In this document: one piece after another, positions 1 to 64,000 of the stretch | Layout: every line of letters starts with the position of its first letter | Numbering within the stretch: position 1 is the first letter of the stretch | Source: a virus | Taxonomy: Duplodnaviria > Caudoviricetes | Reading direction: 5' to 3' (one strand) | DNA: 64,000 bases | IMG/VR virus record: IMGVR_UViG_2551306228_000004 | Span: 1-64,000 of that record | Notes under the pieces: model-generated | Database searches by the model: none | What the model was told of the DNA's origin: nothing | Seen by the model: only the letters and a program-made list of their open reading frames with translations | Translations under genes and position numbers: made by a program

Positions 1-456
1 TCACTTTCTCAATATATGCACGGTAACTGAGAACTCTTCATTTCCTGGCATTTGTCCACTTTCTGTTTTTACTATTTCAAAACCAAATTTTTGATAAAAA
101 TTAAGTGCTGGGGTATTTCCAGTTAATACTTCAATTGAAATAGGTTCATGCATCTTTTTGAGAACAACATTCACTAACCTCGTTCCAATCCCAAGCCGAC
201 TATATTCCCTATCTACATATAACCATGCTAGTTCATCATCTGTAAATGCAACAAAACCAACTACAAATCCTTCCATCTCTGCCACAAGAATCTGGTAATC
301 AAACAACCCTTCCCTATCAGCAGCAATACTAAGCGGAATAAATGCTTCTGATAAGTTAGCTAAATCCAATTCTTCTTGACGTGCAGGGTCATGAATTTGG
401 CAAAGCCTTTCAAAGTCTTCTTGAAGATACTGTCTAATATTAATCTCTTTTGACAT
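1..456 (-). CDS. GNAT family N-acetyltransferase
   Basis: 151 aa; acetyl-CoA motif A (LYVDREYSRLGIGTRL) and 'NTPALNFYQKFGF'; GGA RBS upstream. Confidence 0.9.
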   Translation of the reverse strand: MSKEINIRQYLQEDFERLCQIHDPARQEELDLANLSEAFIPLSIAADREGLFDYQILVAEMEGFVVGFVAFTDDELAWLYVDREYSRLGIGTRLVNVVLKKMHEPISIEVLTGNTPALNFYQKFGFEIVKTESGQMPGNEEFSVTVHILRK

Positions 457-469
457 TATTCATCCTTCC

Positions 470-895
470 TTACAAATTTGTCCATGACATAAACAATTCT
501 ACTTCCTGAGTATCTTCATCTATGTTCTCTGAAATAATCGAAAATCCTTCTCTCAGGTAAAATGAAATTGCTTTTTGGTTTTTTTGATATACATTTAACT
601 GAAGCGTTGGATGAATTGCTTTTACAAAATTAAGCAACTCCCTACCAAAACCATTACTACGCAAATCTTTAGAAACAAAAATTCCTGCTAGATATGTTCC
701 TTGCATTCCAATGAATCCAACAATTCTTTCTTCAATAACATAAACATAAATCTCTGCATCTAATAGCTGAGATGTTACAAAGTCAATTTTTGATTCCCAA
801 TACTCAGCTGGAATAAATGCATGGGGCTCAACATTGCCAGTCAACCAAAGTTGAACAATTGTTTCAATATCTTCATTTTGAAATTTTCTAATCAT
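470..895 (-). CDS. GNAT family N-acetyltransferase
   Basis: IFVSKDLRSNGFGRELL and NQKAISFYLREGF motifs; start moved to MIRKF (ATG at 895) behind an AAAGGT RBS. Confidence 0.85.
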   Translation of the reverse strand: MIRKFQNEDIETIVQLWLTGNVEPHAFIPAEYWESKIDFVTSQLLDAEIYVYVIEERIVGFIGMQGTYLAGIFVSKDLRSNGFGRELLNFVKAIHPTLQLNVYQKNQKAISFYLREGFSIISENIDEDTQEVELFMSWTNL

Positions 896-1103
896 ACCTT
901 TACCATCCAATCTGTTCCATTCTATTAATAATAAATAGTTTTTGCAAGCAGTAACATTAATTTTGCACATTAATTAACATATTCTAAAAATTTTAGGTGG
1001 ATAAATGGAAATAGAAACTGATAATTTCTAGCTATCACTTCTACTCATTCCAAAAATTTTCTCACTCTGATACTTCCCCACCATAAAGCAAAAAGCCAAG
1101 CAA

Positions 1104-2921
1104 TCAAGGCTTTTTAAGATGCTTTCGTTCAAAGGTTTCTAGACTTTTACGAGCAGAGCAACACACTCGACGTGTGTTGTCTGGTCCTTGAGAATACATT
1201 TTTTTATCCTCGTCACTGTTTTGAGGACACAATTTATCTGTTTCTAGTTTAGCATTTTTACGTTTACTTTTGAATTGTTTTCCATCCTTGTTTTGAGTTT
1301 CACCTGTTTTGAATATTATGGTTAACATTGCAGGATCAATTTCTCCGTCGCTATTAACTCCACCAACAATAATTTTCTCAACAATACTTTCAAAAACTGC
1401 ACGATCAAACTCTGTAAGCATTTTCTGTGAAGATAGCAAGCGCTTAAACTCAGTTAGTCTTTTCTTTACATCGATTTCTGATTTTAAGGTTGTTTCAATA
1501 TTTACCTTCTCTTCTGCTAGAAACTCTTTTTCTGAGGAAATTTCATTGTACTTTTCATTGTATATGGTATCGCTAATTTTCCCTTCGAGCCTTAGATTTA
1601 CAAGATTCTCCTCTTTTTTGAGTAATGTTCGAAGTTTGTTTGTAATCCTTTTTAGTTCCTTGTTAAGGCTATTGTCATTCAATTCAGATTCAATCGTTTC
1701 AAGTAAGTCTGTCATTAAATTTTCATTTGAATGATAGAGTTGTCTGTACGCTTCCATGAAAGCCCCCTCAATAGCGAGCTCTTCTAATCCTTTACTATGC
1801 TTACAAAATTTCTTTCCTTTCTTTATGGATGTAACACAGTGCCACACAACCTTGCGATAATCTGAACGGCAGTGCCAACTTCTTCTAGATAATATTGAAC
1901 CACAAAAGCCACATTCTAACATGCTACTAAAAGCATACATTTTTGAATAGCGTTCACGTTTTCCATTTACATTTGCAGCTGTCTTTTTATTTCCTGCCCT
2001 ACGCAACCTAATCTCCTGAGCTTTCTCAAAGTCCTCTTTAGATATTATAGGTTCATGATTATCTTTGATGTAGTACTTATCCTCTTCACCAAAATTACTC
2101 AAACGTCTCTTACTTATTGGGTCAACTGTAAAAGTTTTTCCCATTAGAATATCACCTTTATATTTTTCATTCTTTATGATTCCTAAAACTGTTGTATCAT
2201 TCCAATGATCTAACCCTCTCGGAGATTTGTAACCTAGTTCATCAAGTTCCCTTGCTATAACTTTCCCTCCAATACCTTCAAGGTACCTTTCAAAGATATA
2301 ACGAACTATTTTTGCTTCTTTTTTATTGATAGAAAGTTGCTTAGTTTCTACATCATAGTTATACCCCAAGCACCCTTGAAAACCTATCAGTTCACCTCGT
2401 TGCATCTTCATTTTTAATCCCTTTTTCACATGTGCAGATGTATTTTCTACTTCTTGCTGTGCAACAGAGCTAAGAATCGTAAGAAGCAGTTCACCATCCA
2501 TTGTGAGAGTATCTATGTTTTCTTCCTCAAAATAAACTCCAATTTGCATATCCTTTAACATTCTGACATACTTCAAAGTATCTAAGGTGTTTCTTGCAAA
2601 TCTAGCAATTGCTTTTGTTACAATATAATCAATTTCTCCATTTACACAATCATTGATTAAACGTTGAAAATCTTGTCTCTTTCCCACTTGAGTTCCCGAA
2701 ATCCCCTCATCTGCGTAGATATCTACGAGTTCCCAATCCGAACGCTGAGAAATGTAATCTTTATAATGTCTCACCTGAGATTCATAACTATTTTTCTGAT
2801 CATCGCTATCAGAACTTACTCTACAATAAGCAGCAACCCTTTTTAAATGTCTTTCTACATTGACACCTCTACGTCGAACTAAAGAATCAGCTTTTATTAT
2901 TTCAACATTATTTGTTTTCAT
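1104..2921 (-). CDS. Large serine recombinase (ICE integrase)
   Basis: YCRVSS catalytic motif, DEGISGT, recombinase domain, CGFCG...C..C zinc ribbon, coiled coil; reads through att. Confidence 0.95.
   Translation of the reverse strand: MKTNNVEIIKADSLVRRRGVNVERHLKRVAAYCRVSSDSDDQKNSYESQVRHYKDYISQRSDWELVDIYADEGISGTQVGKRQDFQRLINDCVNGEIDYIVTKAIARFARNTLDTLKYVRMLKDMQIGVYFEEENIDTLTMDGELLLTILSSVAQQEVENTSAHVKKGLKMKMQRGELIGFQGCLGYNYDVETKQLSINKKEAKIVRYIFERYLEGIGGKVIARELDELGYKSPRGLDHWNDTTVLGIIKNEKYKGDILMGKTFTVDPISKRRLSNFGEEDKYYIKDNHEPIISKEDFEKAQEIRLRRAGNKKTAANVNGKRERYSKMYAFSSMLECGFCGSILSRRSWHCRSDYRKVVWHCVTSIKKGKKFCKHSKGLEELAIEGAFMEAYRQLYHSNENLMTDLLETIESELNDNSLNKELKRITNKLRTLLKKEENLVNLRLEGKISDTIYNEKYNEISSEKEFLAEEKVNIETTLKSEIDVKKRLTEFKRLLSSQKMLTEFDRAVFESIVEKIIVGGVNSDGEIDPAMLTIIFKTGETQNKDGKQFKSKRKNAKLETDKLCPQNSDEDKKMYSQGPDNTRRVCCSARKSLETFERKHLKKP
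1139..1179 (-). other. rumA: ICE attachment site: displaced 3' end of rumA/rlmD (23S rRNA m5U methyltransferase)
   Basis: Minus strand reads T-H-V-E-C-V-A-L-L-V-K-V-stop (1177-1139), the typical RlmD C-terminus; inverted repeat CAACACAC-tcgac-GTGTGTTG (1159-1179) at the junction. Confidence 0.8.
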
Positions 2922-2945
2922 ACTGAAATTCCTCCTTTTGATTCT

Positions 2946-2974
2946 ATATTACCGCGTTCAAATAAAAAGGTCAG
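2946..2974 (-). promoter_or_regulatory. Putative integrase promoter CTGACC-N17-TAATAT with conserved TTTGAACGCGG spacer
   Basis: 17-bp spacing; same spacer motif at 21963-21991 and 37963-37991. Confidence 0.6.
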
Positions 2975-3103
2975 CTATTTTGTGTACTTAATACGCAGTC
3001 TGTTTCTGATTTTTTCGTATTCATTTTTTGACAACAATTCTTTAGAGTATAAAAAATTAAGCATTGATAACTGCAGACTATATTTTACAACTGTTTGTTC
3101 CAA
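2975..3103 (-). CDS. 42-aa SHOCT-like small protein upstream of the integrase (possible directionality factor)
   Basis: GGAGG RBS, TTG start, MEQTVVKYSLQLSMLNFLYSKELLSKNEYEKIRNRLRIKYTK; below the ORF-track cutoff. Confidence 0.65.
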   Translation of the reverse strand: MEQTVVKYSLQLSMLNFLYSKELLSKNEYEKIRNRLRIKYTK

Positions 3104-3129
3104 AATTTTTCCTCCTGATAACGTGATAC

Positions 3130-3365
3130 TCAATTATTTCCTCCGTGGGTATGATTGGTTAAATCATTCATGGGCATCTCACCCGCTGTCCTTTTACGTT
3201 GGCAGCCTGAACGTTCAGAAGTATCATTGTCCTTATTTGTGGTCATGGCAGATAGAGAACCACTCTATTTTATAGCTAATAATTTTCGCTCCTATCACGG
3301 CGTACCTCACTAAATTGCTCGACAAATAAGAAAGTCCCACCTCGGTTTATTCAGTTGTCAATGAA
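3130..3365 (-). ncRNA. Candidate structured RNA / long 5' leader upstream of the excision-integration genes
   Basis: GC-richer non-coding stretch with several stems (ATGATT/AATCAT, GGGT-GAGA-TGCCC, CTGAACGTTCAG, ATAGAG/CTCTAT, long-range CTTATTTGT/ACAAATAAG). Confidence 0.45.
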
Positions 3366-3380
3366 CAAATCAAGGAGAGA

Positions 3381-3602
3381 CTATTTTTTATTATGAAGGC
3401 GATACGGATAATCTGTTAGGCCAAGTAAATAATCTGTACTAACATGATAGAGAATAGATAGTTTGATTAAATAATCAATAGATAATTGTCTTTTCCCATT
3501 TTCAATCTTTGAATAAGCTGATTGACTACAGGATAAATACTTTGCAAGATACTCTTGAGAAAAATCAAAATCCTCTCTTAAATCCTTGACTCGCCTACAC
3601 AT
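3381..3602 (-). CDS. XRE-family HTH transcriptional regulator
   Basis: LREDFDFSQEYLAKYLSCSQSAYSKIENG...VSTDYLLG HTH_3 pattern. Confidence 0.9.
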   Translation of the reverse strand: MCRRVKDLREDFDFSQEYLAKYLSCSQSAYSKIENGKRQLSIDYLIKLSILYHVSTDYLLGLTDYPYRLHNKK

Positions 3603-3646
3603 TCGTTCACTCCTAAAGCCATTATAGTCAAGTTTTGAACGAATTC

Positions 3647-3677
3647 TATAATTTATGCCAAATTGGCATAAATTATA
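3647..3677. promoter_or_regulatory. Perfect 15-bp inverted repeat (operator candidate)
   Basis: TATAATTTATGCCAA-A-TTGGCATAAATTATA, 20 bp upstream of a TATAAT box for the xre gene. Confidence 0.6.
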
Positions 3678-3707
3678 CGATAAAAATTTTAGTATTAGAC
3701 TGAAATA

Positions 3708-4304
3708 CTATTCTGGCGGGAAGTATCCTATTTGCTCAGCAACATGAACAGCTTCTTGCCTATTGGTAACCCCTAGTTTTGAAAAAATATTCGAAAGATG
3801 GTTTGAAACTGTTCTCTTGCTTACAAAAGTCTGTTTGCAAATATCATCTATAGTTAGCCCATTCTTTATTAGTGCTAATATCTCTACTTCACGGGGGGTT
3901 AATAAATCTATAATAACTTCATCAGAGAATATACTCTCACCATTATAGATTTTAACTAATTTTTGAATTAAATCATCTGGATCAATACTTTTATCTAAAA
4001 AAGCAGAGGCTCCCATTAATTTTGCACGATATTCGTACATTTTTTTACTGTATCCGGTTAAGATAACAATTTTAGCAATACAACCATTTTCAATAATGTT
4101 TTGAGCTAACGATAGACCATCTTCTTGGTATAGACTAGTCAAATTAATGTCAATTAGAACAATATCGTAGTCATCGTAATTAATATCGAACATCGTTGAA
4201 AAATCATCGACTAGCTGTACTAATTTTATACTTTCTGATAACTCTAAAATCATTTTGATACTCTGGCTAAAGAGTTTATGATCATCAATTAACAAAATTT
4301 TCAT
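3708..4304 (-). CDS. NarL/LuxR-family response regulator
   Basis: MKILLIDDH, phospho-acceptor LIDINL, C-terminal LTPREVEIL...RTVSNHLSNIFSKLGV. Confidence 0.93.
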   Translation of the reverse strand: MKILLIDDHKLFSQSIKMILELSESIKLVQLVDDFSTMFDINYDDYDIVLIDINLTSLYQEDGLSLAQNIIENGCIAKIVILTGYSKKMYEYRAKLMGASAFLDKSIDPDDLIQKLVKIYNGESIFSDEVIIDLLTPREVEILALIKNGLTIDDICKQTFVSKRTVSNHLSNIFSKLGVTNRQEAVHVAEQIGYFPPE

Positions 4305-5862
4305 AACATAACTCCTTATCAATTGGTAATGTAATCGTTACTCGAAAAGTAAGTTCCTTTTCTAAAATATCTATTTTACCACCTAAAACATTAAGTTTAT
4401 TGGTGATATTTTTTAAACCATAGCCAAGAGAGTGTTCTGTTGGAAGAGATTCATTTTCAGAAACTAATAATATGCAGTCATCTTTCACTTCAATCAATAA
4501 TGAAATTTTTTCACCCTTAGAGTATTTAACTGCGTTGGTAATTAATTCCTCTACAAAACGATATATGATTTTATTATATGGTGACATTAAAGAAAAATTC
4601 GGAGGAAAATTGGCTACTACTATACAATCTTTGTTATATCTTTGTATTATTCTATCGATAAGTAATTGATATTCCTTATCTAAAAGTTCATCAGTCTCAC
4701 TCATAGGCTGATAGTAATCCATCCGTTCTCTTATACGTTGAACCAATTCTTCCGTTACAAGATTAATTTGCTTTCCAAATATCTTATTCTCGCTATAACT
4801 ATTAAAATTCTTAATAGCCATAACATTTTGTAAAATTTCATTATGTAAAAACTCTGAGAATTGCTGTTCAATATCCTCATTAGAAAGTAGATTTCGCACC
4901 ATTTTATTTCGCTTTAAAAATAGTACTTCCAGATAATCTTTTGAGCCTGTCATATCTAAAGATTTAAAAAGTCTAATTAATTCTTCTGTACAAACTCCAA
5001 AGATAAGTAACACTATATTTAATATTAGAAAACTATTATTTAAATTTTGTCTAAAAATAATAAAAGAACTTATTAGTACTCCTCCAATTACAATAAAAAG
5101 CCGTAAAAAAGCTTTTAAATACGATAACCTTAATTCCTGAATTTTTTTCTGAAAAGAATAAAAAATAGTTTTTAAATGTAGGTAAGCTAATATTGAGATA
5201 ACCTCAATATACCAAACAATATTTAAAATCCCAGAACCTGTTGTATTGACGTATGAAATGATATACGAAAAGGGGAGAACTATAGCAAGTACAACTAGAT
5301 TCTGTCTTTGATATTTGAGTACATTTTTCAGTTCTGTACGATATAAAAAGAGTAAAATCAAAGGAACAAATGTAAGAAAAAAAGAAGTAAATAGGGATAA
5401 AAAAATAAATAGTGGAGCACTAAAAAAGTAAATAAAAACTGTTATTACTGTTAATCCTAAGGATACACTTAATAATTCTTCTCCAATTCGCTCCCCTAGC
5501 AAGATAATTGAAATAGAACTATATACTAGCAAAAATGAACTTAGCGGATTAAGTATATCTAAAAAATGGAAAAGTGTATTACTTACCTCTTGATTGATAA
5601 TTGATTGCCAGCTTATCAAAAACATCAGGGTAACTAACCATAACTTCAATTCCGGATTCTTAAAAGTCACAAAATGGCAAAGATAGCTAAAAAAAATTAG
5701 TAAAAAAACCATTATTAAAACAAGATTCTTACCAAATCCAATGGAATAGCTAATTGGAACCTTATAGTAGATATATACCATCAAAATAAAATGGTTGAGT
5801 AAGGTTAACTGCCAAAGTAATATTGAATTTTTTGAAAGTGCCGTGACAAGTTTTTTCATCAT
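4285..5862 (-). CDS. Multi-pass membrane sensor histidine kinase
   Basis: Many N-terminal TM segments; EFLHNEILQ H-box, ELITNAVKYS N-box, GYGL G-box. Confidence 0.9.
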   Translation of the reverse strand: MMKKLVTALSKNSILLWQLTLLNHFILMVYIYYKVPISYSIGFGKNLVLIMVFLLIFFSYLCHFVTFKNPELKLWLVTLMFLISWQSIINQEVSNTLFHFLDILNPLSSFLLVYSSISIILLGERIGEELLSVSLGLTVITVFIYFFSAPLFIFLSLFTSFFLTFVPLILLFLYRTELKNVLKYQRQNLVVLAIVLPFSYIISYVNTTGSGILNIVWYIEVISILAYLHLKTIFYSFQKKIQELRLSYLKAFLRLFIVIGGVLISSFIIFRQNLNNSFLILNIVLLIFGVCTEELIRLFKSLDMTGSKDYLEVLFLKRNKMVRNLLSNEDIEQQFSEFLHNEILQNVMAIKNFNSYSENKIFGKQINLVTEELVQRIRERMDYYQPMSETDELLDKEYQLLIDRIIQRYNKDCIVVANFPPNFSLMSPYNKIIYRFVEELITNAVKYSKGEKISLLIEVKDDCILLVSENESLPTEHSLGYGLKNITNKLNVLGGKIDILEKELTFRVTITLPIDKELCYENFVN

Positions 5863-5948
5863 AAATAGCTCACTTATATATTTTTTTTAATTATAACATA
5901 AAACCAGAATCCACTAAAACGTAATTCTGGTTTTAGACATTTAGATGA

Positions 5949-7967
5949 CTAGTTAACATCAACTATCTGCCAACTCACAATATAAGTAACGACTGAATAA
6001 GTAACAAAAAGTAACACTGCAACACTCAGATATTTTATATCTATTATCACTGTTGTATTAGCAAAATTTTCAAAGTATCCAAGTAGTGCCTTACTAAGTG
6101 AAATAGATAGAGGAATTGCAACTAGTAATGGAACAATGAAATAGCTCATTATTTGTTGAATGAGAATGACTTTATTTTGTTCCCTCTTATTACCTAATAG
6201 GTACAAAATATGATAATCTCTCACACTATCAAGAGCACTTGTAGAAGTTTGTAAAGATAAGATACTCAATGAAATAATAATAAAGATAGCACTAACAAAT
6301 AGCATAACCAAAACAATAACTCCCATCACACCAATGTATAACTCTGATGCTCTAACCTTGGTCTGATAAACAAAGTCAGAGTTATCACCGTTTTGGTCTG
6401 TGAAGTAATACTGCTCAACCCACTTATTTAAGAAAGTTTCAATTTTTCTCTTATCTGTTCTTTCCTTATATAATCCAATATAGTGACGACTTTGAACTTT
6501 CAACGTCGTTGCAACCTTATCAGGTACAATCAAAGTTCCCCTATCATTATTTTCGACAGTTGTAACAAAATAAACGTTATTTAAGGGGTTAATGGAGGCT
6601 GGTTTTAATTTGGTATTCCCAATAGTTACTGCTCTTTTAGATTCTAAGAATTCTTTCACCTGTGATATTGTCCCCTTATAATTTGAATTGACTAAAAACT
6701 CATCACCTTCTAGTGAAACCCCATTCTTCCCCTGCATTCTCATCAATTTATTATAATCAGAAATACTCAATATCTTTACAAAGGAATCCCCAAGACCAGC
6801 ATCTAAGCTCCATAAGTGATTCGTGTCAATGATATCTTTATAAGTCAATGTGCTAACATAAATTGGATATTCAAATTCTTTATCAATAACAGATGCATCA
6901 AAGCCATCCTTTTTTAGCTGTTTCTTAATGGTTGTATGGTTATAATGATAACCCTCTCCCTCAAACTTTTGAATATCAATATCATAGGGCAAAAAACGAT
7001 TTAAATCATTATTCATCGATGTATAAGCACTACCACTAAATACAAGAAGACTAAGTGCTAAAGTCAGAGTTAAAGATAGTACTGCTAATGTTACTGAGTT
7101 TTTATCTGCCTGTTTTGAAAATTGTCTGATTTTAAACGTATTTAACTTTTTAAAATAGCTACTAGGAATGCTTTGCAGAACCCCTAGCAAAAAATGGCTA
7201 AGTGAATTGTAAAACACAATAACAAAAAAAACGAAAACCGATACCAATAAAATACCCCAATCTTTCAAGATTGACAAATGTTGATAATTTGAAAGATAGA
7301 TAGCCCCAGTTATGATGATGAGCGTTGATACAACGAATACAAATACTTGACTAGTTGGATTTCCTTTTGCTAAAACTGATTTTTGAATCCCGTTGTCTTG
7401 AATCAGAGCAATAATATTTTGTTTTTTAAAAGTAAGAATATCCATTACACCAACAATAACAGTTGTACCAATATAAGAATAAACAAGTAAAGTCACCGAT
7501 TTCATGTCTAGGAAGAATAGATTTCCAAAATAATTTGCCATAAAAAATTCAGCAGCGATGTGCGCTAAAATGATAAGCAAAACAAGACCTAGAGCAAACC
7601 CAAGAAATAAGGCAAATACATTAACTAGCATAGTCTCAAAGAAAAGTGTCCCAATGATGTTATGCTTCTTCATCCCAAGGGTGGCATAGAGACCAAGTTC
7701 TTTTTTACGTCGACCCAAAACAAAATTCGTTGAATAGATAACCAGGAAGGCCACAGCTGCAAGTATGAGATAAGATAAGAGTCCCATGTATTGAGACATT
7801 ATCGTTGTCATCATTTCTTTTGAGCCTGATAAACTTTGCATAACTGGGTGACTTGGTAAGGCATTAAAGGCATATAGTAGACTATAAATAAGAGCTAAGC
7901 TAAAAAAATAAATCGTGTATGTCTGTATGTTTCTAAATACATTGCGTAAGATTAACTTTGGATACAT
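5949..7967 (-). CDS. BceB/FtsX-like ABC transporter permease (peptide antibiotic resistance)
   Basis: 672 aa, RRKKELGLYATLGM motif, about 10 TM with a large extracellular loop. Confidence 0.88.
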   Translation of the reverse strand: MYPKLILRNVFRNIQTYTIYFFSLALIYSLLYAFNALPSHPVMQSLSGSKEMMTTIMSQYMGLLSYLILAAVAFLVIYSTNFVLGRRKKELGLYATLGMKKHNIIGTLFFETMLVNVFALFLGFALGLVLLIILAHIAAEFFMANYFGNLFFLDMKSVTLLVYSYIGTTVIVGVMDILTFKKQNIIALIQDNGIQKSVLAKGNPTSQVFVFVVSTLIIITGAIYLSNYQHLSILKDWGILLVSVFVFFVIVFYNSLSHFLLGVLQSIPSSYFKKLNTFKIRQFSKQADKNSVTLAVLSLTLTLALSLLVFSGSAYTSMNNDLNRFLPYDIDIQKFEGEGYHYNHTTIKKQLKKDGFDASVIDKEFEYPIYVSTLTYKDIIDTNHLWSLDAGLGDSFVKILSISDYNKLMRMQGKNGVSLEGDEFLVNSNYKGTISQVKEFLESKRAVTIGNTKLKPASINPLNNVYFVTTVENNDRGTLIVPDKVATTLKVQSRHYIGLYKERTDKRKIETFLNKWVEQYYFTDQNGDNSDFVYQTKVRASELYIGVMGVIVLVMLFVSAIFIIISLSILSLQTSTSALDSVRDYHILYLLGNKREQNKVILIQQIMSYFIVPLLVAIPLSISLSKALLGYFENFANTTVIIDIKYLSVAVLLFVTYSVVTYIVSWQIVDVN

Positions 7968-7979
7968 GACATGTTCCTC

Positions 7980-8714
7980 CTATCTCGTGTGAATATAGAT
8001 CTCTTGTAAGTAATCTTCATTTGATTTTCCCTCACGTTCAATATCCTCAGTAATTTTTCCATCACTAAGAAGTACCATTCGTGATGAGTACTTAGCTGCG
8101 ACAGGATCATGGGTTACTAATAAAATCGTAAGCCCAAAAATACGATTGATTTCTTGTAATAAGTTCATCAAGCTCTCTGAATTTGCAGAGTCCAGAGCAC
8201 CCGTTGGTTCGTCTGCAATTAGTAGCTTTGAGTTGTCAATAAGGGCTCTCGCAGTTGCGACACGTTGCCGTTGACCTCCTGATAATTGATTTGGAAATTT
8301 ATTTTTCAAATTAAAAATAGCGAGCTTCTCCAGAATTTCATCAATTTTTACTTGATATTTTCTAACAGACTTTCCTTGAATCTGAAGTGGCAACACAATA
8401 TTTTCATAGACTGTTAAGGTTTCGACCAAATTGTAAGCTTGAAAAATATATGAAATATTGTTGGCGCGATACTCTGCAAGCTGATTTTCTTTAGCATGAA
8501 TAATGTTAAAATTTTCAAAATAAATTTCTCCTGAGGTTGGTTTATCTATTGTAGAAATACAATTTAATAAAGTTGTCTTTCCACTACCACTTGCTCCCAT
8601 AATTGCAAGAAATTCTCCTTTTTCAACTGATAAATTAATATCTGATAAAGCATGAACAAGACTGTCTCCTTCTCCAAAGTTTTTACTTACTCCTTTTACT
8701 ACAAGTTGTGGCAT
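7980..8714 (-). CDS. BceA-like ABC transporter ATP-binding protein
   Basis: GASGSGKT, LSGGQRQR, IADEPTGALD; GGAGG RBS favours ATG at 8714. Confidence 0.93.
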   Translation of the reverse strand: MPQLVVKGVSKNFGEGDSLVHALSDINLSVEKGEFLAIMGASGSGKTTLLNCISTIDKPTSGEIYFENFNIIHAKENQLAEYRANNISYIFQAYNLVETLTVYENIVLPLQIQGKSVRKYQVKIDEILEKLAIFNLKNKFPNQLSGGQRQRVATARALIDNSKLLIADEPTGALDSANSESLMNLLQEINRIFGLTILLVTHDPVAAKYSSRMVLLSDGKITEDIEREGKSNEDYLQEIYIHTR

Positions 8715-8773
8715 ATTATTTTCCTCCATTTCTTTTCAATATAATAATTATAGACGATAAATATAAAGCTGCC

Positions 8774-8792
8774 ATGAGTAATTTGTGCAAAA
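8774..8792 (-). promoter_or_regulatory. Putative response-regulator box at the ABC transporter promoter
   Basis: TTTTGCACAAATTACTCAT 21 bp upstream of TATAAT; 17/19 copy at 9395-9413. Confidence 0.65.
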
Positions 8793-8882
8793 GAGAAAAA
8801 CACATACAAAACTTACTTCATCGTTTATAGAAAAGCTCTCCATTCTCTATTTGCATTTAGCATTCAGAAATTATTGGAAAAA

Positions 8883-8914
8883 ATAAAAACCGATAATTAA
8901 TTACCGGTTTTTAT
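8883..8914 (-). terminator. Intrinsic terminator after the peptide genes
   Basis: ATAAAAACCG...CGGTTTTTAT hairpin followed by a T run on the minus strand. Confidence 0.65.
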
Positions 8915-8948
8915 GACTGATAACAGTCAGCTTTAAGAATTTTAAAAA

Positions 8949-9056
8949 TTATTTCCGATCGTTCCTTTTTTTCATCAGGTAAACAATACCTATTATCAAT
9001 ACCCCTAATACAATGACAGGAGCATAAAACTCAAGTGTTCCAACAATTCCTTCCAT
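8949..9056 (-). CDS. 35-aa single-TM peptide (immunity accessory or Fst/Ldr-like)
   Basis: AAGGAGG RBS; MEGIVGTLEFYAPVIVLGVLIIGIVYLMKKRNDRK. Confidence 0.7.
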   Translation of the reverse strand: MEGIVGTLEFYAPVIVLGVLIIGIVYLMKKRNDRK

Positions 9057-9086
9057 TTCATCCTCCTTCAAGATAACAAAATAGTC

Positions 9087-9263
9087 TTAGCCACAGCGTA
9101 CATTTGGTGAAGTACATTCATAAGATTGAGTGAAAATCCAACCACAACGACCTTGGCTAGTCATTCTGATAGCGATTTGGAAGCCTGTAGCTGATTTACC
9201 ACCCAACTCTTGGCTACTGATTTCAAAATCTAAAGTATCAATGACATTAGTTTCTTTTTTCAT
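9087..9263 (-). CDS. lanA: Class II lanthipeptide precursor (LanA), 58 aa
   Basis: GAGGAG RBS; MKKETNVIDTLDFEISSQELGGKSATGFQIAIRMTSQGRCGWIFTQSYECTSPNVRCG: acidic leader with ELGG, Ser/Thr/Cys core with TxSxEC motif. Confidence 0.85.
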   Translation of the reverse strand: MKKETNVIDTLDFEISSQELGGKSATGFQIAIRMTSQGRCGWIFTQSYECTSPNVRCG

Positions 9264-9279
9264 CTAAACTTCTCCTCGT

Positions 9280-9308
9280 AATATATCATTTTAGCCCTTT
9301 GTTGTCAA
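9280..9308 (-). promoter_or_regulatory. Sigma-A type promoter of lanA
   Basis: TTGACA-N17-TATATT with TG extension. Confidence 0.55.
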
Positions 9309-9394
9309 CAATAACAAAGAAAGGTTTCCTCCTTCATATTTTTTAGATGATCATCTTTACAATAAAGAGTATATCCTTTAGATAAAATTTAGGA

Positions 9395-9413
9395 ATGAGT
9401 AAATCGTGCAAAA
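9395..9413 (-). promoter_or_regulatory. Putative response-regulator box upstream of lanA
   Basis: TTTTGCACGATTTACTCAT 21 bp upstream of TATACT. Confidence 0.65.
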
Positions 9414-9661
9414 ATTTCAATCAATCTAGTACCAATTTAGCTACTACAATCCTCCAGTAAGCATCAAATGTTGACACGTTTTTAAATTATAAGAAAAATT
9501 CTATTGAATTAGATGTTTTTCTATCATACTATTCTTTTCCATCTTCATAAAGTCACGACTGTAACTCTATACATTATTCCCTCCTCATATTTTAGCTCTC
9601 TCTCAATATTTATAAAAAAAGCTATTAGTGCTAAAAACTATCGGAAAATATTAACAATGAG

Positions 9662-10047
9662 TTAGCATATGACAATTACTTGGTCAGCTAAAATAATATC
9701 AAACTCTTTGACCTGCTCTAGCTTCTCATTTAACTTTTGAAAAGACTCTTGCAAGTCTTCATAACCTAACTTATCCTTATCTTGTCTCACGGTATTTCTA
9801 TTAGAAATAAGTTGAAATTGGTCAATAGAAGGAACCTCACCTTATTTCTCAAAATAGCCTATCAAAAAATTGAACATCTCAGAGATTTTCTGTGAAAGGT
9901 CATGGGTAAGAGAAAATTTTAATATATCTCAATTACTCATTTAGCAAATTACTTTCGAAAGTATTCCTCGCTATAGGATTGACGCTTATCCAACTGCTTG
10001 CTTCGAATAACGTGCTTCATAGGCGTATCCGTCATCAAAAATCAAGA
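9662..10047 (-). pseudogene. Degenerate fragment of a second Tn5252-type relaxase
   Basis: S*FLMTDTPMKHVIRSKQLDKRQSYSEEYFRK*FAK*VIEIY*NFLL aligns with SRFMMTDRAMTKPIRGRQLSKRDLYDEDFFRTHFAKQEIESRLEFLL of the adjacent relaxase; second block DKDKLGYEDLQESFQKLNEKLEQVKEFDI aligns with DKDKVSTEEIEEAFETFKEKRDAVHEFEV. Confidence 0.75.
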
Positions 10048-10089
10048 AAATCTTTATTTGATTCTGAATTTTTAGAGAGACTCTTATAT

Positions 10090-11955
10090 TTACTCTACCT
10101 GAAAATCATCTCGTAAGTTATGACTCTGTTCTTTATCAGTGTTTAATAATTTCACAAACGTATCCAATTTCCTAGCTAGTCCCTCATACTCATCAAGATA
10201 ATGTCCTAGGTCCTCTTGCAATACTCGTATTTCTTCAGTCACTTGTTCTAGTGTAATGGATTCTGTTAAATTCAGTTTTGAAAAATCATACCTTGCTAGT
10301 TTTCGACTATTCGAATCTTCATTCTTTAGGTTGATAAGCACTTCCGCCATTTTATTCAAGGTGGCGATTTTTTCATTGGTTTGATTTAGTTTGACATCTA
10401 GCTCTGCTATTTCTGCGACCAGTTCGTCTTTAACGTCTTGGTATCTTTTGTCTGTCTCTGTTAACTTAATCAAGAGGTTAATCTCAGAAATCTTTTCTTG
10501 AAGTCTTTTAACAGTCGGTCGTCTGTATGGTATTGCTCGACTATCGTTGGTTAGCTGTCTAATCAAGGTTCGTCCTTTTATATACTGATTCTTATCCGAA
10601 TGTTCTTTGTTATAGATAAAGTATGAGGTTGTCTCACGGATATAGACTTTATATTTTGTCTGATTCTCTTCTTCAAGAATATCTAATTGATAGTTGGGAA
10701 TGAAAATAAGACCACTCTGCTTTACACCAAAAGACACCTTGATATAAACGCCCTCATCAACTAACTTCTCTATTTGGTGTCCTGCAAGTTCCACTTCAAA
10801 TTCGTGAACGGCATCTCGTTTTTCCTTAAATGTCTCAAAGGCTTCCTCAATCTCTTCAGTGGATACTTTATCCTTATCACGTTCTTCTTGAAAAGCATGA
10901 TATTGTTCTCGAAGACTTTCAACTACTTCTGAGGAAACCAACTCCTTATCTTCAAAATAATTCTGAAAAAAGGCAGCATCATACAACTTTTTCTCACTTA
11001 TTTTTTTATGACTCAGACTTATCTGCTTGCCATTTTCTTCAAGAGTAAAGACAACATTTTTTTGCTTCAAGTCAATGGTTAGATTCAATTCTTTCGCTTT
11101 TGTCAGTAATGCTTCTAAAGAATTGACACGCCCCAAAAGAAATTCTAATCGACTTTCAATCTCTTGCTTGGCAAAATGTGTACGAAAAAAGTCTTCATCA
11201 TATAAATCTCGTTTACTGAGTTGGCGTCCTCGAATTGGCTTTGTCATAGCTCTATCTGTCATCATGAATCGACTATGCTTCTGACTAAAATCAATATGAA
11301 CATGTAACTGCTCTGCTTTTTCCAAAAAATCATCAAAGGACTTTGAGTGCTGCATCAAAAAATAAAGACGTTGCTTCAATTCAAATTTATGACTAGACTG
11401 CCTATATTTTTGATAGTCACGGTAAGAAAAACGCTTCTCAATAATTTTCGCTCCAGCCATTTTAGAAATGCGATCTGAAATCATGCGAAGGTTTCGTTCC
11501 AAGGCATAATTCCATATCAACTTTTTATCTGAATTGCGGTCAATAGCATTGATTAGGATGTGATTATGAACATGATCTTTGTCTGTATGAGTTGCTACGA
11601 TAAACTTAAAGCGACCTCCTGTTAATTCCATCATGGTCTCATAACCAATGCGGTTTATTTCTTCAGGTGTCAGATTATCCTCGGGAGAAAATGATTGGAT
11701 GAGATGATGGGCATGAATATTTTGCTGGTGTTTTTCTTGTCGGTCATTTCTAGATTCGTACAACTTGTCGTTATTGGTAAAGTTGACATTGTACATTTCT
11801 ACCATTTCTTCATAGCTAGGAAAGTCTAAGTAATTGCTCATGCCAAAATCAGATACCAATTTCAAATTGTCCGTTTTATTGGGATTGAGGATATACTTAA
11901 TCAGACGCCTACGATATTTTTTTCCGTGTGTCGCAAAATGTTTAGTGACTACCAT
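10090..11955 (-). CDS. Conjugative relaxase (Tn5252-type, MOBP)
   Basis: YILNP catalytic Tyr, HLIQSFSP, ATHTDKDHVHNHILIN HUH motif. Confidence 0.95.
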   Translation of the reverse strand: MVVTKHFATHGKKYRRRLIKYILNPNKTDNLKLVSDFGMSNYLDFPSYEEMVEMYNVNFTNNDKLYESRNDRQEKHQQNIHAHHLIQSFSPEDNLTPEEINRIGYETMMELTGGRFKFIVATHTDKDHVHNHILINAIDRNSDKKLIWNYALERNLRMISDRISKMAGAKIIEKRFSYRDYQKYRQSSHKFELKQRLYFLMQHSKSFDDFLEKAEQLHVHIDFSQKHSRFMMTDRAMTKPIRGRQLSKRDLYDEDFFRTHFAKQEIESRLEFLLGRVNSLEALLTKAKELNLTIDLKQKNVVFTLEENGKQISLSHKKISEKKLYDAAFFQNYFEDKELVSSEVVESLREQYHAFQEERDKDKVSTEEIEEAFETFKEKRDAVHEFEVELAGHQIEKLVDEGVYIKVSFGVKQSGLIFIPNYQLDILEEENQTKYKVYIRETTSYFIYNKEHSDKNQYIKGRTLIRQLTNDSRAIPYRRPTVKRLQEKISEINLLIKLTETDKRYQDVKDELVAEIAELDVKLNQTNEKIATLNKMAEVLINLKNEDSNSRKLARYDFSKLNLTESITLEQVTEEIRVLQEDLGHYLDEYEGLARKLDTFVKLLNTDKEQSHNLRDDFQVE

Positions 11956-12307
11956 GAAACTCCTTCAGTCTTTTCACTTCCACTTGAAATTCTTTCTCCA
12001 CTCCAGTAATCAACTCACTAACTCCCTTTCTTAATTCTTGTAACTGTTCTTGAGAAATCAGATGGCTTTGGTTAATAGCACGCGCAATTTGATTAATGTT
12101 ATTTCCGATCCGTCTCAATTCAAACACAAGCTGGTCATAAGTATCCGTGTTAATTGTGAGAAAGGACATATTAGGATTAAGCAACACTTTTCTAGCATAG
12201 ACTGAGAAATTTTGACAGTGACTCTTAGCAATTCGTTCATTCAATTGATGTAATTCTGAATCTGTTAGAAATACTTTTTTGAGATTGGTACGATAACGAT
12301 AGACCAT
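11942..12307 (-). CDS. mobC: MobC relaxosome accessory protein
   Basis: ELRRIGNNINQIAR motif; overlaps relaxase start. Confidence 0.93.
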   Translation of the reverse strand: MVYRYRTNLKKVFLTDSELHQLNERIAKSHCQNFSVYARKVLLNPNMSFLTINTDTYDQLVFELRRIGNNINQIARAINQSHLISQEQLQELRKGVSELITGVEKEFQVEVKRLKEFHGSH

Positions 12308-12316
12308 AGTAGCCTC

Positions 12317-12676
12317 CTATCTCATGTATTTTTCACGAAACTCACGACTGAGTGGCTGTACTTGATTGACTTCCGCAATCAATTCTTGAACGCAGGTCAA
12401 TAAGATTGAAACGTGCTCTTGCGTCACTTGGTAATTTTCTCTTGCGACAACTAGAACTTCATGCACATCTCGACTAATTTGTTCAAACTTTTGAGACTGC
12501 CAAAAGGAAAACCATTCTTTGGCAGCTAACTGTTTGTCGTCAGTCATCAAAATTTTATCCCTGACGAATGGTGAAAAGTGACGATAATTATCAACCTCCA
12601 TCATTTTTTCAATCTGTTTTAGCTCATCTGCGGTTAGATTTACCTCTTTTCGAATGTCACGGTACTGTTCAGACAT
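12317..12676 (-). CDS. Relaxosome accessory protein (Tn5252 Orf10-like, RHH)
   Basis: Conserved position before mobC; MobC-like N-terminus. Confidence 0.75.
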   Translation of the reverse strand: MSEQYRDIRKEVNLTADELKQIEKMMEVDNYRHFSPFVRDKILMTDDKQLAAKEWFSFWQSQKFEQISRDVHEVLVVARENYQVTQEHVSILLTCVQELIAEVNQVQPLSREFREKYMR

Positions 12677-12699
12677 CTATTTCCCTCACTTTCATCCTT

Positions 12700-12910
12700 T
12701 CTCGGGTAAACCCCGACCCCGTGTGTCATACGGGAAATTTCTTAAAGTCCTTGTTCGGTCTTTGCGAGCTCAGATATTGTGGACACAATATCCCAAAAAT
12801 CATATCGCTAGCTGACGAAAACCTTCCAGTTTTGACAGCCAACGATAAGATAACTTGGTGGCTCCGCCCCCAAACCCCCATTAGAAAATCGAGACTTGAT
12901 TTTCTTAGGA
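12700..12910. other. Putative ICE oriT region
   Basis: Non-coding, upstream of the mob operon, with inverted repeats GATATTGTG-ga-CACAATATC, CCGTGTG/CATACGG, AGAAAATCGAG/CTTGATTTTCT and C-rich tracts. Confidence 0.55.
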
Positions 12911-12918
12911 ATGATATT

Positions 12919-12951
12919 AGGATAATAGAGGTGATTTGGAAAAGGTATCAC
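12919..12951 (-). promoter_or_regulatory. ICE transfer-operon promoter motif copy 1 (mob operon)
   Basis: GTGATA-CCTTTTC-CAAA-N10-TATCCT. Confidence 0.55.
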
Positions 12952-12998
12952 AAAGTTGATATAATACTTTTATAGGAATATTTTCAAAGAGGTGCATT

Positions 12999-14774
12999 AT
13001 GTCCAAATCATCTAAACAAATTGAAGAAGATGCTATCGATCATTTAAAAATGGCGTTAAAAAAATCAAAACACATTAACAGAGAAATTTCTGAGGGAGAT
13101 AAAGAACCAATCTGGGATGGTCACATATACTTTTACAAAGATATAGAAAGACGAAATATTGATTTTTTGGAGCGAATTCCTGTTCAGGTTAAAGGTTGTG
13201 ATGATTATTATAACGAAAATGTTGGATACCCTATAAGCAGGATAAATTTGGAGCATTATCTTACTGAAGGTGGTGTGCTCTACTTTGTAGTGTATTTGAA
13301 AGACGATAGTCCTACTGTCACTTATGCTTCTCTAACACCAAAAGTCATTAAGAACGTTTTGCTAGCTAGTGACAAGAAAAAGAAAAGAATTAAGAAAAAA
13401 GGAGATATTAAGAATATCTCAATTCGCATGAAGCCTCTCCCTACCACGGAAAATGAATTGAATTTTCTATTTCTCAATTTTATTCAAAAACGCAAATACC
13501 AGAAAGGATTCGCTCATATTGATTGGAGAAGTCAAGAATCTATCTTCAAAAATTCAGAATCATTTGACGGAGAATTGGAGTTCAAATTTATCGGTAAAGA
13601 TTATCTAGCAATCCTTGATAATGCCATAGCAGGTGAACTAGATCTTTATTACAAACCTAAAGGAGCTTCAATTCCTGAACCTCTAATAGATGAAATAGCT
13701 GAATTACAATTATTTGAAGAAAAAGAAATGCGAGTCCAGATTCAGGGAAAAGAACGACTTTATAAAACTACTTTAAATTACAGAACCAGAAACGACTATA
13801 CAGTAGATTTTAAAAATGGTTGCTCAATAAAAATTGAAGAACGTCCTGATTCAGTAAAACTCACGCTTAATTACTCATTATCTAATACTCTTTCAAAAAG
13901 ACTCGATGGATTGGAATTTATTCTAGAAATATACAAAAATCAAGGGATTACAATAAATGAAAAAAAACTTAACTTTAGTAAGGAAAATATAGCTAAAATA
14001 GATTTTGACTTTCTTAATGAGGCACTTCATGCAAATATTCGTTTGAAAGAATTAGTAGATGAACTAAAAATTTCTAAAGAACTGGACAGTAAAGGTTGGT
14101 CCAAAAATGACTCTCGAACTATAAAAATCTTGTACGATGGCCTTATCAATAAAAAAATAGTTTCCCTAGATCGTGCAGATTATAACATTATCCAAGTCAT
14201 TCCATTTGCTAATGTACATGTACTACTGTTTTTAATACCAGAAAGGGAGAATTCTAAAAATTATAGAATATACAACTACAGTGATTATGATATGGTATTA
14301 ATCAATGAAGATAGGCAACAATTTTCAAAATATGAAGCAGTTGATTTAGACCAATTGATACTTGTTGATAATTTTAATATTGATGACTACATTTCATCAT
14401 ATTTAACAATAAAGGATACAGAGAATCTGGATCTTGGTCTTTTAAAGTTGATAAACTATGCTGATAATAAAAGTGATAGAAATATTTTACAAACCTGTTT
14501 AGAATTTGCTCAAAAAATTGTAGAATCAGATGAATCTGAAAATAGTATTCTCAATTTACTACAAATAAAAAAACGATTAAACATATTAACACAGATGGAC
14601 AGTGACTATCTTCACTCTCTAATGAATCAAAGTTCGGTAGAAATTAGGTTTGCTGCAGCCTGTATTCTAGGTAACAAAGAACAAGCCAGATATTTATTCG
14701 ATAAAGAATTCTCTAATGAACAAAAAGAACGATTTCTGGAATATCCGATTTATTACCTCCTTAGCCTAGACTAA
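12999..14774 (+). CDS. DUF4365-like PD-(D/E)xK nuclease-domain protein (possible defence factor)
   Basis: N-terminal DKEPIWDGHIYFY...RIPVQVKG; AT-rich, opposite strand to backbone. Confidence 0.65.
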   Translation: MSKSSKQIEEDAIDHLKMALKKSKHINREISEGDKEPIWDGHIYFYKDIERRNIDFLERIPVQVKGCDDYYNENVGYPISRINLEHYLTEGGVLYFVVYLKDDSPTVTYASLTPKVIKNVLLASDKKKKRIKKKGDIKNISIRMKPLPTTENELNFLFLNFIQKRKYQKGFAHIDWRSQESIFKNSESFDGELEFKFIGKDYLAILDNAIAGELDLYYKPKGASIPEPLIDEIAELQLFEEKEMRVQIQGKERLYKTTLNYRTRNDYTVDFKNGCSIKIEERPDSVKLTLNYSLSNTLSKRLDGLEFILEIYKNQGITINEKKLNFSKENIAKIDFDFLNEALHANIRLKELVDELKISKELDSKGWSKNDSRTIKILYDGLINKKIVSLDRADYNIIQVIPFANVHVLLFLIPERENSKNYRIYNYSDYDMVLINEDRQQFSKYEAVDLDQLILVDNFNIDDYISSYLTIKDTENLDLGLLKLINYADNKSDRNILQTCLEFAQKIVESDESENSILNLLQIKKRLNILTQMDSDYLHSLMNQSSVEIRFAAACILGNKEQARYLFDKEFSNEQKERFLEYPIYYLLSLD

Positions 14775-14889
14775 TAAGTTTTAACTATTACGTTAAGTTA
14801 GAGAAAACATTTTACAATTGTTTTCTCTAATTTTCTTTTTTTAGTTTAAGATTAATAAATAATATTTTTCGCACAAAAATTTTTACCAC

Positions 14890-14940
14890 TTGCATCTTAA
14901 ATCTTTTATGATATAATTTTGTTAGTTTATAAAACAACAA
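14890..14940 (+). promoter_or_regulatory. Promoter and probable operator of the hdiR-umuC cassette
   Basis: TTGCAT-N16-TATAAT with TG extension, followed by imperfect inverted repeat TTGTTAGTTT-AT-AAAACAACAA. Confidence 0.55.
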
Positions 14941-14958
14941 TAGTTTTCAGGAGGTAGT

Positions 14959-15651
14959 ATGTTTTCTGGTAAACGATTAAAAGAAAGACGAATAACACTT
15001 GGCTATTCTCAATCTGAACTAGCAGATAAACTTGATATAAACCGCTCTTCATATTTCAATTGGGAAAATGAAAAGACTAAACCAAACCAAAGCAATCTCA
15101 AACAACTGGCTATCCTATTAGATGTTCCTGAAACATATTTTGAGTCAGAATATAAAATAGTCAATACCTATCTTCAGCTTTCTTTACAGAATCAGGAAAA
15201 GGTAGAGAAATATGCTGAAGAATTGCTTCAAACTCAAAAGGTTCATGAAAAGATTGTGCCGTTGTTTGCTGTGGAAGTACTATCAGAAATTCAACTATCT
15301 GCTGGTCCAGGTGAAGGTCTCTACGATGAATTTGAAACTGAGACTGTCTATTCGGAAGATGAATATACAGGATTCGATATAGCAACATGGATTTCTGGTA
15401 ATTCTATGGAACCTGTTTATAAAGACGGTGAAGTTGCTTTAATCAGGTCAACTGGTTTTGATTACGATGGAGCTGTTTATGCCTTGAATTGGAATGGATC
15501 GCTCTATATCAAGAAACTCTATCGTGAGGAAGATGGCTTTAGAATGGTTTCCATCAATCCAGATGTTGCTGAAAGGTTTATCCCATTTGAAGATGAAATC
15601 AGAATTGTTGGCAAGGTTGTAGGGCACTTCATGCCTGTGATTGGAGGGTAG
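14959..15651 (+). CDS. hdiR: XRE-HTH + S24 peptidase self-cleaving repressor (HdiR/LexA/CI-like)
   Basis: N-terminal HTH, Ala-Gly cleavage site (LSAGPG), GNSMEP Ser, YIKKL Lys. Confidence 0.88.
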   Translation: MFSGKRLKERRITLGYSQSELADKLDINRSSYFNWENEKTKPNQSNLKQLAILLDVPETYFESEYKIVNTYLQLSLQNQEKVEKYAEELLQTQKVHEKIVPLFAVEVLSEIQLSAGPGEGLYDEFETETVYSEDEYTGFDIATWISGNSMEPVYKDGEVALIRSTGFDYDGAVYALNWNGSLYIKKLYREEDGFRMVSINPDVAERFIPFEDEIRIVGKVVGHFMPVIGG

Positions 15652-15654
15652 GAG

Positions 15655-15790
15655 ATGTCAAAGTTTGTTAAAGAAATGATTTACCTCAAGGAAGACCGCA
15701 TTATCTTATCTCTTGAAAAAAAAAGAATACGACGTAACAGACCATCTGACAGAATTGGTCGATGAACTAGCAAAACTAAAAACAAGGTGA
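15655..15790 (+). pseudogene. Small gene, apparently frameshifted in an A9 tract
   Basis: GGAGG RBS + ATG at 15655; stops at about 15765 as written, but with A8 it runs to TGA 15788-15790 at the umuC RBS. Confidence 0.5.
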
Positions 15791-15795
15791 ATAGT

Positions 15796-17211
15796 ATGGG
15801 CTATATCGACTATTCAAAAGAACCACGTAGCGATATTGCTTTTGTTGATATGAAATCCTTCTACGCATCCATCGAATGTGTTGAGAGAGGACTTCACCCG
15901 CTCCATACTTCACTTTGTGTCATGAGTAGGGCTGACAACTCTTCTGGTCTAATTTTAGCCTCTTCTCCAATGTTCAAAAAAGTATTTGGTAAAGGAAATG
16001 TCGGTAGAGCCTACGACCTCCCCTTTGATGTTCAGACAAGAAAATTTAACTACTACCGTGCTAAAATCTCAGGATTACCAACGGATGCAAAATTTGTTTC
16101 CTTCATAGAAAATTGGGCCAAGCGTACATTTATAGTGCCACCCAGGATGGACTTGTACATTCAAAAAAATCTTGAAATACAAAAAGTATTTCAAAATTAT
16201 GCAGATCCGACAGATATTCTGCCCTATTCTATTGATGAAGGATTTATCGACTTAACTTCATCGCTAAATTATTTTGTTGAAGACAAATCTCTGAGTCGCA
16301 AAGATAAGTTGGATGTGGTTTCAGCAAAAATTCAACACGATATTTGGGAAAAAACGGGTGTCTATTCAACTGTTGGAATGAGTAATGCCAATCCACTTCT
16401 AGCTAAGTTAGCACTTGATAACGAAGCTAAAAACACTGCTACCATGCGTACCAATTGGTCCTATGAAGATGTTGAAACAAAGGTCTGGAACATTCCGAAA
16501 ATGACTGACTTTTGGGGAATAGGTTCACGAACAGAAAAACGACTAAACAAATTGGGAATCTACAGCATTAAAGAATTGGCCAACTGTGACCCTACTATCT
16601 TGAAAAAAGAATTTGGGATAATTGGCGTGCAACATTGGTTTCATGCTAATGGTATTGATGAAAGTAATGTCCATGAACCCTATCGACCGAAAGAGGTTGG
16701 GATTGGTAATTCACAAGTACTTCACAAAGACTATACACGTCAAAGCGATATAGAGCTTGTCCTACGTGAAATGGCAGAGCAAGTTGCGATTCGGCTACGC
16801 AGAAGGCACAAAAAAGCAACCGTAGTTGCCATAAATGTAGGCTATTCAAACTTCGAAAACAAGAAATCAATCAATGTACAAAGAAAAATTGACCCCAATA
16901 ATCGTACGCTTGTTTTTCAAGATGAAGTTGTTTCTCTCTTTCGTTCAAAATACGATGGAGGGGCAGTTAGAAGCATTGCTGTAAGGTACGATAGATTGGT
17001 GGATGAAAACTTTGCTGTGATTTCACTTTTTGATAATTTTGAAGAAAGCGAAAAAGAGGAAAAATTGGAGACAACCATTGATTCCATTCGTGATCGATTT
17101 GGATTTCTTGCTGTACAGAAAGCTAGTTCTTTATTAGAAAATTCAAGGGCAATTGCTCGCAGTAGATTAGTCGGCGGACATTCCGCTGGAGGATTGGAGG
17201 GGTTGAAATGA
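15796..17211 (+). CDS. umuC: Y-family error-prone DNA polymerase (UmuC/ImpB)
   Basis: VDMKSFYASIE and YSIDEGFIDL motifs; C-terminal IDSIRDRFG...GGH. Confidence 0.95.
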   Translation: MGYIDYSKEPRSDIAFVDMKSFYASIECVERGLHPLHTSLCVMSRADNSSGLILASSPMFKKVFGKGNVGRAYDLPFDVQTRKFNYYRAKISGLPTDAKFVSFIENWAKRTFIVPPRMDLYIQKNLEIQKVFQNYADPTDILPYSIDEGFIDLTSSLNYFVEDKSLSRKDKLDVVSAKIQHDIWEKTGVYSTVGMSNANPLLAKLALDNEAKNTATMRTNWSYEDVETKVWNIPKMTDFWGIGSRTEKRLNKLGIYSIKELANCDPTILKKEFGIIGVQHWFHANGIDESNVHEPYRPKEVGIGNSQVLHKDYTRQSDIELVLREMAEQVAIRLRRRHKKATVVAINVGYSNFENKKSINVQRKIDPNNRTLVFQDEVVSLFRSKYDGGAVRSIAVRYDRLVDENFAVISLFDNFEESEKEEKLETTIDSIRDRFGFLAVQKASSLLENSRAIARSRLVGGHSAGGLEGLK

Positions 17212-17558
17212 TTGATAGGAGCTATCTGCCATTTAAGGTAGCAAGAGAATATCAGGATCGGAAGATGGCAAAATGGATGGGATTTTTCTTGTCAGAACAT
17301 ACATCGGGTTTAGAACAAGAACGTAATCGCATTGATTATTCAAGTGAGTTAAGTTTAGCAGATAAACTACTGCTACTCAATCAACTATATAGCCACCAAT
17401 TAACTGGTATTCTGACAGTTCCTGGTAGGACTTATGTAGGGAAAGTAAAGAACTTGACTTTTCAATCGATTTCATTTGAAACAAAAGAAGGCTACTTCAG
17501 TATCCAAATCTCTGATATTCTTGCAATAGACTTGGAGGTAGAGTATGAATCAGCTTGA
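17208..17558 (+). CDS. YolD-like UmuC accessory protein
   Basis: DRKMAKWMGFFLSEH motif, coupled to umuC. Confidence 0.75.
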   Translation: MIDRSYLPFKVAREYQDRKMAKWMGFFLSEHTSGLEQERNRIDYSSELSLADKLLLLNQLYSHQLTGILTVPGRTYVGKVKNLTFQSISFETKEGYFSIQISDILAIDLEVEYESA

Positions 17559-17853
17559 TTTTAATAAGAACCAACTCCAGATGGACTATTTTAGTGACAG
17601 TTACCGAAAATTTGAAGCGGATTTCTATCGCTATTCTGCTCTAGATATACCACTAACATTTTTAACGGATGATATTATGCTTGCCATGGCCAAATCTCAA
17701 AAATCCTATTTCAAATTGAACAAAGAAAACGCTAAAGATTATCAGGACCATTATTTTATGTTCAATGTTGAACCTTCACGAGATAATAATCTAGTTAGGC
17801 TATACTGTTACGATTCAACGATGACACATATTTCAAAAAACAGGCCAAAATAA
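17545..17853 (+). CDS. Conserved hypothetical protein of the umuC cassette
   Basis: Overlapping start, GGAGG RBS. Confidence 0.7.
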   Translation: MNQLDFNKNQLQMDYFSDSYRKFEADFYRYSALDIPLTFLTDDIMLAMAKSQKSYFKLNKENAKDYQDHYFMFNVEPSRDNNLVRLYCYDSTMTHISKNRPK

Positions 17854-17861
17854 TTGGTCTG

Positions 17862-18158
17862 TTATTTGTTATTATTGCTCTCTCGCCTAACTTGTCTAAA
17901 TCTCTCAATGTTTTTTTCGAATTGTTCCATGTTAAGTTTATTTTTCACTTCCTGTATCGACTTATCAAGACTTTGTCCCTCATCGGTTATAACGCTTTGA
18001 GATAATTCAACATTCCTATCAGGCTTAAAATTTGTATCAAAAACCACATCTAGGAGTTGTTCTACTTTGGTTAGTTCAGTATCTGACATCTCAGATAGTC
18101 GATGAATCAGTCGTTTAAATTGATCCTGGTTCTGTTTTTTCTTTTGAAAGAATCTCAT
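17862..18158 (-). CDS. ICE backbone hypothetical protein
   Basis: AAGGAG RBS before MRFFQ; last gene of a three-gene run. Confidence 0.7.
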   Translation of the reverse strand: MRFFQKKKQNQDQFKRLIHRLSEMSDTELTKVEQLLDVVFDTNFKPDRNVELSQSVITDEGQSLDKSIQEVKNKLNMEQFEKNIERFRQVRRESNNNK

Positions 18159-18207
18159 TTTCTTCTCCTTAAATTGTAAAAAGGTAGCCTTCATAGGACT
18201 ACCTGAC

Positions 18208-18597
18208 TTATAAATCATCAATGGCTATTGAAATAGCCTGCAACTTTTTATTTTGGATCTTCTTTTCATCAATCAATTGATGAAGTTCTTCAATTTGTTT
18301 TTGACAAGCGGAAATATCATTGTTGTTTTGTGCAATGGTATCAGCCAAGTGTTGTTTATAGTCACTTGTGATATTTACCTTCTTCGGCTGATTTTGTTTA
18401 ACGGTTGAAGCGAGCGTTTGTACATCTTTAGATTCTGACTCCTTTTGTTGCTGTTCAAAAGCAGCCACATAATCTACTTCTTCAATTGTTTTTTCATCCT
18501 GTTTATGGAAAAGTGCTGCAATTTTTGCTCGTTCTTCATGGGAAGATGTTGGTTTCACATCATCTAGTGGCTGATCAAAATTCCAAGTTTTACTCAT
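18208..18597 (-). CDS. ICE backbone coiled-coil protein
   Basis: 129-aa ORF coupled to the upstream gene. Confidence 0.75.
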   Translation of the reverse strand: MSKTWNFDQPLDDVKPTSSHEERAKIAALFHKQDEKTIEEVDYVAAFEQQQKESESKDVQTLASTVKQNQPKKVNITSDYKQHLADTIAQNNNDISACQKQIEELHQLIDEKKIQNKKLQAISIAIDDL

Positions 18598-18821
18598 TTT
18601 ATATCCTCATTTCTGTAATCTGGGTGTAGTGTGGTTTCTTTACCAAAGGCTTGCTCTAGTGCTTCATGAAATGACAACTGACTAGATTGTTGCCGTTTGA
18701 TAAAGGTACTGTACATAGCTGTTTGTAGTTGATCTCGATAGTGTTCCAATTTCTCAGTCTCACGTGAGACTTTTTCTTCTTGTCTAGCTACTTTTTCAGC
18801 CAGACGTTCAATCACACTCAT
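18594..18821 (-). CDS. ICE backbone hypothetical protein
   Basis: AAGGAGG RBS, 75 aa. Confidence 0.75.
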   Translation of the reverse strand: MSVIERLAEKVARQEEKVSRETEKLEHYRDQLQTAMYSTFIKRQQSSQLSFHEALEQAFGKETTLHPDYRNEDIK

Positions 18822-18845
18822 AGGGTGTCCTCCTTGTCCCTTTCT

Positions 18846-18878
18846 AGATTATGATAGCGGACTTGATTTTGTTATCAC
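18846..18878 (-). promoter_or_regulatory. ICE promoter motif copy 2
   Basis: GTGATA-ACAAAAT-CAAG-N10-TAATCT. Confidence 0.6.
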
Positions 18879-19951
18879 AATTCCAAAGCACGCTCTCGTT
18901 TTGGTGGAGGATAATTCTTAATGGCTTGTATCTGGGCTGACTGAATAAGATTGCTTAAGGATATTTCCTTCTGTTGCTTCACAATATCATTCCAATCTGA
19001 CTTTGTTTCCAGTCCCTGCAATGGTGGTAAATCTTTGGTGATTGGAAGTCCTTTATCTGACAGTTTCTGACAAAATTCTCTTCCTGCCTCATCGTTATCA
19101 ACAGCCAATGTTAGCACGTTTGAATGAGTTTGAAAAAAGGTTGTCGTCTCTTGTATTGCCTGAAGATAATGGCTAAATCTGCTTGGTTTTACTGTATCTA
19201 GAAATTCCAATTTCCCCTGTTCCTCTGCTGCTAGACGCAAGACTTGGTAAGCAATCACTGAAAGTTTTAAGCCTTCCATTGAAATCAGGCGAACATCGGA
19301 TAATTGCTTTTGGTGAAGCTGATAATAACTCATCATATCGATAACTGATTCATAAAAAATGAGTCGCTTGGGATTACCAATATCGAAATTAATACCGACA
19401 TAGCCATGAGAGCCTTTCATGATTTTCTTCAAATAACCACGTTTGTGTCTTTCTTCATTTTTGACGAGACCTTGAAGGCTTGCGGCCTGTAAGACACCAT
19501 TATGATCATAGCTTTTAAACACTAAAACTGACTCCGCTTGATAAGTAGCTTGAGCAAGCACTCCTTGTCTGCCAAAGGAATTGATAGTCTGATTACTTAG
19601 TCCACGGATGTCTTTCAAGTAAGTACGTGCTTGCTGAAAGGGTTCTTCATGCAAATAATATTGAAACGGTTGATAAGTTTCTTCTATCAACTTAGCTTGT
19701 TCAAAATCCCCAGTTTCAAGATAGGATACAGCCTCTTTGAAAGACACTCCAGCCACCAACTGAACAAAGTCAATTACATCCCCTTGTATATCTCTTGAAA
19801 ACCATTTGAAAGTATTGGTATCCGCAAAAATCCGAAAGGAATCATGGTCTGGGTGTTCATAAATGTGTCCTGATAAACGTCTGAAGGAATAACCCAGACT
19901 TTCAGCCACATCTAAAATGGCCTTTTGTTTTACTGCTTTAATTCGTGTCAT
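18875..19951 (-). CDS. Toprim-domain primase-like protein (DUF3991)
   Basis: HDS..GDVIDFVQ N-terminus, ESVIDMMSY, AVDNDEAG, KSDWND. Confidence 0.85.
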   Translation of the reverse strand: MTRIKAVKQKAILDVAESLGYSFRRLSGHIYEHPDHDSFRIFADTNTFKWFSRDIQGDVIDFVQLVAGVSFKEAVSYLETGDFEQAKLIEETYQPFQYYLHEEPFQQARTYLKDIRGLSNQTINSFGRQGVLAQATYQAESVLVFKSYDHNGVLQAASLQGLVKNEERHKRGYLKKIMKGSHGYVGINFDIGNPKRLIFYESVIDMMSYYQLHQKQLSDVRLISMEGLKLSVIAYQVLRLAAEEQGKLEFLDTVKPSRFSHYLQAIQETTTFFQTHSNVLTLAVDNDEAGREFCQKLSDKGLPITKDLPPLQGLETKSDWNDIVKQQKEISLSNLIQSAQIQAIKNYPPPKRERALEL

Positions 19952-19993
19952 CTTGTCTCCCTATCAAAAAAAAAAGCAGAAGACTGTCTCCTG

Positions 19994-20632
19994 CTAGTTG
20001 TTCTCACTTGTTGTAGTTCCTTGGATCGTTGGTATGCTGGAATTGGCTCCATCTGTTACTTCTTTCATGTCCTCCAGTTTCCCATTCCAAATGGTCAACT
20101 GATTAACCAGGAGCTTGTCGGAAACTTTGGAGTAGGATAACATAACCGTCTTGGTTTCTGTCTGAGTGGTTCGCTGTTGTTGCTCACTCAAATCAGAAAC
20201 ATAGGTCACTTGATAGGTAACTTCCGCAAGTGCAACATTGCTTTCTGTATTGACAAAGATACTGGCTGATTCAAATCGGTAGTCAAGCATATAATCTTTA
20301 TAAACTTGATTGATCGCTTTATTCTGATTTGCTTCCTCTTCTGAAAATGCCGAGTCCGTCATGTAAGGCTTGATACGAGTGTTATTTTCTCCTAGCTGAA
20401 CCTTTGTATAATATTGTGTGAGAAATTCTTTGACAAGCTCATCTGATAGGACTGTCGCTCTTTCCTCCTGCTTTTCCTTTGTTACAAGTTTATTGGCTTC
20501 TGCTCGTATTTGGTGCTCTGTTTGCTTTGAAATGGTTTGTGAGCCAATCGTATAGCCAATCATGACCATAAAACTAACTGCGATTAAACCTCCTACTCCA
20601 ATCAGAAATCGAGCTTTCACTTTATTTAACAT
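19994..20632 (-). CDS. Membrane-anchored conjugation protein (the 'PPI' gene), intact copy A
   Basis: N-terminal TM, EFLTQYY VirB8/TcpC-like helix; paralog at 36618-37232. Confidence 0.75.
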   Translation of the reverse strand: MLNKVKARFLIGVGGLIAVSFMVMIGYTIGSQTISKQTEHQIRAEANKLVTKEKQEERATVLSDELVKEFLTQYYTKVQLGENNTRIKPYMTDSAFSEEEANQNKAINQVYKDYMLDYRFESASIFVNTESNVALAEVTYQVTYVSDLSEQQQRTTQTETKTVMLSYSKVSDKLLVNQLTIWNGKLEDMKEVTDGANSSIPTIQGTTTSENN

Positions 20633-20660
20633 GGCTTACTCCTTTATTAGTGATAATCAC

Positions 20661-20693
20661 ATCATATCAAGATTAGCTTGGAGATTTTATCAC
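20661..20693 (-). promoter_or_regulatory. ICE promoter motif copy 3
   Basis: GTGATA-AAATCTC-CAAG-N10-TATGAT. Confidence 0.6.
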
Positions 20694-20726
20694 AAATATT
20701 GTGAATGTATAAAACATCATAGAAAA

Positions 20727-20767
20727 ACGCATAAAATAATATTTCAACAAACATTATTTTATGCGTA
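20727..20767 (-). terminator. Terminator hairpin of the AT-rich cassette
   Basis: ACGCATAAAATAAT...ATTATTTTATGCGT. Confidence 0.65.
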
Positions 20768-20790
20768 ATATTATTTGAAAAACTTCAGGT

Positions 20791-21339
20791 TTATTCTATT
20801 GCATCATAATTTTTAAAATCTATATTATTTTTAAACATGACGCAAATAACTACAAAATAAATACAATATAAATAATTAATAAGATATTGATTCTCACGAA
20901 TAAATAGTAACAAAGAAAAAATAAAATAATACACATCATCACTATTTAAAAAGCTAGGTACTAATATATTTACATTCGAACTTAAATTATTAATAATATT
21001 TTGTAATAATTTGAAGACATTTGTAAACGATGAAAGTAATAAAAATGAAAAAATTTTATTGTCATTCACAAATTGAAAAACGTCTCGAAAATAATATTGC
21101 AAATTTGTAAGTCTTGATTTTTCATGAAAATTATTAAACAAAGAGACCATTTTACTATTTTTAAAATTTGAATATTTATGCAAAAACAATAAAAGTATAA
21201 TAGACTCTATAAAAATTAACAATTGATAGCTAATTCCAGTTGGAATAAATATTTGATCAAACAAAAACTTTAAAATACTAAGAAGTACAATATAACGTAT
21301 CGTAAACATATCATTTTTAGTATTTTGCATAGAAATCAA
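20791..21339 (-). CDS. AT-rich multi-TM hypothetical protein
   Basis: 182-aa hydrophobic ORF, GGAGG RBS, TATAAT upstream, own terminator; absent from duplication copy B. Confidence 0.6.
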   Translation of the reverse strand: MISMQNTKNDMFTIRYIVLLSILKFLFDQIFIPTGISYQLLIFIESIILLLFLHKYSNFKNSKMVSLFNNFHEKSRLTNLQYYFRDVFQFVNDNKIFSFLLLSSFTNVFKLLQNIINNLSSNVNILVPSFLNSDDVYYFIFSLLLFIRENQYLINYLYCIYFVVICVMFKNNIDFKNYDAIE

Positions 21340-21431
21340 AACCTCCGATTTAATAAAAAATACCGAGAAAATTCTTCACAATTATTATAGATTTAATGTC
21401 CAAACTTGTTTAGTACTCCACACCCTAAAAA

Positions 21432-21617
21432 TTATACCATAAAATAGTATCGTTCTGTGAAAAATAGGTAAATTCCATAGATTTCTATAAAGACTAATCC
21501 ACTGATGAGTCCGATAAGAAACAAAGCAGCTGAAACTTTCACAATCCGATATAGGACAAACAACATCAGTCCTATTGCTGCGATAATCAAAAGGCTTTGT
21601 AGAATTTGCTCCAACAT
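21432..21617 (-). pseudogene. 3'-truncated copy of the 96-aa membrane protein (37327-37617)
   Basis: Near-identical through ...FFTER then diverges and stops at 61 aa. Confidence 0.8.
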
Positions 21618-21630
21618 CTTACACCTATTT

Positions 21631-21930
21631 CTAGGCTAATTGCTTGCGATAGTAGTCAGCCTGTCTCTTGTCTAAATCATCAAGTTGGGCAACCAAATCA
21701 AGGTATTCCGTCTTCGTCACCTCATCTAAGTTTGAAAAATCATTCTCACGACTTGTTATGATGAGTTCCAGCTGTCCTGTAATTTCACGCTTAGAAAAAC
21801 TGTAATCAAAGGTCTCATCTTCATACTGTTCCTTTAAAGTTTGGTAGTTTGCCCTAACTTCTGGACTTGTATAGCCTTGTGTCAACCATTCTTCTAGTTG
21901 ATAACGCATTTCTTCTTGTGTTTGGGTCAT
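21631..21930 (-). CDS. ICE backbone hypothetical protein, copy A
   Basis: 99 aa, paralog of 37631-37930. Confidence 0.8.
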   Translation of the reverse strand: MTQTQEEMRYQLEEWLTQGYTSPEVRANYQTLKEQYEDETFDYSFSKREITGQLELIITSRENDFSNLDEVTKTEYLDLVAQLDDLDKRQADYYRKQLA

Positions 21931-22000
21931 GATCTATTCTCCTTTTGTGATTTCTTGACTTCATTTTACCGCGTTCAAAAATATTTGTCAGCCATTTTTC

Positions 22001-22954
22001 TTATATCTCGAGTACTACTTGTTGCTTCATTTGGGGTGTTGTATCTTCACTAAACTTGGCCAAAGCCGCATCAATCTCCTCTATCTCTGCTTCTTTTTCA
22101 ACCAAGGGAGCCAAAACATCATACTTAGCCATTACAAGCTGATATTCCTCTTCCTTGGGAAAGATTTTCTCAACTTCTACTTTGGCTACTTGTAGCTTAT
22201 CTTTTAAATCCTTTACCAGCTCTTGCGTCTTTTCTTGGTCATCAATAATATGGTCAATGGCATTACTAATCCGTTGAATGGTTCCCACGTCTGATTTCAA
22301 ATCAAGGGAGACAGTATACTGGTTATCACCTACAATCATTAAAGAAATGGTTTCTGGTAAGGGCTCACTAGGACCTCGTGTAGTCATTTTTAAATCAAAT
22401 CCTCTAAAGCTGGCAAGTGTTTTGACTTCCTTGGTCTCTGAGCGGTTATAGGTAATGAGTTTTCGCAGATAGTCCCCAGCTTCAGCACGATTATCCATTG
22501 CTTGATTATCAAATCGCATGACAAAATCTTGCGACTTTGTTGCCAAGGATTGGGCAATATCTTTATCATATTGACTCAACCGTTTTTCCATAATAGGGAG
22601 GTGCTTCTCGCAATAGGAAATTGTGTGGCGATATGCATCTTTTGAGCGATTAAAAGCTCGTTTTTGATTTTCTAAAACTGTCAGTTCATTTTCCAATTCC
22701 ATTTTGAGCTTAAGGTAGGGATTACCAGTAGCTAAAGCCTTAAAGTCTGAGGCGGTCATGGTTTGTTCATCAATGTCTTCAGCTGATCTCACAGGATCTT
22801 TTGAGGTCATTATCTGCGTAATGTATTTGAGCTTATTCTCCTGTGTCTGCCAGAGATAATTGTCGAAGCTCCCTTTTGTAATATAGTGAAAAATATCTAC
22901 TTCCTGGTGCATATTTCCCTGACGAATCAATCTACCATTTCGCTGGACAATATC
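22001..22954 (-). pseudogene. 3' fragment of SNF2 helicase gene, cut at the IME att site
   Basis: Near-identical to the C-terminus of 38001-39374; homology stops at CAATATC 22954. Confidence 0.9.
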
Positions 22955-24647
22955 AGTCGGTCATTTTTTGCGGACAGTTCATACATGCTATCCTTTTCTG
23001 TTCTCTGCTCCTGCGTTTGCTCTCGTTTGATTTCTCCCTCCGTATCTTCTTGGCACAAGCAGGACAATACCTTGATGCACCAGAGCCCGGGACATATTCA
23101 ACGCCGCACACCGTACAATTTTTAGCGGGCATTGCTGCCCACCGTTTTGTAGGTATGATATGTAATTCATCGACAAAGCCGATGAATTTATAGTAAATCT
23201 TGATTTCCTGCTTCACTGTTCCGTCTGCCATCTTCTCACGCTCCGAAACAAGTATCTTGTCTATGAGTGCGTTTATAACTGTTGCATCCAGTTCTTTTAA
23301 GCCTTGATAATTTCGGATAAGGGCGAGGAAGTCACGGATTCCCCGTGATTTCTCGTAGCTTTCATTAAGAGTTTCCGTCACCTCTTTCAGCCTTGCTTCA
23401 ATTTCAAGCTGCTCTTTCTGGTATTTCCCCGACATCATCTCAAAATTCCGCTCGGTAATACGCTCCATGACCTTATCCTCGTAGAGAGAGGAAAACAGCC
23501 TGTCCAGTTCCGCAAGGCGTTTGTTCAGCTTCTTACGTTCTTTCTCTAATGCTTTCGCCCTGCTCTGGTCTGTTTCCGTGAGCCGCTTTTCTATGGCCCT
23601 GACCGCCTTTTCATCATTCACTGCCATATCCGCAAAACAGTTGATGTCGGCAAGAACGGCATTGAATAAATCCCTTGCTTCTATATTGTGGGCACTACAC
23701 TCGCTTCTTCCGTTTCTTGCATAATTATTACATGAATACTGTACACAGTCGATAATCTCTGGGCGTTTCCTCCTGTGTACGTTCATTGCCCGCAGAGCAC
23801 ATCCGCAGTCCACACACTTGATAACGCCTGCAAAAATATTTACAAATCCTCCCTTGTTCTGTGGAAGCCTACGACTTGTAATAAGCTGTTGGACAATATC
23901 AAATTCCTCCTGCGTGACTATTCCCTCATGGGTATTGGGTATCACTTCCCATTCTTCGGGCAGCTTAGAGGGGCGTTTCTTGCTTTTCATATTGGCGGCA
24001 ATCCGTTTGTAGCCTACAAGATTTCCCGCATATATCGGGCTTCTTAAAATGCTCCTCACGCTGTTCCCACTCCAAATATAGCGTTTGTCCTCGTTCCCCT
24101 CAAAATGACGTTCAAAGCCTGTTTCGCCACGCTCCGCCGCATAAGCGGCAGGGCGTAGGATATGCTGTTTATTAAGATGTCTGCAAATTTTGGCAACTCC
24201 ATTCCCTTTTAATGCAAGGTCGAATATCTCTTTTACAACATGTGCCACTTTATCATCTATCAGCAGATGGTTGTGGTCGGCAGGGTCTTTGATATAGCCA
24301 TAAGGGGCGGTAGTTCCCATGAATTTCCCCTGTTGAAACCTCGCCCGATATGCCGATTTTATCTTAACAGATATGTCAGCGGCATACATTTCGTTTAAAA
24401 TGTTGCGGAAAGGCGTGATGTCCATAGCAGATTTATTCAAGGTATCTACGCCGTCATTGACCGCTATATACCTCACGTTATGCTCTGGGAAGAAAACTTC
24501 CAGATATAACCCACAATCAAGATAGTTTCTCCCCAGACGGGATAAATCTTTCGTAATCACGCAGTTTATCAGACCGCTTTCAATGTCTTTTATCATATTC
24601 TGGAAACTTGGTCTTTGGAAATTTGTACCAGAATAACCATCGTCCAC
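22953..24647 (-). pseudogene. IME serine recombinase, 3' part (lacks catalytic Ser)
   Basis: Starts at VDDGYSG; KDLSRLGRN, recombinase and zinc-ribbon domains; 5' part at 27310-27471. Confidence 0.9.
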
Positions 24648-24654
24648 ATATATT

Positions 24655-24717
24655 AATCACAAATCACTTATCACAAATCACAAGTGATTAATCACAAATC
24701 ACTTGTGATTTGTGATT
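24655..24717. repeat. Omega-binding WATCACW heptads (parS / P-delta)
   Basis: Tandem direct and inverted AATCACA/AATCACT units. Confidence 0.88.
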
Positions 24718-24721
24718 CCTA

Positions 24722-25618
24722 ATGATACAATATTACTATACAAAAAAAGAATGGGGCGTAGTTATGGAGAAGGAAGAACTCAAAATACTTGAAGAATTAA
24801 GACGTATTTTAAACAGTAAAAATGAAGCGATTGTTATCTTAAACAATTATTTTAAAGGTGGTGTTGGAAAGTCAAAATTATCGACTATGTTTGCTTACTT
24901 GACAGACAAATTTAATTTAAAAGTTTTAATGATCGATAAGGACTTACAAGCAACATTGACAAAAGACTTAGCAAAAACATTTAAGGTAGAATTGCCACGT
25001 GTTAATTTTTATGAAGGACTGAAAAATGGAAACTTGGCTTCTTCTATTGTTCATTTGACTGATAATTTAGACTTGATCCCTGGCACGTTTGATTTGATGT
25101 TACTGCCAAAATTAACTCGCTCATGGACTTTTGAAAATGAAAGTAGATTGCTTGCTACTCTTTTAGCACCTTTAAAAAGTGACTATGATCTCATTATTAT
25201 TGATACTGTACCAACGCCAAGCGTTTATACAAATAATGCAATCGTGGCAAGTGATTACGTCATGATCCCTTTACAAGCAGAAGAAGAAAGTACAAACAAC
25301 ATTCAAAACTATATTTCCTATTTGATTGATTTACAAGAACAGTTTAACCCTGGACTAGATATGATCGGTTTTGTTCCTTATTTAGTTGATACGGACAGCA
25401 CAACGATAAAATCAAACCTGGAAGAACTGTACAAGCAACATAAAGAAGATAACTTGGTTTTCCAAAATATTATCAAGCGAAGTAATAAAGTAAGTACCTG
25501 GTCTAAAAACGGCATTACAGAACACAAAGGCTATGACAAAAAAGTTTTATCTATGTATGAGAACGTATTTTTTGAAATGCTTGAGCGAATCATTCAATTA
25601 GAAAACGAAAAAGAATAG
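24722..25618 (+). CDS. delta: Delta (ParA-type partition ATPase of pSM19035-like plasmids)
   Basis: FKGGVGKS deviant Walker A, IIIDTVP; 298 aa. Confidence 0.92.
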   Translation: MIQYYYTKKEWGVVMEKEELKILEELRRILNSKNEAIVILNNYFKGGVGKSKLSTMFAYLTDKFNLKVLMIDKDLQATLTKDLAKTFKVELPRVNFYEGLKNGNLASSIVHLTDNLDLIPGTFDLMLLPKLTRSWTFENESRLLATLLAPLKSDYDLIIIDTVPTPSVYTNNAIVASDYVMIPLQAEEESTNNIQNYISYLIDLQEQFNPGLDMIGFVPYLVDTDSTTIKSNLEELYKQHKEDNLVFQNIIKRSNKVSTWSKNGITEHKGYDKKVLSMYENVFFEMLERIIQLENEKE

Positions 25619-25646
25619 AATCACAAATCACTTGTGATTTGTGATT
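25619..25646. repeat. Omega-binding heptads at P-omega
   Basis: AATCACA-AATCACT-TGTGATT-TGTGATT. Confidence 0.85.
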
Positions 25647-25688
25647 GTTGATGATAAAATAAGAGTAAGAAGAAATAGAAAGAAGTGA

Positions 25689-25904
25689 GTGGTTGTGGGA
25701 AATTTAGGCGCACAAAAAGCAAAACGAAATGATACACCAATCAGTGCAAAAAAAGATATTATGGGGGATAAGACGGTTCGTGTTCGTGCTGACTTGCACC
25801 ATATTATAAAAATCGAAACAGCAAAGAATGGCGGAAACGTAAAAGAAGTTATGGATAAAGCCTTAGAAGAATATATTCGGAAATATTTACCTGACAAACT
25901 TTAA
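25689..25904 (+). CDS. omega: Omega repressor (ribbon-helix-helix)
   Basis: 71 aa, ...DIMGDKTVRVRADLHHIIKIETAKNGGNVKEVMD... Confidence 0.93.
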   Translation: MVVGNLGAQKAKRNDTPISAKKDIMGDKTVRVRADLHHIIKIETAKNGGNVKEVMDKALEEYIRKYLPDKL

Positions 25905-25920
25905 AAGGAGTGAAAATGAA

Positions 25921-26085
25921 ATGGCAGTTACTTATGAAAAAACATTTGAAATAGAGATCATTAACGAATTATCGGCAAGCGTTTATAATCGAGTATTAAA
26001 CTATGTTTTGAATCATGAATTAAATAAAAATGACTCTCAATTATTGGAAGTCAATTTATTAAACCAATTAAAGCTTAGATGCTAA
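25921..26085 (+). pseudogene. epsilon: Truncated epsilon antitoxin (zeta absent)
   Basis: MAVTYEKTFEIEIINELSASVYNRVLNYVLNHELNKNDSQLLEVNLLNQLKL then RC-stop. Confidence 0.88.
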
Positions 26086-26113
26086 AAATTTGTAATTAAG
26101 AAGGAGTGATTAA

Positions 26114-26851
26114 ATGAACAAAAATATAAAATATTCTCAAAACTTTTTAACGAGTGAAAAAGTACTCAACCAAATAATAAAACAATTGAATTTAAAAGAA
26201 ACCGATACCGTTTACGAAATTGGAACAGGTAAAGGGCATTTAACGACGAAACTGGCTAAAATAAGTAAACAGGTAACGTCTATTGAATTAGACAGTCATC
26301 TATTCAACTTATCGTCAGAAAAATTAAAACTGAATACTCGTGTCACTTTAATTCACCAAGATATTCTACAGTTTCAATTCCCTAACAAACAGAGGTATAA
26401 AATTGTTGGGAATATTCCTTACCATTTAAGCACACAAATTATTAAAAAAGTGGTTTTTGAAAGCCATGCGTCTGACATCTATCTGATTGTTGAAGAAGGA
26501 TTCTACAAGCGTACCTTGGATATTCACCGAACACTAGGGTTGCTCTTGCACACTCAAGTCTCGATTCAGCAATTGCTTAAGCTGCCAGCGGAATGCTTTC
26601 ATCCTAAACCAAAAGTAAACAGTGTCTTAATAAAACTTACCCGCCATACCACAGATGTTCCAGATAAATATTGGAAGCTATATACGTACTTTGTTTCAAA
26701 ATGGGTCAATCGAGAATATCGTCAACTGTTTACTAAAAATCAGTTTCATCAAGCAATGAAACACGCCAAAGTAAACAATTTAAGTACCGTTACTTATGAG
26801 CAAGTATTGTCTATTTTTAATAGTTATCTATTATTTAACGGGAGGAAATAA
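26114..26851 (+). CDS. erm(B): 23S rRNA adenine N6-methyltransferase Erm(B)
   Basis: [20 protein letters not shown]...; 245 aa; EIGTGKG, NIPY motifs. Confidence 0.99.
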
Positions 26852-26855
26852 TTCT

Positions 26856-26987
26856 ATGAGTCGCTTTTGTAAATTTGGAAAGTTACACGTTACTAAAGGG
26901 AATGTAGATAAATTATTAGGTATACTACTGACAGCTTCCAAGGAGCTAAAGAGGTCCCTAGCGCCTACGGGGAATTTGTATCGATAA
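26856..26987 (+). CDS. erm(B)-associated orf3 (43 aa)
   Basis: GGAGG RBS; MSRFCKFGKLHVTKGNVDK..., the usual ORF after erm(B). Confidence 0.6.
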   Translation: MSRFCKFGKLHVTKGNVDKLLGILLTASKELKRSLAPTGNLYR

Positions 26988-27021
26988 GGGGTACAAATTC
27001 CCACTAAGCGCTCGGGACCCC
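26951..27021. repeat. Abutting Tn917-type terminal inverted repeats
   Basis: GAGGTCCCTAGCGCCTACGGGGAATTTGTA ... TACAAATTCCCACTAAGCGCTCGGGACCCC. Confidence 0.7.
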
Positions 27022-27281
27022 TTGTAGGAAAATGTCCTAAGTGTGGCAACAATATTGTATTAAAAAAATCGTTTTATGGTTGTTCAAATTATCCTGAATG
27101 TACCTTCACTTTAGCTGAACATTTTAGAAAGAAAAAACTCACCAAAACAAATGTAAAAGAATTACTAGAGGGAAAAGAAACCCTGGTAAAAGGAATCAAA
27201 ACGAAAGATAGAAAGTCCTACAATGCCGTTGTAAAAATCGGAGAAAAGGGATATATTGATTTTATATCTTTCTCAAAATAA
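27022..27281 (+). pseudogene. 3' fragment of type IA topoisomerase (gamma)
   Basis: VGKCPKCGNNIVLKKSFYGCSNYPECTF...GYIDFISFSK-stop zinc ribbon. Confidence 0.8.
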
Positions 27282-27284
27282 ACA

Positions 27285-27311
27285 TAAAAGCCCTTTAAAG
27301 AGGGCTTTTAT
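27285..27311 (+). terminator. Terminator hairpin at the insertion end
   Basis: ATAAAAGCCCT-ttaaag-AGGGCTTTTAT. Confidence 0.75.
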
Positions 27312-27471
27312 ACGTTTTTGCTATGTGCCATCCCTGCTTTTTCACATAATCCGTGAGGATGGATTTCTGTGTCGCAATGCTCGCACTCTCGTTATCCGTA
27401 CCATCGTCTTTAGATAAGCGGCAATAAATGCCGACTAAATAGATTTTCTTTTCTTCTTTGATTCCTGCCAT
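27310..27471 (-). pseudogene. IME serine recombinase, 5' part
   Basis: GGAGG RBS; MAGIKEEKKIYLVGIYCRLSKDDG...KTY containing the YCRLS catalytic Ser. Confidence 0.9.
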
Positions 27472-27525
27472 ACTGTAAAACCTCCGTATCTGTCCTATCT
27501 GTTTTCATGTCCCATTGCGTACATT

Positions 27526-27717
27526 CTAAGCGGACAGCCCCTCATTGTCGAAGGTGTCGCCCTCGGCAATCTTCTTCCGAATATCCTCGGAGATAATCGG
27601 GACAAACGCTTCTGTAACGGTCTGTGTGCCGACATATTCACGGCTGATTATCATCTGCACTGGTGCTTTTGGCACGATACGCTTTCTCTTTTTATCTGCT
27701 TTCTTATCCTCGCCCAT
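27526..27717 (-). CDS. Small IME protein upstream of the recombinase
   Basis: AAGGAAG RBS; MGEDKKADK... Confidence 0.6.
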   Translation of the reverse strand: MGEDKKADKKRKRIVPKAPVQMIISREYVGTQTVTEAFVPIISEDIRKKIAEGDTFDNEGLSA

Positions 27718-27788
27718 ACTTAAATCTTCCTTTCCAGACAGGGCAGGGAAGAGTTTGGAAATGTCCCCGCCCTGCCAATCAGATACCA

Positions 27789-28019
27789 TTAATCCTCGCT
27801 GTTTAATTCTTTCTGTAATGCTTTAAGGAGTGCCGCCGCTTCATCAGCGTTCAGCGTGATTCCCTTGCCGCACTTTTCACGGTTCGGGGAAAAGCTGCGG
27901 ATGTCATACTTCGGCTCTTTCCCATTCCATGAAATGAGATTGATTTCCTTTGTGTAGCCACTGTCGCCCGTAGACAATACTGCGATTTCCTTTACGATTT
28001 CATACTGGATTTCTCTCAT
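27789..28019 (-). CDS. YdbC/PC4-like ssDNA-binding protein
   Basis: KEINLISWNGKEPKYDIRSF...GKGITL. Confidence 0.85.
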   Translation of the reverse strand: MREIQYEIVKEIAVLSTGDSGYTKEINLISWNGKEPKYDIRSFSPNREKCGKGITLNADEAAALLKALQKELNSED

Positions 28020-28064
28020 TCTCCATACCTCAACTCTCTGTATTTACTTCCCGAAAAAAGAAGA

Positions 28065-28919
28065 TTAGCGGCTGTCACGGTTGCGTTTCCTCTGCAACTC
28101 ACGCTCCAAAAGTTTGATGATGGTTTCCTCCATCTGCTTCGGCGTTGTGTTCTTCGGAAAGTATTTTTTCAGCTTGCTTGTGTTGATTTTCAAGGTTTCT
28201 TTCTGGTTGCCCTTTTCCTCCGTCATAATCGCAAATATCGTATCCATGTCAAGCCGCCCGCTCTGGCTTAACTGTTTCATCCGCTGTGCCTGTGAGAGTG
28301 AGGGCGTTGCTTCTTCGCTCTCCATCGTGGCAAAGAGGTTTTCCTGCTCGTCTTTCTTCAAGAAGGACAGTTCCACCGCAGGCGTGAGGGCGATTTTCCC
28401 CTCGTCCACCATCTGCAAAATCGGCGGTATCAGTTCCGTCAGGCGGATAAAACGCTGCACGGTCATCCTGCCCACGCCGAAGCCCTGTGCCACCTTGTCG
28501 TCCGTCCGCAACTTCGTCACAACTTGTGACGAGGTTAAGTCTGTGCGGAAACCCTGCCGCTTCATGGCTTCGGATTTCATCTTGTAAGCAAACGCCCGCT
28601 CCGATGGCAGGATATTCTCACGCTGCAAATTGCTGTCTACAAGGGTGATGATGGCTCGGTCACGGTCTAAGGGCAGGACAAACGCAGGCACGGTATTTAT
28701 CCCTGCAAGTTCAGAAGCACGGACACGCCGCTGTCCTGCAATCACTTCATAACCGTCCCCGTCCTCTTTCGGGCGTGTGATTATCGGCGTGACAATGCCA
28801 AATTCCTTGATGCTTTCCGCTAACTCTGACAGTGTTTCATCTTCTGCCACATGAAACGGATTGTCGGGGAACGGGTACAAGTCTTTGGTCTTTAACACCT
28901 TAAAATCCTGTTTCTTCAT
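28065..28919 (-). CDS. ParB/RepB/Spo0J-family protein
   Basis: LAESIKEFGIVTP, YEVIAGQRRVRA, SNLQRE. Confidence 0.9.
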   Translation of the reverse strand: MKKQDFKVLKTKDLYPFPDNPFHVAEDETLSELAESIKEFGIVTPIITRPKEDGDGYEVIAGQRRVRASELAGINTVPAFVLPLDRDRAIITLVDSNLQRENILPSERAFAYKMKSEAMKRQGFRTDLTSSQVVTKLRTDDKVAQGFGVGRMTVQRFIRLTELIPPILQMVDEGKIALTPAVELSFLKKDEQENLFATMESEEATPSLSQAQRMKQLSQSGRLDMDTIFAIMTEEKGNQKETLKINTSKLKKYFPKNTTPKQMEETIIKLLERELQRKRNRDSR

Positions 28920-28927
28920 TCACATAT

Positions 28928-29893
28928 CTACCTTTCTTTCGCTCTGCTTCTATGATTTTTCTGCAATTCTTCCAACACTTCGGGCGGTATTTTTGACAGC
29001 AGCCGCCCCATCTGCTCGTTGGTTCTCTGCAATTCAAATATCTTCTGATTCGCTTTCTGCACCTTTAGTTCCTGCTCGTACTTTTCATCACGCATACGCC
29101 CCGCATAGTCTGATTCCTGCCCAATTCTCTCTTTCAAACTGTCGATATACGCCTGCTGTTTCCCGATTTCCTTAGAGAATTTCTCCACGTCTGGCAGCCA
29201 TGCAGAGAGTAAATCTAACGCTTTATCCCTTTTCTTCCCTGCGTTAAAGGCGTTGATGTCGGATAGGGCAGACACGATTTCTTCATACTGTTTATCAAGC
29301 CTGCCGCCTAATTTATAGAGCCATGTGGGGACGTGTTTCCGCTTGGTTTCCATTGAGGACTGCCCCCGTTCAAGCTGATTCCACCGTGAGGACATCCGCT
29401 CATGGTAGGCGGTCTGCCACTCGGATAATGATTTCTGGTTGCCTAAGATAGCTTTCGCTGACAGCTTATTGTCTGGCGTAATCGGCACAAAGCAGAGGTG
29501 CATATGGGGCGTTCTCTCGTCCATATGGACGACAGCGGAGAGGATATTCTGCTTTCCAACACGCTCCGAAATGAAGTCAAGAGCCGTCTGGAAATACGCT
29601 TTTTGTTCTTCGGGCGGTAACTGGTTCATAAATTCTGGTGAAGCTGTGATGAGCGTTTCCACCATCATCACGCTGTCTTTCCTTGTCCTGCACCCCGCTT
29701 CGGCTACCATGCGGTTAATCTCTTTCTTGTAGGTGTACTTTGGTGGTGCTATGAGATGGTAATTGTTTTTAGAGCGTTCCATATCTATATCTGGGTTGCT
29801 TTTGTAGGCTTCTTTCTTCCGCTCGTTGTGGCGTTCACAAGCCGCAACGCCGCCCGCTTTTCGTTTCTGGAAACGCAGGATTGCATAAGGCAT
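28928..29893 (-). CDS. MobV (Mob/Pre) relaxase
   Basis: MPYAILRFQK..HNER, VVHMDERTPHMH; GGAGG RBS at the MPY start. Confidence 0.92.
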   Translation of the reverse strand: MPYAILRFQKRKAGGVAACERHNERKKEAYKSNPDIDMERSKNNYHLIAPPKYTYKKEINRMVAEAGCRTRKDSVMMVETLITASPEFMNQLPPEEQKAYFQTALDFISERVGKQNILSAVVHMDERTPHMHLCFVPITPDNKLSAKAILGNQKSLSEWQTAYHERMSSRWNQLERGQSSMETKRKHVPTWLYKLGGRLDKQYEEIVSALSDINAFNAGKKRDKALDLLSAWLPDVEKFSKEIGKQQAYIDSLKERIGQESDYAGRMRDEKYEQELKVQKANQKIFELQRTNEQMGRLLSKIPPEVLEELQKNHRSRAKER

Positions 29894-29929
29894 AGGCGGA
29901 TTCCTCCTTTCTTTCGGCGGGTGACCGTC

Positions 29930-30085
29930 CTTTGGGGTGACAGCGGTGACGGTGGTGACAGCAGTTTTGGGATACCCCCTGCCGACTGCCGCAACTGTCA
30001 CCCTCACCCCCTGCATGACGGTCATGTCGATGATGACGGTGTTTTTGGGATACCCCCCTCGCAAGAGCCGTCACCGTCATGCCGC
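29930..30085. repeat. GGTGAC(A/G)-based direct/inverted repeats (possible replication origin iterons)
   Basis: GGTGACAGCGGTGACGGTGGTGACAGC with GGGATACCCCC twice; further copies at about 30325-30480. Confidence 0.55.
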
Positions 30086-30170
30086 CATTCTTTTATCCGA
30101 AGCCGTAAGGCGTAGGATAGCAGGGCACAGCCCTGCCTTAAGGGAGTCCAGAGGGAACGTCTGGCACACG

Positions 30171-30201
30171 ACTTTGCAGGGCAAAGTGTAGTGTGTTACA
30201 C
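30171..30201 (+). other. MOBV-type oriT
   Basis: ACTTTGC-aggg-GCAAAGT-GTAGTGTGTTACAC, resembling the pMV158 oriT hairpin and nick region. Confidence 0.8.
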
Positions 30202-30417
30202 CCTGTAAACGCAGTCGGAAAAATCGGAATGATTTTTCTGACCGCAGGGGTGGTTTTACACGACCGAAAAGGGCGAGTAAATCTCACGCCTGCATTTTGC
30301 GTTTACGGGGTGTTCTCCCGTAGGGATGACAGCGGCAGGGTATCCTAAAATCACTGTCACCACCGTCACTGCTGTCACCCGCAGGGCAGAGCCGCCAGCT
30401 TTACATGGCTTTAAGCG

Positions 30418-31443
30418 TCAATGACAGTAACAGGGGGGTATCCTAATATCGCTGTCACCACCATCACCGCTGTCACCCGCCCTCCTTGCAAGGGCAATCC
30501 GCCTGCCGTCTTTCCTGCGGCTGTACTGGTAGCAGATACGGTTCTCGCTTAAAAATGTGGTGCGGTATTCATTCAGCCATTTCGTAATCACCGTGGGTAT
30601 GGTTTCCGTTTCCCCCATAGCGGCTAACAGTTCCGTTGCCGTGCCTATCCATTCTTCCTTATCCCTCATAAAATCCACCAACCGAAAAAGGACATCTGGT
30701 ATCGTTTCTTTCGCAAGCTGCTCCTGCGTTTTCCGCTCCACAAGCTCCCAACGGCAATCACGGAAACGCAGCGTGTATTCCTGATAAGGCGTGTCCCTGC
30801 CCGTCACATACAGCTTGGCGGTGTCAGACGCACGTTTCTCCTTTTCCAGAACAAAGGTAGCGTCCGCACTCCCCGTTAATCCTGTCGTCCCAGACACCTT
30901 GTTGAACACGTCGCTGTCATTCTGCTTTCGGATGTGGTGTACGACAATGACCGCCAGAGAGTGCCTGTCGGCAAAGTCTTTGATGAGGGAGATGTCCCCA
31001 TAGTCGCTTGCATAGGCATTGTCTTTTGAAGCTGTACGGACTTTCTGCAAGGTATCAATGACAATGAGCCTGCTGTCTGGGTAATCTTTCAGATAATCTT
31101 CAAGCTGCACGATAAGACCGTCTGACAGCTTGCAGCTTGCCACGGCAAAGTGGAGCCGCCCGCTTGCTTCGTCCGTCAAACGAAATAATCTGTCCTGTAT
31201 GCGGCAGAACGTGTCCTCAAGGCAGAGGTAAAGCACATCGCCCTCCATTGTCGGCATATCCCATAAAGGGATTCCCTGCGACACGCATAAGCATAGCTTC
31301 AGCATGAGCCAGCTTTTGCCTATCTTCTGTGAGCCGCAGAACAGCGATAAGCCTGTCGGGATAAGGCTGTCCACCACAAAGGATGGTTTCTCAAGCGGTT
31401 CATAAAGGAGCGTTTCGGCGTTGACTGTCTGTAACTTCTGCAT
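30418..31443 (-). CDS. RepA-like AAA (AAA_25) helicase
   Basis: GSQKIGKS, YLCLED, IVIDTLQ, VHHIRK, SGTTGL. Confidence 0.88.
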   Translation of the reverse strand: MQKLQTVNAETLLYEPLEKPSFVVDSLIPTGLSLFCGSQKIGKSWLMLKLCLCVSQGIPLWDMPTMEGDVLYLCLEDTFCRIQDRLFRLTDEASGRLHFAVASCKLSDGLIVQLEDYLKDYPDSRLIVIDTLQKVRTASKDNAYASDYGDISLIKDFADRHSLAVIVVHHIRKQNDSDVFNKVSGTTGLTGSADATFVLEKEKRASDTAKLYVTGRDTPYQEYTLRFRDCRWELVERKTQEQLAKETIPDVLFRLVDFMRDKEEWIGTATELLAAMGETETIPTVITKWLNEYRTTFLSENRICYQYSRRKDGRRIALARRAGDSGDGGDSDIRIPPCYCH

Positions 31444-31597
31444 GGCTTTCCTCCTTTCGGGCGGTGTCTTTGTTTTCGTTGCACATAGGCGTTGACCTCC
31501 TTAAAAATAGATTTACTCCCACGGAAAAAAGTGAGAGTATGTAATGCCGCCAATCCCACACAAATAAAAAACAGATTTCTTTTTCGGGCGGTGTCGG

Positions 31598-32072
31598 TCA
31601 CGGTTGGAGATATTTCTTCAATTTCCGCCTTTACTTTCTCCTTTGCAATCGCAACAGATTTCTGTATTGCCGAAGCGGTGCAATGCTCCATAGCGGCGAT
31701 TTGGTAAAAATTGAACTCATACTCGTAGTAGAGCAGGAAACGCCGCCTTTGTATCTCTGGAAGGCTCCCAACCGCCTTATAGAGCGTTTCATTCCGTTCT
31801 TCCTCAACCATGCGTTCATCAAGGCTCTTAGGCACACGCAACGCCCGTCTGTAAAGGGTTTCGTCCCATACCTCGTTAAACTCCCTGTGCCGCTCGTCCC
31901 ATTAGAAAAGATTCCTGTTCCTGCGCTCCATCTGCCGAAACTCCATAAAGAACTGTTCCGACACTTCCAACTCGTGGGATTTGCCCTGCCCGTCCTTAAA
32001 GCTGATAAAATACCTTGTGCCGCTTTCCGTGGATTCCTCCCGAAGCGTGTATGCCTTAACCCTGTATGCCAT
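31598..32072 (-). pseudogene. Sigma-70 region 4 protein with internal stop
   Basis: In-frame TAA at 31902-31904 splits MAYRVK...RNLF*WDERH...LPEIQRRRFLLYY...QIAAMEHC; probable extra base near the 3' end. Confidence 0.7.
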
Positions 32073-32155
32073 CCTGTTGTCCTCCTGCAAAAAATGAGTG
32101 AGGGGATTTCCATCCCTCACCCAGTAGCCCGCAGGATGGCAGGCTGTTTTAGAAG

Positions 32156-32581
32156 CTATAAAATTTTCCGCAGCTTCTTCCGCAGATGGTCTAACCTCGC
32201 ATAGATGGCACCAGTCGTCAAATGCACAAGCGGGGCAATCTCCTTTGTGGAATACCCCTGCATTTTCAGCAGGACGATTTTCAAGGTACGCCCGTCCACC
32301 GTGACTAATACTTGATAGAGATTTTCGCTCTCAATCTCTTCCAGTAACTCCGCAACCGTACCCACTTCCGCCTGCCGCTCCCTGCCTGCCATGTCCTCAA
32401 GATATTCCGCAACGTCATTCGTCCATCGGTAAAACCGCCTGTTGGAATTGAAGTCTGCCCTGTCCGCCATGCGTATCTGCTCAATGGTCGCTTCATCAAC
32501 GCCGCACTCACGCAGCAGCTTTTCCTCCGCTTCTTTCCAGATACGCCATTTCCTGTCCTCCCGTCCGTGGTTGTATGCCAT
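32156..32581 (-). CDS. Sigma-70 region 4 / ECF-like DNA-binding protein
   Basis: QGYSTKEIAPLVHLTTGAIYARL. Confidence 0.8.
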   Translation of the reverse strand: MAYNHGREDRKWRIWKEAEEKLLRECGVDEATIEQIRMADRADFNSNRRFYRWTNDVAEYLEDMAGRERQAEVGTVAELLEEIESENLYQVLVTVDGRTLKIVLLKMQGYSTKEIAPLVHLTTGAIYARLDHLRKKLRKIL

Positions 32582-32675
32582 TCTTACTTCCTCCAATCAG
32601 AATTGATTGAGAGGGCAGAGAAAAGCCCCCTCATCTTCCCAAAGGAAAAAACAAGGGGGCTGAACGCCTTAAATT

Positions 32676-33188
32676 TTAATTTTCTATTATCTTTCTTAGT
32701 TTTATTAGGATTCTGGCTTTGCGTTTGTTTACAACGCTCTGGGTTATGCCCAACCTCGCCCCGACTTCACGCTCGGAAAGTCCGTCAAAAAAGATTGCCT
32801 GTATCAGCTCCTGTTCACTATCCGACAGCAAAGGCAGGGCGGCTTTCAGCCTGTCCACCATGACCGCATTGACAACGGTTTCTGCAATGTCCACCGCTTC
32901 ATCAGTGATAAAGTCCAGAGGATTCCCCTCGCTGTCCGTAAATCCGTCGAGAGATAGCAGTCTATTCTTTGTATCTAATTTTTGCAGATAACGCCACCGT
33001 TCCTTGTCACGGTAGAAGTCTGTGTATTGCTCCCTCACGACTTCAAGCAGACAGCCTTGAATGGGGATAAACAGCTTGTCCATATAGGTCTGGTCGGATT
33101 CCCTGCAACGGCAGAACTCCGTGTAGGATAATTCCACATAGCCGCCACTTTCTCTGATATATACCTTTCTTGGTGCATATTTCACCAT
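32676..33188 (-). CDS. Sigma-70 region 4 protein (Tn916 Orf7-like)
   Basis: LSDSEQELIQAIFFDGLSEREVGARLGITQSVVNKRK; GGAGG RBS at MVKY. Confidence 0.82.
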   Translation of the reverse strand: MVKYAPRKVYIRESGGYVELSYTEFCRCRESDQTYMDKLFIPIQGCLLEVVREQYTDFYRDKERWRYLQKLDTKNRLLSLDGFTDSEGNPLDFITDEAVDIAETVVNAVMVDRLKAALPLLSDSEQELIQAIFFDGLSEREVGARLGITQSVVNKRKARILIKLRKIIEN

Positions 33189-33675
33189 AAATACCTCCCA
33201 TCTGAATTTTTGAAATGTAAAAAATCCAGATGGAGAGGCGGAGAACGACACCGCATATCAGAAACAGCCCTACGGCACTTTCCAACAAAAATCGACAAAA
33301 GAAAAACCGCAAAGGCTCTGTGACCTTTACGGTTATAGGAAATAGTAATTCTATTGTATGGAGATTGTACTTCTACTTTCAAGGTGAGAAGTACCGTTGC
33401 ACTGGCAGAAATTTTTTTAACTGGTTTCCTGCCGTTCTCTGATATGCTATGTATTGATAAATTTTGCTTCGTATGAGCAGATAGATAACTGCCCGAAAAA
33501 AGGACATAAAAAAATCCCTCCAAATTTAAAAACAAATTCAGAGGGTAATTTAGGGTATAACAAAATAACCCACCCGAATATCGTTTTTTTTATTTGGTGA
33601 GTTTGTTCTTTCAAATACGAAACAAAAAGAGCCGATGATTCGTGAATTGTTCCACAATTTCATCGGCTCTGCGTC

Positions 33676-33849
33676 TTAAGCGTCTGGCTCTTTGATGACA
33701 GTTATCTTCAAGTTGTCAACTTTAATCAATCTTTCTTGTCTGCATTTTGGACAATAAAGGGGATAATTCTCCAAAACAGTGTCCTTCCTAATTTTATTAC
33801 GGGTTTTGCTCCCACAAACAGGACACAATATCCATTCGCATTTCATCAT
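33676..33849 (-). CDS. Cysteine-rich KTR peptide (57 aa)
   Basis: MMKCEWILCPVCGSKTRNKIRKDTVLENYPLYCPKC...; usual gene after tet(O). Confidence 0.85.
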   Translation of the reverse strand: MMKCEWILCPVCGSKTRNKIRKDTVLENYPLYCPKCRQERLIKVDNLKITVIKEPDA

Positions 33850-33900
33850 AATTAGTCTCTAATCCTTTCAAATCTCATTTTATATGACTTTTGCAAGCTG

Positions 33901-35820
33901 TTAAGCTAACTTGTGGAACATATGCCGAACCTTATCTATACGGCTATTCGGGCGGCGGGGTTGGCAAATAAATTTACCAATAGCTGGCTGGTATCCTTTT
34001 AACTCTGTCAAGCAGACTCCCTGCCCATTTGTGAAATAAGTTAAATCGTTCCTGTATTCTTGAATACATCTAGCAGGGATTTCTCCTTTCAGAATGACCT
34101 CGTCATTCTTTATCTGAGTACTTACAATATCTGCACAATACCTTGGAGCATCATGATACGCCCGTGAGAGATATTCCTGCGGTGCATAAATTTCAAAGTG
34201 GAGATATGGCTCTAATAGTTCTGTCCCTGCTTTTTTTAAAGCCTGCTCCAATACGATAGGGGAAAGCAGCCGAAAGTCTGCGGGGGTACTTACAGGACTA
34301 TAATACAATCCATATTCAAAACAGATTTTACAGTCTGTCACTTTCCATCCATACAGCCCCTGCTCGCAGCCATAAAGAACCCCCTCCATAACCGCATTTT
34401 GGAACGATTGATTTAAATATCCAAGTGAAACTCTGCTTTCATACTGCACTCCGCTTCCAATAGGGAGCGGCTCTATGGACAACCCGACAGAAGCCCAGAA
34501 AGGATTTGGCGGGACTTCTATGTGGATGGTATATTCTGCTTTTCTAAGCGGTCTTTCCATATATATAACAGTAGGCTCTTTTATTTCTGCCTCCACATGA
34601 TATTTTTCCTCAAGGATGGCACAAATGACTTCCATCTGCACATTCCCCAAAAAAGAAAGTATAATCTCATGCGTTGTAGTATCCACATAATATTTTAAAA
34701 GAGGGTCGCCATCTGAAATTTCTGTAAGTGCCCCAAGCAATATTTCCCGCTGTTCAGATTTCTTTACTGCAATCGTTGTTTGGAGCATAGGGAGAGGATT
34801 TTCAATAAATTTTCTCTGCGGCAACAGCATTTCGTTCCCCAAAATACTGTTTAGCTGCAAAACATCATTTGGTAAAATTACAATATCACCAGAGCAGGCT
34901 GTATCGGATGAATATAATTCACCGTTTGTCGGAACACACATCTCTGTGATTTTTATTTTCTCTTTTTCAGATATTTTAATAACATCCCTCAAATGCAATG
35001 TTCCGCTATATATACGCACATAAACAAAACGCCGCCTTTTCTCTGAATATTCAATCTTAAAAACCTGCCCGCATAGTTCAGATTGACCTTCAGGCGTTGA
35101 TGAATAAAACTTACTGGCAATCACTTCTATAAGCTGCCGAATCCCCAGATTGTTTTTAGCACTTCCGTGATAAACGGGAAATAACGTTCCGTTTTGGAAT
35201 CTCCTGTTTTCTTCCTGTTCCAGTTCTGACATTTTAAACGGTTTCCCTGACATATATTTCTCTAATAGTTCATCGTTTCCCATAATTACCGCATCCCACT
35301 GTTCCATATCGTCATTGTCCGTTACATTTATATGGGGATGCTGCCCAACCTTTTGCTTCACTATAATTTCCGAAGAAAGCTTTGCTTTCATTTCTTGATA
35401 TACCATTGGCAAATCAATCCCCTCTTGGTCAATTTTATTGATGAAAAAAATTGTCGGAATCTTCATTGTCTGTAGTGCATGAAACAGTATACGGGTCTGT
35501 GCCTGTATGCCATCCTTTGCAGAAACTAATAATACTGCTCCGTCTAATACGGATAAAGAACGGTATACTTCCGCCAAAAAATCCATATGGCCTGGCGTAT
35601 CTATAATGTTGACTTTTACATCCTCCCACTGAAAAGATGTCACTGCTGTCTGGATAGTGATTCCCCTTTGACGCTCCAAATTCATTGTATCTGTCCTTGT
35701 TGTGCCTTCATCTACGCTCCCTAGTTCTGCAATTGCACCACTGGTATACAATAAACTTTCCGTTAATGTTGTCTTTCCTGCGTCAACGTGAGCCAGAATG
35801 CCTAAGTTAATTATTTTCAT
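33901..35820 (-). CDS. tet(O): Tetracycline ribosomal protection protein Tet(O)
   Basis: 639-aa EF-G-like GTPase, [17 protein letters not shown]...YSPVST...RHMFHKLA. Confidence 0.96.
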
Positions 35821-35861
35821 GTGATTTTCCTCCTATCAACACCCAAAAAAGGGCATAAAAA

Positions 35862-35893
35862 TACCCAGTGATAAATACTCCTATCACTGGGTA
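35862..35893 (-). terminator. Attenuator hairpin in the tet(O) leader
   Basis: TACCCAGTGATA...TATCACTGGGTA followed by a T run on the minus strand. Confidence 0.75.
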
Positions 35894-36100
35894 AATAACT
35901 CCAATAGCCCCAAAACACTTATATGTTTTCGGGCATATAAAATTACATGATAAAAGTATTCTTAAACTGGGTACAAAAAACTAAGCCCCATATTAAAAGT
36001 GAAACGGGACTGCTACTTTTTGTTCCCACTATCAAATTGACAGTTTATTTTAGAATACCTTGCCGCATATTTATTAACTCCTTGTATAATACTGAATCTA

Positions 36101-36129
36101 ATTATATTCCTTAACCCTTTATTTGTCAA
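36101..36129 (-). promoter_or_regulatory. tet(O) promoter
   Basis: TTGACA-N17-TATAAT perfect consensus. Confidence 0.85.
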
Positions 36130-36186
36130 GCTGACAAACTAAAGCAGAAAAAGCGGCAGGATTTCCCCCTGCCACTAATCATCTGT

Positions 36187-36561
36187 TTATGCAAAAATAA
36201 TTTCCTTTTCCACAATCTCCCTCGCACAAGCCCTTATGTTATTGAGGCATCCTGTCCATTCTAAGGCGTTTTCTGCCTTTAGCTGTTCCGTTATGCCCTG
36301 TGCCTGTTTCATACCCTCTATGAGCCTTTCAAAGCGTTCCTGTGCCTGTCTGTTGATGTCGGCAAGGTAGGCGTTTAGCCTGCCGCTTGTAAGAAGATTG
36401 GTGTATGTAACTTTACGGTACTGTTTTAGATAATCTAAATGCCGTTGCCCCCAGATGCCTATTGCCTGTTCTTCTTCGGCGGGTACAGTTAAGCACGGTA
36501 TCAAATAATCCCCTTGCCTTTCGTATTTGCCGCCCAGTTCCTCAAATAATGATTTTGCCAT
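36187..36561 (-). CDS. tnpV: TnpV-family protein
   Basis: GDYLIPCL, IGIWGQRH, EQLKAENALEW..NNIR. Confidence 0.88.
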   Translation of the reverse strand: MAKSLFEELGGKYERQGDYLIPCLTVPAEEEQAIGIWGQRHLDYLKQYRKVTYTNLLTSGRLNAYLADINRQAQERFERLIEGMKQAQGITEQLKAENALEWTGCLNNIRACAREIVEKEIIFA

Positions 36562-37232
36562 TGTCTGTTACCTCCACATTCTTTTTTATTTTGAATGTCC
36601 GCAAAATCCGTCCTACATCCTTGGATCGTTGGTATGCTGGAATTTGCACCATCTGTGGCTTCTTTAATGTCCTCTAGTTTTCCATTCCAAATGGTCAACT
36701 GATTAACCAGGAGCTTGTCGGAAACTTTGGAGTAGGATAACATAACCGTCTTGGTTTCTGTTTGAGAGGTTCGCTGTTGTTGCTCACTCAAATCAGATAC
36801 ATAGGTCACTTGATAGGTAACTTCCGCAAGTGCAACATTACTTTCTGTATTGACATAGATACTGGCTGATTCAAATCGGTAGTCAAGCATATAGTCTTTA
36901 TAAACTTGATTGATCGCTTTATTCTGATTTGCTTCCTCTTCTGAAAATGCCGAGTCCGTCATGTAGGGTTTGATACGAGCGTTATTTTCACCCAGCTGGA
37001 CCTTGGTGAAATATTGAGTGAGAAATTCATTGACAAGCTCATCTGATAGGACTGTCGCTCTTTCCTCCTGCTTTTTCTTTGACACAAGTTTATTGGCTTC
37101 TGCTCGTATTTGGTTCTCTGTTTGCTTTGAAATGGTTTGTGAGCCAATCGTGTAGCCAATCATGACCATAAAACTGACTGCGATTAAACCTCCTAATCCA
37201 ATCAGAAATCGAGCTTTCACTTTATTTAACAT
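36501..37232 (-). CDS. 'PPI' conjugation gene copy B; last 7 codons replaced by IME-derived tail
   Basis: Matches copy A to ...PTIQG (36618) then reads 38 aa into the IME. Confidence 0.75.
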   Translation of the reverse strand: MLNKVKARFLIGLGGLIAVSFMVMIGYTIGSQTISKQTENQIRAEANKLVSKKKQEERATVLSDELVNEFLTQYFTKVQLGENNARIKPYMTDSAFSEEEANQNKAINQVYKDYMLDYRFESASIYVNTESNVALAEVTYQVTYVSDLSEQQQRTSQTETKTVMLSYSKVSDKLLVNQLTIWNGKLEDIKEATDGANSSIPTIQGCRTDFADIQNKKECGGNRQWQNHYLRNWAANTKGKGII

Positions 37233-37260
37233 GGCTTACTCCTCTATTAGTGATAGCTTC

Positions 37261-37293
37261 ATCATATCAAGATTAGCTTGGAGATTTTATCAC
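37261..37293 (-). promoter_or_regulatory. ICE promoter motif copy 4 (duplicate of copy 3)
   Basis: GTGATA-AAATCTC-CAAG-N10-TATGAT. Confidence 0.6.
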
Positions 37294-37326
37294 AAGAAAA
37301 AGGACTACCAGTAGGTAATCCCCATG

Positions 37327-37617
37327 TTAAACGATTCTATTTCTCCACCACCTCATACTTAAGCTAATAGCAAGAAATAAATTCAATGCAATATAAAATC
37401 CAGTGAAACTCCATATGCCATTAGCTGCTAAATCTTCTGAATATAGGTGTCTTTCTGTGAAGAATAGGTAAATTCCATATATTTCAATAAAGACTAATCC
37501 ACTGATGAGTCCGATAAGAAATAAAGCACCTGAAACTTTCACAATCCGATAAAGGACAAACAACATCAGTCCTATTGCTGCGATAATCAAAAGGCTTTGT
37601 AGAATTTGCTCCAACAT
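37327..37617 (-). CDS. ICE backbone 3-TM membrane protein
   Basis: 96-aa hydrophobic ORF, GAGGTG RBS. Confidence 0.8.
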   Translation of the reverse strand: MLEQILQSLLIIAAIGLMLFVLYRIVKVSGALFLIGLISGLVFIEIYGIYLFFTERHLYSEDLAANGIWSFTGFYIALNLFLAISLSMRWWRNRIV

Positions 37618-37630
37618 CTTACACCTCTTT

Positions 37631-37930
37631 CTAGGCTAATTGCTTGCGATAATAGTCAGCCTGTCTCTTGTCTAAATCATCAAGTTGGGCAACCAAATCA
37701 AGGTATTCTGCCTTCGTCACCTCATCTAAGTTTGGAAAATCATTCTCACGACTTGTGATGATGAGTTCCAGCTGTCCAGTGATTTCACGCTTTGAAAAGC
37801 TATAATCAAGAGTTTCATCTTCATACTGTTCCTTTAAAGCTTGGTAGTTGGCTCTATCCTCTGGGCTTGTAAAACCTTGTGCCAACCATTGTTCAAGTTG
37901 ATAACGTATTTCTTCTACTGTTTTGGTCAT
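37631..37930 (-). CDS. ICE backbone hypothetical protein, copy B
   Basis: 99 aa, AAGGAG RBS. Confidence 0.8.
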   Translation of the reverse strand: MTKTVEEIRYQLEQWLAQGFTSPEDRANYQALKEQYEDETLDYSFSKREITGQLELIITSRENDFPNLDEVTKAEYLDLVAQLDDLDKRQADYYRKQLA

Positions 37931-38000
37931 GGTCTGTGCTCCTTATGTGATTTCTTGACTTCATTTTACCGCGTTCAAAAATATTTGTCAGCCATTTTTC

Positions 38001-39374
38001 TTATATCTCGAGTACTACTTGTTGCTTCATTTGGGGTGTTGTATCTTCACTAAACTTGGCCAAAGCCGCATCAATCTCCTCTATCTCTGCTTCTTTTTCA
38101 ACCAAGGGAGCCAAAACATCATACTTAGCCATTACAAGCTGATATTCCTCTTCCTTGGGAAAGATTTTCTCAACTTCTACTTTGGCTACTTGTAGCTTAT
38201 CTTTTAAATCCTTTACCAGCTCTTGTGTCTTTTCTTGGTCATCTATAATATGGTCAATGGCATTACTGATCCGTTGAATGGTTCCCACGTCTGATTTCAA
38301 ATCAAGGGCGACTGTATATTGGTTATCGCCTACAATCATCAAAGAAACAGTCTCTGGCAAAGGCTCACTAGGACCTCGTGTAGTCATTTTTAAATCAAAT
38401 CCTCTAAAGCTGGCAAGTGTTTTGACTTCCTTGGTATCTGAGCGGTTATAGGTAATGAGTTTTCGCAGGTAGTCTCCTGCTTCTGCACGATTATTCATTG
38501 CTTGATTGTCAAATCGCATGACAAAATCTTGCGACTTTGTTGCCAAAGATTGGGCAATATCTTTATCATATTGACTCAACCGTTTTTCCATGATAGGGAG
38601 GTGCTTCTCGCAATAGGAAACAGTGTGACGGTATTCATCTTTTGAGCGATTAAAAGCTCGTTTTTGATTTTCTAACACTGTCAGTTCATTTTCCAATTCC
38701 ATTTTGAGTTTGAGATAGGGATTACCAGTGGCTAAAGCCTTAAAGTCTGATGCGGTCATGGTTTGTTCATCAATATCTTCTGCTGATCTCACAGGATCTT
38801 TTGAAGTCATAATCTGAGTGATGTATTTGAGCTTATTCTCCTGTGTCTGCCAAAGGTAATTGTCAAAGCTCCCTTTTGTAATATAGTGATAAATATCTAC
38901 CTCCTGGTGCATGTTTCCCTGACGTATCAGTCGTCCATTTCGCTGTACAATATCTGAGGGACGCCAAGGAACATCTAAGTGGTGGACAGCTTTCATGCGT
39001 GATTGTACGTTTAGACCAGTTCCACCTTTTTCCGTAGAAGCCATGAGAATCCGCACTTCACCACTATTGACCTTTCGTGACAGTGAGTTTTTCTTCTCAT
39101 CAGTATTGGCATCATGGACAAAGGCAATTTGTTCCTTTGGAATACCTCGATCGACTAGCAAGTCCTTAAGTTCATTGTAGACATCAAAACCCTCTTCCTT
39201 ACTTTTAGGGGTACCAATATCAGAGAAAATCATCTGTGTGGCTTTGTCTCCAGCTCCTTCACGGTAAATCCGCTCGACATTATCGACCACTTGAAGGATT
39301 TTCTGATTATCTGATAAATTATAAGCAGGGTCAATCAACCGCATATCAATGGCTAGTTTTCTGGCTTCACCTGT
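38001..39374 (-). CDS. SNF2/N6-methylase/helicase, exon 2
   Basis: Begins TGEARKLAIDMR; helicase motifs GTGLNVQ, QRNGRLIRQG. Confidence 0.9.
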   Translation of the reverse strand, partial: TGEARKLAIDMRLIDPAYNLSDNQKILQVVDNVERIYREGAGDKATQMIFSDIGTPKSKEEGFDVYNELKDLLVDRGIPKEQIAFVHDANTDEKKNSLSRKVNSGEVRILMASTEKGGTGLNVQSRMKAVHHLDVPWRPSDIVQRNGRLIRQGNMHQEVDIYHYITKGSFDNYLWQTQENKLKYITQIMTSKDPVRSAEDIDEQTMTASDFKALATGNPYLKLKMELENELTVLENQKRAFNRSKDEYRHTVSYCEKHLPIMEKRLSQYDKDIAQSLATKSQDFVMRFDNQAMNNRAEAGDYLRKLITYNRSDTKEVKTLASFRGFDLKMTTRGPSEPLPETVSLMIVGDNQYTVALDLKSDVGTIQRISNAIDHIIDDQEKTQELVKDLKDKLQVAKVEVEKIFPKEEEYQLVMAKYDVLAPLVEKEAEIEEIDAALAKFSEDTTPQMKQQVVLEI

Positions 39375-41769
39375 GTAGGGTAGGATACTAGCGAGGTAGT
39401 CATTGCGACCCCTTTTCCATTATCCCCCCACCGAACCGGACATGATACTTTCGCATCATCCGGCTCTCCAGTAATTTCATTTCATAAACGTGTATTTATT
39501 GAACCATTATGTATCGCATGGTGACAATCCCGACAGGTCACTAGCGTTTTTCGACGTCTTGCTGACATGACTTCTTTCCACTTTGGAACTAATTTCCCAT
39601 TGTGTTTGTTCAAGTCTGCTAATTTTCTGATATGATGTACCTCTATGTTCTCCTCACTTCCACATAGCTCACACTTATTTGCGAGTAATCGCTTGATAAG
39701 CTCTGTTCGACCACCATAAACTTGATACGGAGCATCTTCTATTACAGTTTTCTTTTTATAAGAAAGTGAAATGCCACCCCACGTTGCAACTAGAGGAGGT
39801 TTATCTTCTCGAGGCACAACTACCTGTAAACACGGCACAGTTCGGCCATTCGTGCTAGTTGTGGTAGTCTTATATTTAGCTAACATTTTATTAATGGATG
39901 ACTTATGTTTAAATGCTAATGTTTTAAGGAGTGATGTTTCCATATACCAATAGACTTTTGAGAACCATGACAAATTTTGTGCCAATATATAATATTGAAC
40001 CAGCCCTCTATATTCTTGTTGGTAAGTTTGAACGATACTAAAGTCATCATCCTGCAATAAGTTATTACGATGAATAGCTTTACCATTTTTCATGTATTGG
40101 CGGCATTTGCTTTCAATAACTGATGCAGGTACAAATAATGCGATAACACCATTGGCACTCCGTCTCCCTTTGTTATCAATATAATCATTGACACGTTGTG
40201 CTTTTATCTCATATCCCAGAAATTTAGCTGATTCTCCAGTCGCATGGGTAATCAAAGTCTTTTCTTGAGAAAGTTCCAAAGATAACTTAGTATTTAAAAA
40301 GTCTCCAATTTGCTTCTTTATAGCCTTTGCCTCAGCTTTTGAACCTGTAAAGCCTAGAATAAAGTCATCCGCATACCGAACATATCTTAATCTCCGATAG
40401 CTGGTATCATAAGTATCAACTGAAGGGAGATTTCTTCTCTCAACAATTAACTGATGAGCTTTTTTATAATCTCCTTTATCCTGATAGCATTTAATTCTTC
40501 TACTCAAACGATTATAGGCTGAGTTTGCTTTCTGCTTTTTACCTCTTGTATATTGAGGTATCAGTTCTTCACCGACCCACTTATCAAATTGATGTAAATA
40601 GATATTAGCTAATAAAGGACTAATAACTCCACCTTGCGGTGTTCCACTAATAGTCTTGTGAAACTTCCAATCATCAAGATATCCTGCCTCAAGCATATTT
40701 TTGATAAGCCTAATAAACCGACCATCCTGAATTTGTCTAGACAACATAGTGATTAATACATCGTGGTCAATCGTGTCAAAATAACTAGAGATATCTCCTT
40801 CTATGAACCAACGTGTCCCTTTCCAAGTCTGAATTTCTTGTAAAGCTGTATGACACCCTCTTTTTGGTCTAAAACCATGAGAATGTTCACTAAATTGTGG
40901 CTCATAATAGGCTTCTAATATCATGCGAATCACTTCCTGAAGAAGTTTATCACTCCATACTGGTATTCCCAAAGGACGGTGTTTTCCATTCTTTTTAGGA
41001 ATGTACTCTCTCCTAGCTGGTCTCCAGTAATAGGTTTCTCGTCTTAATTGTTCAATAATCCTATCTATTTTTTGAATAGACATACCATCAATCGTTTCCT
41101 CTGTAACACCCTTTGTCATTGCTCCGTTATTCGGGTATAACTTTGCATAGGCTATTAGATACAATTCACGATTAAATAGTAATTTATAAACCCTTTCAAG
41201 TGGTTTATCTTGTTTTCCACGTTCATGAATGACTGTTAAAATAGTTTTGGCTGTACGCATCTCACGCACCTAATCCTTTCTAACTAATCGAAATTACCTG
41301 TCACCCTTCGCCATGTACAAGGTTTTCCCTTGCTCAAACTACTACGGTGACTCCGTTACCATAAGGGTCTCCCCTCTTAGGCAATCCTGCTATTCGTTAA
41401 AAATGTACGTTCTAGTAACCCTTAGGTTCCTCACTCATTCCTTTATTCATACTTATCGTATGCTCTTTTACTGTAGAAAGTTATTCGTCCAAAATCACAA
41501 CAACGAATATACAGTAACATCGGTCTCAGTTACTTTCCGATGGGCGATGCTTTGCACCTAGTCAGAATTGATGTTCAAGCAGTTTAGCCTTAACCATAGG
41601 TTACGGAACTTGCGGCACATCAAAGCGTTGTAACTCACTCCTTATCCGCTTTACTAACATGCTATTGTCCCCTTTGGGTTTCCCCGCTAGGTTAGTTAGT
41701 TGTTCCTATTATTTACTTTCAATAATATCCCTCTGCGAGGGAGATACATTTTTACGCTTAACAGCGCAC
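39375..41769 (-). mobile_element. Group IIA intron (2395 nt) in the SNF2 gene
   Basis: 5' GTGCG, 3' AC, domain V GAGAGCCGGATGATGCGAAAGTATCATGTCCGGTTC; removal joins MLKI-TGEARK in frame. Confidence 0.95.
39482..41269 (-). CDS. ltrA: Group II intron reverse transcriptase/maturase with HNH endonuclease
   Basis: GTPQGG, YVRYADD, domain X, CELC..EVHH..CRDCH. Confidence 0.96.
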   Translation of the reverse strand: MREMRTAKTILTVIHERGKQDKPLERVYKLLFNRELYLIAYAKLYPNNGAMTKGVTEETIDGMSIQKIDRIIEQLRRETYYWRPARREYIPKKNGKHRPLGIPVWSDKLLQEVIRMILEAYYEPQFSEHSHGFRPKRGCHTALQEIQTWKGTRWFIEGDISSYFDTIDHDVLITMLSRQIQDGRFIRLIKNMLEAGYLDDWKFHKTISGTPQGGVISPLLANIYLHQFDKWVGEELIPQYTRGKKQKANSAYNRLSRRIKCYQDKGDYKKAHQLIVERRNLPSVDTYDTSYRRLRYVRYADDFILGFTGSKAEAKAIKKQIGDFLNTKLSLELSQEKTLITHATGESAKFLGYEIKAQRVNDYIDNKGRRSANGVIALFVPASVIESKCRQYMKNGKAIHRNNLLQDDDFSIVQTYQQEYRGLVQYYILAQNLSWFSKVYWYMETSLLKTLAFKHKSSINKMLAKYKTTTTSTNGRTVPCLQVVVPREDKPPLVATWGGISLSYKKKTVIEDAPYQVYGGRTELIKRLLANKCELCGSEENIEVHHIRKLADLNKHNGKLVPKWKEVMSARRRKTLVTCRDCHHAIHNGSINTRL

Positions 41770-44700
41770 GATTTTAAGCATGTTATCTCTACTTGGATCA
41801 ACACTACCTGACTTGATAGCGTCTGAACGCTCTACCAGTTCTTCTAAATAGTATTTCTGAGCTTGCGTTAACTCGCTTTCCACCGCAATAATCTTAGCTT
41901 CAGGTACAGGTAAATCAAGCATATCTGAAGTCTGAATATCAGCTGTTTCCTTGTAAATTCGCATGAGTTCAGGAAGGTTGACAAATTTCTTGAACCGTTT
42001 CTTAGGTTGGTATTTATCTCCTGTCGGGGCTAGTTCCATAGAGTTTTCGATATTCCCAAAAGCCCCAACCCAGGAGTCAAAATTGGATACCTGGTATCGT
42101 TCCAAGACATCGGGTTGAATGTAATTCATCATAGTGAAAAGTTCACTAATGGAGTTTGAGACTGGTGTTCCTGTCGCAAAAACAACATTTCTATCGCCAT
42201 GCTCTGCCTGAACCTGTCTCACCTTCATTTCCATGTCTACGTTCTTTTTTGAAGTGGTATTGGTGATACCCGCGACATTCCCAAGTCCAGTGATTGGTCG
42301 GATATTCTTGAAGTGATGAGCCTCATCCACAAAAAGAAAATCAATGCCAAGGTTTTCAAATTCAATAAAGGTATCCCGCTCCAGTTTTTGGAGTTCTTCT
42401 AATTGGTGCTCTAGTCCCTTAATCGAACGCTCTGCTTCTTTCACCGTATAATCAGAGTCACTTCCTAGCTTGATTTCTCTGAGTTGTTCAAGTTTGTCAT
42501 TGATATAGGTGACCTGTTTTTCACGACTCATCGGTATCTTCTCAAATTGTGAATCTCCAATGACAATGGCATCATAGTCCCCTGTGATAATACGTGATAC
42601 AAACTGTTTGCGTTTAGCTTTGGCAAAATCTTTCTTGGTGGTCACATAGACTTTTTTGGTTGGGAAAAATTTCATGATTTCTTGACCAAACTGAGCAGTC
42701 AAACTAGAAGGAACCACATAGAGAGGTTTATGCACCATCCCTAATTCTTTCAACTTGAAACCAGCTCCAAGCATGGTCAAAGTTTTTCCAGACCCTACCT
42801 CGTGGGCTAGTAGAGCACGTTTTTCCTCGACAATTCGTTGAATGGCATTCTTTTGGTGAGGACGTAAGGAGATATTCTGAGCAAGTCCATCAATGGTTAA
42901 ATGACTACCATCATAGGACTTTGATACCGTACGATTGTAGAGCCTATTATAGGTGTCTTCAATCAACTGTTGAACTTCTGGGTACCCTGCCACATAGTCT
43001 TGAAAGAGTTCTTGGAGGTGCGTTTCCTTGGCACGCAGGACTGTTGTTTTCTCTACATCCGTCACATTCTTTTTCTTATCCCCTTCGACAACTTGTTTTG
43101 TGATGGTTGGTTGATTGGAATTCAGGAGATTTTCAAAGATTTTTCGACCACTATCATAGCGTGAAGCAGGGACACCTAAACTCCTATCTGTTGCGTTGGA
43201 ATAGGTGTAGGCAAACTTAGATTGGTAAGTGATAACCCCGTCAATGGGACTGACCTCAAGGACTGTCGCTACTTCTTGGTCTGACAGTTCATAGGCTTTC
43301 CCCATAAAGGTTTCTTGGGCAAATTTTCCATAAACAGCCAGAGGAATCCAGCGTGAACCGATTCGATAATCAATGTCTGCTAAAGTAATGCGTGCTGGTT
43401 TGACTGTTTCTAGAAGTCCTGCATAATGCGGCCAGTTAAAGTCCTGATTGTCTTGTTTGACAAATAGGTCCACCACTTCTAACTTGGTAACGACATCCCC
43501 TGACAGAAAGTCTTGGCGAGAAACATAGGTCAATTCTCCATTCAAATACTTCTCAGGATCAGGCATAATGAGGTCGCCTAATTCCTCAATCAAGGTCATC
43601 TTCGATTCAACCTGATAGATAGACATCATATAATCGAAATCAACACCACGTCCGTCAGCCAAGCTCGAATTTAAGGCATCAAGGGCAGTATGTACCTTTT
43701 TAACCTCTTTTTCAGGACGCACTAAAGCCTTCTCAAAAGCAAGGGATTTAGTATAGATAACAGACTTTCCACTTGGATCCAGACGTTCATCTTCCAAACT
43801 AGCAAGAAGCGAATACTTATCATCACTATCAAAAAGATTGCGGTTCACTGCACTGTTCAAATACCCATAGTGTTTGACAAAGCTATCATAGGTACGATTG
43901 AGTTTGCCTAACAAGTGGTTAAAGGTCTCCTTATCGTAGTCATAATAGCGTTGAATGGCAATAACTTCTTGGTAGGCATTGCGAATATTGACCATTCCTT
44001 TGATTCGTGCCACTTCTTTATCAGACAATGGAGCTTCATAGAAAACTGTCTTTTTATAATATCCCTTAAACTGACCACGTTTTGCTGCATCATCGGTCAC
44101 ATAGACATCCAGAGCAGTGTTATCAGTCACTTCTAAGGCATTAAAGCGATCAATCTGCTTTTGAGAATGTTTGGTGTCCCATGCTTTGAAGTTGCCCTCT
44201 TCATCGACATAGTAACTGATTTCTTCCGTCTTGGTTCCGACTCGAATGCCTTTGTTATCTCGATAGTAAACTGTAGAACCCTGATAACCAAAACTGTACT
44301 GGCCTAGATTCTCCCTCATTTCAGCTGGAATGGAGGTATCAATGACTTGTTTGGTCAACACATCTGGGTTAATGATGACCTCATTTCTATCAATCTTTCT
44401 TGGGGCTTTTACGTGATGTAGAGCTGTTTCAACACTTGCAATCAAGTCATCACTAGTCCCCTTAACAGAAAGTGTTCCGCCATTAAAATTTCTGACCTCG
44501 TAGGTTCCTAGCACCTGGCTATTGTATTCTCCATCAAAGTAAGGATTGAGCCAAATGCGACTATCCATTTCATAACGAATGGAACCTGAAAAGGCTAAGT
44601 CGTCTGCCACATATTCCTTGTTCAGGTGTTTCTGGAAGAATAACATATCCGTTGTGACACTCGTTCCCGCAATGGCCTTAAAGGCAGAATCAGGCAGTCG

Positions 44701-47220
44701 AACCCCACCAAGAAATTCAGTTGTCTCACGAATATCTTGTAAGATGTTTTCTGTTCGCTTATCCATAGTTCCTGTGGAAGAGATAATCGCTACTTGTCCA
44801 CCATCATGGACCAAATCAAGTGACTTTTTGACAAAGTAGTCATGAATCATGTAAGGCCTATCGTACCTGTTATCCGCAATTCGTATATTGGCAAAGGGAA
44901 CATTTGAAATCACTAAATCAAAACTATTGTCGTTAAAAGCCACCGTCTCAAAGCCCTTAATTTCAATGTGACTATTTGGATGAAGGTGTTTGGCAATAGC
45001 TCCTGTAATAGTATCTAATTCCACACCATATAACTCACTCTTTTCTCTTAAGTGTTTGGGCATTGCTGCAAAAAAATTCCCTGTTCCCATGGAAGGATCT
45101 AGGATTTTGCCACCTGTAAAGCCATCTCTTTCCAACTTATCCCACATCTGACGGATAAGGGCAGGGTCTGTATAATAGGCTGTCAGAGAGGACTGTTTCA
45201 TATCCGAATACTCTTTATCTGTGACTAGGCTTTTCAGTTCTTCTCGTTCCTTAGAAAATTTTGGATTATAGTCATCAAAAAATTCATTGGCTAGTCCACC
45301 CCAGCCTACATACTTGGCAAGGAGTTCTTGTTCATTTTTACTTGCCTGACGGTGTCCCGTTTCAAGTGTTTTAACCAAACGAATGGCCGCGATGTTTGTC
45401 TCAACCTTATCTCTAGCAGTCTTAGGATAAAAGTCTATCATATCTTCTGGAAAATAAAAGTCCATTACTGGAATCGCTGGAATTGTTTCGACTACTACCT
45501 CTTCAGGAATTTGATTATCTGTTTCTTCAAGATCAGTATCGTTATGACCATTTTCTGAATCATCTAGTTCCAATAGTCCAATACTCTGAACTGGCTCCTC
45601 TTCCAGAAATGAGAATAGGTTTAATTCTTGGTCCGCTTCTTCTAACTCTGTTTGTGGTTCTGCCTTTGGCTGATGAAGTGCCTGACTGACTTCTTCCCAG
45701 GTCCTCACATAAAGAACTGGATTTTGTTCAACGATATCCGAAAAATCATTGACTAACTCAATCCGAATCAAACCGTTCAATCGAGCATCGCTGACCGACA
45801 TGACCTCAAAGTCCTGTCCCTTATAGGAAACCAATGACCCCAGAGGATAAGTGTCCAATACTCTCTGAACCAGTGGATTTTCCGCTAACTCTTCATCAAC
45901 CACTACTTTCGACTCAGCTTTCTCTAGCTTGCTTTTCCAATCTCTGAGGGTTAAATCTGGCTGATTACCTTTATCTTTTTCAAATTGCTCCGCATCTTCT
46001 CTGCTGAGTTCTTCGTGTAAAAAGGCGTAGGCAACTTGTCGCAGCTCTTCAAGGGAAAGCTGGCTACCAAAGAAAAATTCAACCATTTCATGACTTAGTC
46101 CCATTTGGAGTAGTTCTGTCGCAAGGGCTAGTTGAGTTACCGAGGCTTTGGGATAACCACCTAATAAAGCAAGGTCCGCATTTTTTAAACGAAAACGACC
46201 TGCCGCATCCAATAAAATACCGACTTGGTCTGATTCAAACTGAGATAGCTCAATCCCTAGCTGAGTCAATTTTTCTTGATTTTCTATCCTAATAGCTCGT
46301 CCAATTTTTTCTAATTCCTTTTCTTCGACTCTAGTCAGCGTTCGTTTCAGCTCATAGGGACTACCATCAGCCTCTAGATAGGTAAGTAACTCCTCGCCCT
46401 CAAAGATTGGTGTCATTTCCATCTCAGTATCAAAATCACCTCGTCTAAAACTTGCGACTTTGGAACGTTCATTTCGAATTTGGTCAAAATATGTTAGAAT
46501 CTCAAATTTACGTCGTAAAGATAACTCTTCATAAGCTGGCAGATGACTGGTTTTTCCTGTTTGAACATCTAGTTGAGACAAATCTACATCCAAACTAGCA
46601 ATGATGAGAGAGCCATCTTCTCTAAATGATATTACTTGATTACTACTCACTTTGTGCTCATCAACAGTTTCTTCATTTTCTAGAACTGTTTCATCAACTC
46701 CTGTTTCAAGCTCAGGCTCGTAAGTCAATAGAAACTGCTCAATATCTCGGCTGATTCGATCCGCTAAATTATTAGCCACACGATAAACATTGACCAAATT
46801 AGCTCCCCTACTCTTTTGTAATAGAGAATCTGGTGAAATAGTTTGGTAGTGTCCATTTGAGTCTAATAGTTGAAAACGAGTGGCCAGATTGAACAAGGCC
46901 ACTTCAATCACCAAGTCTTTTTCAGACGGCGATAGTTTGTCGAGTTTTTGGAGACCAGTTTGGCCGAAAACTTGTGTATAGGTCAATAGATCATGAGCAG
47001 TATCATAAGGACTAGCCTGGACAAAAGCTGAAACATCTGTCTCAAAGTGAAGTACCTGAACAGATCTTTTGATTCCCTGCCTATTGGTCAAAAACTGACG
47101 AATAAGACTATCCCACTCCTCATCAAAATGCTCTGCTTGGTAATATAAAAATTCCTCAAGCAGGGCTCTATCACGAGGAATGGTGGCTCTCATCATTTGT
47201 AGTAAGACTTCTTGATTCAT
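41770..47220 (-). CDS. SNF2/N6-methylase/helicase, exon 1 (spliced product 2274 aa)
   Basis: DPSMGTG and NVPF methylase motifs, GSGKT, DEAH, ATGTP. Confidence 0.92.
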
Positions 47221-47236
47221 TTTCCCTCCCATTTTA

Positions 47237-47265
47237 AAAGGGCTGAGAGTTTTTCTCAGCCCTTT
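47237..47265 (-). terminator. Hairpin between the upstream gene and SNF2
   Basis: AAAGGGCTGAGA...TCTCAGCCCTTT. Confidence 0.65.
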
Positions 47266-47268
47266 GCG

Positions 47269-47823
47269 TTAATCTAGGACCAAGGCTCGTTGGTCTCTTT
47301 CTTGTGGAATACCTTCCATTACAGTTGCCACATAGTGTTGTAAGAAATGACTTTTCTGGTCTAGTAAATCTTTTTGCAAGGCAAGGTGAACCAAATCTCC
47401 AAAATAATCCTGACTGGAAATAGCCAAGTCCTGTTGAATCATGGCCTGTAAGGTTTCAAGGCTAAGTGGTGAATAATCGTCACTATCCAAAACCTCATAC
47501 TGTTCCAAGGTGTCTGAGAGACTATTGGAGGACATTAAATCCATAATAAAACTAGAGCCTTCACCTGTTCGGTACAGCTTTTCCAGAATATCAGTCATAT
47601 CAGCTTTTACTTCATCCTGATAACTATCAACTTTAACTCGTAGCTCATCACTAATCAAGGATAGGTCATCCTCATCCATATAATCTTGATAAACCTGATT
47701 GAGGATTGTTCTATCAGAAATACTTAATTCCAAAGAGAGAAAGGCTTTGATAAACTCTTGGTAATTAACCTTCTCCATTTCAGACAAAGCCTCTTTTATG
47801 GTGTCAAAGTTCCAAGCCATCAC
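47269..47823 (-). CDS. Acidic ICE backbone hypothetical protein
   Basis: 184-aa ORF with AAGGAG RBS. Confidence 0.75.
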   Translation of the reverse strand: MMAWNFDTIKEALSEMEKVNYQEFIKAFLSLELSISDRTILNQVYQDYMDEDDLSLISDELRVKVDSYQDEVKADMTDILEKLYRTGEGSSFIMDLMSSNSLSDTLEQYEVLDSDDYSPLSLETLQAMIQQDLAISSQDYFGDLVHLALQKDLLDQKSHFLQHYVATVMEGIPQERDQRALVLD

Positions 47824-47995
47824 ACAACTCCTTTTGTGGGACTAGTGGTGAATGTCCAGATTGTAGCTCTTCTAAATCAGCTTGACCATCACCATCTGTG
47901 TCAACAGACTGCGGATTGGTTCCCAAAGCTAGTTCCTGAGCATCTGTCAGACCATCCAGGTCTGAATCCTTTTCATAAATGCTTTTTGGATTCAT
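47804..47995 (-). CDS. Small Ca-binding (thrombospondin type 3-like repeat) protein
   Basis: DSDLDGLTD and DTDGDGQAD repeats. Confidence 0.8.
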   Translation of the reverse strand: MNPKSIYEKDSDLDGLTDAQELALGTNPQSVDTDGDGQADLEELQSGHSPLVPQKELCDGLEL

Positions 47996-50900
47996 CTACT
48001 TCTCCTCCTTTCTCTTCAGTCCATAAGCCGTACCAAGTAGAATACCAGCTCCAATTAAGCCCAAAAGGGATTCCTGTTCCCCTGTATTTGGCAAAATGCT
48101 TGCTGGAACAGGTGGTTCAAGAGACTCAATCGGTGGTTGAGGTGGAGTGGGTTGATTTGGACTTGGTTCTTCAGGTTGAGGTGTATGTGTTACAACTGTA
48201 TTTGAACTGATGACATAGCCATTCACTGTATGGAGATAGGTATTCTCCACCTGACCAGCCGCAATCCGTTTCATTTGAAGGTAAACATCTGCCTGAAAGG
48301 CTGAATCATCAGAGACAGTCTCTAAGAAGGATTTATCAAATGAAATTGACACTAGGCCATTTTCTGTATCCACTTGTTGCAAGGTATATTTCGTAACCTC
48401 CGTTCCTTCTTTTAAGACAGAACCGTCTTTGAGGATGACATCCGTCATCAGATAGCTGCGATAAACACCATTATACTCATCATGCTTTTCATCATAGTTA
48501 TCTTCAAAACCATATTCAAATAAATCAGTCGCACGATTGCTTGGAATCATCGCTCCAACCAAGCGATAGTTAAAGGTTTGATGCAAGGCCACTTCTTTCC
48601 CGTCAAGGCTCTCATCCTTATGAGACAAGTCAATCACCACATCTTTTTGTGGGTCTAGTTTGGGAACATTATTGACCACTGTTTCCGTGACATAGGCCAA
48701 GCCAAAATCAATCTGATAGGCTGTATTTTCATACTGACCACCTGTTTTGGTCAACTCATTTTTTACCGTCATCGGAAGCGTGACAACTAAGGTTTGACCA
48801 GTCTTCACATAGGTCTCATAAAAGGCTTTTGGATCATCGCTACTAAGAACTTGAATGGCTCCTTTAGGTGTAAACTGACGTTTAGCCATGGCATCTTGGA
48901 CGACTTTCGGAGCTTCTGACAAACTAGCGTATGTGCTGACAGAGATACCAGATACACGATTGCCATCCTTATCCAAAACTTGAATGCCATCAGGATTTAG
49001 GGTAAGGGCTTCTTCTGGGTAATCGTCTACCATGTAAAATCCCTTGGCAAGAACATCATCCGTCACGACCATGTCCTTGTATTGACTGTAATCCAAAACA
49101 ATTTTGTAATAATTGACTGTATTCGGAAGGGCAGTCTTTCCATCGATTAAAATGCCTTCTTGATTAGTATTAGACTTATGTGGAGTTACTTTTGGAACAT
49201 AATTGGTTACCGTATTGGTTTCATAGGCCTGTCCAAAATCTACTTGGTAGGCCACGTTGTCATAAGACTTCCCTGAATTAAGCATGGAGTCCAAAACAGT
49301 CATCGGAGTAACAATGGTAATGTTCTCACCCTTGGTCACATAGTTTTCATAGAAGGCTTGTGGATCTTCAGGCATAAAGACTTGGAAAGCACCTTTGGGC
49401 TGAATGTTCCGTTTAGAAAAGGCTTCTTGTAGCGTTTTAGGAGCTTCTGACAGATGAGAATAGGATTTCACAGTGATTCCTGAAGCTGGCTTGCCTTCAG
49501 ATGTGACAAACTGAACAGCTGTTTCATCTGGTAAAAGGGCTTCTTCTGGATAATCATCCACAAAGTAAAAACCTTGTGCAATCTGAGAGCTGTCTGCTTT
49601 AATGCCTCTGTATTGGTCCAAATCCCATGAAAGAGTATAGTAATTTTGAGTTCCCACAAGCATGGGCTTCCCATTGATATCCACTTTGTCTTTATTGAGG
49701 TTTTGTTTCTTTGGTTCTGGAGAAACAAGGGTGTTGGTCACTTCTTTGGTTTCATAACCATTTCCAAAATCAACTTGATAAGCCTTGTTTGTATAGGTCT
49801 TATTTTGACCATAGAGACTATCTTTCACCGTCATTTTGGTCAAAAGAGCTAAAGAAGTTCCTGTTTGAACATACTGGTCATAAAAGGCTTGGTTGTCATC
49901 CGGCAAAAAGACTTGAAAGGCACCTGTTGGTGTAATCTTAGCACGAGCTAATTTATCTTGAAGGTCTTTAGGAGCTTCATTTAGGGAAGCATAGTTTTTA
50001 ACCGTTATTCCTGATACATTCTGACCGTCAAGGGTTGTAACAGCCGTGCCATTTTCCACCACATCGAGCACTTCCTCTAGGTAATCGTCCACAAAGAAGA
50101 AGCCTCGTGCAATTGTCTCTTTAGCAGAACGATCTCCCTTATACTGGTCCAAATCCCAATTCAATCGGTAGTGGTTGGTCGTACCAAGGGCTACGACTGT
50201 ATCGTTAATGAGGACACCATCCGCATTTTCATTGTTCTTGTCAGGTGTAATAAGTGTAGTTGTCTCCCCATCACCTGGTGTACGAACCGTTACAACATTT
50301 GAAGTGACTGTGTAAGCATTGGTTGTGCCCTTGTTCAAAAGGAGTTGGTAGCTATTATAATAGGTTGCCCCATCATTTTGAACAGTTCCATAGAGTTTTG
50401 GAGCGGTCAGTTGATAAACCTTGGTTAAATCTTTATTTACCTCCTGCAACAAGTTTTCCTTTGCGGTTAAGGTCACAAAATTCTTAGTCTCATCAAAGCT
50501 AAGGACATAGTTTCCATTTTCTTTTTGTGTTGTTTCCTTATCAAATAGGTAACCAGCAGGTAAGTAGTCCTCAAAAATGAGACTAGTCGTTTGAGCACGA
50601 TTGGACGATAAGGCATCAACTGTTAAGGGATAAATCACCGTTGAATCTTTTGCGACAGTTTTCTCATGAAGATTAGCTTGGTCACTGTTGACCACTTCTT
50701 TCATGATCTCTGGAGTAGTCGTCAAACGGTACGCATGATAATGGACAGTGGGTACTTGTGGTGGCGTTGGAAGTTCTTTTGGAATAGGTCTGACAGGTAA
50801 GGTTACCTTAGTCAAGGTCAGATTAGGCTGCACTACTTCATCCAAAGGCTTTGGCGTGAAGGTCACAGGCTTTTCTGGTGTAAAAGTTTTTGGAATATAG

Positions 50901-52891
50901 ATATCTGGTGTTACCGTAATAGGTTCTGGAATGGGTTCAAGTTCCACCGTTACATGAGGTTTGGGACTATATGGTGTTACTGTACGTGCCACTGGTAGGG
51001 TATTTAAGGCAAACCAGTAAGACAATCCAACATTCTGTGGCATATCGCCTTGGCCAAAGGTTACTGTGTAGGTATTTCCTGATGTAACTGTTGAGACAAT
51101 TGCTCCTTTATAAGCATAACGACTTGATGTGGTATCCCATTCCTCAGGTAAATTCAAATCACTTGCACGGTTTGAACCCAACGAACGGGCCAGACCTTCA
51201 TTAGTCACTTGAACGGTTGAGCCATTAATCGGCACAAATTTCCCAGATGAATCTTTAACATATTCTAGACCAATGTCATTATGATTGAGGGAAGAGTGTG
51301 TGAAGACTCCTGGCTTTTCTTTGGAGAAGGTAACTTGTGAACCGTCTTCCAAGAAATACTTGGCAACTACACGAAACTCCATCTTGTCTGTTCGCCAATC
51401 ACCGTTTCCGTCATTTCGATAGGCAATGAAGCCTTCGGTAGGATCATTTGGCACAACCAATTTCACGGCATCGGTTCCAGCTGGTGATACAAGGTTGGTA
51501 ATATCGTAAGTCACTCGACTAATCTTTTTACCATCAAATCGTGCATTTTGAAGATTTTGATAGTTAAAACTAAGTGTATCACCTGTTTTGAAGCTATCAT
51601 AGACAAAGAATCCTGTGGAATCTAAAATTCTTGAGTAGCCACCCAGCAAAGTATCACCAGTTGAAATGATCTGATCAGGATTTCGGGTAATGGCACCATG
51701 TTGTGCTTGTGGCTCACCGTTATTGAGATTGAGGGCTTGAGCAAGGGCTTCAGAAATATAACCTTCTTCACCTTTTGAAATCTCGGCCAAATCACGTTGA
51801 TAGCGTTCCAATTCTTTGGCATTATAGGCATCGATCGCTTCATTCTCTTTTCTGGCTGTGGCTTCTTTTTCTTGATTTCGTTTAGTAATGGCTTCAATCT
51901 CAGCTGCACGATCTGAAACTATTTGTTGTTTCTCCTGATTATCTTGATCTACTGCGGCTTGACCTGTACGGTTTTCAGCATCAACAGCTGCTTGACCAGC
52001 CTGATTACGCCTTTCAATGGCTTCATTATCTGCCTTTGCCTTAGCAAGTCCAGCTTCATTTTCTTTTTGAATGGCCTGGTTTTTCGCAACAATATCATCT
52101 GCCTTGGCTTTCTTTATTAGATAATCCGCTACAGCTTGTTCGTTAGTTGATTGAATGGTTTCAACAGCCTTGCCATAGTTTGTATAGTCAAGTACAGATG
52201 TCCCATTTCCTGATGAAACTACTTGTTCTTTTACTGTCACATCAGCATCTGCATACCGAGTTTTTAGGTCATTGACTTTAGTATCAACCCAAGTATTTGT
52301 CTCTTTACCAGTTTGGTTGGCCCCCTCGTAGGCCTGTGACAGCTCCTTATTTTCCTGTTCGATGCGAGCTTTATTCGATTCGTATGTCGCTTTATCAGCA
52401 TTGTAGGTTTCAGTAACTTCATTGATAGCCTCAACTTGGTTTTGGGCATCTTCTTCTGCTTTTGAAATTTGTTGGTTGGTTTCTGCCGCAGAAGTTGTAT
52501 TTCCTAAATCCATTGGACTATCTTCAACCGTAGAAACACCTTCAGCCTTTGCTTCTTCAACTGCTTGTGTTACCGTATCATGTGGTACGGTGACAGCAAT
52601 CGCTCCATTAGATTGTCCAGTTAACGCTAAACTTTCAGTTTGTTCAGATACAGGGTTTGGTTGTGTTTCTGGTAAATTCGTGGCTGGATTTTCCGTTCGT
52701 TGAATGGCGGTGTCAACTGATGATGTGACTTCATCAGCATGTGCAACCGTGCCTCCCCAAGCAACAACGGCAGTCACCATCGTTCCAAGGGCAACCGAAC
52801 ATAGAGTACGGTATTTTTTACTCTTACGAAAGACGTGTTTCTCGCCTTTTTCCTGATTGACAAGAAAGTGATGATTACATGTTTTGGTCAT
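47996..52891 (-). CDS. Antigen I/II-family LPXTG surface adhesin
   Basis: Signal peptide, Ala-rich repeats, V domain, Pro-rich linker, repeated VDDYPEE isopeptide domains, LPNTG anchor. Confidence 0.92.
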   Translation of the reverse strand: MTKTCNHHFLVNQEKGEKHVFRKSKKYRTLCSVALGTMVTAVVAWGGTVAHADEVTSSVDTAIQRTENPATNLPETQPNPVSEQTESLALTGQSNGAIAVTVPHDTVTQAVEEAKAEGVSTVEDSPMDLGNTTSAAETNQQISKAEEDAQNQVEAINEVTETYNADKATYESNKARIEQENKELSQAYEGANQTGKETNTWVDTKVNDLKTRYADADVTVKEQVVSSGNGTSVLDYTNYGKAVETIQSTNEQAVADYLIKKAKADDIVAKNQAIQKENEAGLAKAKADNEAIERRNQAGQAAVDAENRTGQAAVDQDNQEKQQIVSDRAAEIEAITKRNQEKEATARKENEAIDAYNAKELERYQRDLAEISKGEEGYISEALAQALNLNNGEPQAQHGAITRNPDQIISTGDTLLGGYSRILDSTGFFVYDSFKTGDTLSFNYQNLQNARFDGKKISRVTYDITNLVSPAGTDAVKLVVPNDPTEGFIAYRNDGNGDWRTDKMEFRVVAKYFLEDGSQVTFSKEKPGVFTHSSLNHNDIGLEYVKDSSGKFVPINGSTVQVTNEGLARSLGSNRASDLNLPEEWDTTSSRYAYKGAIVSTVTSGNTYTVTFGQGDMPQNVGLSYWFALNTLPVARTVTPYSPKPHVTVELEPIPEPITVTPDIYIPKTFTPEKPVTFTPKPLDEVVQPNLTLTKVTLPVRPIPKELPTPPQVPTVHYHAYRLTTTPEIMKEVVNSDQANLHEKTVAKDSTVIYPLTVDALSSNRAQTTSLIFEDYLPAGYLFDKETTQKENGNYVLSFDETKNFVTLTAKENLLQEVNKDLTKVYQLTAPKLYGTVQNDGATYYNSYQLLLNKGTTNAYTVTSNVVTVRTPGDGETTTLITPDKNNENADGVLINDTVVALGTTNHYRLNWDLDQYKGDRSAKETIARGFFFVDDYLEEVLDVVENGTAVTTLDGQNVSGITVKNYASLNEAPKDLQDKLARAKITPTGAFQVFLPDDNQAFYDQYVQTGTSLALLTKMTVKDSLYGQNKTYTNKAYQVDFGNGYETKEVTNTLVSPEPKKQNLNKDKVDINGKPMLVGTQNYYTLSWDLDQYRGIKADSSQIAQGFYFVDDYPEEALLPDETAVQFVTSEGKPASGITVKSYSHLSEAPKTLQEAFSKRNIQPKGAFQVFMPEDPQAFYENYVTKGENITIVTPMTVLDSMLNSGKSYDNVAYQVDFGQAYETNTVTNYVPKVTPHKSNTNQEGILIDGKTALPNTVNYYKIVLDYSQYKDMVVTDDVLAKGFYMVDDYPEEALTLNPDGIQVLDKDGNRVSGISVSTYASLSEAPKVVQDAMAKRQFTPKGAIQVLSSDDPKAFYETYVKTGQTLVVTLPMTVKNELTKTGGQYENTAYQIDFGLAYVTETVVNNVPKLDPQKDVVIDLSHKDESLDGKEVALHQTFNYRLVGAMIPSNRATDLFEYGFEDNYDEKHDEYNGVYRSYLMTDVILKDGSVLKEGTEVTKYTLQQVDTENGLVSISFDKSFLETVSDDSAFQADVYLQMKRIAAGQVENTYLHTVNGYVISSNTVVTHTPQPEEPSPNQPTPPQPPIESLEPPVPASILPNTGEQESLLGLIGAGILLGTAYGLKRKEEK

Positions 52892-53052
52892 AAATAGTCC
52901 TTCTTTTCTTTTTTATGTAGCAACAAACTGTCACTCTTTATTAGATACGAGGGCGTTAAACGAGCACGACAAAAATAGGAGTTTTGACGAAGAACTTTCC
53001 GTTCTAGGAGAAACTCTCTTTTTTGTACAGCTCGTAGCCCAAGTTCAATACC

Positions 53053-53085
53053 ATCATAAAAAAGAAGGCTTGATTTTGTTATCAC
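53053..53085 (-). promoter_or_regulatory. ICE promoter motif copy 5 (adhesin-SNF2 operon)
   Basis: GTGATA-ACAAAAT-CAAG-N10-TATGAT. Confidence 0.65.
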
Positions 53086-53153
53086 AATCAGTTCAGGGAA
53101 AAGAAAAAGCTATCGGAAGCACAACCGATAACCTCTGAAGAATACTTAAAAAT

Positions 53154-53217
53154 AAAAAAAGAGGAGGACTGACGCATCAGACCCTCCCAGACGTGACTAG
53201 CACGCCCCAATTCGATA
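53154..53217 (-). ncRNA. Candidate abiF-associated small RNA (about 64 nt)
   Basis: Own promoter at 53223-53251; hairpin GGCGTG-CTAGT-CACGTC; terminator hairpin GGAGGG-T-CTGA-TGCG-TCAG-TCCTCC + T7. Confidence 0.65.
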
Positions 53218-53222
53218 CAACA

Positions 53223-53251
53223 ATAATACCATTAATTTCGTTTTTCGTCAA
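53223..53251 (-). promoter_or_regulatory. Sigma-A promoter overlapping the abi stop codon
   Basis: TTGACG-N17-TATTAT with TG extension. Confidence 0.75.
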
Positions 53252-54242
53252 TAAATTTACTTAATTGTTGAATCGATGTTTTTCTATTTGTACTGATAAT
53301 CTTAAAGAGAATATCACGATTATTGAGGGAAACATCAAATCGTTCAACAATTTCATTGAATTGATTGATATAGTTATTGAGGACTACTGTGTCAAATTTT
53401 AAAATGTTCAAAGTCCAAATTAGTAGAATGAAATAATCTTCAATGAAAACACAAGTAAATGTCGATAATCCTAAATCTTGTTTTATCTGTTTTTTGAGTG
53501 CTTTAGATACACCGCTTGAGAAATTAGCATCAAAAATCGCACTGTTATGCATGGTAGCATTCCTTAACTCAATAAGAGCGTTGACAACTAACTCGAGAGA
53601 GTTTGACCTATTTGGAATAATCGTGAAATCTTGATTCAATTTTTCACGACTTGACTTAGTTAAACTTCCTAAAAATCTACTAAACTGTCCTAAAGTAATA
53701 ACTTCAAAATAAGCCCAGAGAGGAATTTGATAATCACTTTTTAAATAATGCTTAATGACCTCATTTTTATCTGAGTAATAGTCAATTGTATCCAGTACAT
53801 TTTGTCTAGTTTCATTATACTGATCGAGTTTATTACCATATTTTTCATGGTCTTCAGGATAGTCCATGTAACAAGCTAATTGATGTTCTAATATATCTTC
53901 TATCCCACTACTAGATTCTGCGACTATTGAATCGATAGTCCGATTTTTTAATGCTGTCTCTACAAGCATTACTATTGGATAAAATAGTCCTTTTAACTCC
54001 ATATCAAAATTGTAGATTGCTTCAATTTCCTTAAATGAAGAAAGGGGCAGAATCCCATCTGAATTGGATTTTTTAACGAATCTATATCGTTTATAACCAT
54101 GATAATATCCCATATTTAAGAGTGTGACAGAGTCACCATCTTGAATATCTATTTTATGATTTTTAAAGATATGGTTAACTAGATCCCCAGAAGTTAAACC
54201 AGTTTTCGACTCTTTTTTCATTTTTTCAATAATTGTTTCCAT
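53232..54242 (-). CDS. Abi_2 (AbiD/AbiF-like) HEPN ribonuclease
   Basis: GYY..KRY, IYNFDMELK...VETALK, IPLWAYFEVITLGQFS, HEPN R-x4-H (RNATMH). Confidence 0.88.
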   Translation of the reverse strand: METIIEKMKKESKTGLTSGDLVNHIFKNHKIDIQDGDSVTLLNMGYYHGYKRYRFVKKSNSDGILPLSSFKEIEAIYNFDMELKGLFYPIVMLVETALKNRTIDSIVAESSSGIEDILEHQLACYMDYPEDHEKYGNKLDQYNETRQNVLDTIDYYSDKNEVIKHYLKSDYQIPLWAYFEVITLGQFSRFLGSLTKSSREKLNQDFTIIPNRSNSLELVVNALIELRNATMHNSAIFDANFSSGVSKALKKQIKQDLGLSTFTCVFIEDYFILLIWTLNILKFDTVVLNNYINQFNEIVERFDVSLNNRDILFKIISTNRKTSIQQLSKFIDEKRN

Positions 54243-54339
54243 TAAAATATTCAGTAACCTCTCCTTAGTATTATATCATATCACTAAACTTATCAAAGTA
54301 ACTAAAAGGTAGAATTTCTTACGAAATATTTGCAAAACA

Positions 54340-54372
54340 ATATGCTAACAAATCCAATTATTGTTAGCATAT
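54340..54372 (-). terminator. Terminator after the T4SS operon
   Basis: ATATGCTAACAA...TTGTTAGCATAT. Confidence 0.65.
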
Positions 54373-54378
54373 CCTTTT

Positions 54379-57180
54379 TTATTTCGTCGTATAAGCAAAA
54401 CTCAAGCTACTATCCACTCCAGATAATTTACGGAAGGTATAGTTTGGATTGCCATTGTAGTTGGTTTCGGAGATAAGGAATGAGCCATCTGGGTAGACTT
54501 TCTCCACAAAAGCCACATGTCCGTATTCTGTTGGTGTGCCATGTCCTCCTCTCGCAAAGGAAAGGATAGCTCCTGCTTGTGGACTTGTCCCTGTCTCTCC
54601 ACCGAGACTTGCGGCTGTTCGTACCCAATCTTGGCCATTGCCCATGGTACTGATAATTGGAATCTTCTCACCATTTTTACCTTTGAGTTTTAGCCCCAAT
54701 TGGTTGATACGGGCTGAAACTCCCCAAGTACATTGGCCGTAAGCATATCCCATACCGTCACCACCTCCTGGAATAGAGTTTTCAAAGAGGTCGCCTCGTA
54801 CAGCTTCAAGAGCTTTGGGGTCACTTTGTGCTGTCCCACCGTTGGGTTGACTAAAGTCTTTTTCAATTTGGTAATACCACTCACTTGCTCTTGTCTGACG
54901 TTCAAGTAGCTTATCACCACTATTTCCTTCCCAGTAAATGAGAAAGAGTTGGGCAAGACTAGCTGGACTACCTGTATTTTTGAAGAAGTCCTTTAACCAG
55001 TTGGTGTAATAAGGACTATCCCCATGCAACATGAAATCCAGTTGTAACCCTAAGTCATACCATTTTTGATGTTTTCCTTTGGCATATTCCAACAATAAAG
55101 TATGTCTGCGTGACCCATCCGAGGTATCTGTCCATTGTCCTAAGCCTAAACCACGTTTGAGAATATTTGGGTAACGCCCATTATATATAGTTGGACCATT
55201 GAGTGAAAGCCAGCCCTCATCATCCCACGAACCGTCTGTCGCACCAACAGGTGGAGATAGATAGTCGCCCTCCGCACGCTTGGGATTAATAGAGGATTCT
55301 ACCGACCAATTTCCTAAAATAGCTGCGATAGCTTGATCGGTCGCACCTTTGCTTTTAAGATAGTCATAAATTGCCTTGGCTCTCTCGAACTCATCGCCGC
55401 CAAACTGCCCGATAGTTGGAAGAATGGTGGTCTGAACCTGAATCACTTTTGGAAAGTAGAATGCTGGATTGACATAGACCAACTTATCCGTGTCATCATC
55501 AACCTTTTGATAGGTGACTTTTAGACCCATTCCGTCCTTGGTTTGACCAATAATGTCTCCTGCCAAGACTTGTTGATTTTCGCTCACTCGGCCTGAATGA
55601 ATGCCAAACAAGGTTAGTTTAGTCTTATTAACTCCCTTACCAGATGTCAAAATAACATTCTCTCCATCAAGAGATACCTTGCCATCCATCGGAGACACAA
55701 TGACTTGACCTTCTTTTGCTTCTAAGATGATATGGTGATGAAGCGTTGGTTTCTCATCAATGACCTCATAACCATATCGGTAGGTCATGTTTAAGCTATC
55801 CTCATCGGTCTGTCCCTGAAAGGGATTGTCCAATTCTTGAAGGGCTAAATAGTTGCCTTCTTCGGTCAACTCCTTTAGTTCTTCTTGGTCCTCATCAGAC
55901 AGCTTGTAAGCAGGTTCCTTATACAAGTCAGACATGGATTTAATAGAATCTCCACCGTTTAAGTCCGACCACAGTTGACTGAGAAATTCTTTGTAGGTTG
56001 TTCCGCTTGTCTCTATGAAATCATCTAACTTGTAGTCTTGGTATTGATGATTCATGTAAACCATAACCTCATCAATCTTGGTGTAATAGGTAATTCCCTT
56101 TTCGTTGGTTCTTGTATGCTCCGCATCTTCCCACGTCATGTGGGTATAGGCCTTGGTCAATTCCATCTCATCTTGTTGAATGACACTGCTACCTGAGACA
56201 CTCATGAAAAAGCTCATCATCAAAAGGAGTATCAAGAGAATGCCTGAGACAATCCAAGTCAAAGGATTTCCCGCAAGGACAGAAAAGAAAGTCATACTTC
56301 CCTTAATGGCTTGGACGATTCCTTTGAAACCTGCGACACTTTGTTTTCTGGCAAGCTTTAAAAAGGTATGGTAGCGTCTTCTTGGTTTAAGAGGTTTCTG
56401 GCGTGTGAATCCTTTTCCCTTTTTGAAGTTCTGGAATCTTTCCTTTCCATGAGAAAATTTTGTTTTGGTAAACCGCACACCAGTCTGTCCACTTTTTACT
56501 GCCACCTTACCTGCTTGATAAGTAAACCTGCCATAGCGTCTGGCTTTCAAACTAGTATCCTTCATGGTTCTTAGACCATCTAAATCATCCTCCTGTGCTA
56601 TCAGGTCAAGGGATTCAGATGCAGCCAAGCCTAATCCAGCTTTGACTTTGGTAGAGTTTTTCTTAGACTTTTGGACTTTCTTGAGTTGTTTAACCTCACG
56701 CTTGGCAGAACTTACGTCTTTTTCTGCACTTAGCCGATCAAATGATTTTTCTTGGTGAAACCGAAAGCGAGACTTCAGGGAAGGATTTTCTTTTTGGAAA
56801 GTAAACTTGGGATTAACTGCCTTTTGCTTCTCACTTAGTTTCACTTCTGACAAATGTTTTCTTGCCGTCCGCAAACGCTCTTGAGCTTGAGGAAGTCGAT
56901 AGTTCTTGATTTCCTTTACCTTCAACAGTCTAGGAGAAACATAGGTAATTTCCTTTATGAACTTCTCTTCTGCTTCCTTTTGGCTACTGAGTAGATTTCC
57001 TTTTAACTCTGTTTTCTTTTCCTGAAACAGAGAATTTTTGGCTGGTTTTCGAAATCTTCCTTTTTTAGGAACAGTCTGTCTTAAGGTCCTAACTTCTTTC
57101 CGATAATGCATACGGGCTGATTTTAAGTTGCTTCGAAAGTTTTGCCTAGCCTGTTTGACTAGCTTTTTATCCTCTTTCAT
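54379..57180 (-). CDS. VirB1-like cell wall hydrolase (M23-like + phage-tail lysozyme + CHAP)
   Basis: LGNWSVESS, GLGQWT, GQCTW...YGHVAFVE...SETN. Confidence 0.9.
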   Translation of the reverse strand: MKEDKKLVKQARQNFRSNLKSARMHYRKEVRTLRQTVPKKGRFRKPAKNSLFQEKKTELKGNLLSSQKEAEEKFIKEITYVSPRLLKVKEIKNYRLPQAQERLRTARKHLSEVKLSEKQKAVNPKFTFQKENPSLKSRFRFHQEKSFDRLSAEKDVSSAKREVKQLKKVQKSKKNSTKVKAGLGLAASESLDLIAQEDDLDGLRTMKDTSLKARRYGRFTYQAGKVAVKSGQTGVRFTKTKFSHGKERFQNFKKGKGFTRQKPLKPRRRYHTFLKLARKQSVAGFKGIVQAIKGSMTFFSVLAGNPLTWIVSGILLILLLMMSFFMSVSGSSVIQQDEMELTKAYTHMTWEDAEHTRTNEKGITYYTKIDEVMVYMNHQYQDYKLDDFIETSGTTYKEFLSQLWSDLNGGDSIKSMSDLYKEPAYKLSDEDQEELKELTEEGNYLALQELDNPFQGQTDEDSLNMTYRYGYEVIDEKPTLHHHIILEAKEGQVIVSPMDGKVSLDGENVILTSGKGVNKTKLTLFGIHSGRVSENQQVLAGDIIGQTKDGMGLKVTYQKVDDDTDKLVYVNPAFYFPKVIQVQTTILPTIGQFGGDEFERAKAIYDYLKSKGATDQAIAAILGNWSVESSINPKRAEGDYLSPPVGATDGSWDDEGWLSLNGPTIYNGRYPNILKRGLGLGQWTDTSDGSRRHTLLLEYAKGKHQKWYDLGLQLDFMLHGDSPYYTNWLKDFFKNTGSPASLAQLFLIYWEGNSGDKLLERQTRASEWYYQIEKDFSQPNGGTAQSDPKALEAVRGDLFENSIPGGGDGMGYAYGQCTWGVSARINQLGLKLKGKNGEKIPIISTMGNGQDWVRTAASLGGETGTSPQAGAILSFARGGHGTPTEYGHVAFVEKVYPDGSFLISETNYNGNPNYTFRKLSGVDSSLSFAYTTK

Positions 57181-57181
57181 C

Positions 57182-59533
57182 TCATGTCCTCATTTTTTCA
57201 GGATCCGTACTCATGATATCAAAGAGCTTGGTATGTTGCGGAATCTTATTTTTAAATGGAACAACGGTGGAACCGGCCTTAATTAAGCCTGCCCCTTTTT
57301 CAGGATTGACTAAGTACTTCTCCAGCTCTTTAGAAAGCCCAAGCATATGCACCAATTCTTCGCGATCGCTCTTAGCCTGTTTTAAAAGAATCATGAACTC
57401 GCTATTGGCAATAATGCGTCTGCCATTGGCATCCAAAAGAAGCGTTTCTACATTCTGAGTAATGCCTGTCGGTATCGCCCCATACTTACGGACACGACTC
57501 CAAAGTTTGAAGAAGAAATCAGAGGCATACTTGTCTAATAAGAGAAGCTGCATCTCATCAAAGTATATCCAGGTTTTCTTCCCTAGTTTTTGGTTTTTTA
57601 CCACACGATTCCAAATTTGATCAAAGATAACCATGAGGGCAATTTGTTTTAATTCATCGCCTAACTTTTTGACATTGTAAATCAGGAAATGACTATCTGT
57701 TTTAATATTGGTCCTATGTGAAAATATGTCCAGCGACCCTTCCACATAGAGTTCCATATCCAGTGCCAAGTCCTTAGCTTCCTGTTCAGGTTGTTGGGAC
57801 AAGACAAAGACCCATTCGACCAAGGACGGTGTGTCAAAATGCTTATAGGTGAGTCGTGTCACACGGTCAATCAAGGACTTCTCACGACCATCCATTTTTC
57901 GATCCAAGAGCTTCCCAATCCAAGACAAGAGAAATTCGGACTTAACCTTAACAGGATCCTCATCCATATTCTCATCAGATAGATCTAAGACATTTAAGAA
58001 GGTAGTGGAATCTGGAGCAATATCAATACTCTCCCCACCAAAGGCTTGGCCGATAATACTGTACTCATTTTCTGGGTCAACAATAATAATTTCAGTATCA
58101 CTATCTGCTTCCTTGAGCTTAGTAGAGATGATTTCATGTTTTGTCGCCATCCCTTTTCCAGCTCCAGAAGTCCCTAAAATCAAACCTGACGGAGTATTTA
58201 ACTTGCCACGGTCAATACTGATGATATTACTTGAGATTTGATTGATGCCATAAAATTTCCCACCCTTGTCCTGAATATCAACGGAAGTCCAAGGTGCATT
58301 CACGGTAATATTTGAAGTCAATAGAGACCGAGAAACACCTTCAAGATAGTTCTTCCCAAATGGCAAGAGACTATTAAAAGCAGCTTCTTGCATATAGGTC
58401 AAGTTATCGATAATCATATCATTAGACCCTGCCACTTGCTTGATAATATCAAGAGATTGTTTGAGTTGGTCTTCAGTATCCGCAAGCACGCCAATTAGAA
58501 ATACGGTGTCAAACAGTTTATCTCCTGTTTGGGTCATGGTTTGAAGAAGAGCCTCAGCTTCATCGATGTTGTTCTCAAGAACATGCCCGACCTTCTCCAA
58601 ATAGATACCTGTCCGAGCCATCTTTTGTTGTTCCCCAATCTTTTGCGATTCCATCAAGGTTTTCTTGGTTCGCAGCTTGGTCATGGTTTCAGACTTGGTA
58701 GAGCCTTTGGCATGTAGGCTAATCATCACTTCCAAATCTGACTGCATTAAGTCTCGAATAAATTTATCCCCTAACTCCATACCATAGTCACGAACATAAA
58801 CAATCTGTAATAATCGATCGTCCAATTCAATATGATTCTTATGTTTAAAGGAAAGGTAGGTTGGGGCAATAAAGTGTTTGGTGGATTGACCTGAGAGGGT
58901 CAAATCCTTGTATGAGAACGGTGAATGATTTTCACCACGCAACATATCCGCAAGGACATTCACTCGCTCCTCTCCACCAAGTAAACCAAGAGATACAGCA
59001 ATCTCTGAAAAGCCACTCTTGAAATATTCCCCAATCTGTGACAGAGAACGAAAAGCTAGTTTTGGTGTTTGGTCGCTCTTGCCAAATGAAAGAAACTTGA
59101 CAGCTGAAAAGTTGTTCTCACCCGCCTCTAAGTTGGCATCCATCATGCGATTCAATTCATCACGATAAGCATCAAACCCATCTTCCTGCAAGGGATAGAG
59201 AATACTCTTACGGAATTTTTCCAGATTGACCTTTTGATTGAAAATGGTCAGTTGGAAATTGGTCTGATCATCCAGTGAATTGATTAAATCGGAATATTTC
59301 TCAACAATAGCTCCTTTATCGTCTAAGCCAACTGTTTGATAATTGACATCTCCTAAAAGATAGGTTTGTGAGAAATGGCTTGGACTGACCTGCATAAGGC
59401 CATTCTGAAAAAGCCCTTGATAGGCTAACGTATTTACGGTAGAAGGTCTGATCTCCTGCTTCTGTATTTTCGTCTTTTGATTTTTGTCATTAGAAGAGGT
59501 CTTTGGTTTCATTGAGTGTTTTAATTTTTTCAC
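57182..59533 (-). CDS. virB4: VirB4-like conjugative ATPase
   Basis: GTSGAGK, IVDPENEY, YFDEMQ, RVRKYG..TQN. Confidence 0.93.
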   Translation of the reverse strand: MKKLKHSMKPKTSSNDKNQKTKIQKQEIRPSTVNTLAYQGLFQNGLMQVSPSHFSQTYLLGDVNYQTVGLDDKGAIVEKYSDLINSLDDQTNFQLTIFNQKVNLEKFRKSILYPLQEDGFDAYRDELNRMMDANLEAGENNFSAVKFLSFGKSDQTPKLAFRSLSQIGEYFKSGFSEIAVSLGLLGGEERVNVLADMLRGENHSPFSYKDLTLSGQSTKHFIAPTYLSFKHKNHIELDDRLLQIVYVRDYGMELGDKFIRDLMQSDLEVMISLHAKGSTKSETMTKLRTKKTLMESQKIGEQQKMARTGIYLEKVGHVLENNIDEAEALLQTMTQTGDKLFDTVFLIGVLADTEDQLKQSLDIIKQVAGSNDMIIDNLTYMQEAAFNSLLPFGKNYLEGVSRSLLTSNITVNAPWTSVDIQDKGGKFYGINQISSNIISIDRGKLNTPSGLILGTSGAGKGMATKHEIISTKLKEADSDTEIIIVDPENEYSIIGQAFGGESIDIAPDSTTFLNVLDLSDENMDEDPVKVKSEFLLSWIGKLLDRKMDGREKSLIDRVTRLTYKHFDTPSLVEWVFVLSQQPEQEAKDLALDMELYVEGSLDIFSHRTNIKTDSHFLIYNVKKLGDELKQIALMVIFDQIWNRVVKNQKLGKKTWIYFDEMQLLLLDKYASDFFFKLWSRVRKYGAIPTGITQNVETLLLDANGRRIIANSEFMILLKQAKSDREELVHMLGLSKELEKYLVNPEKGAGLIKAGSTVVPFKNKIPQHTKLFDIMSTDPEKMRT

Positions 59534-59843
59534 GTTGGTCTCCTTTTCTTCCAGTAAATGTACGATCTGGTACTGTTAGTTCATAATGAAAACGGTACTT
59601 GAGGTAGGTTTCAAATGGTAAATCGTTGGGGCGATAGACCCCAAATAACATGAGTGGAATGGTAAAGCTAAAAACAAAACCATAGACAAACCAATCCCCA
59701 AATTGCCAATAAAATAGGTTCAAGCCCAATACCAAAATGGTTAGGGCGACAGCTGGAAATACAAAAATAACCTGTCTAGTTGTAAATCCTAGCCATGCCC
59801 TGTGTTGAACCTTTGAGATGTCCTTAAAGACACGAGTGTTCAT
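59490..59843 (-). CDS. prgI: PrgI-family protein
   Basis: MNTRVFKDISK...GFTTRQ, two TM, precedes virB4. Confidence 0.88.
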   Translation of the reverse strand: MNTRVFKDISKVQHRAWLGFTTRQVIFVFPAVALTILVLGLNLFYWQFGDWFVYGFVFSFTIPLMLFGVYRPNDLPFETYLKYRFHYELTVPDRTFTGRKGDQREKIKTLNETKDLF

Positions 59844-59904
59844 AAATGTTCTCCAATCTAAGTAAGCTATAAAAAGAGGAGGCGAGATAATGACTCCCTT
59901 CCTC

Positions 59905-60759
59905 CTACATCCCCAAAATACTTCGGGCGGTTCGTTGACTGCCAACTAAGGCAATGATTAACAATATAGCCTGTACCAAGCCACCAAACATAATGGCGAG
60001 TGATTCCATCACTCCAGCTCCATTTGATACGGCAATCTTTCCAGCCGATTCAAACAAGGGAACAAGAGATACAATTAGAAAAATCAAAATACCTTGAACG
60101 GCATAGACCATGATGTTTTTAAGGTAACCAATCCCAACACTTCTCCAGTCATCACTAAGGAAGGTCGGAATGGTAACAGGGGCAAAAGGAATCATCAGAT
60201 AGAGTTGGATAAAGCGAATGGTAATCAAGATATTGACAACCATGATGCTGGCCATTCGTACCAACCAAATGAGAATCGCAAAAAAGCCAATAATCATTTT
60301 TCCTACAATTCCAGATCCCTTAATGCCTGAGATGGTATCATAATTAGCACCACCATTCGTGACAAGACTTGCCACTTGTTCAATAACATAAGAGGCAATG
60401 GAAATAATGGCTTCCACAATAACCGTCGTATTGGTAATCACGACCGCGACCATGATGTAGCTGACAATCATAGGTGCCATGGCTTCAAAGGTCATTGCAC
60501 CACCTGAGTTTGCGATTTTCTTGGCCATTTTTGAAAATTCGAGTACGAGAACAACCGCAAGAATAGCTACTCCCAAGGGCTGCATAATCCCCTTGGTAAT
60601 GGCTGTCATGTAAGACCACACCGTCGGATTAAAGTCCGCTAGTGACTTAACCAAGTTGGCGGTTGATTCTAAATCCACTTGAAACCCTTCAAAAAGGCTA
60701 TCGCTAGATACTTTTTCAGAGGCTAGATATACAAAAGGTGATGTAAAATTCATCATCAT
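59905..60759 (-). CDS. VirB6/TrbL-like membrane protein
   Basis: Multi-TM, RFIQLYLMIPFAP motif. Confidence 0.85.
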   Translation of the reverse strand: MMMNFTSPFVYLASEKVSSDSLFEGFQVDLESTANLVKSLADFNPTVWSYMTAITKGIMQPLGVAILAVVLVLEFSKMAKKIANSGGAMTFEAMAPMIVSYIMVAVVITNTTVIVEAIISIASYVIEQVASLVTNGGANYDTISGIKGSGIVGKMIIGFFAILIWLVRMASIMVVNILITIRFIQLYLMIPFAPVTIPTFLSDDWRSVGIGYLKNIMVYAVQGILIFLIVSLVPLFESAGKIAVSNGAGVMESLAIMFGGLVQAILLIIALVGSQRTARSILGM

Positions 60760-60777
60760 GTCATGTGCTGTCCTCCC

Positions 60778-61020
60778 CTAAATGGTAATCTGAGTCACAA
60801 AAGCACCCGCGGCTCCCACCATGACTCCACCAACAATTTCTAGAATGGCATTTCGGACACCTGGCCCACCATCTTTAATGTTGGTTGAAAGGTTGATAAT
60901 GCCCATTACAACAAGAAAGGCTCCTACTGCAATTAAGCCTTTTTGTAATAGAGACATGGCTTGGGAGAACATGGAGCTGGCGTCCACTCCGTAAACAAAG
61001 CCTGTTAGTTTTTGATTCAT
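60778..61020 (-). CDS. VirB2-like small 2-TM protein
   Basis: 80 aa, GAGG RBS, between virD4 and virB6. Confidence 0.75.
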   Translation of the reverse strand: MNQKLTGFVYGVDASSMFSQAMSLLQKGLIAVGAFLVVMGIINLSTNIKDGGPGVRNAILEIVGGVMVGAAGAFVTQITI

Positions 61021-61037
61021 ATAATTCCTCATTTCTA

Positions 61038-62855
61038 TTAATGTAATGTCGTTTCTGTGCTTAAATCCCTTATTTTATGACCTGACAAATCTACCTCTTC
61101 CTCAGCGGTTAGGGGATCGATGTGATAGTGCCACCAGCGTTCATCAGATTCCTTATCCGCAAGCCATTTCCAATTCTTATGTTTGAGTGGAAAATATTTC
61201 TTGGTTCGAAAAACAGGAACCCCTGCAATGCGTACAAGACATTCATCTCGTTTCATATTCCCTACTTCATCAGCCGTCATCAAGTCACGAGCAATTTTCT
61301 GGTGAGAGGTGGAACTTGAGCCAGTCTGCCCAAAAGAACGACTGGTACTTCTGACATCAATGGTTTGTTTGCCTAATAGACCACTCATAAATTTGAAAGT
61401 TTCCTCGTCATTTCCACCCAAATAGAGGAGGCTGTCACAGTTCCCCAGTATAGTTTTCCAAGCCTCTTTTTCCTTATAAAGTCCTTGGAGTTGAGCAATA
61501 TTTTGCAAGATTGGAACTAGACTCATGTTCCTAGAGCGAACTGTTGAGGTTTGTTCAGCGAAGTCGGGGATTTCTCCGACATTCGCAAACTCATCCAGAT
61601 AACTTCTAACATGAATAGGCAGGTGCCCTTTAAAGTCAACATCAGCCTGTCTGGTCAAAGTGGAAAAAACCGTAGAGAAAAATAAAGCAGATAGGAAACG
61701 AAAGGTCGTATCATTGTCTGGAATAACAAGATAGACCATGGTCTTTTGAGTGCCCCACGTTTTCAAATCCATAGTGTCTCTTTGCGTCAAATCAATCACC
61801 GATTGGATATTAAAGAGGGCAAATTTAGCTGTTGTGACCGCAATCACCGAATCCAATGTCTTATCCTTATAGTTTTGAAAATCTGCCCAGTTTCTCATGG
61901 TAAAGTTCTCGTGACCGTATTTTTTAGCGTAATCTTCAAACAGGACTTCAAGAACACTTTTGTCCTGATTATCTCCCTTTGATAAGAGTTTGATGAGTTT
62001 ACCAATCTCAGAAAAGGCTGGATAACGGCCACGCTTACGTCTTGCTTCCTGCTCTTCCTTGGAACTTCCTGGAGGATTGTAAAAATCCACCAAATAAGAG
62101 GCAATAGCTCTCACCAATGTCATGGAAGCCTCGTCCCAAAATGGATCACTGCGAGAACCATTTCCTTTGGTATTATTAAAATAGACCGTTAACATGCGGT
62201 TCAAATCATTCTCTGTTTCTACAAAACGAAAGGGATTAAAACCGTCTGAATTGGTCATATTAACCAAGTCTAAAACCTTGACCTGATAACCGTTTTCTAA
62301 AAAGAGTTTACCTGTCTTCTCAGCCAAATGGTCTTTCGGATCTACGACAATATTGGAACAATTAAGTTGGATAAGGTTGGGTTTAACAAATCGAAAGGTC
62401 TTGCCTGCCCCAGAACCCCCAATGACAATCAAATTTTTATTTCGGTCAAACTGGGGTTTCTTCCTTTCCAACAAGGTTAGACGAACATCACGAGCCAAAA
62501 TCGTGTCATTGAAAGGATTCTTACTGTAAAAGTTCCGCTTTTCCTTACTGTTTCCAAATCGTGCAGAACCGTATTCTTCCCCTTCTCGATAGACCTTCTG
62601 TCCTGTCGATACATAAAGATAGACTAGCGTCATCGTTAGAACCCCAAGGATAAAGGCAAGAAGAGATTTTTGAGTAAAGGAAAATAGCCATAAAGGATTG
62701 AAAACCTGATTTAACCCCTCTCCTAAGAGGTAGGCAATACGTTCCATAGGTGGGGCATTGGTTAAACTATCATAGAGCAGGGTTAGACGATGGCAGAAAT
62801 AACCAAAGGCGAGCCCCAAGAGTCCAAAGACAAATGCTTTTTGCCTGGAATACAT
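61038..62855 (-). CDS. virD4: VirD4/TraG coupling protein
   Basis: YGSARF, GGSGAGKT, DPK, LDEFAN, LQNIAQL. Confidence 0.95.
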   Translation of the reverse strand: MYSRQKAFVFGLLGLAFGYFCHRLTLLYDSLTNAPPMERIAYLLGEGLNQVFNPLWLFSFTQKSLLAFILGVLTMTLVYLYVSTGQKVYREGEEYGSARFGNSKEKRNFYSKNPFNDTILARDVRLTLLERKKPQFDRNKNLIVIGGSGAGKTFRFVKPNLIQLNCSNIVVDPKDHLAEKTGKLFLENGYQVKVLDLVNMTNSDGFNPFRFVETENDLNRMLTVYFNNTKGNGSRSDPFWDEASMTLVRAIASYLVDFYNPPGSSKEEQEARRKRGRYPAFSEIGKLIKLLSKGDNQDKSVLEVLFEDYAKKYGHENFTMRNWADFQNYKDKTLDSVIAVTTAKFALFNIQSVIDLTQRDTMDLKTWGTQKTMVYLVIPDNDTTFRFLSALFFSTVFSTLTRQADVDFKGHLPIHVRSYLDEFANVGEIPDFAEQTSTVRSRNMSLVPILQNIAQLQGLYKEKEAWKTILGNCDSLLYLGGNDEETFKFMSGLLGKQTIDVRSTSRSFGQTGSSSTSHQKIARDLMTADEVGNMKRDECLVRIAGVPVFRTKKYFPLKHKNWKWLADKESDERWWHYHIDPLTAEEEVDLSGHKIRDLSTETTLH

Positions 62856-63343
62856 TACAAGGTCACCTCCTTGGTTTTGACTGCCGAAGGTTCTGTCACT
62901 CTAATTTTCTCTTTGGCCAGTTCTATCTCTTGATCCAAGGTTTTATCAAAGGTTAAACCTTCTAGCTTCTCTGGATTAGACATCAGTTTCTTCAACAATT
63001 CATCCAAGTGATGATCAAGCAAGGTCTTATCCTTGGCATAAAAGTAGAGATAGTCTTTTTGCCAACTAATTGCGATTGGCAGTTTTTCTGACTCCATCAA
63101 CTCCTTAAATTTCTCCACATCGATTGGCTTATCCAATATGTCTTTACTAACATCAATCGCTTCAATGGCGTAAGGGCTTTGAAGAAGTTCTTCCAGTTTT
63201 TGAACCCCAATCTTATAAGCTGAATCTTGAGCTAAGGCTTGCCTAGCCGACCATTCTAAGAGCTTTAAGAGGGTTCTAACTGTCAATAAACTACTTCTTT
63301 CCACGTATTGCATCGCTTGACGTTCTTGTTGTTCAGATGACAT
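62855..63343 (-). CDS. ICE backbone protein upstream of virD4
   Basis: GGAGG RBS at MSSEQ; TAATG coupling to virD4. Confidence 0.75.
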   Translation of the reverse strand: MSSEQQERQAMQYVERSSLLTVRTLLKLLEWSARQALAQDSAYKIGVQKLEELLQSPYAIEAIDVSKDILDKPIDVEKFKELMESEKLPIAISWQKDYLYFYAKDKTLLDHHLDELLKKLMSNPEKLEGLTFDKTLDQEIELAKEKIRVTEPSAVKTKEVTL

Positions 63344-63391
63344 GGTGACCTCCTCTTTTTTTCGATTCCCTCTCAAACATAAGGTGTTTCC

Positions 63392-63424
63392 ATAATACGG
63401 AAGCACTCTTGATTTTGGTATCAC
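63392..63424 (-). promoter_or_regulatory. ICE promoter motif copy 6 (T4SS operon)
   Basis: GTGATA-CCAAAAT-CAAG-N10-TATTAT. Confidence 0.65.
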
Positions 63425-64000
63425 AAGAAAGTTACGACATAAGCCAAACTATTCCAAAGTAAATGTAAGGCGATTGCCGTCATACAATCAGTTTTCAATC
63501 GAACAACAGCCAAGGTCAAGCCAAGACAGCTATACATGAGCCAACTCCCTAACTGATTAGGTCCATGGGATAGAACAAAGAGAAAACTGGTCACGCCTAT
63601 TTGTTCAAAAGGGAATGTCAATTTTTCCCACAGCAATTGCCTGTAAACAATCTCTTCAAGAATACTTGCATTGACCAGAAACAATAAAAAGATAATAGGA
63701 GGAACCTGTTTTCCTACTTGTAACAAGACCGCTTGATTCCTAGACTGAACTGGAAATAGGAAGCTGATGAAGACTGCAAAAGCAACCATACACACAAAAC
63801 CAAGAAGCAACCATCTTAGACGATTGCTTAAGGTTATTTTTTTTGCTTGAAGAGTTTTATGACGGGCAATCTCTAAGCAAGTCACACTTAATAGGACCAA
63901 TTGTAGCAAGACTAATACCTTAATCGACATATAGTCTTGTAGGCATAAACTCACCAGAAGTCCGTTAAGCAGTATGGCTAGATAAAACACCACTATCCTT
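63421..64000 (-). CDS. CPBP/CAAX intramembrane protease (start probably just outside the window)
   Basis: LEEIVYR, FVLSH, HLLWN motifs; frame open to the window edge. Confidence 0.88.
   Translation of the reverse strand, partial: RIVVFYLAILLNGLLVSLCLQDYMSIKVLVLLQLVLLSVTCLEIARHKTLQAKKITLSNRLRWLLLGFVCMVAFAVFISFLFPVQSRNQAVLLQVGKQVPPIIFLLFLVNASILEEIVYRQLLWEKLTFPFEQIGVTSFLFVLSHGPNQLGSWLMYSCLGLTLAVVRLKTDCMTAIALHLLWNSLAYVVTFL

What the first reader, a model, noticed from the sequence alone, without database searches (positions are those of the whole stretch)
53154..54242. AbiF-like HEPN RNase followed by its own promoter-driven small RNA: candidate RNA-antitoxin defence module
Seen: a near-consensus promoter (TTGACG-N17-TATTAT with TG) is built into the last codons of the abi gene. 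It points at about 64 nt with no ORF, folding into one short hairpin (GGCGUG-CUAGU-CACGUC) and an intrinsic terminator. The protein has an intact RNATMH HEPN motif and no protein antitoxin is adjacent. Established: AbiF-family HEPN toxins have been reported to be held in check by an adjacent ncRNA and are related to Cas13. Inference: this is a compact type III-like toxin-antitoxin/abortive infection cassette in an ICE hotspot, with an RNA that annotation would miss.
Basis: partly seen in the sequence, partly recalled or inferred. Interest (0 to 1): 0.8.

Follow-up and report, generated by a model that had tools for sequence, protein, structure and literature searches.

The report
Small RNA gene behind an Abi toxin
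A phage-defence RNase gene on a streptococcal mobile element is followed by a tiny, self-transcribed, structured RNA that accompanies every relative of this gene examined, and it probably keeps the toxin in check.

Summary
The gene at 53232-54242 (-) encodes a 336-aa Abi_2/AbiD-F HEPN protein with an intact R-x4-H motif and the PbAbiF fold. Its last codons carry a TTGACG-17-TGgTATTAT promoter aimed at a ~63-nt RNA (53216-53154): one hairpin plus an intrinsic terminator.

This RNA is not the Rfam abiF motif, which lies upstream of other Abi_2 genes. It belongs to an uncatalogued family that I call R1. A covariance model built without streptococcal sequences hits the window once (37.3 bits, E 4.7e-10). 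R1 lies directly downstream of the gene in all 73 homologous loci that had downstream DNA. It shows strong covariation (94.6% of cells paired against 35-51% in slid controls) and a promoter in fixed register.

The abi-R1 pairing marks one Abi_2 clade, found in Bacillota, Actinomycetota and Spirochaetota. About half of the R1 copies found by sequence alone are solitary. They sit in defence islands and in phages, including the SPbeta/phi3T family.

Best reading (0.55): R1 is an RNA antitoxin in a new downstream, own-promoter arrangement. No transcript or binding evidence could be obtained. The verdict is a new variant of a known kind.

The parts
53232..54242 (-). abi gene: a 336-aa Abi_2 / AbiD-F-group HEPN protein. 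The R-x4-H motif is RNATMH at residues 227-232.
   Evidence: ORF. Pfam PF07751 scores 99.2 bits (cut-off 25.6). PADLOC AbiD has E 2.3e-27. R227, H232 and N233 are invariant in 25 homologues. The AF2 model has pLDDT 87.5. Its only significant PDB fold match is 8vz6_A, PbAbiF, with E 9.7e-4 and TM 0.55/0.61.
54267..54296 (-). Putative promoter of abi. The -10 is TATAAT at 54275-54270 with TG at 54278-54277. TTGATA lies at 54296-54291.
   Evidence: Read from the sequence. One search lists TTGATA at 54296. It was not tested further.
53223..53251 (-). Promoter of the small RNA: -35 TTGACG (53251-53246, inside the last abi codons), a 17-nt spacer, then an extended -10 TGgTATTAT (53231-53223).
   Evidence: scores it 10 of 12 with TG. 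In homologues, the -10 hexamer ends at a fixed distance in 56 of 67 distinct upstream sequences and the spacer is 17 nt in 59 of 67. The mean score is 9.9 against 6.4 +/- 2.3 in 1,460 random windows of the same loci.
53154..53216 (-). R1 small RNA, about 63 nt, with predicted start A53216. It has a single-stranded 5' tail AUCGAAUUG, hairpin P1, a short linker, terminator hairpin P2 and a U-run.
   Evidence: Model R1 was built from 50 non-streptococcal sequences. It gives one hit in the 64-kb window, at 53155-53216 (-), 37.3 bits, E 4.7e-10. That is also the only hit in the 119-kb record.
53189..53207 (-). Hairpin P1: 6-7 bp with a 5-nt loop CUAGU. It is a shortened form of the family's 9-bp P1 with its UUCG loop.
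   Evidence: Fold. The model alignment shows a deletion of the inner stem. Family covariation in P1: 6 of 9 pairs have changes on both sides.
53154..53188 (-). Hairpin P2 (53188-53162) with the conserved tip GAUGCGUC, then C and U7 (53160-53154). It is the intrinsic terminator shared by the abi mRNA and the small RNA.
   Evidence: Fold. In the family, 9 of 10 P2 pairs have changes on both sides and 99.2% of cells are paired. The tip GAU..UC is conserved in at least 90% of 73 distinct sequences.

Best explanation
The locus is a two-part toxin-antitoxin-like abortive-infection cassette carried as cargo on a streptococcal conjugative element.

The toxin is an AbiD/F-group HEPN RNase. By inference from the family, it acts as a homodimer with R227/H232 at the active site.

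The partner is R1, a ~63-nt structured RNA. R1 is made in two ways: as the 3' end of every abi mRNA, because no terminator separates the stop codon from R1, and in excess from a strong constitutive sigma-A promoter built into the last abi codons.

By inference, R1 binds the protein and blocks its RNase, as the unrelated upstream abiF-motif RNAs do for AbiF. Phage infection would disturb this balance and free the RNase.

Shown here:
- the protein family and fold;
- the RNA's structure and its conservation;
- the conserved promoter;
- strict gene-to-RNA linkage within one Abi_2 clade.

Inferred, not shown:
- that the RNA is transcribed;
- that it binds the protein;
- that it neutralises the toxin;
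- what triggers release.
For: 1. Protein. Pfam Abi_2, PADLOC AbiD and an invariant R-x4-H. PbAbiF bound to its ncRNA (8vz6) is the only significant fold match and the only PDB profile hit (E 7.3e-7).

2. Linkage. R1 lies downstream on the same strand in 73 of 78 protein-found loci. Of the other 5, three are cut by contig ends and two are a fragment or a 22%-identity match. R1 also follows the gene in 4 of 4 further fetched records: a phage-labelled ICE-like record, a phage satellite and two plasmids.

3. Geometry. The distance from stop codon to RNA has a median near 44 nt and is at most 90 nt in 62 of 70 loci.

4. Structure. RNAalifold predicts the two hairpins independently, with 15 of 20 pairs compensated. 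94.6% of cells are paired against 35-51% when partners are slid. 198 cells carry double changes against 15-38 when slid, and 0 of 500 shuffles reach the observed score.

5. Promoter. It is conserved in fixed register.

6. Clade specificity. In 151 Bacilli genomes, only 2 of 29 Abi_2 loci carry R1, and both are of this clade. The clade is monophyletic (SH-aLRT 99) and separate from the clade carrying upstream abiF motifs (motifs found in 7 loci).

7. Toxin-antitoxin asymmetry. No assessable gene of the clade was found without R1, but R1 occurs without the gene. Examples are 7 loci with a broken abi and an intact R1 and one locus where the 5' part of abi is deleted but R1 is kept (L156).

8. Association with the known antitoxin RNA. 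Solitary R1 lies next to abiF-motif hairpins, with no Abi_2 gene nearby, in a viral contig (L295: abiF 43.6 bits, R1 62.7 bits, 200 nt apart). Weaker cases are L358 and L171.

9. Precedent. AbiF ncRNAs neutralise their toxin by direct binding (PMC12373285, abstract and sections 6, 7 and 13 part 1 read; PMC13064643 and PMC12737573, passages read).
Against: No transcript evidence was obtained. Two RNA-library assemblies cover the region, but contigs cannot show a start, a strand or a level. The two raw-read runs lacked the element (0 and 2 reads).

Binding and toxicity are untested.

R1 has no resemblance to the abiF motif.

About half of the R1 copies found by sequence alone have no gene of this clade beside them: 36 of 74 assessable genome loci and 51 of 62 assessable distinct viral loci. 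Many of these keep structure and promoter. R1 may therefore have a function of its own.

The conserved core is small and variable. P1 is truncated in streptococci, and P2 is missing in a phage satellite.
Confidence: 0.55

Rival explanations
1. R1 is an autonomous small RNA of phages and mobile elements with a function of its own, for example acting on host or phage processes. The abi clade merely sits in front of it, or uses it as a terminator and recombination flank.
For: Solitary copies are common: 36 of 74 assessable genome loci and 51 of 62 assessable distinct viral loci. They appear in mixed contexts, including integrases, AAA_21 plus RloB, HsdR, PBECR4 and even FabF or ROK genes.

R1 scores 69.2 bits in the yonN-yonK spacer of phage phi3T, and the flanking stretch is shared by 41 Bacillus phage records. 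Solitary copies keep the structure.

In a streptococcal relative, the abi-to-PBECR4 swap ends 8 nt before R1, so R1 behaves there as backbone flank.
Against: Every assessable gene of this clade, across three phyla and unrelated contexts, keeps R1 at the same short distance with the promoter overlapping its last codons. A chance neighbour would not behave this way.

Solitary copies are also what orphan antitoxins or phage-borne antitoxin mimics would look like.
Confidence: 0.2
2. R1 is a required cofactor or sensor RNA of the HEPN protein rather than an inhibitor. It would be a fixed-sequence scaffold, like a crRNA, needed for activity or for recognising a trigger.
For: The protein family is the proposed ancestor of Cas13 (PMC12737573 and PMC12948488, passages read). 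R1 has a conserved single-stranded 5' segment, AAUnGCGG, that could pair with a target. The strict gene-to-RNA linkage fits a cofactor as well as an antitoxin.
Against: There is no variable or spacer-like part. The characterised relatives use their RNA as an inhibitor. Loci with a broken abi but an intact R1, and solitary R1 copies, fit an antidote better than a cofactor.
Confidence: 0.12
3. There is no separate RNA. The element is only the 3' UTR and intrinsic terminator of abi, perhaps an mRNA stabiliser, and the promoter match is fortuitous.
For: P2 plus the U-run is an ordinary terminator, and abi has no other terminator. Promoter-like sites are not enriched in the region (11 against 8.2 expected). 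No transcript start was observed.
Against: The promoter hexamers are conserved in fixed register in 56 of 67 distinct homologous sequences, while the bases around them vary. P1, the 5' tail and the P2 tip are conserved beyond what termination needs. Solitary copies with their own promoters exist.
Confidence: 0.05
4. R1 is a base-pairing regulator of the type I kind. It would repress abi translation by pairing with the abi 5' region.
For: R1 is a small RNA encoded next to a toxin gene. The 3' arm of P2 is pyrimidine-rich and resembles an anti-Shine-Dalgarno sequence.
Against: In 43 loci, predicted duplexes between R1 and the 5' region of its own abi were no better than controls. Own pairs averaged -24.8 kcal/mol, foreign pairs -25.1 +/- 5.7, and shuffled R1 -25.6. 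The median rank of the own pair was 25 of 43. R1 is encoded on the same strand as abi, not antisense to it.
Confidence: 0.03

Closest known systems
AbiF type III toxin-antitoxin systems with the abiF-motif RNA (RCd22-AbiFCd of C. difficile; PbAbiF-AbiFr, PDB 8vz6; Rfam RF03085)
   Same: Both have an Abi_2/AbiF-fold HEPN protein with R-x4-H. Both have one tightly linked small structured RNA with a sigma-A promoter and an intrinsic terminator. Neither has a protein antitoxin. Both sit on mobile elements.
   Different: Here the RNA is downstream of the gene with its own promoter. In the known systems it is an upstream 5' leader that also attenuates transcription (PMC12373285, section 7).

The RNA has a different sequence and fold. 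RF03085 gives no match at E <= 10, although it is found upstream of 7 other Abi_2 genes in the same search series.

There is one copy here, against two motifs in RCd22. The proteins are distant: 13% identity to PbAbiF and a separate clade in the tree.
Lactococcal AbiD / AbiD1 / AbiD-like
   Same: The best defence-library match is AbiD. The review PMC13064643 (passages read) treats these as protein-plus-RNA two-component systems.
   Different: The review reports the conserved, essential sequence upstream of those genes, not downstream. I did not examine the lactococcal loci themselves.
ToxIN-type type III toxin-antitoxin systems, and phage pseudo-ToxI mimics
   Same: The logic matches: an RNase toxin with an RNA made in excess. 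Solitary R1 copies in phages would parallel phage-borne antitoxin mimics. That parallel is recalled from the literature; I saw Blower 2012 only as a reference entry in PMC13064643.
   Different: The toxin family is different. R1 is a single unit, not a tandem repeat array processed by the toxin: each locus had exactly one plus-strand hit. The gene order is reversed.
3'-UTR small RNAs with a promoter inside the upstream gene's end (the DapZ/MicL kind; recalled, not checked here)
   Same: The promoter overlaps the last codons, and the terminator is shared with the mRNA.
   Different: Those RNAs are trans-acting base-pairing regulators in enterobacteria. No pairing target is evident here.

Membership tests
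Abi_2 / AbiD-F HEPN proteins (Pfam PF07751) | Domain match above the curated cut-off | tested here: met
   99.2 bits against a cut-off of 25.6, covering residues 41-238. PADLOC AbiD has E 2.3e-27.
Abi_2 / AbiD-F HEPN proteins (Pfam PF07751) | HEPN R-x4-6-H catalytic motif | tested here: met
   RNATMH at residues 227-232. R227, H232 and N233 are invariant in 25 homologues.
Abi_2 / AbiD-F HEPN proteins (Pfam PF07751) | Fold of the solved family member PbAbiF | tested here: met
   The AF2 model has pLDDT 87.5. By Foldseek, 8vz6_A is the only match with E <= 0.001: E 9.7e-4, TM 0.55/0.61, 313 columns, 13% identity.
Abi_2 / AbiD-F HEPN proteins (Pfam PF07751) | Homodimer forming a composite RNase site; toxicity | not testable with these tools
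Toxicity needs bench work.
AbiF type III TA with abiF-motif RNA (RF03085) | abiF-motif RNA next to the gene | tested here: not met
   No RF03085 match at E <= 10 in 52000-55500 or in 53130-53260 alone. None at E <= 1 in 10 distant loci of the clade. Positive control: the motif is found upstream of 7 other Abi_2 genes.
AbiF type III TA with abiF-motif RNA (RF03085) | ncRNA encoded upstream and co-transcribed as a 5' leader with a terminator before the toxin gene | tested here: not met
   The 136-nt upstream spacer holds only the neighbour gene's terminator and a promoter. The conserved RNA is downstream.
AbiF type III TA with abiF-motif RNA (RF03085) | The RNA binds the toxin and neutralises it | not testable with these tools
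   No tool here folds RNA-protein complexes. No assay is possible.
Type III TA in general (ToxIN-like) | Antitoxin as tandem RNA repeats processed by the toxin | tested here: not met
   There is exactly one plus-strand R1 hit per locus in 73 loci.
R1 RNA family (defined here) | Match to a covariance model built without the window or its close relatives | tested here: met
   37.3 bits, E 4.7e-10, full model length, and the only hit in 64 kb.
R1 RNA family (defined here) | Two hairpins supported by covariation, and a sigma-A promoter in fixed register | tested here: met
   Family level. In the window, P1 is a shortened form. The promoter is at the family's modal distance with a 17-nt spacer.
R1 RNA family (defined here) | Expressed as a discrete small RNA | tested here: inconclusive
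   RNA-library contigs cover the region but cannot show ends. The raw-read runs lacked the element.

The most novel reading that the evidence does not exclude
R1 is a second, structurally unrelated class of antitoxin RNA for AbiF-fold HEPN RNases, the lineage proposed as the ancestor of Cas13. It is encoded behind the toxin gene under its own promoter.

Phages carry solitary copies as antitoxin mimics that disarm this Abi clade. These phages include the SPbeta/phi3T family of Bacillus subtilis and others. In some, R1 sits beside abiF-motif RNAs, tRNAs and other small phage RNAs.

This would be an RNA-level arms race, testable in a model organism.
Probability: 0.3. Interest if true: 0.8.

Novelty: new variant of a known kind. 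Interest (0 to 1): 0.66.

Why it matters
AbiF with its upstream ncRNA has recently become the model for how an RNA toxin-antitoxin pair could have given rise to RNA-guided Cas13.

This window belongs to a large sister clade of the same protein fold. That clade is found in at least three phyla and on conjugative elements, plasmids, phage satellites and prophages. It is always paired with a different small RNA in the opposite gene order.

If R1 is the antitoxin, three things follow:
- RNA partners of this toxin family have been exchanged during evolution.
- Defence-finding pipelines that call this gene a one-gene "AbiD" miss half of the system.
- Cloning the gene alone may fail or mislead.

R1 is absent from Rfam 15. 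No RNA feature is listed at the R1 place in any of the four fetched records, although two of those come from a plasmid gene table that lists no RNA genes. Its solitary copies in SPbeta-family phages offer an easy laboratory test of RNA-based counter-defence.

Tried and rejected
- **Rfam.** No family, including abiF RF03085, matches R1 in the window or in 10 distant loci.
- **PDB by sequence.** The single protein gives no hit. The profile gives only a weak 8vz6 hit.
- **NCBIfam.** No family.
- **Antisense pairing of R1 with the abi 5' region.** Own pairs are no better than foreign or shuffled pairs.
- **A conserved protein partner upstream.** None was found beyond close relatives.
- **RNA-seq.** The two raw-read runs of the same species label lacked the element (0 and 2 reads), so they are no test. 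The two assembled RNA libraries show presence only.
- **Literature.** Searches for a downstream Abi_2 RNA and for an RNA between yonN and yonK found nothing relevant.
- **Primary paper not available.** Zilberzwige-Tal et al. 2025 is not in the library. Its covariance-model files (AbiF5_iter3.CM and diverse_rna_xinsi.CM, named in the methods of PMC12804078) were not seen and might already include R1.
- **A shared GAUGC between the abiF-motif consensus and the R1 P2 tip.** A 5-mer in different structural contexts; I treat it as chance.
- **A mini-ORF starting at the AUG in the P2 loop.** Rejected. The AUG is missing in clostridial variants, and no stop codon precedes the terminator in the window.
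- **Weak R1 hits of 30 bits or less in whole genomes.** Treated as ordinary terminators. One that I inspected, L161, lies between an AI-2E-family transporter gene and tuf and looks like an ordinary terminator.
Full report
**The observation**

On the minus strand, an ORF of 336 aa runs from 54242 to 53232.
- Its last codons contain TTGACG (53251-53246).
- After a 17-nt spacer and a TG comes TATTAT (53228-53223), just past the stop codon.
- This is the best promoter-like site in 52500-55000 (10 of 12 plus TG). The scan as a whole is not enriched: 11 sites against 8.2 +/- 3.0 in shuffles.
- From the predicted start A53216, the sequence folds into a short hairpin (53207-53189) and a terminator hairpin (53188-53162) followed by U7.
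- The fold energy is -22.4 kcal/mol, z -2.43.

**The protein**

It matches Pfam Abi_2 (99.2 bits) and PADLOC AbiD (E 2.3e-27). NCBIfam gives no match. The HEPN motif RNATMH (R227-H232) is invariant in an alignment of 25 homologues at 33-80% identity.

An AlphaFold model (pLDDT 87.5) has one significant match in the PDB: PbAbiF bound to its ncRNA, 8vz6_A (E 9.7e-4, TM 0.55/0.61, 13% identity). By sequence, only a profile reaches that entry (E 7.3e-7; the single sequence finds nothing).

The neighbouring genes are typical of a conjugative element:
- a VirB4-like ATPase;
- a lysozyme/CHAP cell-wall hydrolase;
- an antigen I/II adhesin.

The 119-kb source record is labelled a provirus.

**Not the known RNA**

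Published AbiF ncRNAs lie upstream of the gene as a 5' leader carrying the Rfam abiF motif (PMC12373285, abstract and sections 6, 7 and 13 part 1 read; PMC13064643 and PMC12737573, passages read).

In this window the upstream spacer is 136 nt. It holds only the neighbour gene's terminator and a promoter. RF03085 does not match anywhere in 52000-55500 at E <= 10, nor in the 131 nt around the RNA alone, nor in 10 distant homologous loci at E <= 1.

The search itself works. It finds the motif upstream of 7 other Abi_2 genes, and the consensus it shows is unlike the RNA here.

**Conservation**

Twelve close loci and 77 loci found with a profile of distant homologues were examined.

In the printed downstream sequences, a promoter, a hairpin and a terminator follow the stop codon in nearly all. 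One example is an Enterococcus homologue of 36% identity.

Fifty distinct non-streptococcal copies align over 68 core positions.
- RNAalifold predicts two hairpins with compensatory changes in 15 of 20 pairs.
- On my 19-pair structure, 94.6% of cells pair against 35-51% when partners are slid.
- There are 198 double-change cells against 15-38 when slid.
- 0 of 500 shuffles reach the observed score.

A covariance model of these 50 (R1) hits the window once, at 53155-53216 (-), 37.3 bits, E 4.7e-10. It hits the whole 119-kb record once.

It also hits the plus strand just downstream of the gene in 73 of 78 loci. Of the 5 misses, three are cut by contig ends (L048, L082, L087), one is a fragment (L088) and one is a 22%-identity match (L089).

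The promoter is conserved in register:
- The -10 hexamer ends at one of three adjacent positions in 56 of 67 distinct upstream sequences.
- The spacer is 17 nt in 59 of 67.
- The mean score is 9.9 against 6.4 +/- 2.3 in 1,460 random windows of the same loci.

The RNA starts a median of about 44 nt after the stop codon, and at most 90 nt after it in 62 of 70 loci. The 8 longer distances include truncated reading frames. The promoter therefore overlaps the end of the gene, and abi has no terminator other than R1's.

Unpaired positions conserved in at least 90% of 73 distinct copies are the 5' AAU-G-GG, the first linker U and the P2 tip GAU..UC.

Among close streptococcal relatives, R1 is 93.7% identical while the coding sequence is 85-87% identical.

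**Clade specificity**

In 151 Bacilli genomes, 29 Abi_2 matches occur in 24 genomes. Only two of those loci carry R1, and both are of this clade.

In a tree, the clade is one branch (SH-aLRT 99, stem length 1.67). It is apart from the clade that carries upstream abiF motifs (SH-aLRT 99, quick method, midpoint root, no rows left out).

Four further fetched records also have R1 right after the gene: an ICE-like record of S. gallolyticus filed as a phage, the satellite phage Javan277, an E. faecalis plasmid and an S. salivarius plasmid. None lists an RNA feature at that place, though the plasmid gene tables list no RNA genes. In the satellite, R1 is reduced to P1 plus a U-run.

**R1 without the gene**

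Eighty were fetched. Their status:

| Status of the abi gene of this clade, directly upstream | Loci |
|---|---|
| Intact | 31 |
| Broken | 7 |
| Absent | 36 |
| Too little upstream DNA to judge | 6 |

The hosts include Bacillota, Actinomycetota (Collinsella: 7 with the gene, 17 without), Treponema and Mycoplasmatota.

The solitary copies sit in mixed contexts, often defence or mobile:
- AAA_21 plus RloB;
- HsdR;
- Mrr;
- PBECR4;
- integrases;
- other Abi_2 types.

In Streptococcus, 8 of 151 genomes have a hit at E <= 1e-6. They break down as follows:
- 4 have abi upstream.
- 1 has a PBECR4 nuclease gene swapped in, with the swap boundary 8 nt before R1.
- 1 sits behind an AbiE pair.
- 1 has the 5' 85% of abi deleted.
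- 1 is a false positive.

Solitary copies keep the structure: 91.6% of cells paired, and 131 double changes against 12-41 when slid. Many keep a promoter.

In viral contigs, 63 distinct loci were assessed. Of these, 11 have abi, 51 have none and 1 is too short to judge.

Most of the solitary viral copies are from SPbeta-like Bacillus phages. The flanking stretch matches 41 GenBank Bacillus phage records. In phi3T, R1 scores 69.2 bits in the unannotated yonN-yonK spacer, on the same strand as those genes.

In phage loci, R1 sits among other small RNAs: tRNAs, skipping-rope RNA, DUF3800-VIII RNA and, in L295, an abiF motif (43.6 bits) 200 nt upstream of R1. No Abi_2 gene lies within 1.6 kb there.

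A home-made abiF model adds weaker cases in L358 and L171. L171 also has two R1 copies.

**Expression**

Two assembled RNA libraries of the same organism label cover abi and R1 (mean word depths 108 and 112). Contigs cannot show a start, an end or a strand. The two raw-read runs did not contain the element (0 and 2 reads). The transcript is therefore inferred from the conserved promoter, not observed.

**Mechanism**

The best-supported reading is an RNA antitoxin. It would be made both as the 3' end of each abi mRNA and in excess from its own promoter, and it would bind and block the HEPN RNase.

Three kinds of evidence support it:
- the protein's fold and the family precedent;
- the one-sided linkage, in which no assessable clade gene lacked R1 although R1 is often alone;
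- the company R1 keeps with abiF-motif RNAs in phages.

Four things weaken it:
- No transcript, binding or toxicity data exist.
- Solitary copies are so frequent that R1 may have a function of its own.
- R1 is unlike the known AbiF RNAs.
- The conserved core varies between lineages.

A base-pairing model was tested and not supported. The terminator-only model is contradicted by the conserved promoter.

**Comparison and novelty**

R1 works most like the AbiF/abiF-motif type III systems. It fails two of that system's defining features, which are the motif and the upstream leader position. It is not a ToxIN-like repeat array either.

I file it as a new variant of a known kind. One caveat applies. 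The primary paper on AbiF ncRNAs (Zilberzwige-Tal et al. 2025) and its covariance models were not available to me. I cannot exclude that R1 is already among their "diverse" RNAs.

Noticed in passing
window 54247 (minus strand, 5 nt upstream of the abi ATG at 54242): Contigs from two different RNA libraries both end exactly here. In one, an Illumina adapter follows directly. This may mark a defined 5' end of the abi mRNA. That would leave only a 5-nt leader and exclude the AGGAG at about 54265.
   Followed up: no
window 53105-53136 (-): A second terminator-like hairpin lies about 20 nt after R1's U-run. The sequence is conserved in streptococcal relatives, and it persists where abi has been replaced.
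   Followed up: partly
L162 (MN270258.1 62710-70717); L155; L101; L160: The site between the cell-wall hydrolase gene and the adhesin gene is a cargo hotspot. One relative adds an AbiGI gene, an HTH-domain gene and a small ORF after R1. Two carry a PBECR4 nuclease gene instead of abi. In another genome, R1 follows an AbiEi/AbiEii pair.
   Followed up: partly
L375 2884-2951 (+) = phage phi3T KY030782.1, yonN-yonK spacer: A full-length R1 (69.2 bits) lies in SPbeta-family phages with no abi gene, no clean U-run and no obvious promoter in register. It overlaps an annotated opposite-strand hypothetical ORF. A conserved hairpin-like stretch precedes it.
   Followed up: partly
L295 1359-1395 and 1597-1665 (+), viral contig of 121 kb: An abiF-motif RNA (43.6 bits, above Rfam's cut-off) and an R1 RNA (62.7 bits) lie 200 nt apart on one strand. 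No Abi_2 gene of either type lies within 1.6 kb.
   Followed up: partly
L171 1567-1634, 1646-1682, 1721-1790 (-): A Lachnospiraceae locus holds two R1 copies (73.2 and 35.4 bits). Between them is a weak abiF-like hairpin (18.8 bits by Rfam, 32.7 bits by my narrow model). The cluster lies behind an RlaP-type nucleotidyltransferase gene, with no Abi_2 gene.
   Followed up: partly
L070 1278-1359 (+); L299 1195-1264; L358 2540-2610; L302 2665-2730; L296 824-889: Skipping-rope RNA (RF02924) lies just upstream of one abi-R1 locus and near solitary R1 in two viral loci. DUF3800-VIII RNA (RF03075) lies near R1 in two others. R1 seems to belong to the same phage-associated small-RNA neighbourhoods.
   Followed up: no
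L163 2533-2574 (+), satellite phage Javan277: A minimal R1: the 5' tail and P1 are followed directly by the U-run, with no P2 (31.4 bits). It sits behind a 30%-identical abi gene. This suggests that the 5' tail plus P1 is the functional core.
   Followed up: no
L137 2373-2483 (-): The Rfam family Srn266 (115 bits) lies in the locus of a different-clade Abi_2 gene in a Streptococcus genome, downstream of the Abi_2 domain match and on the opposite strand.
   Followed up: no
whole record G000 (119,191 bases): The source record is classed as a provirus. Around the finding, however, it carries conjugation-type genes (VirB4-like ATPase, CHAP hydrolase) and a surface adhesin. This part looks like an integrative conjugative element rather than a phage.
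   Followed up: no
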